IMG/VR virus record: IMGVR_UViG_3300024259_001450
Location: 1 to 60,075 of that record
Length of the DNA stretch: 60,075 bases
Strand: one strand, 5' to 3'
Source: a virus
Taxonomy: Duplodnaviria > Heunggongvirae > Uroviricota > Caudoviricetes
Part shown: one piece after another, positions 1 through 60,075 of the stretch
Layout of the letters: every line of letters begins with the position of its first letter
Position numbering within the stretch: the first letter of the stretch is position 1
Position numbers and translations under genes: made by a program
The notes under the pieces: generated by a model
The model's input: only the letters and a program-made list of their open reading frames with translations
The model's database searches: none
Told to the model about the DNA's origin: nothing

Positions 1-2754
1 AGAATAACTTGCTTAGGTTTTGACTCTGATGGTTTTAAGTATGGAGAAGAGGGTTGGTGGGAAGCCCCATCATCTTCGTCGTCTTCTTCGTCATCTTCTT
101 CGTCATCGTCGAGTTCCGAGTTGGAGATATGTCCACCAAGAGCAGACCATGTTAGGGGAGAACCTGAAACAAGAATAGAACCATTCGCGTATAAAAGAGG
201 TCGTATAATTTCTACTGATGATGGGGCTGTATACCTTTCGGAGCATGATATGCCAGCACCAGCATTGCCTAGTTATGAAGATGTCCCTTTGGATTTTTAT
301 CTGAAGAAGGGGGCTTTGGGAGTATTTTATGAATCTTATACTCCACTGGTGGAAGATGATGTTCCTTGGGATTATGTTAAATATGTTGACTTTACATATA
401 ACGCATGTAAGAACCTTGGTACAAAAGAAATTACGTTTGCCACTTTGGGAGAATCTTCTAATGTCGTTGACAAGATTAGAGTTTTCACTAAAGACGAAAT
501 GAAGTATTGTCAAAAATCTCCTGAAGATCAAGAAAAAATATCTAGTAGAGTAAGAGAAATTAATTCTTACAAAAAGCCAGAATCACTGAAACGTACAATT
601 GACATGCGTTTTTCGCAGGCTGGAAAAGTCGCATTTTTCGGCAATAATATAGAACAGTTCCCTTTAATCGAGGCTAGAGCGAAGGTTCTGAAATATGACG
701 ATTTCCATTCTTATAAAGCAAAAGGACCATACTCTTCTGTTGTCTATGATAAGCGAGGGGTAATGTATGTATTTTATGAGCAGCCTGCTGAAGAAGGGTC
801 TAGCTCTAGTGGGGGACAGGATGTAGAAGGTTCTCCTGATGGCGTTGAAATTTGCAACCCAGAGGTTGTAGATGTTATCGATCAAGCGGAAATAGATGCC
901 ACTAAGATAACAAACATTGCTGTGGCCGTTTCATATGATCGAGGGAGAACTTGGTTTGAATTTAATGAATTGATAAGGTTATTGGCAGGAGAAAGTGCAG
1001 AAAAACCATATGCTGTAATGGATAAAAATACGAATATAATTCATCTGTATTTTGTTTTTGAAAAATATTATTTGGCAGTTAAAGATATCGATACTTCGTT
1101 ATTCGATTTAGAAGATGCATATACTGGGTACAATGTTATTGGCGGTTGGGGCAGTGATACTCCTGATATCGCAGGGTTGGGAGACTTTACTAACAAGGGA
1201 AGAATAATGAGAGCAAGATGGTTTACGATCATCGATGGCGGCCCCGATTTGGTGATTGATTTAATTCGCGGAAAACATTGGTGCGATGTGTGCGCTGAAG
1301 ATCGTTTAAATGATTCTAGAGAAAGAGAAAGAACAGATAGCATTAGTAATTTCAAAAGGCTGAAAGATGAAAATGATAAAACAAATCCGGTTAGAGCAGC
1401 TAAAATGTCGAAGATACCACTGTTCAAAAGAACTAGTTTAGATCAGTCTTCTTACATCATTCGTATGAGATTCGGTAGACGATTAGAATTTGAAGATGTG
1501 TATGCGGAATTGAAGAAAAATGATTTTGAAGTAACTGAACAAGTGTGTGAAAAGCTTGATAAGGTTAGACCATATACCAGAACCAAATTTGCCGCATATA
1601 AAGATAATAAAGGGCATTTGACTAATTGGGCTATTGACAAAATTGACGGCATAGGAGCTATATTATCAAGCCATGATTACCTTTTCTGGTCTGTGATTAT
1701 TAATGATACATGTTTCCATGCAGAAAATCCATATAGTGTTTTGGAAGACTTGGATGAAGAGGCGTTGAACAATTATATTTTCAACCGCACATTCACTTGC
1801 CAAACATACAATTTGAATAGCTTTAGTAGCGTTCCAGCTTGTTATCTTTCTGAGAAACCTTCTAGTGACGAATTCGATGCTGACGCTAGTGCAGAAAAAA
1901 GCGAACGATGCAAGAGTCTTGAAGAAAAAATACAAGAACTAGAAGAAGAAATTGAACAACTGAGAGAAGCGATAAGCGAGATCGACCCTGATAACGAATC
2001 GGATAGACTTTTACTCTCGTCTCTTCGATCTGAATTGGTTGAGAAAGAAAAAGAATTAGCTGAATTGAAGCAAGAAGAAGATTTGGATGGATCGTATATG
2101 GACCCAGAGCAGATTATCGATCAAGCGTCTAAATTAAAACAAATACAGGTTGTTTATGATGGCTTCACAGATAAGGTTGGATTGATATTTATATATGAAA
2201 ATGCATTATATATTCGTAAATTTGATAATAGCGTAATACAGTTGATAGGCAAAAAGACCAACGCAAGAGCTACTAATACAGTAATCGATTTGGTTAACCC
2301 TGATAATTCAAGTAACGCCGCTTCTCAATTAGTTGAAGGCAGTACAGATACAACTGGTGCCGCTATAAATGAATTAATAGTTAATAGTATGAATTTAAAT
2401 TCTAATTCACCTAATAAACCGATATTCTTAGTAGGAGAGGAATTCCCTACTAAAAATGCTAATTTATATGTAGTACCACCTGATGCTCAATTAAGGGAAA
2501 TTTCCCAAGCAGTTCAGCCAGCAGCTTATTATGATAAAAGAGGATTTGTTAAATTATATTATTGTGATCAGAATTATAGTATTTGGACTGTAACGTTATT
2601 CTCTCCTGAATTGACACCGTATATAGCCGAAGAAGATGAAGATGATTCTGGTGGGATTATAGGGATTGTGAACCCTGCTGGTGTGGGTAATGCGGCTTCT
2701 CAAATAGTGGAAGGAGCGACTGGTAACACAGCTTCGCAAATAATAGGACAGTAA
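1..2754 (+). CDS. Large putative virion protein, 5'-truncated by the window; poly-Ser tract, Asp-box/BNR motif, coiled coil
   Basis: Frame 1 is open from base 1 (RITCLGFDSDG...APSSSSSSSSSSSSSSSSELEI), so the TTG at 121 is unlikely to be the true start. Contains SYDRGRTW Asp-box and an E/L-rich coiled coil (LEEKIQELEEEIEQLREAISE). Lies at the head of the structural cluster. Confidence 0.55.
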   Translation, partial: RITCLGFDSDGFKYGEEGWWEAPSSSSSSSSSSSSSSSSELEICPPRADHVRGEPETRIEPFAYKRGRIISTDDGAVYLSEHDMPAPALPSYEDVPLDFYLKKGALGVFYESYTPLVEDDVPWDYVKYVDFTYNACKNLGTKEITFATLGESSNVVDKIRVFTKDEMKYCQKSPEDQEKISSRVREINSYKKPESLKRTIDMRFSQAGKVAFFGNNIEQFPLIEARAKVLKYDDFHSYKAKGPYSSVVYDKRGVMYVFYEQPAEEGSSSSGGQDVEGSPDGVEICNPEVVDVIDQAEIDATKITNIAVAVSYDRGRTWFEFNELIRLLAGESAEKPYAVMDKNTNIIHLYFVFEKYYLAVKDIDTSLFDLEDAYTGYNVIGGWGSDTPDIAGLGDFTNKGRIMRARWFTIIDGGPDLVIDLIRGKHWCDVCAEDRLNDSRERERTDSISNFKRLKDENDKTNPVRAAKMSKIPLFKRTSLDQSSYIIRMRFGRRLEFEDVYAELKKNDFEVTEQVCEKLDKVRPYTRTKFAAYKDNKGHLTNWAIDKIDGIGAILSSHDYLFWSVIINDTCFHAENPYSVLEDLDEEALNNYIFNRTFTCQTYNLNSFSSVPACYLSEKPSSDEFDADASAEKSERCKSLEEKIQELEEEIEQLREAISEIDPDNESDRLLLSSLRSELVEKEKELAELKQEEDLDGSYMDPEQIIDQASKLKQIQVVYDGFTDKVGLIFIYENALYIRKFDNSVIQLIGKKTNARATNTVIDLVNPDNSSNAASQLVEGSTDTTGAAINELIVNSMNLNSNSPNKPIFLVGEEFPTKNANLYVVPPDAQLREISQAVQPAAYYDKRGFVKLYYCDQNYSIWTVTLFSPELTPYIAEEDEDDSGGIIGIVNPAGVGNAASQIVEGATGNTASQIIGQ
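70..117 (+). repeat. TCN-rich tract encoding 16 consecutive serines
   Basis: tca tct tcg tcg tct tct tcg tca tct tct tcg tca tcg tcg agt tcc, in frame with the 1..2754 ORF. Confidence 0.9.
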
Positions 2755-2756
2755 TT

Positions 2757-5700
2757 ATGGCAGATAAATCAGTATTAAAAACCGGTAAGCCTATAACTAC
2801 CATAATAAAAAATAAACATATAAGAAAAGGCAATTATCATGCTGGTAAAGTCGTTGTTGGCTGCTTGATAAATCAGTATTGTCCGTTTGAAACAACTGAA
2901 TTTGCTGATCATACTATGGTGTACAACAACGAAACTATGAAAACGGCACCAGACCATATTCGTGAGAATGCGGTTGATACAGTAATCAGTGAAAATGGTG
3001 TATTTCTAAAGCAGAAACATGTTTACCACTCTCAGTATTTATACGTGAAATGTCAACCTGTTGCCGGTGAATTGTCTAGTTTGGCTCCAGAAGGCTCTGG
3101 TCCTGCTGTGAGAGAATTCTCTTGGTACCAGACCAAACATGTTTTTATGGCACCTGATGAAGACATCATTACTCCTGACGAATATCTGACGAGAACTTCA
3201 GAAGCCAAAGTCGATAAGGCTCGTTGGGAAATTCCAAGACCAAATAAAAATGTAGACGATGGGGATAAAGAAGAGGCAGAAGACAGTAACGTATTGATGC
3301 CCGTACAAATTGCATCTAATCCGACTGTAAAAGAATCGATTCATTGGCGCGTAGAAAAGTTAACCCCGCTATTTCGTGGGGAAGATTTTTTCTTAGAGTT
3401 CCACAGAATGACTACTTCTACTGACTTAAATAATAGTAAAGATGAGTCTGAACAATCGTTTAAAAATTATTTTGACAATGACGATATGTACAAACCTATT
3501 GACGCATTTGGTCCTGCCAATGGGGACAACAGAGGAGTTGTTTCTTACCAAGTTAAAGACAGAAAATATGTGCCAATTGAAGAATCAAAAAAAATATTTA
3601 ATCTGAATCAACAAGCTTATATCATTATAGAGATGGGAGTAGGTTTGAAATTTAGATATTTTATAATCATTACGCAAAGAGGTCGTCCACGTTTTGTCAA
3701 AGTTCTTATGAGCAGTACCGCGACAGAAGATAAAGAAGAAGGTGAGAGCAAGAGCAAAGGGATTTCGTATCTGATTTCTGAGTATAAGAATGCGACAGGC
3801 AGTAAACTTCTTAACGATAATGTGTTAAAAATAGCAGTTAGAAATCATTTGGGTAAATTGGTTATTGTATTCAACGACAATAATGACCAGCCATGGGTGG
3901 TTACAGACATACCAGTTGCAGGGCAAGAATCTAAATCTGCCGCTTCCGGTGGCGCTGCGGCGAATTCTGAAGCTTCAAATGATCCTGGTGACGCAGCTAA
4001 TAATCAATCTGATTCTAATTCGATTCCTCAAGAGGGTACTCCTGAAAATCCTCATGGATATGCTCTTGATAAAGATGGTAATTTAGTTCCTGTTAAATCC
4101 TCTTCTGCGTCAGATACCGCCGAACCAGATTGTCCACCTGATGAACCAACAAATACACCAGACCCAGGACCGCTTTTTGTTGTGCCAGGAGCAGCTATTG
4201 CCATTTGGGGCGGAAATATGTCTATTGGGTTTACATTTAGTCCTATACAATATATTGATAAAGCATTATTAAATTTGCCATTTCCCAGTAAAAATATATA
4301 TAAAGAAAGTGAAGAAATATCGGCCTTAAAAGATGATTTGGCAGATGCCCAAAACGAAGACGTAAATGATTCACAATTGGCTGATTTTGAAGGAGATGAT
4401 GGCGGGAAGAGGGCGCTTTCGGATGAGTCGTCAGCACAACAACAGGAAGATATATCAAAAGAAATAGCTCTTTTACAATATGATGCAAATCCTTTTGTTT
4501 TGCCTGGTGATGTTGACGTTCTTTTAAGTATTAGAGATATGGGGTTGGACCCAGACTCTACTCCTCGTGATCCAGGCCGATCTGGCGGTCAGGGAGGGGT
4601 TAGGTCTAATGGCAAAAAACCATTTTACATTTGTGATGCTCAAAGAGTTGAAGAGATAAGAGAAACTTGGACTTCTGACGCTCCTCCATTTTTTATGGAT
4701 ACCGGCGAATTTATTAAAGATAAACAAGAAAAAAGAGAAAGTTTTATAGGGATAAAAAAGAAAGAATTAAAACCAGAAGGTAACAAAAAAGTATTTTTCT
4801 TGAATGTCACTTTCACCTGTGGTTCACACGTTTTTCCTAGCGGATACGAATTATTAAATTGTAAAACACCAGTTTTGAATACCATCAGACTTGTCGGACT
4901 TCCCGTAATAGACGATGCGTGGGGAATTGATGAAATAGATGCTAGTGATTTAGTGTTACAATACAGCGATACATGGTCTTCACAAGACTATCACAAAATG
5001 GAACATACTGGTAACATATCTTTCTTGGTAAACAGAGATTTAGGCGGAATTGCTAAAGACATAGAGGCACTTCGTAATAAGGCTTTTTATATACAAGTGT
5101 TCGCAAGTTATGACGGGTGTAATTATTCTCAATTTGAGCAGGGCAAAAATGAAGACGAAGGTGGTATAGTCGGAAAAACTCCTGGGTCGAGAGTTGCCCC
5201 TACGGAAATGTATAAATTGATGACTGGCATTTGTTATGGTGGAACTATAACTGAAAAACCAGGTGAAAGAATAATGATGTGTAAAGTACAAGATTATTCT
5301 AAAATATTAAAAGATTATTTGATTTTTAATTCTCCATTTTTTGATGGGGTTAGAGACATTAACGCTATATATGAATTAACTAAAATGTCTAATTTCAAAG
5401 AATCAGAGGTGGGTGATCCAGCATTTTTAATTAAAAAACATGTAGATCAAACTGAAAATAGTGACATATGGGGCGAAGGCACTGTGCAGAGTGCTGATGG
5501 TCGCAAAATACCAAAAAGTCGTGTCTATGCGTTACCGGCAGCGTATGCAAGACTGCAAGGAAATGCTGAATTTAGATTCAATGATGGTGACAATGTGATG
5601 CAAGCACTGGAAAAAATTGCTAACAGATCAGGAAAAGTTATATTTTTCGATGTTGATGGGCAGTTGCATTATGAAGCTTTCCCAATTGCTGATGTAATTT

Positions 5701-6212
5701 ATGGTAATGGGAATATATCAGATGTCGATAGCGAGTCTGTAACAACGTGGTTATTTACGGCCAAACCTGGCGAAAATGGTCAATTGGTTTTTAAGGAAGT
5801 TACTAGAGAGATTGCAGTAGAAGACGTATATAACAATATCCACATCGTTTCTAGTACGCCACACCAAGAAATGATTTTTGCAGATAGAATCAATGAAAAA
5901 GGTTTGATTGATCCTACTTCTGAAGGGTTCTTAGGGTATAGAAAAACATTCTTGCAAAAAGACCCTATTTTTGGTCACGAGAAACCAGTGACTTTATATG
6001 CCGATCATCTAACCAAATTTTTTAGGCCACCAGTTGTATTTAAATTTAGTACGTATGGTTTGCCTATGCGTTGTTTTGATATAGCCGATGTGGATGGTCA
6101 AAAACTAATTATAGTGAATATTTCGCATAGTATCGTAGGTAAAGAGAACCAGTGGTGGACTACGATTGAAGGCGAATGGTTGAGTGGGGAAACAGGACAA
6201 CTGAAAAGTTAA
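2757..6212 (+). CDS. Putative tail/baseplate hub-like structural protein (1151 aa)
   Basis: Long ORF. C-terminal pattern ALEKIANRSGKVIFFDVDGQLHY ... FDIADVDGQKLIIVNISHSI resembles tail-tip/hub proteins. Structural context; function inferred. Confidence 0.45.
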   Translation: MADKSVLKTGKPITTIIKNKHIRKGNYHAGKVVVGCLINQYCPFETTEFADHTMVYNNETMKTAPDHIRENAVDTVISENGVFLKQKHVYHSQYLYVKCQPVAGELSSLAPEGSGPAVREFSWYQTKHVFMAPDEDIITPDEYLTRTSEAKVDKARWEIPRPNKNVDDGDKEEAEDSNVLMPVQIASNPTVKESIHWRVEKLTPLFRGEDFFLEFHRMTTSTDLNNSKDESEQSFKNYFDNDDMYKPIDAFGPANGDNRGVVSYQVKDRKYVPIEESKKIFNLNQQAYIIIEMGVGLKFRYFIIITQRGRPRFVKVLMSSTATEDKEEGESKSKGISYLISEYKNATGSKLLNDNVLKIAVRNHLGKLVIVFNDNNDQPWVVTDIPVAGQESKSAASGGAAANSEASNDPGDAANNQSDSNSIPQEGTPENPHGYALDKDGNLVPVKSSSASDTAEPDCPPDEPTNTPDPGPLFVVPGAAIAIWGGNMSIGFTFSPIQYIDKALLNLPFPSKNIYKESEEISALKDDLADAQNEDVNDSQLADFEGDDGGKRALSDESSAQQQEDISKEIALLQYDANPFVLPGDVDVLLSIRDMGLDPDSTPRDPGRSGGQGGVRSNGKKPFYICDAQRVEEIRETWTSDAPPFFMDTGEFIKDKQEKRESFIGIKKKELKPEGNKKVFFLNVTFTCGSHVFPSGYELLNCKTPVLNTIRLVGLPVIDDAWGIDEIDASDLVLQYSDTWSSQDYHKMEHTGNISFLVNRDLGGIAKDIEALRNKAFYIQVFASYDGCNYSQFEQGKNEDEGGIVGKTPGSRVAPTEMYKLMTGICYGGTITEKPGERIMMCKVQDYSKILKDYLIFNSPFFDGVRDINAIYELTKMSNFKESEVGDPAFLIKKHVDQTENSDIWGEGTVQSADGRKIPKSRVYALPAAYARLQGNAEFRFNDGDNVMQALEKIANRSGKVIFFDVDGQLHYEAFPIADVIYGNGNISDVDSESVTTWLFTAKPGENGQLVFKEVTREIAVEDVYNNIHIVSSTPHQEMIFADRINEKGLIDPTSEGFLGYRKTFLQKDPIFGHEKPVTLYADHLTKFFRPPVVFKFSTYGLPMRCFDIADVDGQKLIIVNISHSIVGKENQWWTTIEGEWLSGETGQLKS

Positions 6213-6259
6213 TTTAATTCTGTTTTTTTCCGATTTTTAAATAAGAATAGGACTGCAAA

Positions 6260-6493
6260 ATGGCAATAGGTAAACGTTTAGACAAAAAGATATCGTCAAT
6301 GATAGAAGGAGCTTTGGCTCTTAACTTAGATATTGAAAATGTTAAAGCCACTACGCTATCTGGCTATCGAGGATTACATGCCCACCAATTATTTAAATTT
6401 GGTTCAGGAAAAGGTCGTAGTCCTCAGTCGGAACGCAAAGGTAGCACAATAGGAGAAGAAACAAACCCCGATCAACCTTTTAAGGTCGGTTAA
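6260..6493 (+). CDS. Small hypothetical protein
   Basis: ATG with upstream AGGA; fills the gap between structural genes. Confidence 0.55.
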   Translation: MAIGKRLDKKISSMIEGALALNLDIENVKATTLSGYRGLHAHQLFKFGSGKGRSPQSERKGSTIGEETNPDQPFKVG

Positions 6494-6502
6494 GGAGAAT
6501 TT

Positions 6503-8119
6503 ATGGCTGGTTTTACACCGAATTTTAATCTCGCATATTTTGACTTTAATGATTATCTTAATGATCCCATTAATGTCAATAGAGAAATCGATAGATTTAT
6601 ACTGATAGACAAACAAATATATGGTTTGTATGCCATTTTTGGCAACGGAGTGATCAGCGGTTGGGAAGTGGCCAATTCGAGTACAAGCGAGGCAACTGGT
6701 ATATCTGTCGCTGTTTTTTCTGGCAGAGGAATCGTTCAGTCTCGCGCTGGTGAGACAAGTATTACATCTGTTGTCGAAAATTTGCCTCCGAACTCTGTAG
6801 TATACATATATGCCCAACAAACGGACTCATCTTTTCCTTCACAGTCGAGCATAACATTTACTTTTTCTAATATCGCTAGCATATCTTCACTTGTTAAATT
6901 AGCTAAAGTTACGACTAGTGATAATGGTATAGTTAGTGTGGATAATACAGATAGGGATTTCATACTAATAGATCAGCAGATAAGCAATGCCATTGCTAGT
7001 CATAGGCATCGCGGGGCGCCAACCAAAATTGATTTAGACAATGAAACCAAAAATAGATTGTCTGGTGCCAAAGTGGAATCTTTTGATGGAAGTAAAATAT
7101 CTTCTGGAAGATTGGATTTGGACAGAATTCCCGTGTTGAATCACAACGATTTGACCGATATTGGTGTTTTGACTCATGCCCAACTCGATACTTATGTTAA
7201 TAGTTTCAGTAAAACGAATCAAAGTATATTGGGGGAAGTGGCAACTGCCAATAGGATGAGACAGACTTTATATCTGAAATTATTTTATCCTACTGTTGAC
7301 CAATATTTTGTTAATGAATTAGACTTTTTGCCAGGCGTATCTCCTGATTCGTACTACGATGCGATCAATACTACAGCTACGGTGGACCCATATGCTCATA
7401 CGATAGCTGGTGCGCCTTTTAAAAATGCTACCGTATATTTTTTCACCAAATTGTTTGAGTTGCCAGACAATATCACCAAATGTTTTATAGCCCCTAATGA
7501 ACATAATTTTTCTGATGGGGTAATATCATACGGAATTAGTACGGTAAATTCTTCAGATTTTAGCACTTATGAATTGTTAACAAAGAATAATGTGAACACT
7601 GTTTCTGGCATTGGTACTGATATGAAAGTGGGCATAAAAATTGTTTCGCCGTCTAATTTATATACACATGACCCGTATCAAGCGACATTTACTGATTATG
7701 TAGATTTTATCTTTGAAAATGCATCTTTATCTTCTGCTGATTTTCACTTTAGAATACGGTTTTATAATGACCCGGCTATGACTGATTTGCACACATCGAA
7801 GTTCAGTTCGGATGATCAGAGTTTTTGGTTAATAAATGATTCTGTTAATATGCCAGCAGCAGGATTTCCCGTTGATCCTGGCGAATCTATTAATGTGACG
7901 TACAGGGCTGATCTAACGGGTGAGTTTGTTTATGGTTATTCTTATTATATAGCTATCGATATTTGGGATGGAACTGCGTTTACGGCTGGTGGATCAGGTT
8001 TCTTGTTTATGATAAGCAACCCGACTTCTGATGACAAATATGGTAATATACCTAGAATCAATGGTTTTTCCGTATTATTCGAATTGGAAAATAACCAGAA
8101 AATATTGTTGAATTCATAA
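6503..8119 (+). CDS. Putative tail fibre/baseplate protein; N-terminal domain shared with 8123..13756
   Basis: Strong RBS AAGGAG. N-terminus (TPNFNLAYF..IDKQI..IFGNGVISGWEV) and SKISSGRLDLDRIP resemble tail-fibre motifs. Confidence 0.6.
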   Translation: MAGFTPNFNLAYFDFNDYLNDPINVNREIDRFILIDKQIYGLYAIFGNGVISGWEVANSSTSEATGISVAVFSGRGIVQSRAGETSITSVVENLPPNSVVYIYAQQTDSSFPSQSSITFTFSNIASISSLVKLAKVTTSDNGIVSVDNTDRDFILIDQQISNAIASHRHRGAPTKIDLDNETKNRLSGAKVESFDGSKISSGRLDLDRIPVLNHNDLTDIGVLTHAQLDTYVNSFSKTNQSILGEVATANRMRQTLYLKLFYPTVDQYFVNELDFLPGVSPDSYYDAINTTATVDPYAHTIAGAPFKNATVYFFTKLFELPDNITKCFIAPNEHNFSDGVISYGISTVNSSDFSTYELLTKNNVNTVSGIGTDMKVGIKIVSPSNLYTHDPYQATFTDYVDFIFENASLSSADFHFRIRFYNDPAMTDLHTSKFSSDDQSFWLINDSVNMPAAGFPVDPGESINVTYRADLTGEFVYGYSYYIAIDIWDGTAFTAGGSGFLFMISNPTSDDKYGNIPRINGFSVLFELENNQKILLNS

Positions 8120-8122
8120 ATT

Positions 8123-11100
8123 ATGCCTGTTTATACACCTTATTACAATATGGCGGCTTTTCTGAATGGAGAAGTTTATAGCAGCGTTCTTGACAAAGAA
8201 CGTATGTCTACTATAGATACTCAACTTGCTTTTGTATCAAATATCATAGGTGATGGTAGAATCTCGGGATGGACTGTGACTGACGCTACTGTGGTCGCTC
8301 CTGATTTTTTAATTGATATTGATTGGGGAACTGGAATTATTAATAATTTTGTTACACAAAACTCCAGTGTTTTTGTCGGAGATGTGCCAGCCAGTTCGGT
8401 TAATTATGTTTATATGCAGAGAAAGCCATATCTATCTAAATTGTTTGGACCGTTTTCAGACATAGGCACATTAGCATGGACAGATACTACTCCTCCTATC
8501 GATCCCGCTGGGCCGGTTAATCTAGTTTTTTCTGATATAACTCACGAATCTTTAGTCCTTAGCTGGGATGCCAATTCTGAGGCAGATTTATCTGACTATA
8601 TGGTTGAGCGGTGTACAGATGGAATAACTTATGTTCAAATTGCAAGGACTACTGATCCATCATATTCAGATACTGGGTTATTAGACAATACTACATATTT
8701 TTATAGGGTATATGCATTCGATAAATCTGGTAATATTAGCATCCCAAGCATCCCGGTTTTCACAACAACATTGAGAAATTTAACTGCTGCTGCTAAGGCT
8801 ACTTATTTCTTGCCATTCCCTAGTGATGGCCAAGTTAGTCTGGTATGGGGAGAAGTGAATGATACCCTTTTGGATCATTTTACTATTGTTGTGCAAGAAT
8901 TAGATGCAGAATATAATTCTATTGGTTTATCGACATCATATACAGTAGATGAAAATTTAAATTTTTTCATTGTTGACGAATTATTGAACGATCATACATA
9001 TAGATTTACTATATACTCAGTTAATCAGTATGATGTTTTGTCTGAACCCCTGTCTGTGAATGCAACACCCAAATTAAATATAGGCCCAGCAGAAGCCACT
9101 GATTTAGAATTGTCTTATGGTCAAAGTGTAAGTAATCCAAAATTTATAAAATTGGATTTCTCATGGGAAGATGGCATAGAAGCATATAGAGCATTAGCAG
9201 AAAGATATCTTATTACTGTTATAGAGAATGGAAGTGTTGTATCAAATCCAATTACAGTCATATATGGCATTAATGATCTTGTGATCGAAGAGTTTTTGGT
9301 AGGAAATATTTGTACTTACGTAAAACCACAGACCGATTATATATTAAAAATACAGGCAATAGACGAAAATGGCAACACCAACAACGGGTCAGTGATTAGA
9401 ATATTCACTGGTATAGTAGTAGCACCGTCTGCCCCTCATTCAATTACTTCTGAATTGACTGAGAATGGTTTATTATTTTTGTGGAAAAACACCAGCAGTT
9501 CTTTTGAATACAATACAGTTACTCTCGATGACGAAGATTTGAGTACATTTGTTACAACAACTCAAATTAATGAATTTAATAACGGAAGAGCAAAAAGCTA
9601 TGTATATCCTTTCGCCAGTTTACTCCCCGACCACAAATATACCATAAAATTGAAAGCAGTAGATGCTTATGGAAATGAGAGTGAGGAGTCTATTCATGAG
9701 CATACCATTCTTCCATTGGATTATACAACTTCTGGAGGATCATCTCCTAGTTCCAGTAGGCCACCAGCCATAAATAAATTGTTTGCTTTTGGCGGGGACC
9801 GTTCTATTTTATTGATTTGGTCAGAAGTCATAAACTATACACCTGATTTCTATCGTATTTGGCGTACACCCTATAGGGTTGCTCCTCCTTATGACCCAGC
9901 CGATTTCACGTTGGTATCTACTGTCCCTGGAACTGTATTCTCTTATGTCGATTATGGATTAACAAACGACACAAGATATATCTATATGATCACTACGGTA
10001 GATATGTTTGGAAACGAATCATTGAATCCTATAGACGACGAGTATACCTACCATACATCTTTTCACGCTTTGCCTGTTGATGGAGGGTCTAATGTAACAC
10101 ACCCAATTGCTGTATGGCCGGTTCCGGCTGGTGGGTATGATATCACAATAAGTTGGAATTCTGTTGTCGATGGTGTCGAAGGCGATTTTGATTGTTATGA
10201 AATTTATTTTTCGCCATTAAACCTATATTCATGGGAAAAGGTCGGTTCAGTCGATAACGATACTACTGTTTTTATCCATCAAAATGCATTAATTCATGGA
10301 GATGGCAATTACAATTATATAGTCAGAGCGGCTAGAGATGAAACTAGAGTGCTTGTGTCTCAGTCCAGTACACCACCAATTAATTCAATTGAATTGGCTA
10401 AAATAACTACGACTGCAACGGATATTACAATAGAAGATACAGCAAGAGATTTGGGCGGATTAGAAGACTTCATTGGGGAAAGAATTGAGGCTCTGCTTGA
10501 TGACCACAAGCACGTTTGGACACCTTCATACGATAGACGTATTGATTTAAATTCAAACGTTATTATTACTGATTGGGTTACAAACGATCAAAAGACGTAT
10601 GCGACAGCAGACTTTATTGTTGGCACTTTTATGGATGGAAACGTAATTACTGTTTTAGAGCCTCTTTTTTATGTGGTTAAAGTTGATGATGCAATAACTG
10701 ATATACCATTTGTTGTCGATCCTTTGCTGAAAAGAATCAGGTTTAGTAGTGCAACCGGGTCTGATGACATATCAGTAGAATGCGTAGGGATTAATGAAAC
10801 GTCTGGGATATTACCAGATGAACGCATGGGGACATTGAGCGCAACGGTTTCAGGTTCGGGCAGAGTAAATGAGGCAGTATTGCCAGATATTCCGCATACT
10901 GGCAGAAATAAAGAAAATTTATTGCCGTTGCAATTACCTATGACTAGCGACAACGGATATACATATAAAATATATCAAAATGAAAATTCTGATGTACATC
11001 AAGACATAGGTGGTTCTACTTCTTTCTATGATTTCATAAGAGCGAGTGACGGAAGTTTAATTGCGGCTACTAGTCGCGGCATATTGATAAGTGACAATGA

Positions 11101-13756
11101 AGGATCAACATGGAGCGTTTTGTATGAAACCTATGCCCCTCCGCATACTTTCTACAAAGCAACAGAAGCTGGAAGATTCTTAGCTATTGCTAATGGTGCC
11201 GTGTATATCAGTACAGATGGACTGGGATGGGCTTCTACAAGCGGGTTGTCTAATACGGCAATCGTAAGAGATGCTATCGAAGACGGCGTGAGCATTTATG
11301 TAAGTACGGATTTAGGAGTCTACATACTAGAAGAAGACTCTCTTGGGGATTTGCTGGTATGGCAGCAAACGAGTTTGTATAGTGGTAAAAGTACAGATAC
11401 ATATGCTATGTACTATGATTCCGTAGAAGACAGAGTTGTAGTTAGCAGTGAGATTGGATTGTTTGAAACCTTTGATGGCGGCGTAACTTGGTCGTATACC
11501 GACGAGTTGGAAGAGATGACTCCTGTGTGGAGATTTTTACAACAGAACAACTATGTATTTGCTATTACAAATGATAATGTTTGGCGTAAACATCAAACAT
11601 CATCACAATTTACGGAAATAGCGTCTATTGACGCAGATGTAGTGAGAGACGCTGTAATCTTTTTGAATAGATTTGTTATTGCGACAGATGAAGGGGCTAT
11701 GGCTTCGTCAGAAACAGCCAATATTTTTAATGACACGGGTATAAGTTTTGTAACAGATATTTTCCATTCAATTAAATTCCCTTTAAAAATCACACCAATT
11801 TCACTTTTGTCTGTAACTAATTCCCTATTGTATCTTGGTACTGATCAAAATCTATTTTACACAAGTGATTTGGATATTTTTCATCGTCGTTATAGAGAAA
11901 CGACTGGAATTATACCAACTGTGTATGTCGATGAGATCGAGCAAATTATTGGATACTATTACAGCACAGACAATGATCTTGTCTATTTTGACAGAAAAAT
12001 GGAAGAGACATCTACAATAACTGTTGCCAACCAGTATTCCAATTTTAGAGCGGAGAACGAAGGATGGATTGATGAATACTACAATTCAAATGTAGATATA
12101 TTCGATGTGACTGGTTCAATAGTAACCTTGGTTAATGGGTCAGTGCCGTTGGGTCCGTTGGAACTGGTAGAGTTTGATATTTTTTCACCAGAGACATCAA
12201 ATGCGGACATCGCAAATGAATTCATTGATGAGTATGATGCACTGTTGTTACATTTGAGAAACGTTGTTGGCGGCGCTGAATCTCTTGCTACAGGAGAAAC
12301 GCTTAGAAGCATTGTGTATGATCTGGTCGATTTGTATTACAAAGTATATTCTCAGCATTTCGGAGAGATAAGATATGGCTCATTGGTAACTATTGATGGA
12401 AATGACTACATAATCTTTGGAAATCAAATGATTTTGTCGGCGAATGCGTCTGCTCTGTTGGCTAATTATGTTATGGTAGAAAATATTCCAGAGTTTAATT
12501 TCTCTTCCGTATTGAATTCGAATATCAATGCCAATGCTTCTGATGGTGTATTGTCAATTAATAATTCGACATATAACAAATATGATCCGTTGTTCATGAG
12601 TGCCAGCGATACCGCTGTGTATAACATAGGCAGCAATACCCATAAGCAGTTAGAAGATGCGTTAGACGCGTTCAACAGCGGGTTGACATTATCTCTTGCT
12701 GACGCGGATCACGTAAATACATTGAAAACAGGTCTTTATATTGAAAAAACATTTGATGGGGCTTCTGAAGACGATGATTTTGTGTTTAACAGTCAGTACG
12801 TGATACCAAGAAATAAGACTTGGTATGATGTCTTAAATTCTACTGTAGATTATACAGAAGAAGTAGCATGTGCCAACTCGGATGGATATGTAGGTTATCC
12901 AACGGCGGTTCTGTATGTCGAATCTTCTAATGATGTTTTTGTTGGAGACTATAGAGGTCTTATGAGAATCGATGTTGATACTTTTGAAATGGCAGTAGTC
13001 ACATTTAATGACACAGGCAATGAAGAATATGTAAGAGATTTGTTATTGCAAGACGGTACAATATATTTACTGACTGATCATTTTCTATATACAAGTGTTG
13101 ATTTCGGATACACATGGTCTATAGGTGACACTCTTGGTCTTAGCGGTGACTATAGAAAGATATTCCATTACAACAGTCATTTCGTTTTGGCAACTACTGA
13201 TGGAATATATCGTAAATATGAAACGATAGAGCGTTGGGAACAAGTCGCTGATGTTGGCAATGTAAGACAGTTCTCTGAAGCTAACGGTATTATCGCATTA
13301 ACAGAAAACAATAAGATATATTATAGTGTCAATGGTGCTGATTGGACAGACCGTGGTAAATTTGAAGATATCGATGTGAGTCAAGTTGGCTTATTGAATA
13401 CGATTGTGGTGTTGGCGACTGATTCTGGTTTGAGACATGACTCTGGCACCATTTATGGTTTAGAACTGGCTTCCACTTTAATTGACCTGGAAGGAAATAC
13501 AGAAATTTCAGCAGCATTGAAAATAAATGATTTATCTGTCGATAATATAAGAAATGAAATTGTGTCTGGAAGTGGGGATGGAGAATATTATATTTGGCAA
13601 TCTGATGCTAATACCGTTTTATCAGATAGTTCTGGCATGGACGCAATACATAGAGTGTTAAGCGTTGGAAATGATTATTGGTTATTTGGAAATGGTATGG
13701 TACGAGCGTTGTCTCAACCATACCCGATTACAATAGGAATTGGAATTCCATTCTAA
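8123..13756 (+). CDS. Large virion/tail protein with FN3 repeats and BNR/beta-propeller domains (1877 aa)
   Basis: FN3 signatures (LSWDANSEADLSDYMVER..YSDTGLLDNTTYFYRVYAFDKSGNIS; YTIKLKAVDAYGNES; YMITTVDMFGNES). Asp-boxes SDNEGSTW, STDGLGW, TFDGGVTW, SVDFGYTW, SVNGADW. Confidence 0.75.
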   Translation: MPVYTPYYNMAAFLNGEVYSSVLDKERMSTIDTQLAFVSNIIGDGRISGWTVTDATVVAPDFLIDIDWGTGIINNFVTQNSSVFVGDVPASSVNYVYMQRKPYLSKLFGPFSDIGTLAWTDTTPPIDPAGPVNLVFSDITHESLVLSWDANSEADLSDYMVERCTDGITYVQIARTTDPSYSDTGLLDNTTYFYRVYAFDKSGNISIPSIPVFTTTLRNLTAAAKATYFLPFPSDGQVSLVWGEVNDTLLDHFTIVVQELDAEYNSIGLSTSYTVDENLNFFIVDELLNDHTYRFTIYSVNQYDVLSEPLSVNATPKLNIGPAEATDLELSYGQSVSNPKFIKLDFSWEDGIEAYRALAERYLITVIENGSVVSNPITVIYGINDLVIEEFLVGNICTYVKPQTDYILKIQAIDENGNTNNGSVIRIFTGIVVAPSAPHSITSELTENGLLFLWKNTSSSFEYNTVTLDDEDLSTFVTTTQINEFNNGRAKSYVYPFASLLPDHKYTIKLKAVDAYGNESEESIHEHTILPLDYTTSGGSSPSSSRPPAINKLFAFGGDRSILLIWSEVINYTPDFYRIWRTPYRVAPPYDPADFTLVSTVPGTVFSYVDYGLTNDTRYIYMITTVDMFGNESLNPIDDEYTYHTSFHALPVDGGSNVTHPIAVWPVPAGGYDITISWNSVVDGVEGDFDCYEIYFSPLNLYSWEKVGSVDNDTTVFIHQNALIHGDGNYNYIVRAARDETRVLVSQSSTPPINSIELAKITTTATDITIEDTARDLGGLEDFIGERIEALLDDHKHVWTPSYDRRIDLNSNVIITDWVTNDQKTYATADFIVGTFMDGNVITVLEPLFYVVKVDDAITDIPFVVDPLLKRIRFSSATGSDDISVECVGINETSGILPDERMGTLSATVSGSGRVNEAVLPDIPHTGRNKENLLPLQLPMTSDNGYTYKIYQNENSDVHQDIGGSTSFYDFIRASDGSLIAATSRGILISDNEGSTWSVLYETYAPPHTFYKATEAGRFLAIANGAVYISTDGLGWASTSGLSNTAIVRDAIEDGVSIYVSTDLGVYILEEDSLGDLLVWQQTSLYSGKSTDTYAMYYDSVEDRVVVSSEIGLFETFDGGVTWSYTDELEEMTPVWRFLQQNNYVFAITNDNVWRKHQTSSQFTEIASIDADVVRDAVIFLNRFVIATDEGAMASSETANIFNDTGISFVTDIFHSIKFPLKITPISLLSVTNSLLYLGTDQNLFYTSDLDIFHRRYRETTGIIPTVYVDEIEQIIGYYYSTDNDLVYFDRKMEETSTITVANQYSNFRAENEGWIDEYYNSNVDIFDVTGSIVTLVNGSVPLGPLELVEFDIFSPETSNADIANEFIDEYDALLLHLRNVVGGAESLATGETLRSIVYDLVDLYYKVYSQHFGEIRYGSLVTIDGNDYIIFGNQMILSANASALLANYVMVENIPEFNFSSVLNSNINANASDGVLSINNSTYNKYDPLFMSASDTAVYNIGSNTHKQLEDALDAFNSGLTLSLADADHVNTLKTGLYIEKTFDGASEDDDFVFNSQYVIPRNKTWYDVLNSTVDYTEEVACANSDGYVGYPTAVLYVESSNDVFVGDYRGLMRIDVDTFEMAVVTFNDTGNEEYVRDLLLQDGTIYLLTDHFLYTSVDFGYTWSIGDTLGLSGDYRKIFHYNSHFVLATTDGIYRKYETIERWEQVADVGNVRQFSEANGIIALTENNKIYYSVNGADWTDRGKFEDIDVSQVGLLNTIVVLATDSGLRHDSGTIYGLELASTLIDLEGNTEISAALKINDLSVDNIRNEIVSGSGDGEYYIWQSDANTVLSDSSGMDAIHRVLSVGNDYWLFGNGMVRALSQPYPITIGIGIPF

Positions 13757-13765
13757 GGAGAAATA

Positions 13766-14179
13766 ATGTTAGAAGCACTTGTATCATGGCGACATAATGG
13801 GGAGACAGCATTGAAGCGAAGCGGTGATATACTTATTATGGCTTTGACTGGTCATCCGTGGGGTAAAATGGATAAAAAATTCCATTCTATAGTTGAGTTT
13901 GACGACCCAGAACTCGAAGCCAAATTGCGTGAAAAAACTTCGCCGAATCCAGTTATTTCTTTACCGTACTGTGAGTTCAACCCGTCTGTTGGCGACGAAG
14001 AACCTGTAATGAAAGTCCGTTCGACGTTTAGAGCCAATAAGGATAATTTTTCAGCTAAAATATTAGACCCTACAGTTGAAGTCAATGAGATATCAAGAAC
14101 AAAAACTGATAAATCTTTAAGTAAGAGTATCATGTTGAAAGATGCTGTGGTAATTGGGGAATTAGGGAGGAGTAGATAA
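13766..14179 (+). CDS. Hypothetical protein in the tail module
   Basis: RBS AAGGAG; stop/start overlap (TAATG) with the next gene. Confidence 0.6.
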   Translation: MLEALVSWRHNGETALKRSGDILIMALTGHPWGKMDKKFHSIVEFDDPELEAKLREKTSPNPVISLPYCEFNPSVGDEEPVMKVRSTFRANKDNFSAKILDPTVEVNEISRTKTDKSLSKSIMLKDAVVIGELGRSR

Positions 14180-15789
14180 TGGCCGCAACGATTTCAACAG
14201 TTGGTCCTGGCAAAGATTTTGCCACGTTGCAAGCGTGGGAAGACTGGGCAGATGGTCAAATTTCGAAACAGCAGTATGCTGAATGCTATAGTGGTGCTGA
14301 TTTGGGAGAAGTGTATATCAATGGGTGGGGAGGGGGACACGTAGAAGATGATACTCCGTGGATTTATGCAGCCATAGGCGAAGAACATGATGGGAACCCG
14401 AACAACACAACACAGGGGGCTAGAATAGAGGCTAGTGGAGTTACCCACTATGCAATTAGAGCCTGGCCGTATGTTCACTGGTTGCGAATCGAGCGAATGC
14501 GGATAAACGCCGACTGCACCGATGGCGGAATCGTCGCGATCGATCTCATTCTGTGCAACGACACGCTGACGGATGGCAACCTTATCGCCATTACGAACGC
14601 TGGAGCGAATTATAATACTAGTATATACCAAAATCCATACAATGATGGTGGATTGATTTGTCGCAATAATATCGTTGTGATGGACGAGACTGGTACAAGT
14701 ATAAATCAAATTGGGATTAAAGCTTATCCGACTGCGAGCGTCGCTTTCGGAACCGCCAATATGACAACGACTGTATATAATAATACAGTTATCGGAATAC
14801 CAACCGCAACTTCACACGCCGATGGAATCCGTATGGACAGTTATTCATTTGCAGACACGACATTGAACGTAACCCATACGTTACGAAATAACCTTGTTGT
14901 TGAGCAGACAGTTGGAGCGGCAGGAAAGACGTATCAGCCTGGCGGGGCTGGTCCTGGCATACGAAATATAACTTATGATGTCCAGTATTGTCTTTCAACC
15001 GACACGTACGCCGATACGTGGGGCGGAACTGGTAATATTGTTGATGCTACACCGTCAGAAACAATTGCCGATATCGTAAATCTTACAGATATTGGGCTTG
15101 CTGTCGGATCGTCTGGTGCAGAATCTGGTATAGATTTATCATCTGATTTTATGACTGATGCATTAAACAAGATTCGCATGGGAGATTGGAGCATGGGGGC
15201 ATTGGATTATCAAACCGATCCATCTGGTATTTATGGAATTGTCAATAAAATACCAGTTCAACGCGACCCGGAAAGATGGCTGGTTGGTCGTAAAATGGAA
15301 TTGAGTACAGGGGCATGCACTCCAGAATATAGCCAGTATAGTCTTGGATCGCCGTATTCTAAAATACATATTAGATTTCTATTAGACCCAGATAATTTCG
15401 CATCCGGTTCTTCTGATACAACATCTAAAGATGTTATGCTCGTTACTGGGCTGGATAATGACGGACTTGAAAGGTTCTACATTACATATAATTCATCAGG
15501 TAGAATTTATTTGATATACACTGATGCTGATGGCAATTATGCTACGATATTTGCAGATATGAATATATCTGCGAGAAGAGCTTTAGAAATTAAGATTTCT
15601 ACAACAGCATGTGCTATCTATGTCGATGGCACGCGAGAAGCAAATGTTAGTGGAGCTTTTGCCGATTTGTCAATAAAATTTGTGAGAATGGGATCAATTA
15701 GAAAATGTTTTTCGGCAAAAAATACAATTTATTTAAATGGATTCGTTATTGATCTCAACGGAATAGGCGTAACGCCTTTTGCAACATAA
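14179..15789 (+). CDS. Putative tail spike/receptor-binding protein (beta-helix plus C-terminal lectin-like domain)
   Basis: N-terminal TVGPGKDFATLQAW is typical of beta-helix proteins. Asn ladders (DGNLI, CRNNIV, VYNNTVI, LRNNLV). C-terminal AIYVDG is LamG/ConA-like. Confidence 0.55.
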   Translation: MAATISTVGPGKDFATLQAWEDWADGQISKQQYAECYSGADLGEVYINGWGGGHVEDDTPWIYAAIGEEHDGNPNNTTQGARIEASGVTHYAIRAWPYVHWLRIERMRINADCTDGGIVAIDLILCNDTLTDGNLIAITNAGANYNTSIYQNPYNDGGLICRNNIVVMDETGTSINQIGIKAYPTASVAFGTANMTTTVYNNTVIGIPTATSHADGIRMDSYSFADTTLNVTHTLRNNLVVEQTVGAAGKTYQPGGAGPGIRNITYDVQYCLSTDTYADTWGGTGNIVDATPSETIADIVNLTDIGLAVGSSGAESGIDLSSDFMTDALNKIRMGDWSMGALDYQTDPSGIYGIVNKIPVQRDPERWLVGRKMELSTGACTPEYSQYSLGSPYSKIHIRFLLDPDNFASGSSDTTSKDVMLVTGLDNDGLERFYITYNSSGRIYLIYTDADGNYATIFADMNISARRALEIKISTTACAIYVDGTREANVSGAFADLSIKFVRMGSIRKCFSAKNTIYLNGFVIDLNGIGVTPFAT

Positions 15790-15798
15790 GGAAAATAA

Positions 15799-16659
15799 AT
15801 GGCAGATAAAGTATTATTAGCTCAGGTATTTAATGTATATGGCTCTTTCACTCCGACAAAAGCTTCGGCCTACTTGAGAGTAATCGGAGATGTTATTGGT
15901 GAAAGCTATTTCGATATTACTGATGACGCATGTATCGATGCGTTAAACTTTTCTGTTCTTACACAATCAACTAATAAATTGATTGTTGATAACCGTGATC
16001 CTGCTTTTACTGGCTCAGGTTTTCTCTCAACATTGGAATTTGTACCAACGCAATCTTATTCGTCAGTAGACTACCCAATAACAACTACAATAACAGATAC
16101 ATATAGGATTTGGATAAGAGTACAGAAATTGACTGGGAATTTTTTGGCGAGAGTATATATCAATGGGACACAAGAAGGTAAGATAGAGGCAGCAGGACCG
16201 ACTGGAACAGATTGGTTGTGGTTGTCTTGTGATATAGAAATTTCTAAAACTAGAGATCACATTATGAGTATTGTTATGCAAGAAGACAATAATACTCTAG
16301 ATAAAATATACATTACATCTGATCTAACTGCCACTCCTACTGGTACAGGTCCAGTTTTGACAACTGCACCATATATTACAGTAAATTCTATGCTATATAC
16401 CGTTGACTCTAGCGGTAGACCCGATTATCCATTATTTATTAATGATTATAAGACGACAAGGGGAGAATTAAGAACAGACGATTGGTATAATTTCGATTTG
16501 AATTTAATAGACGATTCTTTAGCGAGTGTCTCATTTAATGATAGATACGCATTGGTTTTGGTCACAAGTGGCTCAAATGACGACCAATATATCCTATGGG
16601 AATTGGGGGATATAGACGAATATCTCTGTGGACCATCTGCATTTAAGGTTTTGGGCTAA
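15799..16659 (+). CDS. Putative virion protein with a carbohydrate-binding-module-like jelly-roll fold
   Basis: TYRIWIRV ... WLWL ... LDKIYIT pattern of galactose-binding-like folds; RBS AAGGA. Confidence 0.45.
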   Translation: MADKVLLAQVFNVYGSFTPTKASAYLRVIGDVIGESYFDITDDACIDALNFSVLTQSTNKLIVDNRDPAFTGSGFLSTLEFVPTQSYSSVDYPITTTITDTYRIWIRVQKLTGNFLARVYINGTQEGKIEAAGPTGTDWLWLSCDIEISKTRDHIMSIVMQEDNNTLDKIYITSDLTATPTGTGPVLTTAPYITVNSMLYTVDSSGRPDYPLFINDYKTTRGELRTDDWYNFDLNLIDDSLASVSFNDRYALVLVTSGSNDDQYILWELGDIDEYLCGPSAFKVLG

Positions 16660-16715
16660 AGGTTAAGTGGGTATTTTATCGAAAATAAGTATAGATATTC
16701 CAAGGAAATACGTCT

Positions 16716-19700
16716 ATGCAGCTTTGTATCTATAATCTTGAACTAGGTTCTTGGGAAGTTGTCAATTATACTGATTGGCTTTCCCTTTCTAATTTAGAAT
16801 GCGCTGACACGATAGCTAGCTCTATGCCTTTTTATGGATATTACCATGTCTTTCACGGCACTACAGACACGACAAAAGACGTATGGCATATACGTGATGA
16901 TAAAAGCCACGCATTGCGTGTCTATGAGGATTTCCAATCCTTAGATGCTTATGGCGAAAAAATTATTATTCCCCCTGCTGATGAACGTTGTCTTAATGTT
17001 AATGTTTTTACGCCAGATTATGAAGATATAAGGAATACAGAAACCGTTGCTGATGAGCTTGGCGGTGAAGACATTACGTTGAAATTAGATGACAAAATTA
17101 TTAATATGATTTTTGACACCAGCGGCAGCATGGGATGGAATGATCACGAAGGAAGTCGTTACGATTTGGGTGAACGAGTGATCAATAAACTGAGTTCTGT
17201 TTATCCTGGCAATATCAATTATAGCATTTTCAGATTTGGTGGTCAACCATTCAATCTGATTTTCGGCGGGGTGGCAGAAGCAGATTTCCCAGCAACCGAT
17301 TTGTCTTGTGCTGCTGATATATGCGGAGATAGTTCTAGCCGTTTTTATGGCATACGAGTTGTGCGTAAAGAATTTTCATATCCATCAACTCCAATTGATG
17401 GTGATATTTTATTCGATGGTATAGCCGATAGTTTCCTAGACACCGGTTTAGAGTTGGAAACTACATATTATTATTCTTTATTCACATTTGACAAAGAAGG
17501 CAATTTCAGCGACGGCATTCCATTGAAATATACGACAAATGGGGACACCGTTCCTGCTGGTCTGTCATTGGCTAGCGGTAATGCCTTGGTCGGAAGTGGA
17601 GTCATTATTGATGGTAATGTTCCTAACGTATGGCATTTCGATGAAGGATATGAAAACAATGCATATGATTTCAATGCCTCTACAGATTTGTCATTATTCA
17701 ATCATCAGTGGTTGAATAAAGCTGATGTACCATCCGGAACTGCTGGGGTTAGATTCAATGGAACAACCACAAGAGCGTCTTCGGCGTTAACAAGAGATGC
17801 TGTATTCACTCGTGATTTTACTGTTATGGCGTGGATTAAGCCATATACGTTTGATGGTAAAAAGCCAATCGTATATAGACAAGATAATGCAACAAATGGT
17901 TGGGCTGTAGAAATACAAAATGGCACAGGAAGAATACAGTTTGTTCTTCAGGGAGCGACAGTTGGTACATCGAGTTTCGCAGTAGATTTACATGAGTGGA
18001 ATCACATCGCGGTTGTAGTTGATGGTGTCGGTGATGGAACGTTTTATATCAATGGAATTAGCGCTGGTGAGTTTTCAATATCCAGTGCCAATATAGACAC
18101 TAATATGTTTATAGATGTCGGATACGACAGAATAGGCGATAGGTATTTCTTTGGGGAAATTACGGAAATAAGTATTCATGACGTAGCCAGAAGCGTTTCA
18201 TATATTGCTCAATATTCTTCTCCTGCTTCATTTGATAATTATAGGGATAATGGAGATAGATTAGTATTAATAAAGGGGAATGTCCCTGATACATTTGACT
18301 ACGACACTGTGGAAATTCTTGGTAGAGTGTTTAGGGCACCAGCTAACGAGGATGATGGAACTCTGATATATACTGGGGTTGCTGATACTGGTGAATTCTA
18401 CGCCACTTATCGAGAAAACTTTGTTGCTGGTTCTACATATTATTGTCGAGTGTTTACAAAAAACAGTTCTGATATATATAGCCACATCTATGACTCACAA
18501 AAGATAGATATTAGCATACCAATAATTTCTCAAGAGAACAGACAACTATTGGGACTTGTTGGAGATACCGCTGCTATCGATTTGCCTTCTCCTACTATCA
18601 GTAGTGTTTTGGAAGACAACGGCAAAATATATATTGGATGGGACATTGACGAATTGCTTGCTAATCCAGATATCATTATTGTTAGAATTTATGTTTCGAC
18701 AAATGGTTATCCAATTGTGGGGGATATTTGCACTAACGGCGAATTGGTTTTTGAGGGTGATCCATCTGAAGGGTATTTTGTTCATCGTGATTTAATAGTC
18801 GGTGAGGATTATTACTATACAGTAATCGCTATAGATAGATATGGCAATTTTTCAGAAGTAGCAAATACAAAGGCATCTCCAAATGGTGCTGATTCTCCGA
18901 CAAGTTTACCTTTGATAAGTATCGATAGCGTTTCATATGAAATAAAAGATGAAAATAGCGTTAAGATTTTCTGGAATGACGTATTGCCATCGAGGGATGT
19001 GCAAACATTTTTCGATACCAGATTGGCTCTATTCGCAAAATTGGTTGACCAATATGGAGAAATAATCACAGAGCGTGATGACGTTAATGTGTCATTGGTA
19101 GTCTCTGGTACTACGACAATGGCACCAGACGCGGCACCAGACGTATTCTTGGGCGAGACAACCGTTGAAGATGTAAGCGTAGATGGTTTATATAAGTATG
19201 CAATAGAAAAACTGTCTAGCGGAATTACTAAAGGTCTTTTGTATCTTGACCCCGCTGATAGCACTATACTTAAAAACGTAGAATCGGTTAATCTGACAGT
19301 CCGTTTTAAAGTGTCAATTGCTGATCCCGAAAATACTTCTGAGAATCTGTTTGAATACACATCTTCTCCTGTCTACGCCAGATTTGCTAATCCTCTTAGG
19401 TTTGAATTTGTTAATCGTGATCATAAAGTGGTTACGAAAAGATGTGCTACACAATTGGCTCAATTGAATTCTCAATTTACTAGTGAATCTATAAAATATC
19501 ATGGGGCGTATTTAAATGCATCCGAACCATTTACATTGAGAGCGTATTTAGATTTCAGAAACAGGCAATTAGATGTTTCTAGCACAGTTTCTATAGCCAT
19601 ACATGATGCTACTAAAGATTTATGTGATAAATCTACTTCTCCTGTTGATGCAGGCGTTAGTGATACGATAGTTCTTGTCGGCAGTGAATTTCTTGTCCAG

Positions 19701-22700
19701 CAGGCCGTAGAAAATGTTTTGGATATTAATGGAAATCCAATAGGGATTAAAAAGGCAGTTTCTTTCATCGATATACCAATTAATATGCCAAAAACACCGC
19801 AATCAGTGTATGTCTACGTAAAATTCTTTTTCGAAGGATATGGATATGTAAAAAGATTTTTTGCGGTCTTTGAAAGTCCTCTGCAAATCGAAGTTGCTCC
19901 AAGAGTCCCTATAGCAGATGGAATAAACCAAGCAGAACAATATGCGGTAACATATTTGATTGATGGCGACGATCCGCAAGATGCATCTAGTAGGACATAT
20001 TTAAATGACATATGGATGCAATGGACATTAGAACCATTGCAATCTAATACTCCTCGAAAGGCTCTCAGCTATACAGGTGACCCCGCATACGATTATGCAA
20101 CGAACTTGAACGAGGCTTACTCTTATGTGACCACTGGTGGCTCGACAAAGAATGTATTAATTGGACCAGTGCAAAGTGTGAGCATTGTAGACGCGGATAG
20201 CAACGGCAATCCTACTTTTGAATCCCATCGTTTGACAGCAAGTTGTGCATATTCTGGATATACAGCTTCTGAATCATATAATTTAGAATTCTTCCCAATA
20301 GGGTTTGAAGAACCTGTACCTGTTTCTGAGTTGACATCAGATAACGACAGTACAATTACATTCACGCCATCTGATTTGTATGCGGCTGTTACTGCCGCCG
20401 TTGGATCAGTTCCAGGTTCTCCGAAATGGAATAATAGTTTAGATTTGAATGGCGACGGTATAATTGATGAAAGAGATCAATCGTTGGCTCTACAATTTAT
20501 GACAGAAACAACTGATATACAGTTGTCTCAGCAATTTGCTCCTGGTACATCTGGTTCATATATGTTAATGGAGTTGCCAAACTACAAACAGGAGTTTTGG
20601 ACGGATGGGCGTAGCTATGCGAAAATGACTGTTAGCCATGACCCCGCTAATTCTACTACAAAATATTCTGATGCTTTTAGGGGGTGTGTTGCTGCTGTGC
20701 AAAAAGATTTAGTAGAATTAAGCCCAGGGCAATCCACACTTATCTATACGAATGATTCTGAAATAGAAATAATTTGGGGAGACGTTATAGAATACGTTGA
20801 TCCGTATGTCGGCGATTGGGTATTGGATACCACGAATGCATTTATTGCTACTGGTTATGCATTTATTAATTTGTCTGATGGTAATGATACAGAAGTATTC
20901 TTCAGAGTAAATAGAAAACAAGAGAACAAACCAGTCGGTTTTGAAAAAGCATACAATAGCATATGTGAAGATTTCTTGGGCATTTCTTCCTTACTGCAAT
21001 ATGAGAAAGAAGTGACTGTGACCGGTTCTACTGTTGCTCTGTTTGACGACAATAACATAACTTCTACGATATCTTTACGAGGCGGTGGTACGATTAATAG
21101 CGGCATAATTCCAACGATGTTAATACCGAAAGAGCCTTTGCAGATTAGAGTCGCTGACAGACAGGCTGATAATGTAAGCACAGAAGCTTTTGTTATAGAT
21201 GGTCTAACCAGTAATGAAATAGTATTAGACGTTTCTTTTGCTGGTCGCTCAGTTCCTGATGGAACTAAGGTTAGTGTAAATATAGTAAACAAATATGAAG
21301 ATATAATTACTACTGCTGATTCTGAAGTAGAAACATTAATTTACACTGACCCTCTTATCGATCCTGATAACGCGAGAAGTTATGCCACTGTTACTATTAG
21401 GCCGATTGAGCCTGGCAGAACATTCGAATCTCAAATATTTATGACAGTGAAGTACGACTTCTCAGGAGAAGTTAAGAGAAGTGAAACTCTGTGTGTTACC
21501 GTATCAAACGATGCGGAGAAGTCATTGCCAGATAGTAGCGTAACTACAATTAATACTATTTTTAGTAAACGATTGGAAAGATGCGATTTGGCTCCTCCTC
21601 CTGATGAAGTGGTTTGGACAAGTAGGTTAGATATGAATCATCCTCGTGGGCATCTCGTTACTGAAGTTGTCGGTACAAAGTTGTATGCGATAGGAGGTAT
21701 TGATGGCAGCGAAATTTCTGGTGTTGTAGAAAGATACAATCATACGACTAACGAATGGAAAGATAAATCCGTTATGCCAACAAAACGCATGATGTCGATG
21801 TCTGTTCAGAGTGGTGGAGAAATTTATGTGGTGGGTGGAATAGGGTTCGATTTTACAGATAACAAGGTTGTAGTGTCTAATGCCGTAGAGAGATACGATC
21901 CGACAACTGATTCGTGGGAGCATCTTGCCGATATGCCAGATATCAATTTGGGTGGGCCAGATAACGTATCTTATGGTGTCGCAGGCGGCACAGCACAGTT
22001 GATTGATAATAAAATATACATACTAAGTGGGGTAAGAGAGATTTCAAGCGATGGCACTGTTGTTGATTATAATGATAGAATTTTAGCATATGATATTGGT
22101 ACAGATTTGTGGTGGTATTCTGACGCGATAACTTCTAGTGATCTAGATAATTATTTTAGAGTTTTTCCTACGAGCTTTAGAGACGGTTTCAATATCCAAG
22201 TTATGGGTGGGACATATCAAGATTCAGTTACCAATGAATATATTGCCAATACTTATTCTTATGATGTCCTGGGCGGTGTATTGTCTCATTCCGAATGGAA
22301 GTTGGATATACTTCCAGATTTTAGAAACAAGGCCACCTGTGTATCTAATGGAGATTTACATTATATCATAGGGGGAATTGATTCTGTTAACAATATAGTA
22401 AAAACATGTGAAGAAATTTCTCATATTGGCGGTCCTGATCCTGATTATTTAAAACAATATATGACTGATATCCCAAAAGGGAGAAATGGTGTTGCCGCAG
22501 CAGTCATCAGAGACTTGGGAGTCGATTATTTATATATTGTTGGCGGGATAGAAAGCGGTAAAGGAAATAATTTCCTACAAGTATTTGTTGATATATTCGA
22601 TCATGATATGTTTTTAAACCATGAGCAATCAATTGGAATAAAAATACGTTTATTAGATGATAGTGGCGAAATTCCTTCAGGAAATATAACACTATTATTA

Positions 22701-24470
22701 GATGGGTATCTGCAATTTTCTGACATAGAAACAGGAAAAGATTTCGTTGTCGAAGATGAGTTGGTGGCCAATAGAGTTGTCTTTGATCCTCAAGAAGTCA
22801 CGGTGTCTGATGGTGTCGGATATGCTAGATTAATTTCTAGACATGATGATTACATCGCCAAGCTGTTAGAAAATGTATCTTTTACTATGGGCGAACAGTC
22901 TTTAAGATACAAGATTATTGTACAGGGAACTGTAACTCATGGAACTTATTACGGTCAGAATTTCGTTTACAACACAGCGGATCGTGATCAAGTCGTTATT
23001 GTGGACGATTCTAATTGCGTGCCTGGGGCTTCTAATCTAGAAATAGATTCGTTAGCCACCGACAATGAATCTGCATTTGATCTTTTGTCTAATCCTTTGG
23101 CTCAACAAGAACCACAAGTTGTTAATTGCTATTCTGATATAGCTTGGATTCCTATTATTGAAAATATGACACCTAATGGTATCGTTAGCGCTTCTTCCGC
23201 TAAAAATGTTATAGATACATTGAGGCTGTACGATGATATCGGCGGCTCTCCGTTCTACGATGCTCTTGTCGATAGTTCTAAATTCCTCATGGATAATGAA
23301 TCATATATAGGGACTGAAAAAATGATTTATGCGTTTACGGACAAAGAACCTAATTGCTCTATCAATTCATTAGATGAGGCAGCGATTGAGGTTAATGCTA
23401 TTGATCGCGTGTACGAGGTACCAGTTGTGATAGCTAACCTGGCACTTGGAACAGGTGCCGTAATTCCTAGTTTATTCAGAAAAACAGATTTCCCACTATT
23501 CAATCTGTTGACAAATAAAACTGATTCTCAAGGGGTTACTATTTCTTCGAACGATATAAACGTTATTAACGACGCTGTGTTTATGTTGACTGGTGCCGCT
23601 AAAGGCTCTTTGGGCTTTGGAGAATCAACGTTTGTTTTCGACTTTGGAGAATCTGTGATTCTACAGAGTGCCGCTGTCAACTATCAATTGTTCACTAATA
23701 CTAATGGGAGATGGCGTATGTCTGTTAGCGTAGACGGATATAACTACTCAGATTATAGTATATTCTTTAAACCTAATAATGTATCATTCTTTAATTCACC
23801 GTGTAGGTATGTCAGATTCGATATGGAGTTGTATAGCGGTTTGAGCATAGGGAATGAAGAACCTTATGAAGACATACCAACTGGTGGAGTGCCTACAATT
23901 CGTGATATAGATATATGTTATAAGCCGCAGCAAATAGAGTACATATATGCCGATGCTGTTGATGGGGAGAAAATAGACCAATTGGTTATTGCCACTAATT
24001 CCAACAGCACACATGACGATGCTCAGGTGATTTACGGCGGTGTTTCTTCAACTGAATGGAGTCACAACTGGGATGATTTCCAAAGTGGTGCCCAGCCTGC
24101 CGTAGAAGATAGCGGTAGGATTGTGGTCCCAACAAGAAGAGGAACGGCTGCTGGCGAGAGAATAGAACCACTCGAAAATACAGATGGTTATTTGTTCAAA
24201 GCACCGAATGGAAGATGGGGTTCAGAGTCTACGGTTACTGTGTACGTGGTTTCTGGAGGTTTACAAGTGACTGTGAATAGTTCTAAATACAAAACAATTC
24301 CTAGAGATGGTGTTGTGATATTTAATGAAAATCGCAATAGCGAAGGACAGCACTATATCAATATATTGAAGAAGGATTCATATCGTCTTGGTTTGCAACT
24401 GGTCAATAACGAAGAAGATAATTTAGAATTATATGGCGTAGCTAGAATGCACAACGAAGAGCCAGATTAA
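16716..24470 (+). CDS. Giant multidomain virion/adhesin protein (2584 aa): VWA, FN3, LamG, dockerin/EF-hand-like loop, Kelch repeats
   Basis: VWA MIDAS start FDTSGSM; LamG WHFDEG..FTVMAWIKP..EWNHIAVV..FYING; FN3 YYYTVIAIDRYGNFS; DLNGDGIIDERD; Kelch repeats KLYAIGG..VERYN..W and IYVVGG..VERYDPTTDSW. Confidence 0.8.
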   Translation: MQLCIYNLELGSWEVVNYTDWLSLSNLECADTIASSMPFYGYYHVFHGTTDTTKDVWHIRDDKSHALRVYEDFQSLDAYGEKIIIPPADERCLNVNVFTPDYEDIRNTETVADELGGEDITLKLDDKIINMIFDTSGSMGWNDHEGSRYDLGERVINKLSSVYPGNINYSIFRFGGQPFNLIFGGVAEADFPATDLSCAADICGDSSSRFYGIRVVRKEFSYPSTPIDGDILFDGIADSFLDTGLELETTYYYSLFTFDKEGNFSDGIPLKYTTNGDTVPAGLSLASGNALVGSGVIIDGNVPNVWHFDEGYENNAYDFNASTDLSLFNHQWLNKADVPSGTAGVRFNGTTTRASSALTRDAVFTRDFTVMAWIKPYTFDGKKPIVYRQDNATNGWAVEIQNGTGRIQFVLQGATVGTSSFAVDLHEWNHIAVVVDGVGDGTFYINGISAGEFSISSANIDTNMFIDVGYDRIGDRYFFGEITEISIHDVARSVSYIAQYSSPASFDNYRDNGDRLVLIKGNVPDTFDYDTVEILGRVFRAPANEDDGTLIYTGVADTGEFYATYRENFVAGSTYYCRVFTKNSSDIYSHIYDSQKIDISIPIISQENRQLLGLVGDTAAIDLPSPTISSVLEDNGKIYIGWDIDELLANPDIIIVRIYVSTNGYPIVGDICTNGELVFEGDPSEGYFVHRDLIVGEDYYYTVIAIDRYGNFSEVANTKASPNGADSPTSLPLISIDSVSYEIKDENSVKIFWNDVLPSRDVQTFFDTRLALFAKLVDQYGEIITERDDVNVSLVVSGTTTMAPDAAPDVFLGETTVEDVSVDGLYKYAIEKLSSGITKGLLYLDPADSTILKNVESVNLTVRFKVSIADPENTSENLFEYTSSPVYARFANPLRFEFVNRDHKVVTKRCATQLAQLNSQFTSESIKYHGAYLNASEPFTLRAYLDFRNRQLDVSSTVSIAIHDATKDLCDKSTSPVDAGVSDTIVLVGSEFLVQQAVENVLDINGNPIGIKKAVSFIDIPINMPKTPQSVYVYVKFFFEGYGYVKRFFAVFESPLQIEVAPRVPIADGINQAEQYAVTYLIDGDDPQDASSRTYLNDIWMQWTLEPLQSNTPRKALSYTGDPAYDYATNLNEAYSYVTTGGSTKNVLIGPVQSVSIVDADSNGNPTFESHRLTASCAYSGYTASESYNLEFFPIGFEEPVPVSELTSDNDSTITFTPSDLYAAVTAAVGSVPGSPKWNNSLDLNGDGIIDERDQSLALQFMTETTDIQLSQQFAPGTSGSYMLMELPNYKQEFWTDGRSYAKMTVSHDPANSTTKYSDAFRGCVAAVQKDLVELSPGQSTLIYTNDSEIEIIWGDVIEYVDPYVGDWVLDTTNAFIATGYAFINLSDGNDTEVFFRVNRKQENKPVGFEKAYNSICEDFLGISSLLQYEKEVTVTGSTVALFDDNNITSTISLRGGGTINSGIIPTMLIPKEPLQIRVADRQADNVSTEAFVIDGLTSNEIVLDVSFAGRSVPDGTKVSVNIVNKYEDIITTADSEVETLIYTDPLIDPDNARSYATVTIRPIEPGRTFESQIFMTVKYDFSGEVKRSETLCVTVSNDAEKSLPDSSVTTINTIFSKRLERCDLAPPPDEVVWTSRLDMNHPRGHLVTEVVGTKLYAIGGIDGSEISGVVERYNHTTNEWKDKSVMPTKRMMSMSVQSGGEIYVVGGIGFDFTDNKVVVSNAVERYDPTTDSWEHLADMPDINLGGPDNVSYGVAGGTAQLIDNKIYILSGVREISSDGTVVDYNDRILAYDIGTDLWWYSDAITSSDLDNYFRVFPTSFRDGFNIQVMGGTYQDSVTNEYIANTYSYDVLGGVLSHSEWKLDILPDFRNKATCVSNGDLHYIIGGIDSVNNIVKTCEEISHIGGPDPDYLKQYMTDIPKGRNGVAAAVIRDLGVDYLYIVGGIESGKGNNFLQVFVDIFDHDMFLNHEQSIGIKIRLLDDSGEIPSGNITLLLDGYLQFSDIETGKDFVVEDELVANRVVFDPQEVTVSDGVGYARLISRHDDYIAKLLENVSFTMGEQSLRYKIIVQGTVTHGTYYGQNFVYNTADRDQVVIVDDSNCVPGASNLEIDSLATDNESAFDLLSNPLAQQEPQVVNCYSDIAWIPIIENMTPNGIVSASSAKNVIDTLRLYDDIGGSPFYDALVDSSKFLMDNESYIGTEKMIYAFTDKEPNCSINSLDEAAIEVNAIDRVYEVPVVIANLALGTGAVIPSLFRKTDFPLFNLLTNKTDSQGVTISSNDINVINDAVFMLTGAAKGSLGFGESTFVFDFGESVILQSAAVNYQLFTNTNGRWRMSVSVDGYNYSDYSIFFKPNNVSFFNSPCRYVRFDMELYSGLSIGNEEPYEDIPTGGVPTIRDIDICYKPQQIEYIYADAVDGEKIDQLVIATNSNSTHDDAQVIYGGVSSTEWSHNWDDFQSGAQPAVEDSGRIVVPTRRGTAAGERIEPLENTDGYLFKAPNGRWGSESTVTVYVVSGGLQVTVNSSKYKTIPRDGVVIFNENRNSEGQHYINILKKDSYRLGLQLVNNEEDNLELYGVARMHNEEPD

Positions 24471-24478
24471 AATAGACG

Positions 24479-25279
24479 GTGACGATCAATCACGATATTA
24501 TTTCTCACATGAAACCTAAAGCTTTAGCAGTAAAACTAAGCCAAAAAATGACATCTTTGGATTTGGTGGTTTTGTCACACAATGGTTTAGAAGTTACTAA
24601 ACATTTTCTAGATTTATTGTATCAAAATACCAAGGTGGACGATTGGCACTTGGTTATGATAGATAATGGTTCTACTGATGGAACGCCAGAATATTTGAAA
24701 AAAGAGGCTAATTCACGAAAAAATATGTCGTTATTTTTAGTGGATCAAAACACTGGTGTCATTGGCGGAAGAAATCTTGGATATGAAATTGTTTCAAAGA
24801 CACTTCCTCGTGACATTAAAAAACACATTATATTTTTAGATAATGATCAATATGTACAACCCGGTTGGTTGTCAGACCATATTAATTTTTTGGACAAAGG
24901 TTATGATTTGGTCGGTGTGGAAGCGTGGCAATTAAACGGAAGATTTATTCCCGTAAGACATATAGAACATATCAAAGAGCATTTTTCATATGTTGGATGT
25001 GGTGGAATGCTCATTAAGAGAGAAGTGACCGATAAAATTGGCATGTTTGATGAGAGATTTAACCCATGTTATTTTGAAGACCCAGATTTCAATTTTAAAG
25101 CTTATAAAGAAGGGTTTAAAATAGGTTGGAATTATAATGCAAAAATAATTCATATGCCACATCAAACATTGGGGAAGTTAGATCAAAAAGAAAAGCATCA
25201 ACGTTTTGTTAACAGCTTAATGAAGATGAGAGAGAAGTGGAAGGGATTTACTCCTCCAAGGTTATATCAAAATGAATAA
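24479..25279 (+). CDS. Glycosyltransferase family 2 (true start possibly 24509 or 24548)
   Basis: IDNGSTDGT, FLDND DxD motif, GMFDERFNPCYFEDPDF. Confidence 0.9.
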   Translation: MTINHDIISHMKPKALAVKLSQKMTSLDLVVLSHNGLEVTKHFLDLLYQNTKVDDWHLVMIDNGSTDGTPEYLKKEANSRKNMSLFLVDQNTGVIGGRNLGYEIVSKTLPRDIKKHIIFLDNDQYVQPGWLSDHINFLDKGYDLVGVEAWQLNGRFIPVRHIEHIKEHFSYVGCGGMLIKREVTDKIGMFDERFNPCYFEDPDFNFKAYKEGFKIGWNYNAKIIHMPHQTLGKLDQKEKHQRFVNSLMKMREKWKGFTPPRLYQNE

Positions 25280-26387
25280 AAAGAAATTAGTTATTGCCTG
25301 CAATCATTCATTCCCCCATATGGGAGGAGCAGAAAAAGTAATTCAACAAATCGCTGAATATATGGACGAAAAAGGTTGGGAGGTTTTTATACTTGGTAAG
25401 AGCATCAAGTCTGCTTTGGTTCACAATTTTGTTAAAATCCAAAATTGCGGTAGCACTCCATCCGAGTTCTTCCATAAATTATCTGTTATAAAACCTGACC
25501 ATCTATTAGTTTATAGCGATTATTTTGTTTTTTGGACTCATATTTTAGATCGAGTAGAATCATTGGATTATAAAGTTACATTGATACCTGTCGGAATGAA
25601 TGCTATGTTGGCCAGACCAGAATTGTTGTATAAATTACGTTCTAATAAAGATAAAATTAGTGTGGTTACACATTCCGATAATTATCAGGACTATTCTACT
25701 TGTAAGTCATTAAAAATTCCAGTTACCGTAATTCCAAATGGTATTAATTTACATGAACTCAGAAAACGAGATTTCAGTTTTAAAGAGCGATATAATATAA
25801 AGACTGAAAAAATGTTGTTGTGCGTTTCTAACTTTTTCCCAGGAAAAGGTCAAGAATATTTATTGCCGATGTTAAACAACTTTGATTCTGAGTTGAAAAA
25901 AGATTTTACGATGGTATTTATATGTACCACTGTGAATTTCGCTATTGCTAATATGCTGATGGGACGCACTAAAGCACAACTTTTAAATTGTTCTTTTAAT
26001 AGCAAAATGTTGGTTGATATTCCTCGTTGGGATGTTGTGCAAGCGTTCCATGAAGCTGATATATTTTTGTTCCCTTCTCAGAAAGAAGTCGCACCGTTGG
26101 TTATCCTCGAAGCAATGGCCTCTAAAACACCGTGGGTTTCTCTTGATGTCGGTAGCATTCCCACATTGGCTGGCGGAACTGTTATCACTGGTGCCCCGTG
26201 TGATCGAGAGGATAATAAGATGTTTAATAAGAGAATACGTGAAGAATTTTCTCAAGAGATAGAAAAACTATTGCTAGACGGTGACAGAAGAAAATGTCAA
26301 GCTGATGCTGGTTATAAAGTAATTATGAACGAATTAAATTGGGATATTATCGGAGAAAAATACTACAAGTTTTTTGAAGGAGAATAA
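25272..26387 (+). CDS. Glycosyltransferase family 4 (GT-B fold)
   Basis: PHMGGAEK, VIPNGI, ADIFLFPSQKEVAPLVILEAMAS (EX7E motif). Confidence 0.9.
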   Translation: MNKKKLVIACNHSFPHMGGAEKVIQQIAEYMDEKGWEVFILGKSIKSALVHNFVKIQNCGSTPSEFFHKLSVIKPDHLLVYSDYFVFWTHILDRVESLDYKVTLIPVGMNAMLARPELLYKLRSNKDKISVVTHSDNYQDYSTCKSLKIPVTVIPNGINLHELRKRDFSFKERYNIKTEKMLLCVSNFFPGKGQEYLLPMLNNFDSELKKDFTMVFICTTVNFAIANMLMGRTKAQLLNCSFNSKMLVDIPRWDVVQAFHEADIFLFPSQKEVAPLVILEAMASKTPWVSLDVGSIPTLAGGTVITGAPCDREDNKMFNKRIREEFSQEIEKLLLDGDRRKCQADAGYKVIMNELNWDIIGEKYYKFFEGE

Positions 26388-26388
26388 G

Positions 26389-27120
26389 ATGAATCCTTTG
26401 GTGTCAGTTGTCACAACCGTATATAATTGCGAAAAATATATAGAAGAATCGATACAATCTATTCTAGACCAAACTTTTGAAGATTTCGAATTTTTTATTA
26501 TTAATGATGGCTCTACTGATAGAACAGTAGAAAAGATAAGTCAATTTCGTGATCCTAGAATAATTGTTTTGAATCATGATTCCAATAAAAAGATACCTTT
26601 TAGAAGAAATGAGGGGATAGATTTAGCTAGAGGGAAATACATTGCGATACATGATGGCGATGATATGAGTTTGCCCCACAGATTGGAAGAAGAAGTTCGT
26701 TTTCTAGAAAAGAATGATCATATTTTCTGTTTAGGCAGTCATGCGGTCAAGGTTGATGAAGATAGCTATGAGATTGGTACAATGTTTTATCCTCCACCGC
26801 ATCACAACGGTATATTGGCCAAATTTATATATGGATATACCAACCCAATGATTGATCCAACAACTATGTTTAGGAAAGAAGATTTTGATCAGTTGGGCGG
26901 CTATTCGACTGATGAAAGGGTTTCAACAGTGCCAGATTTTGATTTGTGGGTAAGGGCATTGATATCTGATCGACTGTTTGCTAACTTGATGGTGCCACTG
27001 ATTAGGTATAGAATGAACCCTGATGGAGTCACTAGTAATAAACGCAAAGAAATGATACGACAGCATATGATTGTAGTTGGTCGTAATATGCGTGCATTAA
27101 AGAAAAAGGAAGAAAAATGA
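26389..27120 (+). CDS. Glycosyltransferase family 2
   Basis: PLVSVVTTVYNCEKYIEESIQSILDQTFEDFE..INDGSTD, IAIHDGDD. ATG at 26389 follows AGGAG RBS (ORF track begins at 26374). Confidence 0.92.
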   Translation: MNPLVSVVTTVYNCEKYIEESIQSILDQTFEDFEFFIINDGSTDRTVEKISQFRDPRIIVLNHDSNKKIPFRRNEGIDLARGKYIAIHDGDDMSLPHRLEEEVRFLEKNDHIFCLGSHAVKVDEDSYEIGTMFYPPPHHNGILAKFIYGYTNPMIDPTTMFRKEDFDQLGGYSTDERVSTVPDFDLWVRALISDRLFANLMVPLIRYRMNPDGVTSNKRKEMIRQHMIVVGRNMRALKKKEEK

Positions 27121-28373
27121 GTTCTAAGAAAAAAAGCGTTAAAAAAACAGTATTAGATAAGTATGATGCTAAATCCGGACAGCCTTGGACAGAAAAAGAA
27201 ATGGCGATGCTCTATGAGTTAAGAGTAGGGCAAGGTCGTCCATTCAGAACCATTTCAACCACTCTTAATAGAACGAGAAAGGCTTGTGAGACGAAGTTCC
27301 ATAACACCCGGTGGGAATTAAAGTCTTTTTATAACAAAGACAAGTGTAGATTAAGAGAGAACATGAAAAGGGCACTTGTCGAAAAGGTGGCAAACAATTA
27401 TGACAACAGACTTGAAACAGCATCGTTGGCTACTGAAATATTGGCTGATCGACTAGAAGAGACTGTTAAAGCTATCCCTAATGTGAAGAAAAGAGTATAT
27501 ACACAATCTAGGGCCGCAGCCAGAGCTAAGGCCAAACAAAAGCATTGTCCAGAAGATGTTGTACTTATTATAAGTGATATGCACATCGGCCATCATCACA
27601 CTTTGGAAGAAACAGGTGGAGTATCAGAATACAATTTTGATATATTTAAAAAGAGAGTTCAATTTATTCAAAAAGCTACCACAGATATCGTAGAATTGCA
27701 TTCCAAGTTATATGATTTGCCAAATCTACATCTGTTTTGTCCTGGCGATGTTGTCGCTGGCATGAACGCTGCTGGTGCGTGGTCGTCTACATATATCAAT
27801 ATGCCCATTTTAGATCAGGCTGTTGCCGGTGCAGAAGCACTAGCGGATATGATTACATACTGGTTGGGTATGTTTGATGACATATATTTCTATGGTGTTA
27901 TGGGAAATCATGGTCGTGGAGCGCCTAAAGGCACTGAAAAAGAATATGTAAACTGGGACTATCTTTGCTACAAGTTTTTGGAATCTAGATTCAAAGACAA
28001 TCCCCGCGTTCATTTCGTAGTTCCAAAGACATGGTGGATTTTTACTGAAATCCGCAATCATAAGTTCTTGATGTTGCATGGCGATGATATCAGAGGAAGT
28101 TCTAAAGCCAAGGCATTTGAAGCATGCACAGAGAGAATGTCAAGTATAATTAAGAAAATACCCGATTATACAATTGCTGGTCATTTCCATTCCGCTGCTG
28201 AATTTTCTACTAATTTTGGTAGAATACTGTTGAATGGTTCTTTTGTCGGATCAGACATATACAGTCTGAAAGCCCTTGTGAGGGCCACTAGGCCAGAACA
28301 GAAGCTTTTTGGTATTCATGACAAAATGGGCATTACATGGACTTATAACTTAGATTTGTCCATTGCTCGTTAA
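27117..28373 (+). CDS. Calcineurin-like metallophosphoesterase with an N-terminal HTH/Myb-like domain
   Basis: Motifs SDMHIG, GDVV, GNHGR, LHGD, GHFH; N-terminal WTEKEMAMLYELR..ISTTLNRT. Confidence 0.85.
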   Translation: MSSKKKSVKKTVLDKYDAKSGQPWTEKEMAMLYELRVGQGRPFRTISTTLNRTRKACETKFHNTRWELKSFYNKDKCRLRENMKRALVEKVANNYDNRLETASLATEILADRLEETVKAIPNVKKRVYTQSRAAARAKAKQKHCPEDVVLIISDMHIGHHHTLEETGGVSEYNFDIFKKRVQFIQKATTDIVELHSKLYDLPNLHLFCPGDVVAGMNAAGAWSSTYINMPILDQAVAGAEALADMITYWLGMFDDIYFYGVMGNHGRGAPKGTEKEYVNWDYLCYKFLESRFKDNPRVHFVVPKTWWIFTEIRNHKFLMLHGDDIRGSSKAKAFEACTERMSSIIKKIPDYTIAGHFHSAAEFSTNFGRILLNGSFVGSDIYSLKALVRATRPEQKLFGIHDKMGITWTYNLDLSIAR

Positions 28374-28424
28374 GAATTCAAGGATTTTTCTGTTAATATT
28401 TGAATTAATAATTGGAGTGGAATT

Positions 28425-28883
28425 ATGCTTGAATTTCCAAAGTGGTTTGATAATGTAATGCATATGTTGGATTGCCCGCATTGTCATAAAGACTTGAAAA
28501 AACCACATATTATGGCGGAAGGCATTAGAAAGAGTTTGGCTTCTAAAGGTGAAACTGCTTTTTTCATTGAATATAAATGTCCTGACTGTAATAGTGTAAC
28601 TACAATGGAATTAACTCCAATGACGTTATCAGATTTTGTCATGGAAATGCTTGACAAATTTACTGATGACGATTATAAGGAAGAAGATTCCGAAAATAAA
28701 AAAGCTACAAAAAAGAAGAAAACTCGTAGATCGAAAATAACTGTTAAAGAAATCGCAGAAGCCAAAAAAATATTCAATGGTTGTGAAACATGGGATGAAA
28801 TGATGGAAGCAGTTGGTATCACAGAAGAACAAAAACAGGAATGGTATGACGAATATGAAAAACAAGAGAAAGATAATAAATAA
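28425..28883 (+). CDS. Zinc-ribbon protein
   Basis: CPHC ... CPDC; RBS GGAG. Confidence 0.65.
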   Translation: MLEFPKWFDNVMHMLDCPHCHKDLKKPHIMAEGIRKSLASKGETAFFIEYKCPDCNSVTTMELTPMTLSDFVMEMLDKFTDDDYKEEDSENKKATKKKKTRRSKITVKEIAEAKKIFNGCETWDEMMEAVGITEEQKQEWYDEYEKQEKDNK

Positions 28884-29992
28884 TGTTTAAAGTCAGTGAT
28901 TTTAAATTACCAACAGCATTTATAAAAAAAGCGTGTTATTCTTCACATTGTGTATTTGTCGATTTGCCAGTTGTTTTTGAGTATGCTGATGAAAACCATC
29001 GTCATCCTATGTATCATAATGGCGAATTGTATATAGGTGAAACAGAATTGCTTGGGGATACTTTGTCGCGTATTATAACTGCATATCTGTTAAACTTTAA
29101 AGAAATTACAGGTGAGAATATTCCATGCTGTGAAGATTTAATGCAAAGAACCATTATATATGTAAATAACTTTTTTAGGTTTTTGTGCTTTTATCAGGAC
29201 TCATTCAGTGAGGCTAAGGACGATGCCGCGAATGCTTTGCGATTGTATCAGAAACCTTTTGTGTGGTTGATAATGAAAGATATTCTAGCACCGGCATTTG
29301 ATGAAATTGTCGCTAAAAACTGCAAGATAGTCGAAGGGCACTCTAACTGTGTAGACGCGGCGTTGTTTGTAAGCGAAGAAGAGTACAGTCGTTACGATGA
29401 CTCTGCTGGCGTTTTAGATGAGCCGTTTGTCTTTGTGAATACAGACATAGAATACGAGCCTTATTCTGCCGCTCACTTGCTTGTAGAGGCGATTAAGTGT
29501 GAAGGTGAATGTCCTGTTAGTATAATGGAAAAAGTATTTACATCGTCTTTGTATGACAAGTTGGTTGGGTTGACTAAATTGGCATTTAAATCCGATAAAG
29601 AAGTAAATGATTTTTTCTTGTGTTTGATGACGATATGCGGTTTTGATAATCAGTCGCATTTATTTATCCAAGAGGCTGTTGACGAACATGTTAAAACTGC
29701 ACAAGCCACTGGTCAGCATGGCGGAAATCAGTATCAAGATATTAGTGATACATGGTGGTTCTTAGGTCTTATAGAGAAGATGTTAGAACCAGCCAGAGGG
29801 CCAGATTGGAGTACACATAAGAGACTGCAACCGTTTTTGGAAAAGTTGTGGAATAAAATCAATAAGGAACGTAAAAAACGAGGACGAGATGGGCTTACTT
29901 ATGAGGCTTTATTGAGAATCAAAGATGGTGAAATTGATCCTGATAAGGTATTTATCTTAGAAAGAGAATTAGATTCTAATAGAACGTGGTAA
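28883..29992 (+). CDS. Hypothetical protein
   Basis: 369-aa ORF coupled by a TAATG overlap; no recognised motif. Confidence 0.6.
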   Translation: MFKVSDFKLPTAFIKKACYSSHCVFVDLPVVFEYADENHRHPMYHNGELYIGETELLGDTLSRIITAYLLNFKEITGENIPCCEDLMQRTIIYVNNFFRFLCFYQDSFSEAKDDAANALRLYQKPFVWLIMKDILAPAFDEIVAKNCKIVEGHSNCVDAALFVSEEEYSRYDDSAGVLDEPFVFVNTDIEYEPYSAAHLLVEAIKCEGECPVSIMEKVFTSSLYDKLVGLTKLAFKSDKEVNDFFLCLMTICGFDNQSHLFIQEAVDEHVKTAQATGQHGGNQYQDISDTWWFLGLIEKMLEPARGPDWSTHKRLQPFLEKLWNKINKERKKRGRDGLTYEALLRIKDGEIDPDKVFILERELDSNRTW

Positions 29993-30013
29993 AGAAAGAG
30001 CAAGGAGATTTTA

Positions 30014-30307
30014 ATGGAAAATATGGAAAAAATTGAAGAGATCGAAAATGTCGAGACAGTTGAAGAAGAGGCTGCAAGTGAGGTAGAAAAAGAAGTTATC
30101 AGAGGAATACCATCTGATAAGGAGACTGTTAGTAAAGATATTGTTGAGAAGATGCTGCGAAGTTTAGGAGCTAAAGTGGCTGGTGCTGTCAACATATTAC
30201 GTGAAGGTAAAGAAATATACGCGGAGAGAAAGATGGTGGGAATTTATCATAAGATTACTACTTATTTGAAAGAATTAAATTCTGCGGATGAAAATAATAA
30301 AGACTAA
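30014..30307 (+). CDS. Hypothetical acidic protein
   Basis: RBS AAGGAG, ATG. Confidence 0.6.
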   Translation: MENMEKIEEIENVETVEEEAASEVEKEVIRGIPSDKETVSKDIVEKMLRSLGAKVAGAVNILREGKEIYAERKMVGIYHKITTYLKELNSADENNKD

Positions 30308-30509
30308 TAATTTCGAAAAGTTGGCTGCTAATTGGGACGATCAACCCAATTTCCATACTCCTAGATATCAAAAGGAGCAAGGGCAATATATGTACTATGC
30401 AGGCGGCGATGGGAGTCCTGATGGCGAGGACGAAATCGAAAAACGATGGGGCAAGGATAAGAAGAAAAAGAAAAAACGAAGAAAGAATAAAAAGAAGCAT
30501 AAGGAGTGA
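30288..30509 (+). CDS. Small protein with a highly basic C-terminus
   Basis: Ends KDKKKKKKRRKNKKKHKE; overlaps both neighbours in operon style. Confidence 0.55.
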   Translation: MKIIKTNNFEKLAANWDDQPNFHTPRYQKEQGQYMYYAGGDGSPDGEDEIEKRWGKDKKKKKKRRKNKKKHKE

Positions 30510-33265
30510 TGTTCCCAAATCAACAATTATTAACTCTGGTTGTGACCAATAATAGCACATTCGTAGAAGGTGTTATTAAATCAGAGGTTTACAAGGGTCT
30601 TAAAAAAACACTGCGTTTTCAGCCAGAAGATGCGTTTTTTAAAGCTAAACACATCAAAAGCAAAACTAATTGGCAATGGGATGGATTTGTCTACTTAATT
30701 TGTCGCAGTAAAGGGTACTGTAAGTGTGAAATCAAAAAAGATGGTGTCCATTTTCCAACAGGACTATACAGTAGAGTTGTAAAGTTCTTTAAAGATAACT
30801 CTATTCCATATAACACATTAGACAAGAGACACATGCCAGATAAAGATTTGTCATTAGACATGTCTGGAGAATGTGAATATAGGGACTATCAAGAAAAGTT
30901 CGTTAATGCATGTGCGGAGCGAGAAAGAGGTTTGGGACAAGCGTGTACTGGTAGTGGAAAAACTTTTATGGGGGCGAAATTAATTCAGATGCTAGGGGTT
31001 GCTCCGTTTATATTCTATGTTCCCTCAATTGATTTATTGAAACAAACAAAAGATGAATTTGAAAGATTCTTATCCAAAAATGGGAAAAAAGCCAAAATAG
31101 GTATGATTGGCGACGGTGTTTTTGATCCTCAAGATATTACCATAATGACAATTCAGACTGCTGTTACTGCTTGTGGTCTTGAGTATGTCAAATATGATGA
31201 GGAAGACAAGAATAAAAGCGACCACACACTAGATGAGAAGCGTAGAGAAATTCTGGATTTAGTTATGTCGGCTAAAGGTATCATTTGTGATGAATGTATC
31301 ACCGGAGATTCTATTGTTTTTGTTAAAAAGTATGGATATGTAAAAACGGAAGAGTTAAAAAACTTTATTGGGGAGGAGATACTTAGTTTTAATGGTACTA
31401 GTGTTGTGTGGGAAAAGATCACATGTTTTATGGATAAAGGAAAAAGAAATTTAATAGAAATTAAGTTTAATTCCGGAAAAAAAATAAAATGCACAAAAAA
31501 TCATTTGATAAAAACCAGAAAGGGATGGATTCAAGCGGGAAATTTGAAAAAGAAAGATTTAGTTTTATCTGTTGTAAATGCGGATGCGGAAAAAAGATTG
31601 ATGTTAGCGGAAGAAGTCCAAGCAAATATCCAAAATACATTCTTGGACACCAGATTAAAAAGAGAAATAAAGATCAGTGGAGAGAAATCTTTAAAAGGCT
31701 TAATCAGGACGCTCCACTCTGTCAGTGTGGATGTGGGAAGAAAGTTGCATTGCGATATAAAACTTTGGAATCTTTTATCAAAAACAAAGGTAATAAAAAA
31801 TATAGAAAATATATTTATGGGCATGATAAAAGACCAAGCGAATGGGGACTTGAACTTAATTTACAAGAAAAACAGTCAATTTTTGGGACTCTTCTTGGAG
31901 ATTCTTCAATGTGCTTTCCAAGTACGAGAAGTAAAAACCCAAGATTGTCATGTAATCATGGATTGGTTCAAAAAAAATGGTCTGAACATAAATCATCGTT
32001 TTTACATAGATTGTCTCCATATGGAAGAATATATAAAAACGCTGGGTATGGCGAAGAAAGTATTTCTTTCCATACAAGATGCTTGCCGTGTCTTCATGAA
32101 ATATATAAATATATGTATGTTAACAACAAAAAGATTGTTAATCAAAAATGGCTTGATGGTATCGGAGAAATTGGATTGGCGTGGTGGATATGCGATGATG
32201 GAAGCAATAACAATGGATTGCTTAGATTCCACACAGAAGGATACTCTCTTGAAGAAAATAAACTCATTTCACAGTGGTTTTGCAGAAAATATGGAGATGT
32301 TTGTATTAGACCATCTAAGGGAAAATACTATTATATTGAATGTAGAGCAAAAACTACTAGAAAAATATTTGAAATTGTCTCAAAACATATTCCAGGGTGC
32401 ATGTCTTACAAAATACGATGAAATCGTATCTATTGTAGATATCGATAAAGACAATGTTTACGACATTACAGTAGAAAATACCAATTGTTTTTTTGCCAAT
32501 GGCTTACTAGTTCATAATTGTCAGCATTGGGCCTCTAAGACGTGCCAGGTGATTTCTGACTATTCTGTGTCGGCTCGTTACAAGTATGGTTTTAGTGCCA
32601 CTGTTTATCGAGACAAGAATGATGATATCCTTATCGATTCGTGTTTTGGTAAAGTAATTCAAAATATCACTGCTTCTTATCTAATTGATAGGGGGTATTT
32701 AGTCCCCCCAACTATTAATTTTGTGCCCATAGGTAAAGGGAATACCAATGGTCGTACATATCAAACAATTTATAAAAATCATATAGTTAATAACACAGAA
32801 AGAAATAACTGTATTGCGAATGTGGCTGCTGGTTTTGAAAAACAAGGTATGACTACTCTTATATTGGTTAGACAAATTTCACATGGAAAAATATTAGAAA
32901 AATTAATTCCAGATAGTTATTTCATACATGGAACACACTCAAGTAAACAGAGAAAGAAGCATTTAGACCTAATGCGTTCGGAAAAAGCACCAGTTACTAT
33001 CGCTAGTACGATTTTTGATGAGGGGATAGATTGCAGACCATTAAATGCTTTGATTCTAGCAGGATCAGGAAAAAGTCAGACTAGAGCGTTACAAAGAATT
33101 GGCAGAACGCTAAGGCCATATACGGATGAATTCGGTAATAAGAAGCTCTTTTCTACTGTGGTAGACTTTGTGGATAAGTATAAGTACCTACAAAGTCATA
33201 GCAAAAAAAGAAGAGAGATATACGAAACAGAGCCAAGATTCACCGTCAAAGAATTGAAGGTATAA
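30506..33265 (+). CDS. Superfamily 2 (UvsW/ResIII-like) DNA helicase containing an intein
   Basis: Q motif YRDYQ, Walker A ACTGSGKT, Walker B ICDE-[intein]-CQH, FSAT, IFDEGIDC, QRIGRTLR. Confidence 0.92.
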   Translation: MMFPNQQLLTLVVTNNSTFVEGVIKSEVYKGLKKTLRFQPEDAFFKAKHIKSKTNWQWDGFVYLICRSKGYCKCEIKKDGVHFPTGLYSRVVKFFKDNSIPYNTLDKRHMPDKDLSLDMSGECEYRDYQEKFVNACAERERGLGQACTGSGKTFMGAKLIQMLGVAPFIFYVPSIDLLKQTKDEFERFLSKNGKKAKIGMIGDGVFDPQDITIMTIQTAVTACGLEYVKYDEEDKNKSDHTLDEKRREILDLVMSAKGIICDECITGDSIVFVKKYGYVKTEELKNFIGEEILSFNGTSVVWEKITCFMDKGKRNLIEIKFNSGKKIKCTKNHLIKTRKGWIQAGNLKKKDLVLSVVNADAEKRLMLAEEVQANIQNTFLDTRLKREIKISGEKSLKGLIRTLHSVSVDVGRKLHCDIKLWNLLSKTKVIKNIENIFMGMIKDQANGDLNLIYKKNSQFLGLFLEILQCAFQVREVKTQDCHVIMDWFKKNGLNINHRFYIDCLHMEEYIKTLGMAKKVFLSIQDACRVFMKYINICMLTTKRLLIKNGLMVSEKLDWRGGYAMMEAITMDCLDSTQKDTLLKKINSFHSGFAENMEMFVLDHLRENTIILNVEQKLLEKYLKLSQNIFQGACLTKYDEIVSIVDIDKDNVYDITVENTNCFFANGLLVHNCQHWASKTCQVISDYSVSARYKYGFSATVYRDKNDDILIDSCFGKVIQNITASYLIDRGYLVPPTINFVPIGKGNTNGRTYQTIYKNHIVNNTERNNCIANVAAGFEKQGMTTLILVRQISHGKILEKLIPDSYFIHGTHSSKQRKKHLDLMRSEKAPVTIASTIFDEGIDCRPLNALILAGSGKSQTRALQRIGRTLRPYTDEFGNKKLFSTVVDFVDKYKYLQSHSKKRREIYETEPRFTVKELKV
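31295..32518 (+). mobile_element. Intein (408 aa) in the helicase Walker B motif
   Basis: Block A CITGDSIV, block B CTKNHLI, blocks F/G VYDITVENTNCFFANGLLVHN, followed by Cys+1. Confidence 0.93.
31489..32421 (+). CDS. LAGLIDADG-type homing endonuclease with two CxCGCG zinc-binding repeats, nested out of frame inside the helicase intein
   Basis: SIFGTLLGDSS and GLAWWICDDGS LAGLIDADG helices, LRFHTEGYSLEEN, terminal IPGCMSYKI. Repeats CKCGCG..YILGH and CQCGCG..YIYGH. Frame is -1 relative to the helicase. Confidence 0.85.
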   Translation: MHKKSFDKNQKGMDSSGKFEKERFSFICCKCGCGKKIDVSGRSPSKYPKYILGHQIKKRNKDQWREIFKRLNQDAPLCQCGCGKKVALRYKTLESFIKNKGNKKYRKYIYGHDKRPSEWGLELNLQEKQSIFGTLLGDSSMCFPSTRSKNPRLSCNHGLVQKKWSEHKSSFLHRLSPYGRIYKNAGYGEESISFHTRCLPCLHEIYKYMYVNNKKIVNQKWLDGIGEIGLAWWICDDGSNNNGLLRFHTEGYSLEENKLISQWFCRKYGDVCIRPSKGKYYYIECRAKTTRKIFEIVSKHIPGCMSYKIR

Positions 33266-33342
33266 ATTAAAGTTGTGATGGTGATACACATAAGAGTAAA
33301 GTATATTGTAACAGACGAAGTTGAGGAGACGAAACACTGTAA

Positions 33343-34236
33343 ATGATCCAAGAAGATAAAATTGAAGATTTATTGGTTGGTGCTGTTAAAACAGCTAAGA
33401 AAAAGACAGCCAGAAAAAGTCCAAAAGAGATTTTGGCAAACAATACGTACACCGTTAAAAACTCTAAAGTAGAGAAAGAAAGCGGTGCCGAATTGGTAGA
33501 TTTTTCTGAAAGGAAAAGAACATATCAACCTAAATCTGACGACTTGCTTGAATGGAGTAATAGAGATTTCTCTCTATACATTAAAAATAAATATCGAAAA
33601 AGATATTCTTCTCATTGGAGTCCATCTATACCGTCTATCACATTGCGACTCAATAATATCAAAGAGGTTATTGATGATTTGGTAGGTTTCTGTGACAACA
33701 TAACTTTCAAAGACTATATAGATTTCTTTTTCTCTGAATGGGCAGATTATTGGCGTTCAAAGAATAAAGGAAAAGTCTTGTATCTAACTGTTTTTTATGA
33801 TAAGCAATCGGTAAAAGATTTTGCATCAAAATATGACTATCAATCCAGTGTAAAAAACTATTTGAATGATAATAAGACTGAAGCGGATTCGCCTAAGATG
33901 TTATCGCTTTCTAATAAAATGATGGAACAGTCCCATTTGCTTGGGATATCTAATTTGGTTGAAGAATATGGTATCATTTTGTCTGCCAATTGGCTAATAT
34001 ATAAACGTAATTATGACGGCGATGATGTTATAAAACAGATGCATAAAGCATTATTGTCGTTACACAAAAAAAAGATATTGTCAAAAGCTATCGAAGCTAC
34101 TGAGAAATATTCGCCTTATCCAAGTCGGTTTTTGTTTAAGGACATTAATTCTCTTGGTGTTGATATAGTATGCAATATAGATTGGGTAGATTCACGAGAA
34201 TGTTTGGATTTTCTAAAGGAGCTACATGGAAAATGA
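33343..34236 (+). CDS. Hypothetical protein
   Basis: 297-aa ORF with an upstream GAGGAG; no recognised motif. Confidence 0.6.
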   Translation: MIQEDKIEDLLVGAVKTAKKKTARKSPKEILANNTYTVKNSKVEKESGAELVDFSERKRTYQPKSDDLLEWSNRDFSLYIKNKYRKRYSSHWSPSIPSITLRLNNIKEVIDDLVGFCDNITFKDYIDFFFSEWADYWRSKNKGKVLYLTVFYDKQSVKDFASKYDYQSSVKNYLNDNKTEADSPKMLSLSNKMMEQSHLLGISNLVEEYGIILSANWLIYKRNYDGDDVIKQMHKALLSLHKKKILSKAIEATEKYSPYPSRFLFKDINSLGVDIVCNIDWVDSRECLDFLKELHGK

Positions 34237-34754
34237 AAAAGTTTGAAAAAAGAGCAACCTTAAATGAGAGTATCAGAAGTCGTCAAGTTCATTTGATCGA
34301 TGAGCAAGGCAAAGATCACGGTAAAATAACGCGAGAACAAGCCTTGGATTTGGCCGCTACAAGAGAACTTGATTTGTGGCAAGTCAATACAGATGATGTT
34401 CCTATCTGCAAATTGGTCGATTATGGTAAAATGATGTACGACAAGGCCAAAAAAGCCAAAGCGAATAAACATCAACATAAGCACGTTTCTGTGAAAGAAA
34501 TAAGAACTAGATATAAAACTGATACTCATGATTTACAAAGGAAGCATAAAAAGGTAGCAGAGTTCATCAAAGAAGGTCATAAGGTCAATTACCGCATGAA
34601 GATAAGAGGTCGTGAACGTCTTATGTGGAAAGAGGCTTTTATCAAATTCAATGAGGCTTTGGAAGATTTTGCAGATATAGCTACTTGGAGTCCTCCAAAA
34701 AAGGACGAAGGAAAGAATGCTAATATCGTAGTGGTTTTGAAACCTAAAAAATAG
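34233..34754 (+). CDS. infC: Translation initiation factor IF-3
   Basis: LNESIRSRQVHLIDEQGKDHG..EQALDLA..LDLWQV..PICKLVDYGKMMY..VKEIR..HDLQRK..FIKEGHKV..IRGRE. Start placed at the ATGA overlap at 34233. Confidence 0.92.
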   Translation: MKKFEKRATLNESIRSRQVHLIDEQGKDHGKITREQALDLAATRELDLWQVNTDDVPICKLVDYGKMMYDKAKKAKANKHQHKHVSVKEIRTRYKTDTHDLQRKHKKVAEFIKEGHKVNYRMKIRGRERLMWKEAFIKFNEALEDFADIATWSPPKKDEGKNANIVVVLKPKK

Positions 34755-34762
34755 TTTAAATC

Positions 34763-35818
34763 ATGAAAACAGATTTGACACAAGAAGAACATCTCGAACT
34801 GTTCGGCAGGATGGCTACAAAGGATTTCAATGCAGAAATCGATGCGTTGTTGCGCATTCGTAGTCCACTTCTGTATGTTACAACTAATGAAGAGAGGCGT
34901 TTATTAGATTATTTTAAGCATCTATCCGCAGCTAAAGGATATCGTGTATATTCATGGGATTGTTTTGTGGGACTGATAGATGTTATGACAGGGCAACCAA
35001 CAGATGATTTTGTTGTGGAAATTCCAACAGGAGAAGAGGATGACGATTCTTCTGGTTATGATATGACAGACCCAACAATGATCTTGCAGTTTTTGCATAG
35101 CAGATTTTTGGCGAATCAATCTAATGCTAAAGCTATGAAGTCTTCTGGATGTCGAGGGGAAATTTTTATTCTGTCAGATTACTATTACTACTTTGACCCT
35201 TTAGACTATAGGCCAGATGTAGAAAGAGCATTCAAGCAGATTGCACAAATAACTTCTCCTACTACAGTTGTTGTTACTGGGCCTGTCATAACTTTGACTC
35301 CCTCTCTAGAAAGTGATTTTGTTGTTTTAGATTTTCCTTATCCTAATGAGGATGAAATAGCTGATGTTCTAGATCGACTTGTCGAATCTGTGTTGAAGCA
35401 GGTAAAGGGAACTTCTTCCATCAAAAAAGAGTTAGAGAAGAACAGAGATCAACTGATTCGAGCAGCGGTTGGTTTGACGTTAAAAGAAATAAAAACAGCA
35501 TTTTCAAAATCTATAGCCCAAGATAATAGATTGGATGTAAAATACGTATTAGAAGAAAAGAAACAGATTATACGAAAAAAGGGCTACCTAGAATACTTTG
35601 AACCTAAAGTGACCATTGATGATGTCGGCGGTCTTCAAAATATGATTGATTGGTTTAAGGTCAGAGAAATAGCACTTTCTCCGCAAGCAATAGAATATGG
35701 GTTGAAGGTGCCGAGGGGTGTTCTTATTATAGGCATGCCAGGTTGTGTTCTCGAAGATACAAAGATTAAAATAAGGAAAATTTCCAAAGAAGGAAAATTA
35801 AAATTATATAAGAAATAA
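34763..35818 (+). CDS. Ycf46-like AAA ATPase, N-terminal half fused to a 24-aa split-intein N fragment
   Basis: EEKKQIIRKKGYLEYF..DDVGGLQNM..PRGVLIIGMPG, then CVLEDTKIKIRKISKEGKLKLYKK-stop. Confidence 0.88.
   Translation: MKTDLTQEEHLELFGRMATKDFNAEIDALLRIRSPLLYVTTNEERRLLDYFKHLSAAKGYRVYSWDCFVGLIDVMTGQPTDDFVVEIPTGEEDDDSSGYDMTDPTMILQFLHSRFLANQSNAKAMKSSGCRGEIFILSDYYYYFDPLDYRPDVERAFKQIAQITSPTTVVVTGPVITLTPSLESDFVVLDFPYPNEDEIADVLDRLVESVLKQVKGTSSIKKELEKNRDQLIRAAVGLTLKEIKTAFSKSIAQDNRLDVKYVLEEKKQIIRKKGYLEYFEPKVTIDDVGGLQNMIDWFKVREIALSPQAIEYGLKVPRGVLIIGMPGCVLEDTKIKIRKISKEGKLKLYKK
35744..35815 (+). mobile_element. Split intein N fragment (IntN, 24 aa)
   Basis: Block A-like CVLEDTKI directly after the first half of Walker A (GMPG). 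Confidence 0.85.
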
Positions 35819-35862
35819 TATATAGTTCTTAGTCGGGGAAACCAATTATAGGAGCATATGTT

Positions 35863-36750
35863 ATGGAAAAAGAATTTGCTAGAAATTGTCCTAAATGTAG
35901 TAAAATTTTACGGTATAAAAACAAGAAAAATCTTGATAAAGCGAATAAGTTAAATAGACGATGCAGATCATGTGCGTGGAAGAATAATAGCAAAAAGCCA
36001 GAAATGATACAAATGTACAAAAAAAGAAGTGAAAAATACAAAGGTTCTGGTAATCCGTTTTATGGACATACACATACAGAAGAGTCAATAAAAAAAATGG
36101 GAGAGAATAAAAACTATGATATATATAAAACTAAAGATTTTAGAGTCAAAATATCTAAATTAACTTCAGGCAAGAATAATCCTATGTATGGTAAAAACTG
36201 TTATGATGTTTGGGTAGAAAAATATGGTCAATTTGAGGCAGATAGAAGGCAAAAAGAATTAAACAGTGTGAGGTCGAAAAATGTTTCTGGTAAAAAAAAT
36301 CCTATGTATGGTAGATTACCGCCAAAAGGGTCTGGAGCAGGATGGAGCGGGTGGTATAAGGGCTGGTTTTTCAGGTCTTTACGAGAATTATCTTACATGA
36401 TAAATGTAATTGAAAAAAAACAGTTAAAATGGAAGAGCGCTGAAAAGAATATAAATATAAAATATTTAGATTATCTTGGCAATAACAGAACTTATAGACC
36501 GGATTTTTTAATAAATGATAAAATATTAGTAGAAGTCAAACCTAAGAAATTAATGGAAACGCCCAATAATAGATTAAAGAAGATCGCAGCCATAAAATTT
36601 TGTGAAGATAATAATTTAGAATATAAAATGGTTGATGTTAAAATAATTGCAAAAGAAAATCTTATTAAAATGCACAATGATAATTTAATAAGATTTATAG
36701 ATAAATGGGAAAGTGTTTTTCAAAATAAATATTTAAAAAGAGATAAATGA
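35863..36750 (+). CDS. Free-standing putative homing endonuclease (Zn ribbon, NUMOD3-like repeats, TnsA-like PD-(D/E)XK domain)
   Basis: CPKC..CRSC; GSGNPFYGHTHTEES, GKNNPMYGK, GKKNPMYGR; FRSLRE..YRPDFLINDKILVEVKP; own RBS AGGAG. Confidence 0.82.
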   Translation: MEKEFARNCPKCSKILRYKNKKNLDKANKLNRRCRSCAWKNNSKKPEMIQMYKKRSEKYKGSGNPFYGHTHTEESIKKMGENKNYDIYKTKDFRVKISKLTSGKNNPMYGKNCYDVWVEKYGQFEADRRQKELNSVRSKNVSGKKNPMYGRLPPKGSGAGWSGWYKGWFFRSLRELSYMINVIEKKQLKWKSAEKNINIKYLDYLGNNRTYRPDFLINDKILVEVKPKKLMETPNNRLKKIAAIKFCEDNNLEYKMVDVKIIAKENLIKMHNDNLIRFIDKWESVFQNKYLKRDK

Positions 36751-37124
36751 TGGATACAAACAAAGAAATTGAAATAACTATAAAAGATTTTTTTGAACTT
36801 TCACAAAAAGATGGTGGTGAATATCAAATATATACTCCAGACGGATGGCAAGATATTGGGTTTTTGGTATCAGATCATAAAGAATGTTATAATATAATTA
36901 CACAAAATGGATTAGAGTTGGGGTGTTCGTTTTCTCATCAATTATTGACTCAAGATGGTTGGAAAACAGTTGAAGAAATTGATGTACAAAATGATAAGAT
37001 ACAAACTGTTTTTGGATTTGAGAATGTTGTTGCAAAAGAATATCTTGGTTGTAAAGACACCTATGATATAAACGTTGATGGTGGAAAAAATAGATATTAT
37101 TCAAGCGGAATAGTGTCACATAAT
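36747..37124 (+). mobile_element. Split intein C fragment (IntC, about 126 aa)
   Basis: IYTPDGW, block B LGCSFSHQLLTQDGW, blocks F/G TYDINVDGGKNRYYSSGIVSHN/C. Confidence 0.88.
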
Positions 37125-37796
37125 TGTGGTAAAAGTCTAACCGCGAAAGCGATTGCTTCATTGTACCAGTTGCCTCTTTTAAGATTGGATTTTGGTAATT
37201 TGTTTGGCAGTAAGATGGGGGAATCAGAGAGGCGTGTTAGAGAGGCTATGAGGCTCACAGAGGCTTTGGCTCCTGCTATACTGTGGATTGACGAGTTAGA
37301 GAAGGCGTTGTCTGGTGTGCAATCTAGTGACCAATCTGATGGCGGTACAACGGCAAGAGTTATAGCAACTTTTTTAACATGGATGCAAGAAAGGGAATCT
37401 CCTATTATAGCTATTTGCACAGCGAATAGACAAGAGAAATTATTGCCAGAAGTTATGAGGCGATTTAGCGAGATATTCTTTGTGGATTTACCAAGAGAAA
37501 ATGAAAGAGAACAAATTTTTAGAGCATTAATTAGACGAAATAATCGTGATCCTGAAAAGTTTAATCTAAAAAGATTATCTAGGCGTACAGAAAATTACAG
37601 CGGATATGAGATTGAAAAGATAATTGAGAATGCGATGTATAGAGCATGTAACCAAAAATTCAGAGAATTCACGACTAAAGATATTGAAGAAGAGATAGAA
37701 GTTTTTAAACCTCTCTATGATGTTCGGGAGCAGGAGTTTAAGGAAATGAGGGAGTGGGCCGATGGGAGATGTGCCTTTGCTAATACCGATGGATAA
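36747..37796 (+). CDS. Split-intein C fragment fused to the C-terminal half of the AAA ATPase
   Basis: Intein part ends SGIVSHN, then CGKSLTAKAIA (rest of Walker A), Walker B LWIDELEK, sensor CTAN, arginine finger EVMRRF. Confidence 0.9.
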   Translation: MMDTNKEIEITIKDFFELSQKDGGEYQIYTPDGWQDIGFLVSDHKECYNIITQNGLELGCSFSHQLLTQDGWKTVEEIDVQNDKIQTVFGFENVVAKEYLGCKDTYDINVDGGKNRYYSSGIVSHNCGKSLTAKAIASLYQLPLLRLDFGNLFGSKMGESERRVREAMRLTEALAPAILWIDELEKALSGVQSSDQSDGGTTARVIATFLTWMQERESPIIAICTANRQEKLLPEVMRRFSEIFFVDLPRENEREQIFRALIRRNNRDPEKFNLKRLSRRTENYSGYEIEKIIENAMYRACNQKFREFTTKDIEEEIEVFKPLYDVREQEFKEMREWADGRCAFANTDG

Positions 37797-37813
37797 ACAA
37801 CGAGTAGTGCGAT

Positions 37814-38653
37814 GTGGAGATAAGAATGACAGACATTAATAAGTTTAGAAAAGAATACGAACGAAGGTATGCACGTAAGTTTTGTCATGTCAATGGCATT
37901 TCAGAATGCCCGAATAAAGAAAAATGTACATGCAAGATTGCAGCAGAAATTAAGTCCCACCTAAAAACGATCATTGCTTCGCCTTATTATAACTACACTA
38001 TTGACGATTTTACTGGTAAATATAAAGGCAAGGAACTTCTCAGCAGATCAATTGCCATCAAAGCAAAAGAACAGTTGGTTAAATACTGTTGGGGCGATGA
38101 TATGGAACTCGTAGATTTCAATTCATTGAATGAAAAACAGAGAGACGAAAAATCTGTTATCGATTTGAGGAGAAAGCAAGGACAGCATATAGTTGTGAGC
38201 GCTGGTACCAGCGATTTCTCTATTGGACTAAAAAACAAGAGTGGTAAGACGTTCATCGCCGCCTTAGTAATGAGAGAAGCGATAAAGCGGAAAGGATTTC
38301 CAGGACATCAATCAGTAACATATGCTTGGACTCAATTCCCGATGTTGGAATATAGGATAAAGCACGACGATCCTTCTTTGACGTATGCTATGTCAGCAGA
38401 TTGGCTTGTCGTAGACGATATAATGAGTTCTGCTCAAACTAGAGCAGCAGAAGCGTATATCTCTTCTATTATTAATCCGTTTTTCTTTGAGAGAATGCAA
38501 AGTGGGTTGCCAACGATTTTAGTATTCAGATTTGACATTTCTCAGATGGCAGATTTGGCATTAGAAGAAAAATTCGGTGTAGCTATAAGCAAAATGTTAA
38601 AAGATTCACGCACTACGAAAATATTTTTATCTGAACAGAATGGAGACAAGTAA
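37814..38653 (+). CDS. DnaC/IstB-like helicase loader ATPase
   Basis: N-terminal Cys cluster, KSGKTFIAALV Walker A, DWLVVDDI Walker B, ER..GLPTI; directly upstream of DnaB. Start may be the ATG at 37826. Confidence 0.7.
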   Translation: MEIRMTDINKFRKEYERRYARKFCHVNGISECPNKEKCTCKIAAEIKSHLKTIIASPYYNYTIDDFTGKYKGKELLSRSIAIKAKEQLVKYCWGDDMELVDFNSLNEKQRDEKSVIDLRRKQGQHIVVSAGTSDFSIGLKNKSGKTFIAALVMREAIKRKGFPGHQSVTYAWTQFPMLEYRIKHDDPSLTYAMSADWLVVDDIMSSAQTRAAEAYISSIINPFFFERMQSGLPTILVFRFDISQMADLALEEKFGVAISKMLKDSRTTKIFLSEQNGDK

Positions 38654-40167
38654 TGTCGGTTAATGAACAAATTATTAAAGTAGAGCAGTTGATCATGAAT
38701 CTTTTATTGGATCATAAAGATTTAGTTGGAGAATGGCATGGTGGTCCTTTACAGCCGTTCCATTTCAAAAAAGAACATAGACTTCTGTTGTTTGCGATAG
38801 AAGAATCGTTTAAAAGGAATGCGTTATTGACGAGAGATGCATTTTACCACTTCGTAAAACAGAGAGCCTCGAATCAAGGGGAATTGAATTCTCAAATGTT
38901 CTTGTACGAGAAGATTTCAATCTTAGATGCTGACAGAGATAATTTCGATCTTCACAAAAAACAGATATTAGATAACTACGTTTCTGAGAATGCTATAACG
39001 TATATCGAAGAATTCAGAAAAGATTTGCCTAAAGGCGGCGTAGAAGCCATAAGCACGTTAGCTAAAAAGGTAAACAATTTAGCTGTAGACTCTGCACCTG
39101 AAAAAATGATGGTTAATTACGAATCTGTTGGTACGTATGCACCAGAGTTCTTTGCAGAGATGGAAGAGAAAAGAAACAATAAAGAAGAAAGCGAAGTTAT
39201 TACTTGTGGGATAAAAGAAGTTGACAATACAATGATCGTTGGTTTTGCCCCAGGTACTATGACGCTTTTTTGCGGTGATGTTGCATCGTTTAAATCAACT
39301 ATCATGTTGAATGTTGGATACAATGTGTGGAATCAAGGCGAAGGATATCCAGTTCTTTTTGTCCCACTAGAAATGCCAAGAAACAAAATGTATGTTAAGT
39401 TCCTGTCTCTTGCCACCCATATCAACTCTGAAAAGATAGAGCATCCTTCTTTGTTAACTCCGGAACAAGTAGAAAAGATAAAGAAGTATACAGAAAAACT
39501 TCAGCAGCCTATGAAGAACCATTTTTATATGATGGATACATACGAACGTATTCCTGTATCTACGTTACGTCGTGAAATAGAAAAGAACATTGATGTATTC
39601 AAGCCTCGTTTAATTGTAGTCGATTACACGGCGAACCTATTGCCAGAAGCAGCGTCTAAGAATAGTAGGCCAGATATCCAGATAGGTGAAATACTAAAAG
39701 ACCTACGTACTATGGGGCGACCTGGTGCTTTGCATGAGAAAGGATTCGGCATTGTGTCTGCTGCTCAAATCGGTAGAGACGCTTTGAAGAGGCTTCGCAA
39801 ATTGGGAAGTGGCAAAACATCTTTCTATTCAGAAGACTTAAGAGGAAGTCATGAGTTGGCTGCTGACTCTGATAATATTTATGCTCAAGTTCCTGATGAA
39901 GCACAGCCAGACAGTAAACTACAGTTCTTTGTGATTAAGGCAAGATATGGCCGTAAGACTTTCGAGAAGAATGAGACGAAAGCAGTTTTGGAAGTTGAGC
40001 CAGAATTCAGTTTGGTTAGAAGTGTTAAGGACGATTGGCTTGCGAATGATTCAGAAGATATTATGAGCAAGGTGAACGATGATTCGATTGACGACGACAA
40101 TTTATCGTTTGAAGAAGATAAAGTAGAGACAGAAAATCTAGTTGCAGATGACGATTTACTTGGTTAA
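38653..40167 (+). CDS. dnaB: Replicative DnaB-like helicase
   Basis: ITCGIKEVDN..GFAPGTMTLFCGDVASFKST, LFVPLEMP, LIVVDY, SAAQIGR, LRGSHELAADSD, KARYG. Confidence 0.82.
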   Translation: MSVNEQIIKVEQLIMNLLLDHKDLVGEWHGGPLQPFHFKKEHRLLLFAIEESFKRNALLTRDAFYHFVKQRASNQGELNSQMFLYEKISILDADRDNFDLHKKQILDNYVSENAITYIEEFRKDLPKGGVEAISTLAKKVNNLAVDSAPEKMMVNYESVGTYAPEFFAEMEEKRNNKEESEVITCGIKEVDNTMIVGFAPGTMTLFCGDVASFKSTIMLNVGYNVWNQGEGYPVLFVPLEMPRNKMYVKFLSLATHINSEKIEHPSLLTPEQVEKIKKYTEKLQQPMKNHFYMMDTYERIPVSTLRREIEKNIDVFKPRLIVVDYTANLLPEAASKNSRPDIQIGEILKDLRTMGRPGALHEKGFGIVSAAQIGRDALKRLRKLGSGKTSFYSEDLRGSHELAADSDNIYAQVPDEAQPDSKLQFFVIKARYGRKTFEKNETKAVLEVEPEFSLVRSVKDDWLANDSEDIMSKVNDDSIDDDNLSFEEDKVETENLVADDDLLG

Positions 40168-40170
40168 GAA

Positions 40171-40851
40171 ATGGATAAGCCGAAATATTACATTTTAGAT
40201 GAGATACGAAGGACGAATAAGATTTCAGATTACTTAGCGTCTAAGGGTGTACCTCCTTATACAAGGGGCAATTCTAATCCTAATCGTCTTTCATATTGTT
40301 GCCCGTTACACAAAGAGACACAGCCATCATTTATGTTATATTTAGATGGGCCATACGAAAATTACTTTTGTTTTGGTTGCAAACGCGGCGGTGGAATTGT
40401 CTCGTTGTATTCGGAAATGGAGAATGTGTCATTTAGAGAAGCATTGTCTGTTTTGGGAAAGGATTTGGACCTGAGCAGCGAGGGGGAACTTGACTTGCTC
40501 TTGAGAAAGATCAAGGAAGATAACCATAAAAGCCAAGAAAAAGCCGAAATGCAGTTAGCAGAACTGTCTTTGAATTTTAGTATATTGGCATATACAATAT
40601 TAGAAAGAACTAATTTCGATTCAGATGCAGTAGAGTTTTTGGAGAAGATGTTCAAAGTAATTGACTCATATATTTGGAGAGAAGATTTCGAATCTTTAGA
40701 AAAGTGTTATAGAATGGTGCTTGATAAAAAATTATTCAATAATAAGATAAAAGAATTTAAACAGAAACAAAAAGAAAAGAAGAAGCAGGAAATTATAGGC
40801 GTTCTTGAGAATGACTATGTAGAAGAAAATATTGAGGACTTGGTAATATGA
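40171..40851 (+). CDS. Stand-alone CHC2 zinc-finger domain protein (DnaG N-terminal-like)
   Basis: CCPLHKETQPSF..YFCFGCKRGGGIV..ENVSFREAL; no TOPRIM domain in this ORF. Confidence 0.85.
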   Translation: MDKPKYYILDEIRRTNKISDYLASKGVPPYTRGNSNPNRLSYCCPLHKETQPSFMLYLDGPYENYFCFGCKRGGGIVSLYSEMENVSFREALSVLGKDLDLSSEGELDLLLRKIKEDNHKSQEKAEMQLAELSLNFSILAYTILERTNFDSDAVEFLEKMFKVIDSYIWREDFESLEKCYRMVLDKKLFNNKIKEFKQKQKEKKKQEIIGVLENDYVEENIEDLVI

Positions 40852-41708
40852 AAAAAGATCAAATAATATTGGCTGATGTCATTGACGGCTTAAAGAGTCT
40901 TCATAGTGATGCCATTTCTTTAACTGTGACCTCGCCCCCTTACTCTGTAGGCATAAATTATACTGATAGAGATGATAATCAACCCTACCAAGAATATCTA
41001 GATTGGCTAAAAAAAGTATTTACAGAAGTTTATAGAGTAACCAAAGACGGTGGGCGATGCGTTGTTAATATCGATGCGATGACGAATAGACAAGATGATA
41101 AAGATAAAGAATACACAAGATGTATTTATGCTCATTTATATAATATAATGAAAGAAATAGGGTGGAAATTTCGTACCGAAATCGCGTGGTATAAGCAAAA
41201 TGCTGTAGGCAGACAAACTGCTTGGGGTTCTTATGCCTCATGTTCTAACCCCATTATACGTAGAACTCATGAATACATATTGGTGTGGTCTAAAGGACAG
41301 TGGAACCTAGAAGGTGACAGTGAACTCTCTGATATGACTAAAGAAGAATTTTGCGAGTATACATTGAGTACGTGGTTTATCCCACCAGAAACAAGAAATA
41401 TGGGTGGTCATCCTGTTCCGTTTCCAGAAAAGCTTGTAGAGAGAATTGTAAAATTGTATTCTTATCGTGGGAATACGGTTTTGGATTGTTTCAATGGTTC
41501 TGGAACCACTACATATGTTGCTAAGGCTTTGAGCAGACATTATATAGGAATAGATAATAGCGTAGATTATTGTAAATATGCAAGAGAAAGGCTTGATTCT
41601 GCCGATTCATTATTTGAAGAGGAATATGTGCCTCGTTCTAGAAGGTTATTTTTGGCGAAAGAAAAATTGGTTACAGAGCCACCAGCGGATTTATTTAATG
41701 AGCAATAA
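40848..41708 (+). CDS. Orphan beta-class amino DNA methyltransferase (probably N4-cytosine)
   Basis: VTSPPY catalytic motif precedes HPVPFP and the SAM motif VLDCFNGSGTT; no cognate restriction enzyme nearby. Confidence 0.92.
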   Translation: MKKDQIILADVIDGLKSLHSDAISLTVTSPPYSVGINYTDRDDNQPYQEYLDWLKKVFTEVYRVTKDGGRCVVNIDAMTNRQDDKDKEYTRCIYAHLYNIMKEIGWKFRTEIAWYKQNAVGRQTAWGSYASCSNPIIRRTHEYILVWSKGQWNLEGDSELSDMTKEEFCEYTLSTWFIPPETRNMGGHPVPFPEKLVERIVKLYSYRGNTVLDCFNGSGTTTYVAKALSRHYIGIDNSVDYCKYARERLDSADSLFEEEYVPRSRRLFLAKEKLVTEPPADLFNEQ

Positions 41709-42144
41709 AATACAATACGATTTTACCTTTGACGATATTACGATCATAGAAACCGATGGTAACTATGATGAAACAAAGAAAATTATGTCAGAAGATACTT
41801 TTTCTGATGGTTGGATGCTGGAAAGTAATCTGCTTATGGGTATTAGGATCGGGACTAAATACATGGAAGCAACTATGTTGCTGCATTTCTATGGCAACGG
41901 AAATGTCTATATTATGGAATACCAGCCTAGTAGTGGAGATGTCTTTTATAACCCTGATGTCAGAGGGTTTGTGTCATGGGCAAAATATAATGGGTGGAAA
42001 TCTATTAGACCGTTTAGAGACTTGGTAAAAGGTAACGTTAAATTCTGGAAATATTTTTGGGAAACCCACATGGTAGATTCAGACTATTTGGAGCAACAGT
42101 TTGGAAAAAGAGAATCAGATACCTATCAAGAAGAGGATGTATAA
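41698..42144 (+). CDS. Hypothetical protein
   Basis: ATG at 41698 overlaps the MTase end (ORF track starts at 41578). Confidence 0.55.
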   Translation: MSNKIQYDFTFDDITIIETDGNYDETKKIMSEDTFSDGWMLESNLLMGIRIGTKYMEATMLLHFYGNGNVYIMEYQPSSGDVFYNPDVRGFVSWAKYNGWKSIRPFRDLVKGNVKFWKYFWETHMVDSDYLEQQFGKRESDTYQEEDV

Positions 42145-42352
42145 TTTTGTATGCCCTAATTGTAAACATTTGTACAAAGGGCATTTGAATTTATTCGGTA
42201 AAATATGTATACATTGTGGGTTAGAAATTTTACCTCCGGATGATTTTGAATTACCCATTATTGCCGATAATAAAAAGAAAGATAAGGCAATGAGAGAAAA
42301 AGCTAGACAATCAGTTATAAGAAGATTTAAGGAGAGTCAAAATGGCAATTAA
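42137..42352 (+). CDS. Small zinc-ribbon protein
   Basis: MYNFVCPNC...CIHCG. Confidence 0.55.
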   Translation: MYNFVCPNCKHLYKGHLNLFGKICIHCGLEILPPDDFELPIIADNKKKDKAMREKARQSVIRRFKESQNGN

Positions 42353-43091
42353 AACAAATGATGCAGCAGTGAGTGTTGATTTTGAATATGAAGATGATAA
42401 GACAGAAGAAGTATTCAAGGTTAAATTGCACTGCACACAGGAATACGGACAAACAGTTTCTATTTCAGGTAATGTGGGCGGGTTTACTACTGGCAATGAT
42501 GCATATTTGGCTTTGCCGATTAATTTGCTCATAGAAGCAATAGATTTCCTACGACAGAATAAATATATCGAATCGCCAGCAGCGGTACGTACAGAACGTA
42601 GTCCCGGTCCCAGTTTAGCAGATAGTCCAGCTTCGCCACAATTCGCAAGGACAACTGTTACCCCTACTACGTTGTTACCTATGCCGAATCTAGGTAACAC
42701 TCAGGCTCCTCCTGCACAGCCAGTAGTTAAAGAGGCAGCAGAAGCACCGCCAGAAATACCAGAATTTTCTGATGAATTACCTTTGCAAACGCTGTCCGTG
42801 CCGGTGATACAAGAAGATGAGCCTGTAGAAGAAGAGTATGAAGAATATAGTGAAATAGATGTTTCTCATGACGGAGAAGAAGCAGAAGAAGAGTATGAAG
42901 AAGTAGAGGATGAGGAAGATGGAGACAATGACGAGGATATAGGGGAACTTACAGATGAAGAAGTAAGTGAAGCTAAAAGAATGGCTAAAGAACGTGAGCA
43001 AGCGACTAAAAGAGCGAATAGTAAACCCGCTCCTAAAGTTCGCAGAAAAAAGAGGAAGCAAAGAAAACCTCCTCGTAAATTGAGTGAATAA
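42342..43091 (+). CDS. Hypothetical protein with Pro-rich, acidic and then basic low-complexity tail
   Basis: RBS AAGGAG; EEEYEEVEDEEDGD tract followed by RRKKRKQRK. Confidence 0.65.
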   Translation: MAIKTNDAAVSVDFEYEDDKTEEVFKVKLHCTQEYGQTVSISGNVGGFTTGNDAYLALPINLLIEAIDFLRQNKYIESPAAVRTERSPGPSLADSPASPQFARTTVTPTTLLPMPNLGNTQAPPAQPVVKEAAEAPPEIPEFSDELPLQTLSVPVIQEDEPVEEEYEEYSEIDVSHDGEEAEEEYEEVEDEEDGDNDEDIGELTDEEVSEAKRMAKEREQATKRANSKPAPKVRRKKRKQRKPPRKLSE

Positions 43092-43345
43092 TGCACTATG
43101 TGTGTAATCTTCTACCGTTGAATAAGTTGCCTGTAACTTCGCAGGGCACCGTTGTCCCTCTCTGCGACAAATGTGCAGCTATTAGTTGTGATAATCCAAT
43201 AGTAAAAACGAAAGTTAGTGAGTTGGGCATAACGAAAGAACACAAGTTGTATTCAACTGGTTCTGCGGTTATGGCCGTTGTCGGTTGTGAAGGGTTTACC
43301 ATTGTCACCAAAGAAGAAGACGACGAGAATAGACAGGATATCTGA
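43091..43345 (+). CDS. Small Cys-containing hypothetical protein
   Basis: TAATG coupling; CDKC..C..C. Confidence 0.5.
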   Translation: MHYVCNLLPLNKLPVTSQGTVVPLCDKCAAISCDNPIVKTKVSELGITKEHKLYSTGSAVMAVVGCEGFTIVTKEEDDENRQDI

Positions 43346-44102
43346 AAGGCGATCTCGTCAGAAAAAAGTACGTCGAAGCATAAAAAAAACTAACTCTAGT
43401 TTTAATGTGTTCAAAAATCATAAAGATACTGTTGTTGTCAAATATCCTAAGTATAGTAAGGTGTTTGATTATGTTCACAATCTTTTTCCAAATAGTAATG
43501 TAAAAAAAGCTACTGTGTATTTATGTAATGCTAATGTTTTGAGAAAAGAAGGCTTCGTAAGGATGGGCGGCATTTATAGCCTTAGTATGAAAATGATAGT
43601 CGTCGCTCGTAGCAAGATAAAAGGGAAGTGGAAAAACTTTGCACCGTATATTACAGTCGATGAGACTATGGTTCACGAATTGTTGCATTATGCATCTGAT
43701 CATATGGTAAAGGGGAAATTCAGAACCGTTGCATCAGAAGAAGAGTTTGCTTATGGGTTTTCGATACCATATTTTTTGAAGAAAAAATGGAATAGAAAAA
43801 AAATCATTAACAAATATTTTTTGCCATATTTGATTACGACAATTAATAGTGGAAAAGTCAGAAACAAAATACTTAAAGCAAATGGCCATAAGATTTCTGA
43901 TTTTAACAAGATGAGTGATATAGACAAGGCTAGAGTTGTTAGACCTTTTCAAATAAAGATTTCTAGAAAAATAAAAGAAAAAGCTATAAAACAAGGTGAA
44001 AAACTTTTTGACACCTATAGCAAAAAGATAAAAACTATGAATAATAAAGATAATACAGACGGTGACAACGAATTTGATTTAATGGACTTAACGGTACACT
44101 AA
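43278..44102 (+). CDS. Basic HEXXH zinc-metallopeptidase-like protein (start uncertain)
   Basis: TMVHELLHY ... SEEEFAY gluzincin-like pattern. Confidence 0.6.
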   Translation: MSVVKGLPLSPKKKTTRIDRISERRSRQKKVRRSIKKTNSSFNVFKNHKDTVVVKYPKYSKVFDYVHNLFPNSNVKKATVYLCNANVLRKEGFVRMGGIYSLSMKMIVVARSKIKGKWKNFAPYITVDETMVHELLHYASDHMVKGKFRTVASEEEFAYGFSIPYFLKKKWNRKKIINKYFLPYLITTINSGKVRNKILKANGHKISDFNKMSDIDKARVVRPFQIKISRKIKEKAIKQGEKLFDTYSKKIKTMNNKDNTDGDNEFDLMDLTVH

Positions 44103-44386
44103 TGCCAATTTACATATATAAACATCCAGATAAAGAAGAGTATTACGAAGAATTGCGATCTATGAAAGATTCTAAGAAAAAGCTAATTCTAGAAGATGGT
44201 ACAAAGTGTGAACGTGTGTACAATAATCCAAACAGAAAACTATTTAAAGATCGTAGAACATCGAGAGCAGGAGAGAAACTAGAAGTTTTTCAAGCCGATC
44301 CTCAATATGTCAAAAAATGTAGACCAAAATTCGTAGAATTTAGAGATGGACACAAAGAGAGATATGATCCGACAAAACATTGCTGA
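44102..44386 (+). CDS. FmdB-like small protein
   Basis: MPIYIYK..YEELRSMKD resembles the FmdB N-terminus but lacks the CxxC pairs. Confidence 0.5.
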   Translation: MPIYIYKHPDKEEYYEELRSMKDSKKKLILEDGTKCERVYNNPNRKLFKDRRTSRAGEKLEVFQADPQYVKKCRPKFVEFRDGHKERYDPTKHC

Positions 44387-44742
44387 TGAAATACACAAGA
44401 GAACAAATCATTCGAACGGTTACAACCAATAAAGAGATTAATGACGAAGAAGAAGTCAAGAATCTATTGGACCGTTTACTCAAAGCAAATGCGGACATTT
44501 CTATTGAATTTAGGGATGGTAGATCACAATTAATAATGCGTCATGGAGACTCCAGAATCAAGACGGTGGCAGACGATTGTATTAGTATAAGTACGCGTCG
44601 TCGTAAAGCCGTTTTTAAAGTTAATGATATAAAGATAAAAGATATTCTGTCCATTAAACTGGTGACTGATAAACAAAACATCATTTTAGATGGGCCAGAA
44701 ACCGATGAATTCGATTTTATAGATTTAGATGAAGGGAATTAA
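44386..44742 (+). CDS. Hypothetical protein
   Basis: TGATG coupling to the upstream gene. Confidence 0.55.
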   Translation: MKYTREQIIRTVTTNKEINDEEEVKNLLDRLLKANADISIEFRDGRSQLIMRHGDSRIKTVADDCISISTRRRKAVFKVNDIKIKDILSIKLVTDKQNIILDGPETDEFDFIDLDEGN

Positions 44743-44743
44743 A

Positions 44744-47700
44744 ATGGAAAACAAAGATTTTGTACATTTACATGTACACTCTGATTATAGCCTTTTTGAT
44801 GGTATGGCTCCCATTGATAAACTTGTTATGCAAGCTAGAAAAATGGGGTTTAAGGCTTTGGCTCTAACCGATCACGGAGCAGTCGGTGGATGGCTTAATT
44901 TTATTAAGCAATGTAATGCGACCAAAGATAAAAAGGGTGAAAAAATTCCGTATCCGACCATCAAGCCAATTTTGGGTTCGGAAATGTATTTGGCTAGATG
45001 TATCGACGGAAATAAAGAAAATCAGCCAGATGGTCGTAAGGGGAATCGCCATCTCGTTCTATTGGCAAAAAATGTTCAAGGATACAAAAACCTTTGTACT
45101 TTGAACAATTTAGCATGGACAAAAGGTTTTTATTACGATCCAAGAATCGATATTGAGACTTTGGAAAAGTATTCAGAGGGATTAGTTTGTTCTTCTGCGT
45201 GTCTGTCAAATATAATCAACGCAAATCTCTCATGCGATAGATACGATGAGGCTAAAAAAGCAGCACAAATATTTAAAGACATTTTTGGGGAAGATTTCAT
45301 ACTAGAAGTGATGTATCATGGAATAGCTAATCAACATAAGATTGCTCCTTCGATATTCGAGATTGGAAGAGAATTGGATATACCTGTTATAGCCACGAAT
45401 GACGTACACTATATCACTAAAGATCAAGCACACTCACAAGAAGTTCTTACTTGCATGTCAAGGGGAACGTGTATACAAAATCCAAAACGCATGTCACAAC
45501 CCTATGACGAATTCTATTTGAAAAGTGCTGAAGAGATGAATAGGTTGTTCGGCGATTTTCCTGAGACGATGAGTAACACCGTAAGTATAGCTTCTAAAAT
45601 CGATGCTAAAGGGATAGAGAAATACTTGTTTGGTGGTATGCGTCTTCCCAAGTTTGATATTCCTGAAAAGTTCAAAACTACTATGGATTATCTGAGGCAT
45701 CTATCTTATAAGGGGCTGAAAGAGCGAGGATGGGACAAAAGCCAAAAGCATATCGACAGACTAGAATTGGAGTTAAATGATGTTCAAGTCGCTTGGGACG
45801 TTAATGGCTATGATTTTGCTACATACTTTTTGATCGTACAAGACTATATTATTTACGCCAAGGAGAATGGTATTTTGATTGCACCTGGACGTGGCTCTGG
45901 TTATGGTAGCGTTCTATTGCATTGCATAGATATCTGTTATGGACTTGACCCATTAGAGTATAGTCTGTTGTGGGAAAGATTCTTGGGATTTGATGACAAG
46001 CAGTATATCAAAGACAATGATTTGGGTCTAGAAGAAAATGATACTGTTATACCTTACAAAACAATGGAAGAGATCAAAAGAAGTATATTTAAGGGCATAC
46101 AAGCCAATTTGGATGAGAAGGCTATTGAAAACATCAATTGCGAATTGGAAACAATGGAGATTACAGAGGGTCTAAATGACAAAAACAACCTTATACAGTT
46201 CTATGACATATGGAAGTCTCACCTTGACGAGAGTGGAGACAAGAACGAAATTAATAGTTGGACTGCGTATTATCTCGGAATGACGACTGAGAAGCCAAGT
46301 GGAGATTTCTTGCCGCCACGAAGAGCATATGCTAGGGCTGGTTTCCCAGATATCGATACAGATATTGATGACAGTCGAAGAGACGAAATCTTTGAATATC
46401 TATTCGATAAATACGGTATTGATTATGTCAGTAGAATAGGTACTTATGGCAAAATGGGGTTTAGGGCTGGTATTACTCGTATCGTAAAAGCCTTAGATAT
46501 AGCTGGGGCTTTCCATAAAGGACCAGAGGCATACAAAACTGAGAATGTGATAAAGGTAAACGAGATATTAAAATCTATTCCTCGTGTTAAAGGGGCATTA
46601 TCTGCTAAAGATTTTAATACTGGTGAACTGATGAAAATAAAAACCATTGAAGACGCTATGCGTTGTTTCAAAGAATTTCATTGGTTTATGTCTGACAAGT
46701 ATCCTGAAATATTAGAGTGTGCGAAAAATATTGAGGGATTAATTCAGAACTTCGGGATTCATGCCGCTGGCATTGTTGTGTCTGACGTTCCTCTGAATGA
46801 ACTGGTGCCTATCCGTTCTGCGAATACTGGCATGGGTTCTCAGTACACAATGCAAGAGATTGAATCATTAGGATTGATCAAGTTCGATGCGTTATCGGTC
46901 AGTATGCTATCTACAGTTAGTCGTACTGTTCAAATGATCAAAGACAAATATGACATTGATATAGATATAGGTAATCTGCCGGTAGATGATAAGAAAGTGT
47001 TTAATCTGTATCAAACAGGCAACCTAACTGGTATATTCCAGTGTGAAGAGGCTGGTATGCAGAAGACTATGCAGAAGGTGGGTGTCACTTCGTTCAATGA
47101 TATCATGGCTACTGTCGCATTATATCGTCCAGGTCCAATTAAATTTGTGCCTACATATTGTGATCGCAAACATGGTAGAGAACCAGTAGATTACTTCCAT
47201 CCTACAGTAGAAAAGTTCATAAAACCTTATCTTGAGAAGACATATGGAATTATGATTTATCAGGAACAGCTTATGTTTATCTGTCATAAATTGTGTAATT
47301 TCTCTATTACTGATGGTTACATATTGATTAAAGCAGTTGGCAAGAAGAAAGAGTCATTGCTGAAGAGATTCAGAGATCAAGTCATTAAGGGCGGTATGGA
47401 CAATGGAGTTCCTCAACAAATTATGGAAAGATATTGGGATGAATGTATTATCCCATTTGCTGACTATGGTTTCAACGCATCTCACGCCTGCTGTTATGGA
47501 TATCTCTCATATATTAGTGCATATTTGAAGACGTATTACAAAGAAGAATTTATGTGCTGCCTACTGAATGTCGAGAACAATCGCAAGAAGCACGAACTCA
47601 TCGAAGGGTTTGAGAAGCATCTTAAGAAGTGTGGAATTAAATTGCTTCCGAAGGATTTGAACAAATGTGGAGTTGATTATAGGGTGGCTAAAAAGGCTGA

Positions 47701-48013
47701 TGCATCATTGGGAGAAGAATATTCAGAATTCAGCCCGAGTTTAATGGTGAAGGGAATAGGTCGTGAAACGGCTCAGGAAATCGAGAATAATATTCCATAT
47801 GATGATCTGAGAGAATTCGCCACAAAAACAAAACTCCCAGTTGGCAAAGAAGCTGTGGGTTGCTTGTATGATGCTGGTTTTTTCAAGATAATGTTTAAGA
47901 GAAATAAAAAGAAAGTAACCAGAGAATCTCTTGTAGACACATTTTCTGCTATAAGGGAAGACTTGAAAAGAGCAGCTAGTAGAGGAGTAATTTCAGGAGA
48001 CATGTTTGGTTAA
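44744..48013 (+). CDS. dnaE: DNA polymerase III alpha subunit (family C)
   Basis: PHP domain FVHLHVHSDYSLFDG, ALTDHG, ATNDVHY; PGRGSG; catalytic PDIDTD; GIHAAGIVV; GLIKFDAL; GIFQCE; ALYRPGP; YGFNASHA. ATG at 44744 follows GAAGGGA. Confidence 0.96.
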   Translation: MENKDFVHLHVHSDYSLFDGMAPIDKLVMQARKMGFKALALTDHGAVGGWLNFIKQCNATKDKKGEKIPYPTIKPILGSEMYLARCIDGNKENQPDGRKGNRHLVLLAKNVQGYKNLCTLNNLAWTKGFYYDPRIDIETLEKYSEGLVCSSACLSNIINANLSCDRYDEAKKAAQIFKDIFGEDFILEVMYHGIANQHKIAPSIFEIGRELDIPVIATNDVHYITKDQAHSQEVLTCMSRGTCIQNPKRMSQPYDEFYLKSAEEMNRLFGDFPETMSNTVSIASKIDAKGIEKYLFGGMRLPKFDIPEKFKTTMDYLRHLSYKGLKERGWDKSQKHIDRLELELNDVQVAWDVNGYDFATYFLIVQDYIIYAKENGILIAPGRGSGYGSVLLHCIDICYGLDPLEYSLLWERFLGFDDKQYIKDNDLGLEENDTVIPYKTMEEIKRSIFKGIQANLDEKAIENINCELETMEITEGLNDKNNLIQFYDIWKSHLDESGDKNEINSWTAYYLGMTTEKPSGDFLPPRRAYARAGFPDIDTDIDDSRRDEIFEYLFDKYGIDYVSRIGTYGKMGFRAGITRIVKALDIAGAFHKGPEAYKTENVIKVNEILKSIPRVKGALSAKDFNTGELMKIKTIEDAMRCFKEFHWFMSDKYPEILECAKNIEGLIQNFGIHAAGIVVSDVPLNELVPIRSANTGMGSQYTMQEIESLGLIKFDALSVSMLSTVSRTVQMIKDKYDIDIDIGNLPVDDKKVFNLYQTGNLTGIFQCEEAGMQKTMQKVGVTSFNDIMATVALYRPGPIKFVPTYCDRKHGREPVDYFHPTVEKFIKPYLEKTYGIMIYQEQLMFICHKLCNFSITDGYILIKAVGKKKESLLKRFRDQVIKGGMDNGVPQQIMERYWDECIIPFADYGFNASHACCYGYLSYISAYLKTYYKEEFMCCLLNVENNRKKHELIEGFEKHLKKCGIKLLPKDLNKCGVDYRVAKKADASLGEEYSEFSPSLMVKGIGRETAQEIENNIPYDDLREFATKTKLPVGKEAVGCLYDAGFFKIMFKRNKKKVTRESLVDTFSAIREDLKRAASRGVISGDMFG

Positions 48014-48030
48014 GTCGGTGCTAAACAAGA

Positions 48031-48046
48031 CTGTATAATTGTATAT
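48031..48046 (+). promoter_or_regulatory. Possible -10 promoter element
   Basis: TATAAT within ctgtataattgtatat, in the intergenic gap after dnaE. Confidence 0.35.
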
Positions 48047-48061
48047 GATTGGAGATCGAAA

Positions 48062-48589
48062 ATGCAGAAGAAAGAAAAGATACCACACAAAGGATCGTTG
48101 GCGCTATGTAGGTTGGGTAGTCTTGGGTTGATTACTAAAAGTGTTCCACAAATGGTCGAATACGGAGACGGGAATAAAGGTGTAGCTTATGTCGGGATTC
48201 ATTTAACTGATAAAATAAGCGAGATAGGCAAGCCTTGGTCTTCAAGACATCCAAAAGTGATTACTCATATAGATAATGTCGTGGAATTTATATCCATGTA
48301 TCACATGTTGTCAACGTATATGTCAAGGGAAGAAGAGTTAGAAGCTTTGCGGATAAAGGGAAGAATATCTAAGCAAACTGATTTAACGGAAGGCCCAATT
48401 AAAAAAGGTGGAGTGAATCAACCTCCAACATCGCCAAGACCTGAAACTAAGCTGGAACCACAATGGCCTCAATTCGAGCAGAATCTAGAAGAGCAGACCT
48501 TAGAAGAAGTTACCGAACAAGATATGGAAAAAGTTAGAGAGCAAATTCAACAAGTGGCAAATGACCCTAATTTGGTTATAGGAAGATAA
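48062..48589 (+). CDS. Hypothetical protein
   Basis: RBS GGAG; C-terminal motif shared with 48952..50067. Confidence 0.6.
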   Translation: MQKKEKIPHKGSLALCRLGSLGLITKSVPQMVEYGDGNKGVAYVGIHLTDKISEIGKPWSSRHPKVITHIDNVVEFISMYHMLSTYMSREEELEALRIKGRISKQTDLTEGPIKKGGVNQPPTSPRPETKLEPQWPQFEQNLEEQTLEEVTEQDMEKVREQIQQVANDPNLVIGR

Positions 48590-48600
48590 GGAGAATTAAG

Positions 48601-48948
48601 ATGGCAGAAGGAACAAATGAACAAAGAAAATCTAGAATTAAGAAAACAATCAAGAGACAATTTTTTGAGAAGTCTATTAATGTCCCAAAATATGAGAGTG
48701 TTACAGTTGAAGTTTCGTTTGAAGAAGATATTGAATGGAATACTCTTGCAGAAAGAGCAAAAAAGTCTGAGAATATCACTGAACTCTTGAAAAGAGATTA
48801 TAGTAAAACTGTGAAGGACGTATTTAAGAAATACGGATATAAAAAAGGCAATGCAGGTGTTGCAGTTTCAGAGAGCGACGGTGTAACGGCCCCGGCGAAT
48901 AACCAAGACCCACAGTTGGCAGATATGGACGGTCTTGCTAAAGGATAA
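48601..48948 (+). CDS. Hypothetical protein
   Basis: RBS AAGGAG. Confidence 0.6.
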   Translation: MAEGTNEQRKSRIKKTIKRQFFEKSINVPKYESVTVEVSFEEDIEWNTLAERAKKSENITELLKRDYSKTVKDVFKKYGYKKGNAGVAVSESDGVTAPANNQDPQLADMDGLAKG

Positions 48949-48951
48949 ATT

Positions 48952-50067
48952 ATGGAAGATACTGGCAAATTTACAGAGTTGTTTGACATGACTAAGAAGA
49001 ACAAATCTGATAGCGATGTCGATGCCGAGTTGGTAGCGAATGTTAATAATGATCAATTTGAGAAGCAGCCCGCCGAACAGAATTTCGATCAGTTTAAAAA
49101 TAATTTAAAGTCTCGTAAGGAAGATTTGGGAGAAGTAAAAGCTGTGGATTCTCCGGAAGAAGAAACTAGCATAGCAACAGAAGAAGAGATACAAGAAGTA
49201 CAAGAACAAATAAATGAAATTGCAAATGATCCTGATTTGGTAATAGTTACCTCAGGACCACAATTAAAGTCTGAAGAAGAAAATGCCGATAAAGATAATA
49301 GCGAAGATGTAAATGGTATCGACACTGATAATAATTCAGGAGACAAGGTAAAAATGGATTCGCAAACAGATATTGCTACGAAGTTAGAACATTTCCACTG
49401 GGATTTCAAAACAGACAACCCCAAATTTTCTGCATTTTATACAGAAAAAGAGAAGTTGGTTCGTCGTATTACCCAAAATGATATTTTACCTTTTTCTGCC
49501 TGGCGTGACGAAATGAAAGATGCCAAGGTGGATTTATCAACCGTGGAGTACGATTTAAGAGCCATACATACTAAAATGGTCCTAGTCCAAGATTGGAAGG
49601 ACAGAGTTCAAGAAATGCTCATTCGTGCCAACGGTCAATACTTCCTTTGGCGAAGATTTACCGATTTGCTGAGAGGTTATTTGGCAAAGATCGGATACGA
49701 AAAGCCAGCAGAAAAATTCAAAGGCGTTATTTATCAACATATGGGTGATGTAGAATTTTATTTTGCAGAACTAGAATCCATCCGTGAAGATTTAATGGGA
49801 GTAGTGAAGAACTTAGAGGCGGCAGCGGTGGTACTCAATAGGCAACTTTCTATCATACTATACTCGAAAGATGTGCCTACTAAGTATGAACACCATGTTC
49901 CTCAAAGTATGTCAGTTGCTCCTGTGCAGGAAGAACCTCAACGTAGTCGCGTAGAAAATACGGAATTATCATCATATGATACCTTGAGCAGCAAAATAGT
50001 AGAAGATAATCGCAATAAAATAGCAACTGGCTCAGTGGGTTGGGACTATGAAGCGAAGAAGAGGTAA
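48952..50067 (+). CDS. Hypothetical protein: acidic N-terminus and helical C-terminus (possible recombination mediator)
   Basis: 371-aa ORF upstream of SSB and RecA; function guessed from context only. Confidence 0.55.
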   Translation: MEDTGKFTELFDMTKKNKSDSDVDAELVANVNNDQFEKQPAEQNFDQFKNNLKSRKEDLGEVKAVDSPEEETSIATEEEIQEVQEQINEIANDPDLVIVTSGPQLKSEEENADKDNSEDVNGIDTDNNSGDKVKMDSQTDIATKLEHFHWDFKTDNPKFSAFYTEKEKLVRRITQNDILPFSAWRDEMKDAKVDLSTVEYDLRAIHTKMVLVQDWKDRVQEMLIRANGQYFLWRRFTDLLRGYLAKIGYEKPAEKFKGVIYQHMGDVEFYFAELESIREDLMGVVKNLEAAAVVLNRQLSIILYSKDVPTKYEHHVPQSMSVAPVQEEPQRSRVENTELSSYDTLSSKIVEDNRNKIATGSVGWDYEAKKR

Positions 50068-50125
50068 AGCTGCAAGGTATAAAAAATAGTATAAGGGTAT
50101 TTATGACAGTTTTAGGAGAAAAACA

Positions 50126-50830
50126 ATGGCTGAAACAGTAGAATGGAACGAAGAGTTTAACGATGGAACAGGCGGTGGTGGCGGAAATAATGACGGTAAT
50201 AGAATACCGTTCATGAAATTAGTATCAGGTGGGGCACCAGCGGTTGTTCGTCTGATCGGTAAGCCTGTATTATTCAGGCGTTTTGTAAACAAGACCGCTA
50301 GTGGATTTCGCAATGCCATTTGTAGTGAGGATTCTACTATTGGCGATAAGTATGACATTAAGAAAAATGTTAGATTTGCTGTGCATCTAATTGACAGGGC
50401 AGATGGTGTTTTAAAGTTGTTCGAGTTTGGAGTTACCATTTATAATGTCTTCAAATCGTATAAAGACATGACAGGCAATATGCCTGGTGGTCCTGATGGC
50501 GCTGACTTTTCTATCACAAAGACCGGTTCTGGTTTGCAGACCAAATACAAGACTCAAAAAGTTGGTTCTGGTTCACCGTTCACGACAGAAGAAAAGCAAA
50601 TAATTATTAGTGCAGGCAACATTCAAGGTCTTGAATCGGATTTAAAGAATCGTTTCAAAGCTTTGCCAGATGATCAAATCGAAAATATTTTGTTTGGAGA
50701 TGGAAGTCCTGTATCTGCCGCTGTGGAACAACCGCAGCAAGCACAAACAGTAACTCAGTCTTCGACAGTCGAGGCTCCTGCTGAAAATATAGCACCTGTC
50801 GAGACTGGTGGAGACGATTTGGATTTCTAA
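50126..50830 (+). CDS. Phage single-stranded DNA-binding protein (gp32-like)
   Basis: RFAVHLIDRADGVLKLFEFG, GADFSITKTGSGLQTKY, acidic tail ending GDDLDF; adjacent to RecA. Confidence 0.7.
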   Translation: MAETVEWNEEFNDGTGGGGGNNDGNRIPFMKLVSGGAPAVVRLIGKPVLFRRFVNKTASGFRNAICSEDSTIGDKYDIKKNVRFAVHLIDRADGVLKLFEFGVTIYNVFKSYKDMTGNMPGGPDGADFSITKTGSGLQTKYKTQKVGSGSPFTTEEKQIIISAGNIQGLESDLKNRFKALPDDQIENILFGDGSPVSAAVEQPQQAQTVTQSSTVEAPAENIAPVETGGDDLDF

Positions 50831-50853
50831 GAAATTAACGAGAGGGAATTCCT

Positions 50854-52185
50854 ATGGCAAAAAAGAAAAAACCACCTAGCAAAGTTACGCTAGAAAATTG
50901 CATGGGCTTCGTCAGAAAAGGAGCCAGAGCAGAGAATAACGATAAAATATCAACAGGTTATTTTGAGTTGGATTACGCCATTAATTTTGGCACCTTGCCA
51001 GGCGAGGAATGGTTGGGATCATCACATAAGGTGTATGATCCCAACGTCCCTCTTGGTATTCCGTGTGGTAGGATCGTAGAAATATTCGGACCAGAAGGTG
51101 GCGGCAAGTCTTCTCTATGCTATCGTATCGTTGGTAGTGCCCAGAGAATGGGACACACAGCAGCATGGATTGACACAGAGCAATCTTTTTCGGAAGATTT
51201 AGCAAAAATCAATGCGGTAGATTTAGACGAATTGTTGTTATCTGATTTGACCAATAAAGACAATCCAGATATCTTGTATTTTGCGGAAGACGTATTAGAC
51301 AATATCGTTAAACTAATGAAGGCTGGCGTTAAAGTAATTGTATTAGATTCTGTAGCGAACTTGGTTCCAAAAGAAATGATGGAAGCAGTTGCACAGCAAC
51401 AGTTCATCGCAAGATTGGCTCGATTACTCAGTCAGAATTTGGGTAAAATTACTCAATGGGCTGGTGCCACAAACTCGTTGGTTTTGTTTATTAATCAAAT
51501 ACGAGAAAAGCCCGGTGTTCTTTTCGGCAATCCTGAAACTACACCTGGTGGCAGAGCGTTGAAACATAATGCTTCATTAAGATTGAAAATTACAAAACGT
51601 AGTGGCGCTGATTCTTATATCAAGATAGAAGATGATACTACAACAGTTGGTGAAAAGCTAATCGGTTGTAATAGCTATGTGAACTTGGTGAAGAATCGTT
51701 TTGCTAGACCGCTAGTAGATGTGTCTGGAAAAGGGATTTCTATTGATGTTCCTATCTATTATGAACCTTATTTCCCAGACCTAGAAGAAGTTGTTTTCGT
51801 TGCTGGTCGTAGGTATAAGGTGATTACAGCTTATAAGGGAAAATTCCGCTTTAAAGATTTGAATGGTAATAAATATGAAGCTAAAGAGGATGGCAAGGCT
51901 GGATTTGTAGATTATGTAAAAGCCGAAAATCTATTGCCGGTGTTGGTTGATCTACTAATGGCCAAGTCAGAAGAGACTGGTGTTCCTCTCCCTCCTGAAA
52001 TCATATTGTATGAGCGTGGAGATGCTCAAGGCGTGGATACCCCTAAGACTAAAAAAAAGAAAAAAGATGAGATCGTAGATATATCTGATGTAAATGAAGA
52101 GGCTGTTAATGTTGATGATCTAGAAATTGATGAGGAAAATTATGAGGGAGAAGATACCAGAAGCGGAGCGGGAGAAGATACTTAA
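50854..52185 (+). CDS. recA: RecA/UvsX recombinase
   Basis: GRIVEIFGPEGGGKSSL, AWIDTE, IVLDSVANLVPK, FINQIREKPGVLFGNPETTPGGRALKH. Confidence 0.95.
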   Translation: MAKKKKPPSKVTLENCMGFVRKGARAENNDKISTGYFELDYAINFGTLPGEEWLGSSHKVYDPNVPLGIPCGRIVEIFGPEGGGKSSLCYRIVGSAQRMGHTAAWIDTEQSFSEDLAKINAVDLDELLLSDLTNKDNPDILYFAEDVLDNIVKLMKAGVKVIVLDSVANLVPKEMMEAVAQQQFIARLARLLSQNLGKITQWAGATNSLVLFINQIREKPGVLFGNPETTPGGRALKHNASLRLKITKRSGADSYIKIEDDTTTVGEKLIGCNSYVNLVKNRFARPLVDVSGKGISIDVPIYYEPYFPDLEEVVFVAGRRYKVITAYKGKFRFKDLNGNKYEAKEDGKAGFVDYVKAENLLPVLVDLLMAKSEETGVPLPPEIILYERGDAQGVDTPKTKKKKKDEIVDISDVNEEAVNVDDLEIDEENYEGEDTRSGAGEDT

Positions 52186-52876
52186 GCTGAGTTGCTCTCA
52201 GCTTTTTGCTCCCGGCGGTGAAGAAGCATTAGATTATTTGAAAAATGTTCGTCAATTTGACGAGGAAGTTATAAGAAAATTCTCCTTGGGCTATATGCCC
52301 AAACACATTAAAAATCATCTAGGTGATCGACACGAATTAGCTGGCAGAATCATCTTTCCCATCTATAATCAATATGGCGAGTTAGTTGCTTTCTCGTCAA
52401 GAATGCCGAATGTCCCAAGATCGTTTTGGCACGAAAGCTATGCAAAAGGGTTGTATCTGTATGGAATGCATTTGGCTAAAAAAAGCATTCTTGAGCATCA
52501 GAAGGCCATAGTCGTAGAAGGCGAATTCGATGTTATGAAATTACATCAATTCGGTATCAATTGTGCCGTAGGAGTTGTAGGAAGCGCACCGCAATTGCAT
52601 CAAATTGCATTGTTAAGAAGATACTGTAAAGATATTTTTTTGGTATTTGATTCAGATGAAGCCGGTGAAAATGCCGTGAAGAGGATAACTAAAGGAAGAA
52701 CGAATAATATGGCTAAATATTTCAATCCTATCTTTTTAGAAACAAATCTAATCGTGGTCCGTCTGCCAGAAGATATGGACCCTGATGATTTCCTTAAAAC
52801 ACGCAGTAGAAGCGAATTCGTTAGTCTACTTAAAAACACAAAGAAAACTTTTTATGAGGAACACAACCTATGTTAA
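52127..52876 (+). CDS. dnaG: DnaG-type primase catalytic core (TOPRIM) without the zinc finger
   Basis: ALDYL..R..FSLGYMP, RIIFPIYNQYGELVAFSSR, LYG, IVVEGEFDV, FDSDEAG, DPDDF. Start more likely the ATG at 52142. Confidence 0.88.
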   Translation: MMRKIMREKIPEAEREKILKLSCSQLFAPGGEEALDYLKNVRQFDEEVIRKFSLGYMPKHIKNHLGDRHELAGRIIFPIYNQYGELVAFSSRMPNVPRSFWHESYAKGLYLYGMHLAKKSILEHQKAIVVEGEFDVMKLHQFGINCAVGVVGSAPQLHQIALLRRYCKDIFLVFDSDEAGENAVKRITKGRTNNMAKYFNPIFLETNLIVVRLPEDMDPDDFLKTRSRSEFVSLLKNTKKTFYEEHNLC

Positions 52877-53919
52877 AGAAAGATTTTGACAAAACGCCAG
52901 TAGAAGTGGCTTCTATATTGGGTGTTGTAGATACCTATTTACGATGGAATAACAAGTCTGGACCACCACGTAAATATGATATATATCATCCGTCTGCATT
53001 TGGTAAATGTTTGCGTCAAATGCAATATAAAAGATATGCGGATGCTGGGCATATTGTTCCAATAGGAAAAGAATTTGAGAGTAGGATACTCAGATTGTTT
53101 GAAAAGGGCCACAATATGCAATCAAGATGGGAAAGGTATTTTACGTCTATAAATATCTTGCGCGGGTTGTGGAAGTGTGCTAATCCTCTTTGTAAAGATT
53201 GGGACGATAATGGAAACTATACTGGTCAGTATAGTGAAAATCTTGCGAACGGTGTTAAAGAGAAGTACAACGCTAGGATGTATGGACTAAATGATAAACT
53301 AGGATGTTTCAAGCCAGATAAATGTGTATGTGGCTCACCGAGATTTGACTATCACGAATTATCTATCAAAGAGCCTGAACTAAATATGTTTGGTCACGCT
53401 GATTTGATTTTAGATTTTTCACGATTTGATCAGGATCAATTCGATGGTGTATTTAAAAGTTTCAATATCACTAATCTTCCATCGAAACCTATTGTTGTTG
53501 ATATGAAGACAATTAATAAAAATGGTTTTGAGTCGATGACGACGTACAAAGGTGGTCCTCATTTCGGATATCAGATTCAGTTATTGATCTATATGCATTC
53601 GTTGGGTTGTGAATATGGAATTATACTGTATGAGTGCAAAGACAATTCAGAGGTAGCAGCTTATAGAATAGACAGAAATGAAGAGGCGTGGGAATTTATC
53701 AAAAGCCAAGCTAATCTTATGAATCAAATGGCTGAAGCGGAAGATGGTAATGGCGATAAATTGAATCTGTTGCCACCGCCAAGAGTGACAAAGAAATCTT
53801 CATATGAATGTAAGAATTGTGAGTTCAAAAAGTATTGTCATTCTGGTGCCATATGGAAAGATAAAGATTTAAACAACAAAAGGAAGAAATTTTATGGCGA
53901 GTTGCTAGAAAGCAAGTAA
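52870..53919 (+). CDS. Cas4/RecB-like PD-(D/E)XK exonuclease with Cys ligands
   Basis: HPSAFGKCLRQ, GHADL, VVDMKT, QIQLLIYM, C-terminal CKNCEFKKYC. Confidence 0.82.
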   Translation: MLKKDFDKTPVEVASILGVVDTYLRWNNKSGPPRKYDIYHPSAFGKCLRQMQYKRYADAGHIVPIGKEFESRILRLFEKGHNMQSRWERYFTSINILRGLWKCANPLCKDWDDNGNYTGQYSENLANGVKEKYNARMYGLNDKLGCFKPDKCVCGSPRFDYHELSIKEPELNMFGHADLILDFSRFDQDQFDGVFKSFNITNLPSKPIVVDMKTINKNGFESMTTYKGGPHFGYQIQLLIYMHSLGCEYGIILYECKDNSEVAAYRIDRNEEAWEFIKSQANLMNQMAEAEDGNGDKLNLLPPPRVTKKSSYECKNCEFKKYCHSGAIWKDKDLNNKRKKFYGELLESK

Positions 53920-53981
53920 TTGTATGCTTTTGCCGATAAAAAATTAGTAATCTTAAGTATTGAAGTTAAAGGAGTTAAACA

Positions 53982-54359
53982 ATGGATAATGAAAACGAAG
54001 TTATTGAGAAGAAGGAATATAGCAATTCGGATGATCCTGCTTTGCTGTTAGTGAAGGGCGTTAGTGGTTCTAAGGAAGACAATAAGCAGAGAGTGAAAGA
54101 CTTAGCTACTGCAATCTCTACTGTATTTCAAAAACATAATGTAGTTCGTTTGCGTTGTATCGGTAAGGGTGCTATCGGTAATGCCGTATATGCTCATGCC
54201 ATTGCTCGTGGAGAACTTTCAAAGCAAGGCGTTGATTTGCAATCAAGCCCAGTTTTTAAGACAGTGATCCTAGACAAAGAAAATAATGTAGAAAGAACAT
54301 CTATTCTTATGGAGTTGAACGACATTCCATCTGGCGGCGCTACGAATGGTGGTGAATAA
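53982..54359 (+). CDS. spoVS: SpoVS-family (Alba-like) nucleic-acid-binding protein
   Basis: LATAIS..VRLRCIGKGAIGNAVYAHAIARGELSKQGVDLQSSPVF..ERTSI matches the SpoVS pattern AIGAGALNQAVKAVAIARG..GVDL..PAF..ERTAI. Confidence 0.82.
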   Translation: MDNENEVIEKKEYSNSDDPALLLVKGVSGSKEDNKQRVKDLATAISTVFQKHNVVRLRCIGKGAIGNAVYAHAIARGELSKQGVDLQSSPVFKTVILDKENNVERTSILMELNDIPSGGATNGGE

Positions 54360-54376
54360 CAATTTAGGAGAATTAG

Positions 54377-54955
54377 ATGTCATACGTCAATAGAAAAAAA
54401 CTATTTGATATACTGTCAAATGCCAAACAAGGCATTGAACCTCTTGAATCAGAATTGGAATTAGAAGATTTGCTATCTGCCATCAAAGAGAATACAGATC
54501 AAATTAGTTTTTATGAAAATTTGAAAAAGAAACGTGCAACAGAAATCGACGAAGAAATAAAAAAGACAAAGGAACAAATTAAGACTCTCGAAAGTATTAT
54601 CCTTGCTACGCTGGACAATGTGGATAAAAAGTCTTTGAAATTCCCAGGTGTTGGGAAAGTTACCATTGTTAAAAGGTCTGGCAAGTGGGTGATAGACGAT
54701 TCGGATAAGTTCTTAGAAGTGTTGAAGGAAGAAGACACGGCGGCTTATGGTCGAGTAGTAACGATGAAACCGTCGATAGCAAAAAAGGAAGTTGATGTCA
54801 TACTAAACGCATGGGAAAAAGTCAAAAAAGTTCCTAATTGTGTTAGTAAAACGCAGCCGTTTGAAACCGTCAAAATAAGTTTCGATAAAGATATAAAAGT
54901 AACATATGACGATGATGAAGCTGAAGATACATCTCCTGAGAATTTGGATTTTTAA
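54377..54955 (+). CDS. Mu Gam/gp157-like DNA end-protection protein
   Basis: N-terminal coiled coil, then KKSLKFPGVGKVTI..WVIDD..KPSIAKKEV. Confidence 0.6.
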   Translation: MSYVNRKKLFDILSNAKQGIEPLESELELEDLLSAIKENTDQISFYENLKKKRATEIDEEIKKTKEQIKTLESIILATLDNVDKKSLKFPGVGKVTIVKRSGKWVIDDSDKFLEVLKEEDTAAYGRVVTMKPSIAKKEVDVILNAWEKVKKVPNCVSKTQPFETVKISFDKDIKVTYDDDEAEDTSPENLDF

Positions 54956-56821
54956 ATGAGTAGATTCAGTTACAACCGCAAAAGATTGGAAAAAACTTTC
55001 AATCGTTTATTAGATTTTTACGGCACAATGCCAGACACAGTAGGGTGTATGGATAGTATTAGCAAACCTACTGGTCATGGAGGGTGTGGTGCTTGGTGCT
55101 GTCTAACGCCAGAAACTAGGGTATTTACTGAAAGAGGGTTGATACCTATCAAAGATATAGAAGTCGGTGAAAAAGTATGGACGAGATTGGGATGGAAAAA
55201 AGTAATATCAAAAGCTGATAAACATGTCGATGAAGATATCACAGTTGTAGAAACACGCTATGGTAGAAAAATTAGATTGACAAACGATCATTTGGTATTT
55301 GTCGATGAATTTGGTAGAAAATCTAGGGAAAATGCTAGTGACCCCAAATGGGTAAAAGCAGTAGACTTAATATCAAAAAAATCAAACGACAAGGGCCATT
55401 ACATAATTTTTCCAAAATATAAAAATAATACGAAACAATCTGTGCAAAGTATTAAAATTACAGACTATTTATCAAAATATGAATGCTTTGTTGAAGGGAA
55501 TTTTTGTTTTGCTTCTAAGATCAAAAAAGGAAAAATACTTCCACTATCTATACAGCTAAATTATGATTTTTGTTGGATATTAGGACTATATTTAGCGGAA
55601 GGAACTACTGGAGAGGCTACAACAGAATTCCATATTAGTTCAGATGAAAAAGAAATAAGAAAAAAAATATTATCATTTGCAGAATCTCTTGGTTTATATT
55701 CTTCGTATAGAGTCACGCATGGAAAAAGTTTGAGCGTAAGAGTCTTTTCAAAAGTTTTATCTAAATTATTCAAAAAGATTGGTAACTCTGGTTGTGATAA
55801 AAAACAAATACCACAAAAGTTAATGAAAAAAATAATTAAAGATAAGTTTCTTTTGTCTGGTTTGCACGATGGATATTATGCTGGGGACGGTACGAAGAAG
55901 AAATATGGAAATTTAGAATATTCTATTACAACAACGTCTGAAGAACTATTGTATCAAATATTATTCTTTAATTTTATAGAAAATAAAAATCCAGTATTAT
56001 ATACGCAAAAAAAAGAGAACAGAAAAAGATCATATACATTAAATATCAATTCGGGAAAATATCATGATTATGTAGAAACTGAAGATGATTTTCGCATTCC
56101 TATTAAGAGCGTATCTGTGGAGAAATATATTGGAGATGTATATGATATTGAAGTAGAAGATTCTAATTCTTTTACTACAGTTGCAGGTGAAGTTCATAAT
56201 TGTAAGATACAAAATCCACAATTGCTATATTGCGAGTTCTTGTACGCATTTGACTATATCCTAAAGAATTGGACGGAAGAAGAACTTCTAGTTGTAATCG
56301 AAGAAGCGATCAGAAATTACTTGAAAGACACGCCCACAAAAGGATGTGTATTCTTTGACAGTAAAACCAAAATGTGTAAAATCCACACGCACAGATGTTT
56401 TAACTGTCATTTATATGGCATTATTCCTGATGAGGAATTTACCCCACGACTTGAACGACTTCGTAAAGAGTATTCTGATATCAATGCGATTTTCAAAGAA
56501 CAATGCAAATTAGTTAAAGCAGAAGATGGGGAAAAACTGACAATGAAAATCACAGACAAATGGTGGGAGAAGTTGTCGTCAATCGAGCAACAGCTTGGTA
56601 TCAAAGCCAATATGATTACAGACAAGCCCGGCGGAACGTATCGTACATACCACGATCACTTGTTGATTTATTTATTGCCGGATTATACTTTGGAAAACCT
56701 TTCCGAAGTAAGGAAACATGGGAAACCGGAAGACAAAGAGAAAGTCATAATGACATTAATGGATATTCTTAGTAAGGCTATAAAAGGAATTAAAGATGAT
56801 CCGCAGAGCGAAGATTCTTGA
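54956..56821 (+). CDS. YkgJ-like (CxxCxxCC) Zn/Fe-chelating protein containing an intein
   Basis: Exteins C..GCGAWC/C and GCVFFD..KMCKIHTHRCFNCHLYG; mature protein about 254 aa. Confidence 0.8.
   Translation: MSRFSYNRKRLEKTFNRLLDFYGTMPDTVGCMDSISKPTGHGGCGAWCCLTPETRVFTERGLIPIKDIEVGEKVWTRLGWKKVISKADKHVDEDITVVETRYGRKIRLTNDHLVFVDEFGRKSRENASDPKWVKAVDLISKKSNDKGHYIIFPKYKNNTKQSVQSIKITDYLSKYECFVEGNFCFASKIKKGKILPLSIQLNYDFCWILGLYLAEGTTGEATTEFHISSDEKEIRKKILSFAESLGLYSSYRVTHGKSLSVRVFSKVLSKLFKKIGNSGCDKKQIPQKLMKKIIKDKFLLSGLHDGYYAGDGTKKKYGNLEYSITTTSEELLYQILFFNFIENKNPVLYTQKKENRKRSYTLNINSGKYHDYVETEDDFRIPIKSVSVEKYIGDVYDIEVEDSNSFTTVAGEVHNCKIQNPQLLYCEFLYAFDYILKNWTEEELLVVIEEAIRNYLKDTPTKGCVFFDSKTKMCKIHTHRCFNCHLYGIIPDEEFTPRLERLRKEYSDINAIFKEQCKLVKAEDGEKLTMKITDKWWEKLSSIEQQLGIKANMITDKPGGTYRTYHDHLLIYLLPDYTLENLSEVRKHGKPEDKEKVIMTLMDILSKAIKGIKDDPQSEDS
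55100..56200 (+). mobile_element. Intein (367 aa) with an in-frame LAGLIDADG/DOD endonuclease
   Basis: CLTPETRVFT, RLTNDHLV, WILGLYLAEG, GYYAGDG, VYDIEVEDSNSFTTVAGEVHN/C. Confidence 0.93.
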
Positions 56822-57191
56822 TAGTGAATACAGAAAAGATTTGAATGTTATTATCTGGAGAGTTTTGTTTCTAGAAAATCCTGACAAAGATGAGAACGAA
56901 CCTCAAGATTTATTAGAAGGCGAGACAAGAACACTGATATATAGAGCGACTGATTTGATGTCTGCGTTAGGTGTCACTTCTCAAGTCCCACCGTATATGA
57001 TTATGAAATTTGCCAATGACATAAAAGGTAAAGAACTTAATTTGGATATGAGGGCACAGATCGCCAACTTAGACAAAGAAGAATTAGAAGATATGACAGA
57101 TGAAGATATGCAAAAATTAGCAGGCAATACATGGCATCAATATCCCTTCTACGAAGCATATCAAATCGAACAAGAAAAAGACGGGCAGTAG
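56796..57191 (+). CDS. Hypothetical protein
   Basis: RBS AAGGA; 131 aa. Confidence 0.6.
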   Translation: MIRRAKILDSEYRKDLNVIIWRVLFLENPDKDENEPQDLLEGETRTLIYRATDLMSALGVTSQVPPYMIMKFANDIKGKELNLDMRAQIANLDKEELEDMTDEDMQKLAGNTWHQYPFYEAYQIEQEKDGQ

Positions 57192-57223
57192 ATTATTAAC
57201 GAAGAAATAAACGAGGTAGAAAA

Positions 57224-59140
57224 TTGGAACTAAACAAACAGCAACTAAAGGCTGTCAATCATGTAGATGGCCCATGTCTTATCACCGCATGTCCCGGTAG
57301 TGGCAAAACAACAGTTATCGTTGAACGTGTTGCTAACCTAATCAATCAAGAGAAAATCGATCCAAGCAATTTATTGTGCATAACCTTTACCAACAAGGCT
57401 TCACAAGAAATGCTTACTAGGATCGGAAAGAAGATAGGCGTAAGCAATCTGAAATTCTTTGTTGGGACTTTCCATTCGTTGTGTTCAAACATCTTGCGCA
57501 AATACGGAGACAAGATAGGATACACATCTAGATTTTCTATTATAGATGAAAAAGGCCAAGAAGATATGATTATCAAGGTGGCACGATCTCTTGGCAAAAC
57601 CAAAAAAGAGATTGATGTTTACAAAATCAAACATGCACTTAATCATTGGCGTGAAAACCTAGAACCTGATATCCAACTCTCAAAAAGATTAGAAGACGAT
57701 CCATTGCATTTTGCAATTGCTAAAAAGTATTTGTCCGAAATAAAGTTGCACAACACAATAGATTTTAGCGGATTGCTTTATGAGGCTATCCAATTGCTTG
57801 AAAAAGATAAAGAATTATTGGGGCGTTTTCAAAATAAATTCAAATATATTATGGTAGATGAAGTACAAGACACAAACTATGCACAATTCCATTTGGTAAA
57901 TTTGCTTGGCGGTAAATACAAAAATATTACTATAGTTGGAGATTTGAACCAATCAATTTATGCATTCAGAAATGCTAGATATAAAAATATTCTTGACTTT
58001 TTAAAAAGACATAAAAATTGCGAGAAAATTCCATTAGAAAAGAATTACCGTTCAACTCCGCAAATTATAGCTGGTGCCGACAAATTGATTAAAAACAATT
58101 CAACTCATATGGGAGAAGAATTTAAAACAGATAATCCGTCAGGCTCTGATATATTCTGTGAAGGTTTTTTGAGTTCTCAAGAAGAGGCTCGTTGGTGTGC
58201 TAGAAGAATTCAGGACTTGCGTGATGAATATGGATGGGATTATTCTGATATATCAATACTATATAGAATTAACAGTTTGTCGTTAGAACTACAGTTGTCA
58301 TTCGCTCATTACAATATACCGTTTACAGTTATAGGTGGACCTTCTTTCTTTGATCGTAGGGAGATCAGAGATTGCCTTGCAATGCTTAAGTTCTTCGTGA
58401 ACCCAAGTGATGCTTTGGCTTTCCACCGTGTAGCGAATCTGTTCAGCGGAGTCGGAGCATCGACTATAGGCAAGATAGAAAAAGTTGCCGCAGATAATCA
58501 GATCAATATGTTGCAGGCATGTGAGAAGATAAAAAACGAGACGACGAAGAGAACTCTTAAGAAGGTCACAGAAAAGATGTATGATATATTTTCTACAGAT
58601 GATTCAGGTATGCATGCTGGTGATTGTTTAAGTTTTTTGACAGAAGAAATGAAATACTATGATGTTTTAGAATTGAAATGTCCGCAAGACTGTGAAGATA
58701 GAAAAATCAACGTAGAAGAATTTGTTAATAATGCTTCTGTGTTTGGACAAAAGAATAAGAGTATAGACAAATATTTACAGAATATTGCTTTGGCTTCTTC
58801 TAGCGACAAAAATGCTGACGAGGATTCTGTATCGCTTATGACTTGTCATGCAGCAAAGGGACTAGAGTTCCCAGTTGTCTTTATGGTGGGAGTAGAAAAG
58901 AATATAATGCCACATGCGATGGCTTTAGCAGATACGGATAATCCAAAAGAATCTATGGAAGAAGAACGGCGTATCTGTTACGTTGGAATGACTAGGGCAA
59001 AAAAGCATTTATTTATGACATATTGTTCAGCAAGAAAATTCAGAGACAAACAAGGATACTTGAGAGATAGATATACTTCGCCAAGTCCGTTCTTGGCCGA
59101 AGCTGGTATTTTGGAAGAGAACAATGGAAAGTTATACTAA
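57224..59140 (+). CDS. uvrD: UvrD/PcrA/Rep superfamily 1 helicase
   Basis: LNKQQ, ACPGSGKT, ITFTNKA, GTFHS, VDEVQDTN, VGDLNQSIYAFR, NYRS, TCHAAKGLEF, EERRICYVGMTRAK; TTG start after GAGGT. Confidence 0.95.
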   Translation: MELNKQQLKAVNHVDGPCLITACPGSGKTTVIVERVANLINQEKIDPSNLLCITFTNKASQEMLTRIGKKIGVSNLKFFVGTFHSLCSNILRKYGDKIGYTSRFSIIDEKGQEDMIIKVARSLGKTKKEIDVYKIKHALNHWRENLEPDIQLSKRLEDDPLHFAIAKKYLSEIKLHNTIDFSGLLYEAIQLLEKDKELLGRFQNKFKYIMVDEVQDTNYAQFHLVNLLGGKYKNITIVGDLNQSIYAFRNARYKNILDFLKRHKNCEKIPLEKNYRSTPQIIAGADKLIKNNSTHMGEEFKTDNPSGSDIFCEGFLSSQEEARWCARRIQDLRDEYGWDYSDISILYRINSLSLELQLSFAHYNIPFTVIGGPSFFDRREIRDCLAMLKFFVNPSDALAFHRVANLFSGVGASTIGKIEKVAADNQINMLQACEKIKNETTKRTLKKVTEKMYDIFSTDDSGMHAGDCLSFLTEEMKYYDVLELKCPQDCEDRKINVEEFVNNASVFGQKNKSIDKYLQNIALASSSDKNADEDSVSLMTCHAAKGLEFPVVFMVGVEKNIMPHAMALADTDNPKESMEEERRICYVGMTRAKKHLFMTYCSARKFRDKQGYLRDRYTSPSPFLAEAGILEENNGKLY

Positions 59141-59831
59141 ATTAATTGATAAGCATAAAGGCGAGACAGCTTTTGTGGTTGGTGCTGGAACATCGTTGTA
59201 CCCGATTTCTAAATCAAAAGAATTTGATGAGATACATAAACATGTGGTAATATCTGTCAATTCAAGTATACTTGCGATGCCTTGGTGTGCAGGAAAATCC
59301 GATAAAAGATATTGGATATCAAATGATGCGATGGTTCGACGGTGGAGTTATTGGAAAGATGTTGTACGAACTAAAGCAACTAAAATAGTGCGAAATAGCT
59401 GGGAGAAATATTATGCAGAAATACCAAACTTTCTTGTGTTCGAGCCGCGACCAACTAGCGAAGATGTGGTCGATCCTGATGATACCGGACTTTGCTACTG
59501 TAGTAGTGTCCCTAGCGGAACTGACCTCGCAATTCAGATGGGTTGCAAACGCATTTTTCTGTTAGGCGTTGATCATTACTTTGATCAATTCAGAAGTCAC
59601 TATTGGCATTACTGGCCTCACAGACAATGGCTGAGAGGCCCAACCGCAACACACGATCAGCAAACTACTACGTTCAAAATTAACGCATTAGCGTTTGAGG
59701 CTTTAGCTAAATTCGCCAAACATAAAAAAACAAAGATATATAATTGCAGTCCAAAAAGTCAAATAAAAGCTTTCCCAAGGATTACGTTTGAAGAAGCGTT
59801 GGAGATTATTAATGGAAGACACAATATATAA
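59124..59831 (+). CDS. DUF115/MptE/Maf-like nucleotide-sugar or diphosphokinase-fold protein
   Basis: HKGETAFVVGAGTSL, ISVNS, LAIQMGCKRIFLLGVDH, KIYNCS. Confidence 0.7.
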   Translation: MESYTKLIDKHKGETAFVVGAGTSLYPISKSKEFDEIHKHVVISVNSSILAMPWCAGKSDKRYWISNDAMVRRWSYWKDVVRTKATKIVRNSWEKYYAEIPNFLVFEPRPTSEDVVDPDDTGLCYCSSVPSGTDLAIQMGCKRIFLLGVDHYFDQFRSHYWHYWPHRQWLRGPTATHDQQTTTFKINALAFEALAKFAKHKKTKIYNCSPKSQIKAFPRITFEEALEIINGRHNI

Positions 59832-60075
59832 AAAAGAAGAATTTCACAAGTTTCCTTTTGATAAAGAATTTGATGAGAGCAGGATGTCATTTGGAAAGGG
59901 TGGACATGGTTTCAAGGATGGAACGTGGGTATTGCAGATACTCACAAACGATAAAAATTGTGATGCAGATATCTACGAATTGCCAGAATATTTTCAATTT
60001 ATATTAAACACTGTTTACCAGTGGGGAATGGACGCAAAAAGGAGAGAGATAAAAGGAGCATTTATTACAGGGTTA
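59812..60075 (+). CDS. Hypothetical protein, 3'-truncated by the window
   Basis: ATG at 59812 after GGAG; frame is open to the window end (MEDTIYKKEEFHKF...). Confidence 0.5.
   Translation, partial: MEDTIYKKEEFHKFPFDKEFDESRMSFGKGGHGFKDGTWVLQILTNDKNCDADIYELPEYFQFILNTVYQWGMDAKRREIKGAFITGL

What the first reader, a model, noticed from the sequence alone, without database searches (positions are those of the whole stretch)
31295..32518. Intein whose homing endonuclease is encoded in an alternative reading frame (about 930 nt dual-coding)
Seen: the helicase frame runs without a stop through a 408-aa intein with intact splicing blocks. The roughly 280 in-frame residues between the N-terminal Hint part (..KKKDLVLS, about 31570) and the C-terminal part (YDEIVSI.., about 32413) contain no nuclease motif and read like off-frame text. 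The -1 frame (31489..32421) encodes a coherent endonuclease: two CxCGCG..GH repeats, then LAGLIDADG helices GTLLGDSS and AWWICDDGS. Its recognisable domains start where the Hint N-part ends, and its TGA falls where the Hint C-part begins. Known: intein endonucleases are normally in-frame domains of the intein. Inference: the endonuclease gene is overprinted at the intein's tolerant insertion site, is made as a separate protein, and its off-frame translation is kept stop-free and removed by protein splicing. About 280 stop-free off-frame codons in very AT-rich DNA is hard to attribute to chance or to assembly frameshifts. This is the best candidate here for an undescribed system.
Basis: partly seen in the sequence, partly recalled or inferred. 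Interest (0 to 1): 0.93.

Follow-up and report, generated by a model that had tools for sequence, protein, structure and literature searches.

The report
Helicase intein with overlapping endonuclease gene
A large phage's helicase gene carries a self-splicing intein whose middle 0.9 kb is also read, one base out of register, as a separate homing-endonuclease gene. The double coding is real and kept by selection, but it belongs to an already described kind: it is a phage relative of the cyanobacterial DnaX intein.

Summary
The helicase ORF (30506/30509..33265) runs open through a 408-aa class-1 intein (31295..32518). A 310-aa ORF in the -1 frame (31489..32421) is an I-SceI-like LAGLIDADG_2 endonuclease (Pfam E 6.5e-27).

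- **Not chance:** synonymous shuffles expect about 13 stops in the helicase frame; there are none (0 of 20000 shuffles).
- **Which frame is selected:** against the nearest relative, substitutions fall on third positions of the helicase frame in the Hint parts. In the centre they fall on third positions of the endonuclease frame.
- **Structure:** the in-frame centre (intein residues 96-369) has no confident fold. The endonuclease models at pLDDT 89.
- **Conservation:** 63 distinct sequences share the layout, including cultured Xanthomonas phage FoX3.
- **Relatives:** some sit in fractured (split-intein) helicase genes, and one is a free-standing gene beside an intein-less helicase.
- **Prototype:** element and endonuclease are homologous to the cyanobacterial dnaX intein with an out-of-frame endonuclease (E 2e-48).

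The kind is therefore known (Gorbalenya 1998 as cited; preprints of 2025 and 2026). This is a new member, in a phage SF2 helicase. Earlier notes show this scan has met the same kind on other DNA. Splicing, separate translation and cleavage remain inferred.

The parts
30509..33265 (+). SF2 (DExH) DNA helicase gene, precursor with intein. The likely start is ATG 30509, preceded by AAGGAG; the mechanical ORF starts at GTG 30506.
   Evidence: ORF. ResIII, Helicase_C and phrog_16 'DNA helicase'. SD upstream of 30509.
31295..32518 (+). Class-1 intein, 408 aa, inserted in helicase motif II (Walker B) between DE and CQH
   Evidence: Pfam Intein_splicing 68 bits against a cut-off of 35.8. Boundaries. 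C1, T67, H70, H407 and N408 invariant in 7 relatives.
31295..31579 (+). Hint N-terminal part (intein residues 1-95), including block B TxxH at 31493..31504
   Evidence: pLDDT about 90. Substitutions against L005 fall on helicase-frame position 3, 26 of 44 in the non-overlapped part. 39% identity to the dnaX intein Hint-N, E 3e-21.
31580..32401 (+). In-frame 'shadow' linker (intein residues 96-369): stop-free helicase-frame reading of the endonuclease gene, with no fold of its own
   Evidence: pLDDT below 50 throughout. No Pfam nuclease family. 49% identity to L005 against 72% in the other frame; substitutions fall on helicase-frame position 2.
32402..32518 (+). Hint C-terminal part (intein residues 370-408), ending in HN before Cys+1
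   Evidence: pLDDT about 90. 18 of 24 substitutions on helicase-frame position 3.
31489..32421 (+). Homing endonuclease gene in the -1 frame, 310 aa, I-SceI-like LAGLIDADG_2. ATG 31489 overlaps the Lys-Cys codons just before block B.
   Evidence: Pfam PF03161 E 6.5e-27. phrog_11023. Model pLDDT 88.9. Foldseek I-WcaI and I-SceI, E about 1e-12.
31525..31527 (+). Second possible start codon of the endonuclease (residue 13), and the only upstream start open in the Tolypothrix dnaX homologue
31573..31650 (+). First CxCGCG...GH module of the endonuclease (residues 29-54); putative Cys3-His zinc module, function inferred
   Evidence: Sequence. Also present in the dnaX homologue.
31720..31824 (+). Second CxCGCG...GH module (residues 78-112)
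   Evidence: C78, C80, G81, C82 and H112 are at least 90% conserved in 36 sequences.
31873..32364 (+). LAGLIDADG_2 core (residues 129-292). Motif helices lie at 31879..31908 (GTLLGD) and 32173..32205 (AWWICDDG).
   Evidence: Pfam range. G137, D138, A231, D236, D237 and G238 invariant in 36 sequences.
31477..31484 (+). A8 run in the helicase frame, a candidate -1 slippery site; not conserved in relatives
   Evidence: Sequence. Absent in the nearest relative L005; a heptamer in a comparable place in only 16 of 64 loci.

Best explanation
This is a contiguous, dual-coded ('non-canonical') intein.

**Proposed mechanism**
- The phage's SF2 helicase is translated as a precursor of about 918 aa.
- Its intein consists of a 134-aa Hint splicing domain (residues 1-95 and 370-408). 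This domain is interrupted by 274 unstructured residues.
- Those residues are simply the helicase-frame reading of a nested gene.
- The Hint domain splices the whole 408-aa insert out and rejoins motif II (DE-CQH), giving a helicase of about 510 aa.
- The nested gene lies one base out of register. It encodes a 310-aa I-SceI-like LAGLIDADG endonuclease with two N-terminal CxCGCG..GH modules.
- It is translated on its own at a low level from ATG 31489 (or 31525) inside the Hint-N coding region.
- The endonuclease cuts intein-less helicase alleles at or near the motif II coding site. Repair then copies intein plus endonuclease gene into them (homing).

**Constraint on the DNA**
Selection on the essential helicase keeps the host frame free of stops. 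It does so by excluding NTA-R and NTG-A codon pairs in the endonuclease gene.

**Family**
The element belongs to one family. That family also occupies the Walker B site of cyanobacterial dnaX, and it has fractured (split-intein) and free-standing relatives.

**Shown here**
- both ORFs
- selection on both frames
- the predicted folds
- the homology
- patchy distribution with empty sites

**Inferred**
- splicing
- internal initiation
- the cleavage target
- homing
For: **Domains.** Splicing and helicase families lie in one frame and LAGLIDADG_2 only in the other.

**Stop avoidance.** Zero stops against 13 expected, 0 of 20000 shuffles. Across 63 distinct homologous sequences the host frame has zero stops in every one, against a median expectation of 6.1; the third frame has a median of 21. 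Split-gene relatives (Ymer, AN_ECEAS, L014, L016) and a free-standing relative (L017), which lack the constraint, carry 10-17 stops in that frame.

**Frame-specific selection.**
- Window against L005: 76% nucleotide identity and no indel in 1224 nt.
- Third-position bias follows the helicase frame in Hint-N (26/44) and Hint-C (18/24), but the endonuclease frame in the centre (111/206).
- Amino-acid identity is 72% in the endonuclease frame against 49% in the helicase frame.
- The same holds in 10 pairs (1144 of 2136 differences at endonuclease position 3).

**Folds.**
- The endonuclease model has pLDDT 88.9 with only residues 1-21 disordered.
- Its best matches are I-WcaI and I-SceI, TM 0.75.
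- The catalytic Asp columns are invariant.
- In the in-frame intein model only residues 1-95 and 370-408 are confident.

**Splicing residues** are invariant.

**Same site and layout elsewhere.** FoX3, 9 IMG/VR loci and 66 of 71 metagenome and genome loci.

**Homology to the dnaX intein.** Endonuclease E 2e-48 over its full length, Hint-N E 3e-21.

**Mobility.** Of 9 distinct orthologous helicases in related large phages (54-68% C-extein identity), 2 carry the element. 7 have an uninterrupted DE-CQH, DE-VQH or DE-IQH site.

**Start.** An ATG at the Cys-Thr of block B, with GGAG or GGA about 10 nt upstream, recurs across the family.
Against: - There is no direct evidence of translation of either product, of splicing or of cleavage.
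- The window's endonuclease start has only GGA 11 nt upstream, whereas 24 of 38 long ORFs of this phage have a clear SD. Expression may therefore be very low, or may use another route.
- The true start (31489 or 31525) is unresolved.
- A 274-residue unstructured insert in an essential enzyme's precursor is a burden that has not been shown to be tolerated in this phage.
- One relative (L025) has a stop in the endonuclease frame while the helicase frame stays open. Endonuclease decay therefore occurs, and activity in any single genome is not guaranteed.
- Reads of this assembly could not be inspected.
Confidence: 0.85

Rival explanations
1. The endonuclease is not made from an internal start. 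It is made by programmed -1 ribosomal frameshifting on the A8 run (31477..31484) or the A6 run (31495..31500). The product would be a fusion of the helicase N-extein, part of Hint-N and the endonuclease.
For: A_AAA_AAA lies in the helicase frame just after the -1 frame opens at 31471, and both ATGs have weak or badly spaced SD motifs.
Against: The A8 run is absent from the nearest relative L005. A slippery heptamer in a comparable place occurs in only 16 of 64 loci, mostly AT-rich ones and at varying positions. The ATG at block B, with GGAG or GGA about 10 nt upstream, is widespread by contrast. Fractured relatives encode the endonuclease as a separate ORF starting at the same ATG. A-runs are expected in Lys-rich coding DNA of 33% GC.
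Confidence: 0.06
2. The nested ORF is conserved but no longer drives homing. It has been co-opted (for example as a DNA-binding regulator or a factor that excludes competing phages), or the element is fixed and inherited vertically.
For: Purifying selection shows function but not which function. The extra CxCGCG..GH modules are not part of the nuclease core. Within the HEG tree the helicase-borne copies group together rather than mixing with other host genes.
Against: The catalytic Asp columns are invariant. The element is patchy among close helicase orthologues with intact empty sites. The same element occupies unrelated host genes at Walker B sites. A decayed copy exists, as the homing cycle predicts.
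Confidence: 0.07
3. The layout is an artefact: a chance open frame, or an assembly with two compensating frameshifts around an ordinary in-frame endonuclease.
For: A single metagenome assembly whose reads were not inspected.
Against: 0 of 20000 shuffles are stop-free. 63 distinct sequences from independent assemblies, isolate cyanobacterial genomes and cultured phage FoX3 share the layout. There is no indel against L005 over 1224 nt.
Confidence: 0.01

Closest known systems
Cyanobacterial DnaX intein with an out-of-frame LAGLIDADG endonuclease (Ssp DnaX; Gorbalenya 1998 'Non-canonical inteins' as cited in the preprints; Phillips, DeSimone and Gogarten, bioRxiv 10.64898/2026.09.14.751524)
   Same: - Contiguous class-1 intein at a Walker B DE|C-H site.
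- The endonuclease lies on the same strand in the same relative frame, with an unstructured in-frame centre.
- It is homologous in sequence: endonuclease 33% identity over its full length including both CxCGCG..GH modules (E 2e-48), Hint-N 39% (E 3e-21).
- The frame-specific selection pattern matches the one that preprint reports.
   Different: - The host gene is a phage SF2 helicase, not dnaX, and the host is a large phage, not a cyanobacterium.
- In the one dnaX locus examined (Tolypothrix, L075) the block-B ATG is followed by in-frame stops, so only the second ATG can serve as a start.
- The preprint does not mention helicases and states that the source of the endonuclease could not be found.
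Actinobacteriophage non-canonical inteins (Gosselin, Arsenault and Gogarten, bioRxiv 10.1101/2025.01.02.630785)
   Same: Phage inteins whose endonuclease is encoded in a frame other than the extein frame. The in-frame region has no recognisable structure. The authors propose an origin by invasion of an intein by a free-standing endonuclease gene.
   Different: There the same-strand out-of-frame case is an endonuclease VII-like gene, and the LAGLIDADG and Vsr-like cases are antisense. The hosts are DNA polymerase, minor capsid, terminase and thymidylate synthase. Here the case is a same-strand I-SceI-like LAGLIDADG_2 gene in a helicase.
Fractured genes: split intein with a free-standing endonuclease gene between the halves (Dassa et al. 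2009, PMC2677866)
   Same: Relatives of this very endonuclease sit between split-intein halves of the same helicase at the same DE|C site (Ymer, AN_ECEAS, L014, L016). The endonuclease 3' end overlaps the downstream intein part, as in 15 of the loci in that paper.
   Different: In the window the helicase frame is not broken. The paper's endonucleases are GIY-YIG and Vsr-like, and LAGLIDADG is not mentioned. In the passages I retrieved, its model offers fracture or in-frame insertion and does not show a contiguous out-of-frame state.
Canonical bifunctional inteins with an in-frame LAGLIDADG domain (PI-SceI and PI-PfuI type; Pfam LAGLIDADG_3)
   Same: A Hint domain with an endonuclease at the same insertion point between the N and C splicing parts, and the homing logic.
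   Different: The nuclease is not part of the intein polypeptide, and it belongs to the intron or free-standing I-SceI family (PF03161), not PF14528. The nearest relative's helicase (L005) carries a second, canonical intein with in-frame LAGLIDADG_3 in the same gene, which shows the contrast directly.

Membership tests
Class-1 intein (Hint splicing domain) | N-terminal Cys/Ser, block B TxxH, C-terminal His-Asn followed by Cys/Ser/Thr | tested here: met
   C1, T67, H70, H407, N408 and Cys+1 are present, and invariant in 7 aligned relatives.
Class-1 intein (Hint splicing domain) | Hint fold and family profile | tested here: met
   Pfam Intein_splicing 68.2 bits against a cut-off of 35.8. The model is confident (pLDDT about 90) for residues 1-95 and 370-408, and all beta.
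Class-1 intein (Hint splicing domain) | Protein splicing actually occurs | not testable with these tools
   Inferred from the intact residues and from a host-frame-open layout at helicase motif II that is conserved in many relatives.
Non-canonical, dual-coded intein of the DnaX type | Host frame uninterrupted, with no in-frame nuclease domain | tested here: met
Non-canonical, dual-coded intein of the DnaX type | Complete endonuclease ORF in another frame of the same strand between the Hint parts, under purifying selection, with the host frame stop-free beyond chance | tested here: met
Non-canonical, dual-coded intein of the DnaX type | Sequence homology of Hint and endonuclease to the dnaX element | tested here: met
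   E 2e-48 and 3e-21 against Tolypothrix dnaX locus L075, whose host ORF Pfam identifies as DNA polymerase III gamma/tau.
Non-canonical, dual-coded intein of the DnaX type | Endonuclease translated as a separate protein | not testable with these tools
   Only the conserved ATG and SD-like context and the separate ORFs in fractured relatives bear on this.
LAGLIDADG_2 (I-SceI-like monomeric homing endonuclease) | Family profile, two LAGLIDADG helices with acidic catalytic residues, I-SceI-like fold | tested here: met
   PF03161 95 bits against a cut-off of 25. D138 and D236/D237 invariant in 36 sequences. Foldseek I-WcaI 6x1j and I-SceI 1r7m, E about 1e-12, target TM 0.73-0.75.
LAGLIDADG_2 (I-SceI-like monomeric homing endonuclease) | Site-specific cleavage of the element-free allele | not testable with these tools
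   Candidate empty sites were found in orthologues L090-L094, L097 and L098.
Fractured gene with split intein (Dassa 2009) | Host gene broken into two ORFs, each carrying one intein half | tested here: not met
   The window's helicase frame is continuous. Relatives Ymer, AN_ECEAS, L014 and L016 do meet it.
Canonical bifunctional intein (in-frame endonuclease) | Nuclease domain in the intein's own frame | tested here: not met
   No nuclease family in frame, and residues 96-369 have pLDDT below 50.

The most novel reading that the evidence does not exclude
The phage helicase element, the cyanobacterial dnaX intein and a terminase-like intein (L066-L068) may be one old dual-coded mobile element. 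On this reading it hops between Walker B (DE|C) sites of unrelated P-loop NTPases.

The phage helicase lineage is large: 51 of the 63 endonuclease sequences in the tree. It would then be the reservoir from which the dnaX intein's endonuclease came, an origin the 2026 preprint could not trace.

Fractured helicase genes, the free-standing copy beside an intein-less helicase and the contiguous overprinted form would be living stages of one pathway between free-standing endonuclease, dual-coded intein and split intein.
Probability: 0.4. Interest if true: 0.6.

Novelty: new member of a known kind. Interest (0 to 1): 0.45.

Why it matters
The finding does three things.

- **Spread.** It shows that the odd dnaX-type layout is not a cyanobacterial curiosity. 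In the collections searched it is mostly found in phage SF2 helicases (51 of the 63 endonuclease sequences in the tree).
- **Annotation.** Annotation misses it. FoX3 gp40 is annotated only as a helicase, and gene callers recorded few of the nested ORFs.
- **Experiments.** It places contiguous, fractured and free-standing forms of one endonuclease family at one target site. This gives concrete material for testing how free-standing endonucleases enter inteins and how split inteins arise. FoX3, Ymer and AN_ECEAS are cultured phages in which splicing, internal initiation and homing can be measured.

It also adds a well-controlled natural case of about 0.9 kb of same-strand dual coding, in which one frame needs only to stay open.

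Tried and rejected
- **Megablast** of the helicase locus against GenBank phages found nothing.
- **Literature.** A search for 'alternative reading frame' found nothing; other wordings found the prior art. Gorbalenya 1998 could not be read because it is not held, so it is cited only as the two preprints describe it. Searches for FoX3 plus intein, and for non-canonical inteins plus helicase, found no description of the phage helicase element.
- **-1 frameshifting** as the expression route was considered and rated low, because the slippery run is not conserved.
- **Chance and assembly error** were rejected by shuffles and by conservation.
- **Amino-acid-level avoidance** of Met followed by I/M/T/N/K did not discriminate: unconstrained relatives also have 0-1 such pairs. 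The avoidance therefore works at codon level.
- **Direction of evolution.** The tree is unrooted and its deep forks are weak. The direction (free-standing to dual-coded to split, or the reverse; helicase to dnaX, or the reverse) was not decided.
- **First alignment attempt** of helicase-frame DNA used a wrong frame and failed.
Full report
**1. What is there.**
- The window is the first 60 kb of a 188-kb IMG/VR virus record estimated to be 38% complete, so it comes from a very large phage.
- A + strand ORF at 30506..33265 (likely start ATG 30509, behind AAGGAG) carries ResIII and Helicase_C and matches phage 'DNA helicase' families.
- Inside helicase motif II, between DE and CQH, lies a 408-aa intein (31295..32518). 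It has C1, block B TxxH and a terminal HN followed by Cys. Pfam Intein_splicing scores 68 bits against a cut-off of 35.8.
- No nuclease family matches in this frame.
- One base out of register, ORF 31489..32421 (310 aa) matches LAGLIDADG_2 at E 6.5e-27, and also matches a PHROG of LAGLIDADG homing endonucleases.

**2. Not chance and not an artefact.**
- Relative to the endonuclease ORF, the helicase frame has 0 stops and the third frame has 41.
- Recoding the endonuclease synonymously with the phage's own codon usage gives 13.0 stops on average. Permuting its own synonymous codons gives 6.0. None of 20000 shuffles of either kind is stop-free.
- The avoidance is visible at codon level. TTA and ATA occur 7 times, only before codons starting with C or T, and never before A or G.
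- Homologous endonuclease genes that are not overlapped by a continuous host frame carry 10-17 stops in that frame, as many as their own shuffles predict. These are the fractured helicase loci of Pectobacterium phage Ymer, E. coli phage AN_ECEAS, L014 and L016, and the free-standing L017.

**3. Which frame is under selection where.**
- The nearest relative (L005, IMG/VR) is 76% identical over the 1224-nt intein, without a single indel.
- In the Hint-N and Hint-C parts, substitutions sit on helicase-frame third positions (26 of 44; 18 of 24).
- In the centre (31580..32412), 111 of 206 substitutions sit on endonuclease-frame third positions, which are helicase-frame second positions.
- The centre is 72% identical as endonuclease but 49% identical as helicase-frame text.
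- Ten pairs across the family, including two dnaX pairs, show the same pattern: 1144 of 2136 differences at endonuclease position 3, with endonuclease identity always higher.

**4. Folds.**
- With 36 homologues, the endonuclease models at mean pLDDT 88.9. Only residues 1-21, the stretch that overlaps Hint-N, are disordered.
- Foldseek's best matches are I-WcaI and I-SceI (E about 1e-12, target TM 0.73-0.75, rmsd 2.5-3.0 Å).
- The acidic residues ending both LAGLIDADG helices (D138, D236/D237) are invariant.
- Two CxCGCG..GH modules precede the core, and the second is at least 90% conserved. A zinc and DNA-binding role is my inference.
- The in-frame intein model is confident only for residues 1-95 and 370-408 (about 90). 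Residues 96-369 fall below 50 throughout.

**5. The family.**
- tblastn against GenBank phages hit Xanthomonas phage FoX3 under its 'putative DNA helicase' gp40. There the helicase ORF runs through an intein at DE|C..HN|CHH, and a 252-aa endonuclease ORF lies in the other frame.
- Nine IMG/VR loci share the layout, with GC 0.34-0.60 and endonuclease identity 38-71%.
- 66 of 71 further loci from metagenomes and GTDB genomes share it too.
- After removing duplicates, 63 distinct endonuclease sequences all have a stop-free host frame, against a median expectation of 6.1 stops.
- In Ymer, AN_ECEAS and L014 the helicase is instead broken at the same site. The N part with the intein N-half ends inside the endonuclease ORF, and the C part starts near its end.
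- In L016 the three ORFs do not overlap.
- In L017 a 42%-identical endonuclease is free-standing, directly upstream of an intein-less helicase that reads VDECHH.

**6. Link to the published prototype.**
- The genome scan returned Nostocales cyanobacteria.
- In Tolypothrix (L075) the enclosing ORF is dnaX (DNA_pol3_delta2, gamma3), with the intein at Walker B DE|C..HN|CHMLS and the endonuclease in the same relative frame.
- The window's endonuclease aligns to it over its full length, both CxCGCG..GH modules included (33% identity, E 2e-48).
- Hint-N aligns at 39% (E 3e-21). Hint N plus C together are 55/131 identical.
- This is therefore the same element family as the dnaX intein, whose out-of-frame endonuclease is described in bioRxiv 10.64898/2026.09.14.751524. 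That preprint and bioRxiv 10.1101/2025.01.02.630785 attribute the first report to Gorbalenya 1998.
[quoted passage not shown] It proposes invasion by free-standing endonucleases.
- The 2026 preprint never mentions helicases and says the source of the endonuclease could not be found.
- I found no paper describing the phage helicase members.

**7. Mobility.**
- Among 9 distinct orthologous helicases of related large phages (54-68% C-extein identity; L095 is the same contig as L005), two carry the element (L005/L095 and L096), as does the window.
- Seven have an uninterrupted motif II: DE-CQH twice, DE-VQH four times and DE-IQH once.
- One relative (L025) has a stop in the endonuclease frame while its helicase frame stays open.
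- Both observations fit a homing cycle.
- In the endonuclease tree, the helicase copies, the dnaX clade, a terminase-like clade and the free-standing L017 form one group (SH-aLRT 93). The Ymer-type fractured copies lie outside on a long branch.
- The tree is unrooted and its deep forks are weak, so direction is open.

**8. Expression route.**
- The ATG at 31489 overlaps the Lys-Cys codons just before block B (AAA TGC ACA read as ATG CAC).
- The same ATG, giving an N-terminal Met-His, starts the separate endonuclease ORFs of Ymer and AN_ECEAS.
- GGAG or GGA about 10 nt upstream, encoded by a conserved Gly-Glu/Lys of Hint-N, recurs in many loci.
- The window has only GGA at 11 nt, weak for a phage in which 24 of 38 long ORFs have an SD against a 9% background. 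Low expression is likely.
- In the Tolypothrix dnaX locus (L075) the block-B ATG is followed by in-frame stops, so only the second ATG (the window's 31525) is usable there.
That run is missing from L005, and a heptamer in a comparable place occurs in only 16 of 64 loci. I rate this route low.

**9. Verdict.**
- The claim of an undescribed system is not supported. This is a new member, in a phage SF2 helicase, of a known kind, and it is homologous to that kind's prototype.
- Earlier notes show that this scan has already met out-of-frame endonucleases in inteins on other DNA. These include a helicase intein (e1-3897962) and a split helicase at the DECH motif (e1-240054). I did not test those notes themselves.
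- Splicing, internal initiation, the cleavage target and homing remain inferences.

Noticed in passing
L005:1946-6061 (also L023:2030-6247 and L025): The nearest relative's helicase carries a second intein further downstream, with a canonical in-frame LAGLIDADG_3 domain. One gene therefore holds a dual-coded and a canonical intein side by side. L027 has an extra upstream intein with Hom_end_hint and Hom_end.
   Followed up: partly
L066:704-5084, L067:478-3390, L068: A related LAGLIDADG_2 endonuclease, with a long C-terminal Cys-rich and charged extension, is overprinted in the other alternative frame of an intein. The intein sits in a different host ORF at an LD(I/L)DES site. The host matches the terminase GpA ATPase only weakly (E 1e-4, below cut-off). 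The host frame is stop-free over about 1.2 kb.
   Followed up: partly
L015:2281-4797: An 839-aa ORF holds a LAGLIDADG_2 domain in frame (E 3.4e-18), inside a weak Intein_splicing match (26 bits, below cut-off). This may be an in-frame version of the same endonuclease family. It sits on a very long branch in the tree.
   Followed up: partly
L025:3001-3879: The endonuclease frame is interrupted by a stop while the 1370-aa helicase frame stays open. This looks like a decaying endonuclease inside a still-spliceable intein.
   Followed up: no
L017:3501-5875: A free-standing member of the endonuclease family (42% identity) lies directly upstream of an intein-less helicase with an intact VDECHH motif II. 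The layout resembles free-standing endonucleases that target a neighbouring gene.
   Followed up: partly
window 34170-34754: A phage-encoded two-domain translation initiation factor IF-3 (IF3_N E 3e-21, IF3_C E 2e-17) lies just downstream of the helicase region.
   Followed up: partly
window 1-60075: All 38 long ORFs found by a simple scan lie on the + strand. I did not examine them.
   Followed up: no
window 28883-29992 and 33343-34236: The two long ORFs flanking the helicase (369 aa and 297 aa) have no Pfam match at E 0.001 or better.
   Followed up: no

Follow-up and report, generated by a model that had tools for sequence, protein, structure and literature searches.

The window, i.e., the whole stretch of phage DNA that was analysed (60,075 nucleotides), contains a locus where two co-oriented open reading frames, genes 1 and 3, together cover one AAA+ ATPase, with an intein divided between them and an endonuclease gene lying between the intein halves (Table 1). 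Each of the three genes is in a different reading frame, and an ATGA, which an earlier sequence-only reading of the same DNA had pointed out, is indeed shared by genes 2 and 3 (36747-36750). As read from the letters, gene 2 has its own ribosome-binding site, AGGAG at 35850-35854, 8 nt before its ATG, and in a search of the spacer region for a terminator-like site none was found. A megablast comparison of the locus with cultured phages gave no match; the sequences on which the reading of the locus is based are all metagenomic.

Table 1. Genes and features of the divided ATPase locus, numbered from the first letter of the window
Feature	Position	Strand	Description
Gene 1	34763-35818	+	351 aa; N-half of the AAA+ ATPase, then IntN
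N-extein	34763-35743	+	First 327 aa: N-terminal domain and the GMPG that opens Walker A; ORF, phrog_8638 match
IntN	35744-35818	+	24 aa from Cys1 (TGT 35744-35746), then TAA stop
Spacer	35819-35862	.	Between the IntN stop and the nuclease ATG; holds the nuclease-gene ribosome-binding site
Gene 2	35863-36750	+	295 aa; free-standing homing-endonuclease gene
Gene 3	36747-37796	+	349 aa; IntC, then C-half of the AAA+ ATPase
IntC	36747-37124	+	126 aa: block B (SxxH), block F (D), block G (SHN); net charge about -12
C-extein	37125-37796	+	223 aa from Cys+1: CGKS (remainder of Walker A), Walker B, AAA core, lid domain

An ATPase divided within its P-loop

What protein do the two host halves make up? 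On a single phage profile of 568 positions, phrog_8638, gene 1 matches positions 19-316 (E 1e-39) and gene 3 positions 315-537 (E 8e-73), i.e., the two halves abut on the profile. Since both halves fall on one profile, and since IntC matches the VidaL intein as described below, the arrangement is not due to chance. Gene 3 has Pfam matches to AAA (PF00004, E 1.2e-22) and to AAA_lid_3 (E 8.2e-7), and the junction is GMPG|CGKS where uninterrupted homologues have a Walker A motif of the form GxPG(C/T/S)GKS, so that the division of Walker A between two genes is as the sequence-only reading had it. Two such domains, with Walker A restored over the splice junction, are what characterises a classic AAA ATPase. 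The N-extein is 57% identical to one uninterrupted homologue (P0042), and in another locus with the same synteny (L007) the orthologous gene is uninterrupted and encodes 561 aa. Homologues of the ATPase in cultured phages are at most 37% identical and are uninterrupted.

The predicted spliced product would be an AAA+ ATPase of 550 aa with its P-loop intact. In the sequence-only reading it had been called a '~550-aa Ycf46-like ATPase', and while the length agrees, the label comes solely from a source name, 'SpoVK/Ycf46/Vps4 family', carried by homologues; with NCBIfam there were only sub-threshold matches, to PAN, CDC48 and FtsH models, and the protein is not assigned to any curated family model. 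The host ATPase is common in large phages, and is located in the replication module.

Intein halves and the point of their split

Gene 1 ends with ...IIGMPG followed by CVLEDTKIKIRKISKEGKLKLYKK, a tail that has the 24 aa, nine basic (K/R) and three acidic (D/E), that had been ascribed to IntN, and the acidic start of gene 3 with its blocks B, F and G is likewise borne out. In the wider family, to which we return, Cys1 is present in 21/21 IntN halves, 18 of the 21 are 24 aa in length, and the sequence is conserved as well as the length over these clusters. In IntC, S60, H63, D106, S123, H124 and N125 are invariant in 33 halves, the window's included. The window IntC ends GIVSHN, directly before CGKS, its Cys+1 is encoded by TGT (37125-37127), and a nucleophile occupies position +1 in 44/44 cases (C in 31, T in 12 and S in one). 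Median lengths in the family are 24 aa for IntN and 126 aa for IntC, and the complementarity of charge is kept, with a mean net charge of +4.3 for the former and -10.3 for the latter. Translation of IntC may start from a second ATG at 36750, the start used for the database copy P0001, in which case its length would be 125 aa.

With nucleophiles at position 1 and position +1, and with blocks B, F and G ending in His-Asn, the two halves have the features of a class-1 intein, and such an intein would probably be active in protein splicing. The Pfam intein model gives IntC alone 20 bits, under the cut-off of 35.8, as is expected since IntC is a fragment. Sequence matches were found to VidaL (6vgv, E 2.9e-10) and to Cat (6dsl, E 2.8e-4), with VidaL (6vgv/6vgw) the best at ~30% identity over 119 residues. 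For the fold, one relative (L029) provides a natural in-frame fusion of the two halves, and its AF2 model (pLDDT 86.9) is a HINT domain, with VIA Z scores of 16 to 20 against many solved inteins. VidaL is the best structural match as well (6vgv: Z 19.8, rmsd 1.8 Å, 144/145 residues). The horseshoe of the HINT fold is thus seen in a model of this fused relative and not of the window's own chains; in that model IntN is a beta-hairpin, with strands at 12-19 and 26-30, and a helix at 63-71 is within the IntC part.

Where, then, is the intein split? Residue 7 of IntC aligns with 6vgv chain position 23 and, assuming that the crystal construct is without an added linker, the IntC N-terminus is within 1-2 residues of that of VidaL. 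The split thus falls, in both inteins, between beta-2 and the strand-helix element, a point defined as S1 (PMC13014065). The halves at the locus agree with an S1-type atypical split in that IntN is short (within 15 to 37 aa), IntC is long, and the split is after beta-2 and before alpha-1. VidaL is itself a naturally atypically split intein, with an IntN of 16 aa (PMC13014065), and has in common with the window intein the Cys1 start and the SHN end; the end of its crystal construct, ...SHA|SGK, is an indication that VidaL too is in a P-loop-like G|xGK site. The two differ in that the IntN here is 8 aa longer, due to a longer hairpin, in the host gene, here a classic AAA+ ATPase, and in having Cys+1 here versus Ser+1 in the VidaL construct. 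Further, splicing by VidaL has been experimentally characterised, and that by the window intein is predicted.

AceL TerL, GOS TerL and the consensus intein Cat (6dsl), which represent atypically split inteins of phage terminase P-loops, also combine a short IntN (25 to 37 aa) with a long IntC, and share with the window locus a phage P-loop ATPase as host and a fractured-gene layout. A TerL profile, phrog_17415, matches blocks F and G of the window IntC plus the GKS. However, in the TerL inteins the split follows helix alpha-1, which is S2 (PMC13014065), whereas here, by the L029 model, alpha-1 is within IntC, and the host gene is a different one. The sequence-only reading had given the TerL types as its example of rare, very short IntN fragments; the type is indeed a known rare one, but the nearest characterised relative is VidaL.

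The nuclease gene and other fractured genes

The product of gene 2 has a Cys4 zinc ribbon, three NUMOD3 motifs and a C-terminal TnsA-like PD-(D/E)xK nuclease, and the NUMOD3/TnsA-like assignment made from the letters is upheld by both Pfam models being above cut-off (NUMOD3 42.9 bits, cut-off 20.4; Tn7_TnsA-like_N, PF08722, 30.2 bits, cut-off 26.5). GIY-YIG and HNH homing enzymes are where NUMOD3 DNA-binding motifs are typically found, TnsA is the nuclease subunit of the Tn7 transposase, and among homing endonucleases I-Ssp6803I is of the PD-(D/E)xK type. Over 47 homologues C9, C12, C34, C37, E175, D214, E224 and K226 are invariant, which includes the E...D...ExK residues expected of a PD-(D/E)xK nuclease. 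A Vsr-like or EDxHD homing endonuclease, which would have a catalytic His, was considered and rejected, since in these 47 the nuclease core is without a conserved His. With the AF2 model of the nuclease (pLDDT 88.6), VIA ranked the TnsA catalytic domain first, though the match is modest (Z 7.5, rmsd 3.1 Å, 109 residues), and placed I-Bth0305I (Z 4.9) and Vsr (Z 4.6) below it. Foldseek with the same model returned nothing at E <= 0.001, and phmmer against PDB sequences no match. The nuclease is like TnsA in its Pfam N domain, in the invariant E, D and ExK and in its top structural match; unlike TnsA, it is without the TnsA C-terminal domain and without a transposon context, and has a zinc ribbon and NUMOD3 motifs joined to it. 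A second copy of its gene was sought in the 188-kb record, which has the one copy only. In Campylobacter phage CPt10 a P-loop gene is disrupted, according to the annotation, by an endonuclease that is a distant homologue of this one (26% identity).

Fractured genes in which a split intein is accompanied by a free-standing homing-endonuclease gene were described by Dassa 2009 in phage genes, the arrangement being mostly from phages and at conserved enzyme motifs (PMC2677866). The order at the locus is the same, namely the host N-half with IntN, a nuclease gene under expression signals of its own, and IntC with the host C-half. However, an AAA ATPase is absent from their eight host enzyme types (PMC2677866), their inteins are canonically split with a long IntN and a short IntC, the opposite of what is found here, and their nucleases are GIY-YIG or Vsr-like where here NUMOD3 is combined with a TnsA-like PD-(D/E)xK domain.

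Relatives, and how the locus is to be understood

Is the locus unique? It is one of a sizeable family in metagenomic phages, of which ~40 clusters of IntC halves and ~20 clusters of IntN halves were found; these are 40-57% identical and retain full-length open frames, the catalytic residues and the 24-aa IntN. Among the 11 loci listed with DNA context, six have the nuclease gene, four are split without it and one is re-fused, a tally from a small and unrepresentative sample, 11 of roughly 600 metagenomic matches, as the metagenome matches listed were mostly intein-less alleles. The three-gene layout of the window is also that of L005, L006, L019, L088 and L090, from syntenic phage contigs, and this recurrence, together with the placing of both halves on phrog_8638, the invariant catalytic residues and the conserved 24-aa IntN, supports the sequence-only reading of a fractured AAA ATPase whose intein is atypically split. 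In the four nuclease-free split relatives the halves are 7 to 141 bp apart with a stop and a start codon retained, and a Shine-Dalgarno GGAG was seen directly in only one of them (L008, 52-bp gap). In the re-fused L029, IntN and IntC are joined in frame with, between them, a 22-aa in-frame remnant of the PD-ExK motif of the nuclease. The distribution over host genes is patchy. Split and intein-less alleles are interleaved in the extein tree, where well-supported branches force at least 10 changes, and a split allele (P0024) and an uninterrupted one (P0116) are, at the protein level, identical in 237/240 C-extein residues (99%), with C versus T at +1. Split alleles and uninterrupted homologues show the same degree of extein conservation.

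It is highly probable that what is seen here is a fractured phage gene, in which a class-1 intein interrupts the Walker A loop of a classic-clade AAA+ ATPase at GMPG|CGKS and has itself been divided, behind beta-strand 2, by a free-standing homing-endonuclease gene. To judge from its sequence, the locus is probably a real trans-splicing mobile element, and is predicted to be active. The ATPase halves would be made as separate translation products, with translation of the IntC half probably coupled to that of the nuclease gene via the ATGA overlap. The basic 24-aa IntN hairpin would then dock on the acidic 126-aa IntC to complete the HINT fold, and Cys1, the block B Ser/His pair, the block F Asp, the terminal Asn and Cys+1 would effect trans-splicing, the product being the 550-aa ATPase with its intact P-loop. 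By cutting nuclease-free or intein-free alleles of co-infecting relatives, the nuclease would allow the element to spread by homing.

Might the intein parts be a dimerisation device rather than a ligase, either with the ATPase halves held in a non-covalent complex or with IntC capable only of cleaving itself off? Split-intein halves do bind tightly, and charge complementarity alone would support association, but the P-loop is cut between GxxG and GKS, and it is hard to see how ATP would be bound were the backbone not continuous; moreover, all residues of use only for splicing are conserved (Cys1 in 21/21, the terminal Asn, and the +1 nucleophile in 44/44); the proposal is improbable. That the ATPase gene is simply dead, broken by a selfish nuclease gene and with the intein-like pieces as its decaying remnants, is very improbable even though homing endonucleases are known to disrupt phage genes, e.g., the annotated CPt10 P-loop gene. 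The open frames and catalytic residues in ~40 IntC-half and ~20 IntN-half clusters, the conservation of split exteins to the same extent as uninterrupted ones, and the persistence of split alleles after loss of the nuclease gene are all at odds with decay.

A contiguous, cis-splicing intein would result if the nuclease gene were in a self-splicing RNA intron, the alternative that the sequence-only reading had itself named beforehand, or were bypassed in translation. Group I introns are known to harbour related nuclease genes (Dassa 2009, PMC2677866). However, an Rfam scan of 35500-37300, which covers modelled intron families, found no family at E <= 0.1, the genes are in three frames with a TAA stop to gene 1 and an ATG of its own for gene 3, and the nuclease-free split relatives keep a stop and a start codon within their 7 to 141 bp. 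The absence of an Rfam intron, the three frames and the nuclease-free split alleles together disfavour removal at the RNA level, and a contiguous intein by either route is to be considered extremely improbable.

If the locus is, as preferred, a fractured gene whose product is restored by trans-splicing, what follows? Natural split inteins are valued in protein chemistry when their IntN is short enough to be made by peptide synthesis. In the literature consulted (PMC13014065, PMC10189870) four naturally atypically split inteins are named: AceL TerL, GOS TerL, VidaL and PolB16. The window locus and ~40 relatives are candidates for natural, and naturally optimised, split inteins with a 24-aa IntN, and offer natural variation of the +1 nucleophile among Cys, Thr and Ser. 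Though the short-IntN type is itself known but rare, a literature search found no published description of an AAA+ ATPase host or of a NUMOD3/TnsA-like nuclease partner; both appear undescribed, and the earlier suggestion that their combination may be new is in keeping with this.

Proteins that start with an IntC-like domain of this kind include AAA (17), terminase (13-16) and PhoH (6), with ClpB-like, PIF1, DnaB, RecA and clamp-loader proteins as further cases. We give about even credence to the wider proposal that there is a large undescribed clade of S1-type split inteins, moving between the P-loops of unrelated phage NTPases, cycling between split with nuclease, split only and re-fused cis forms, and yielding dozens of natural inteins with a 24-aa IntN, Thr+1 and Ser+1 ones included. 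Four stages in the life cycle of a fractured gene are captured by the alleles, namely the site while empty, the split gene with its nuclease gene, the split gene by itself, and the intein re-fused around a nuclease remnant, and the element is seen to enter and leave host genes that are almost the same. The set bears on the origin of atypical split sites, i.e., on whether they arise by a nuclease gene landing at S1 and not where such genes canonically insert, and on whether a split can be undone.

The ATPase halves and their relatives

The three open reading frames at 34763-37796 share an orientation, each lies in a different frame, and the sequence-only reading of them was correct in every detail that ORFs, domains and profile matches allow to be checked, its residue counts for IntN, the N-terminal intein piece, being confirmed by recount. 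As claimed there, the nuclease gene sits between the halves, the start ATG of gene 3 overlapping its TGA stop (ATGA); its Pfam domains are NUMOD3 and a TnsA-like nuclease, and those of gene 3 are AAA and AAA_lid_3, where the N terminus also gives an intein signal below threshold. Is Walker A, as proposed, divided between two genes? Gene 1 matches positions 19-316 and gene 3 positions 315-537 of the 568-position PHROG profile phrog_8638, so the two are halves of one protein, and they meet at what is, by these matches, a single cut point inside Walker A. The window covers the opening 60 kb of an IMG/VR record of 188,075 bp, and as CheckV puts its completeness at only 38%, the source phage is very large. 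Directly upstream of the ATPase is a phage-encoded translation initiation factor; the order helicase, ~295-aa ORF, IF3, ATPase is kept in related loci L005, L007, L008 and L019, and L090, with less upstream flank, has only a similar ~170-aa ORF directly upstream of the ATPase.

Coordinates of the fractured ATPase locus and of related or further intein features
Feature	Position	Strand	Remarks
Gene 1 (N-half + IntN)	window 34763-35818	+	351 aa; ...IIGMPG, then 24-residue tail from CVLEDT, TAA stop
Gene 2 (nuclease)	window 35863-36750	+	295 aa; own ribosome-binding site AGGAG 8 nt before start
Gene 3 (IntC + C-half)	window 36747-37796	+	349 aa; 126 residues up to GIVSHN, then CGKS and normal AAA core
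IF3 gene	window 34170-34754		two domains (Pfam IF3_N + IF3_C)
Helicase gene	window 30506-33265		919 aa; contiguous intein between DEC and QHW (Pfam Intein_splicing, Hint)
ORF	window 54956-56821		621 aa; intein signal at 55205-56200 (genome search match)
Re-fused intein	L029:3020-3580		IMGVR_UViG_3300035698_031462; continuous ORF
Walker B intein	L029:4078-4965		split by free-standing HNH-like gene
Walker B intein	L141:1264-1926		split
Walker B intein	L024:4001-6418		~440 aa
Distant ATPase homologue	L032:2374-4914		unrelated ~280-aa contiguous intein at the same Walker A position (GPPG-C...HN-TGKS); HNH-like motif
IMPDH/GMP-reductase-like gene	L004:1-2295 = G000:C1 about 169740-172035		same phage, outside window; fractured
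Distant gene 2 homologue	L086, NC_027996.1:57667-60642		Campylobacter phage CPt10; 26% identity

A homologue search covering 5.8 billion proteins indicates that the split-intein ATPase is a family and not an accident: about 40 clusters of 360-390 aa align with the whole of gene 3, most at 41-57% identity over nearly the whole length, and about 20 of 330-350 aa align with gene 1 and share its C-terminal tail. Invariant in 33 aligned IntC halves are Ser and His of block B, Asp of block F and a closing Ser-His-Asn, and each of 44 IntC-bearing halves that were scanned has a nucleophile as its first C-extein residue (+1), namely Cys in 31, Thr in 12 and Ser in 1. All 21 IntN clusters begin with Cys, and 18 keep a length of exactly 24 aa. 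Opposite conserved charges are expected of two pieces that must find one another; mean net charge is +4.3 for IntN and -10.3 for IntC, -7.1 of the latter in the first 40 residues. Intact homologues of 550-560 aa also occur, e.g., P0042 (57% identical), which reads GISGCGKS, and since locus L007 has an uninterrupted ATPase in the gene order of the window (helicase, ~295-aa ORF, IF3, ATPase, ~270-aa ORF, DnaB) it is an empty site.

The allele distribution is evidence that the element is mobile. On a FastTree phylogeny of 101 C-exteins (37 split and 64 uninterrupted alleles, rows with a second intein or truncation omitted), the two states interleave all over, parsimony giving 24 changes, at least 10 of them forced by well-supported branches. 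The C-exteins of P0024 (split) and P0116 (uninterrupted) are identical at 237 of 240 positions, with Cys versus Thr at +1, indicating a very recent gain, or precise loss, of the intein. Classic AAA proteins usually have Thr at the equivalent Walker A position; of 104 uninterrupted homologues (among P0042-P0188), 55 have Cys there, 28 Thr, 7 Ser and 14 Ala, Gly, Val or Asp, and the Cys excess may be a footprint of former intein occupancy. The last 14, being non-nucleophiles, could not support splicing.

The nuclease gene, present and lost

Most of the 1268 homologues of gene 2 at E <= 1e-3 are ~300 aa, and most have both Pfam domains; across 47 of these, the four zinc-ribbon cysteines do not vary, nor do E175, D214, E224 and K226. 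The AF2 model (pLDDT 88.6) has an alpha/beta core at the C terminus, its top structural match being the TnsA catalytic domain (Z 7.5, rmsd 3.1 A, 109 residues), with Z 4.9 to the Vsr-like homing enzyme I-Bth0305I and 4.6 to Vsr. These Z-scores are modest but consistent with the above-cut-off Pfam match to a TnsA-like fold. Fractured-gene nucleases have been reported as GIY-YIG or Vsr-like (PMC2677866); from the ranking of these scores together with Pfam, gene 2 is of neither type. Its CPt10 homologue is annotated, by comparison with phage CP220, as an endonuclease disrupting a P-loop/PhoH-like CDS, which fits a homing lifestyle for the predicted nuclease. In T4-like coliphages the nuclease core adjoins or lies within terminase large-subunit annotations.

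Could the nuclease gene instead be removed at the RNA level, as an intron? ORF layouts in viral and metagenome contigs argue strongly against this. Among the matches listed, 11 loci have context, and six have the three-gene layout (window, L005, L006, L019, L088, L090). In four (L008, L024, L087, L141) the halves, only 7 to 141 bp apart, have no nuclease gene between them, and because the split persists without that gene an RNA intron is strongly disfavoured; nor did an Rfam search of 35500-37300 give a match at E <= 0.1. The 52-bp gap of L008 holds a stop codon, GGAG and a new ATG, and that of L024 still resembles the nuclease gene's 3' terminus. The remaining locus, L029, is a single ORF: a 24-aa IntN is followed by a 22-residue in-frame nuclease remnant and then a normal IntC start, the insert YSPDFIVDGKVLVEVKPK matching the nuclease PD-ExK strand, YRPDFLINDKILVEVKPK in the window. 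This intein looks like one re-fused in frame by internal deletion of the nuclease gene, and it and the near-identical allele pair with and without intein are the most interesting by-products.

Split position and standing

Folded with an alignment of family members (mean pLDDT 86.9), the L029 fusion has IntN as a beta-hairpin (strands 12-19 and 26-30), the nuclease remnant as a low-confidence loop, and an IntC part beginning with strand 58-62 and a first helix at 63-71. The known atypically split intein VidaL (PDB 6vgv) is the best sequence match of the window IntC (E 2.9e-10; next the consensus TerL intein Cat, E 2.8e-4) and also the top structural match to the model (Z 19.8, rmsd 1.8 A, 144 of 145 residues). 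As the alignment pairs residue 7 of IntC with position 23 of the 6vgv chain, and VidaL IntN is 16 aa (PMC13014065), 8 residues shorter than here, the two IntC starts are at most 1-2 residues apart. The S1 split site, after beta-2, is that of VidaL and PolB16, and S2 that of TerL inteins (PMC13014065); on this alignment the window intein is split at S1, not S2. The VidaL crystal construct ends ...SHA-SGK, so VidaL too appears placed before a GK motif.

The observation holds up, and the original interpretation of a fractured gene with an atypically split intein and a nuclease between is supported. In mechanism the intein of this fractured phage gene belongs to class 1, is atypically split at S1 as VidaL is, and is very probably active in the predicted trans-splicing. 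Four natural atypically split inteins are named in the literature covered, AceL TerL (IntN 25 aa), GOS TerL (37 aa), VidaL and PolB16 OarG (15 aa) (PMC13014065, PMC10189870), and the scarcity of further natural candidates has been remarked on (PMC13014065). Its novelty lies in the host gene, the partner nuclease, an IntN that is a 24-aa hairpin and the large natural family; no new principle is involved. The suggestion that host gene and nuclease are a new combination stands in so far as neither a classic AAA+ ATPase hosting a split intein nor a TnsA-like/NUMOD3 nuclease in a fractured gene was found described in full-text literature, a scope outside which most subscription papers fall, so that an earlier description is possible.

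Wider clade and further inteins

Of the 619 matches that phmmer with IntC gave at E <= 1e-3 among 1.84 billion representatives, 57 reach E <= 1e-10. Seventy starting with an IntC-like domain were chosen for a Pfam scan (some may be truncated gene calls, context being checked for the AAA family only), and their hosts include AAA (17), terminase large subunit (13-16), PhoH (6), ClpB-like, PIF1, DnaB, RecA, a clamp loader and PolA. Directly behind the intein the consensus reads xGKT, and the overall pattern suggests a clade of long-IntC inteins preferring P-loops.

A second intein, at Walker B (APC-...HN-CILW(I/V/A)DE(I/V)EK), is common in relatives (e.g., P0004, P0008, P0010, P0028) and absent from the window gene; in some it is a contiguous mini-intein, and P0309 (851 aa), a related cluster representative that matches L024 in length, has a Pfam LAGLIDADG_3 domain. 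The IMPDH/GMP-reductase-like gene is the second fractured gene of this phage: its intein is canonically split (IntN ~90 aa from CFVAGT, IntC ~40 aa to VVHN-CGYP), with a 237-aa HNH-type endonuclease gene between its halves, much as in the IMPDH-1 example from Dassa 2009 (PMC2677866). Counting in the 621-aa ORF, the 188-kb record has at least four intein-bearing genes.
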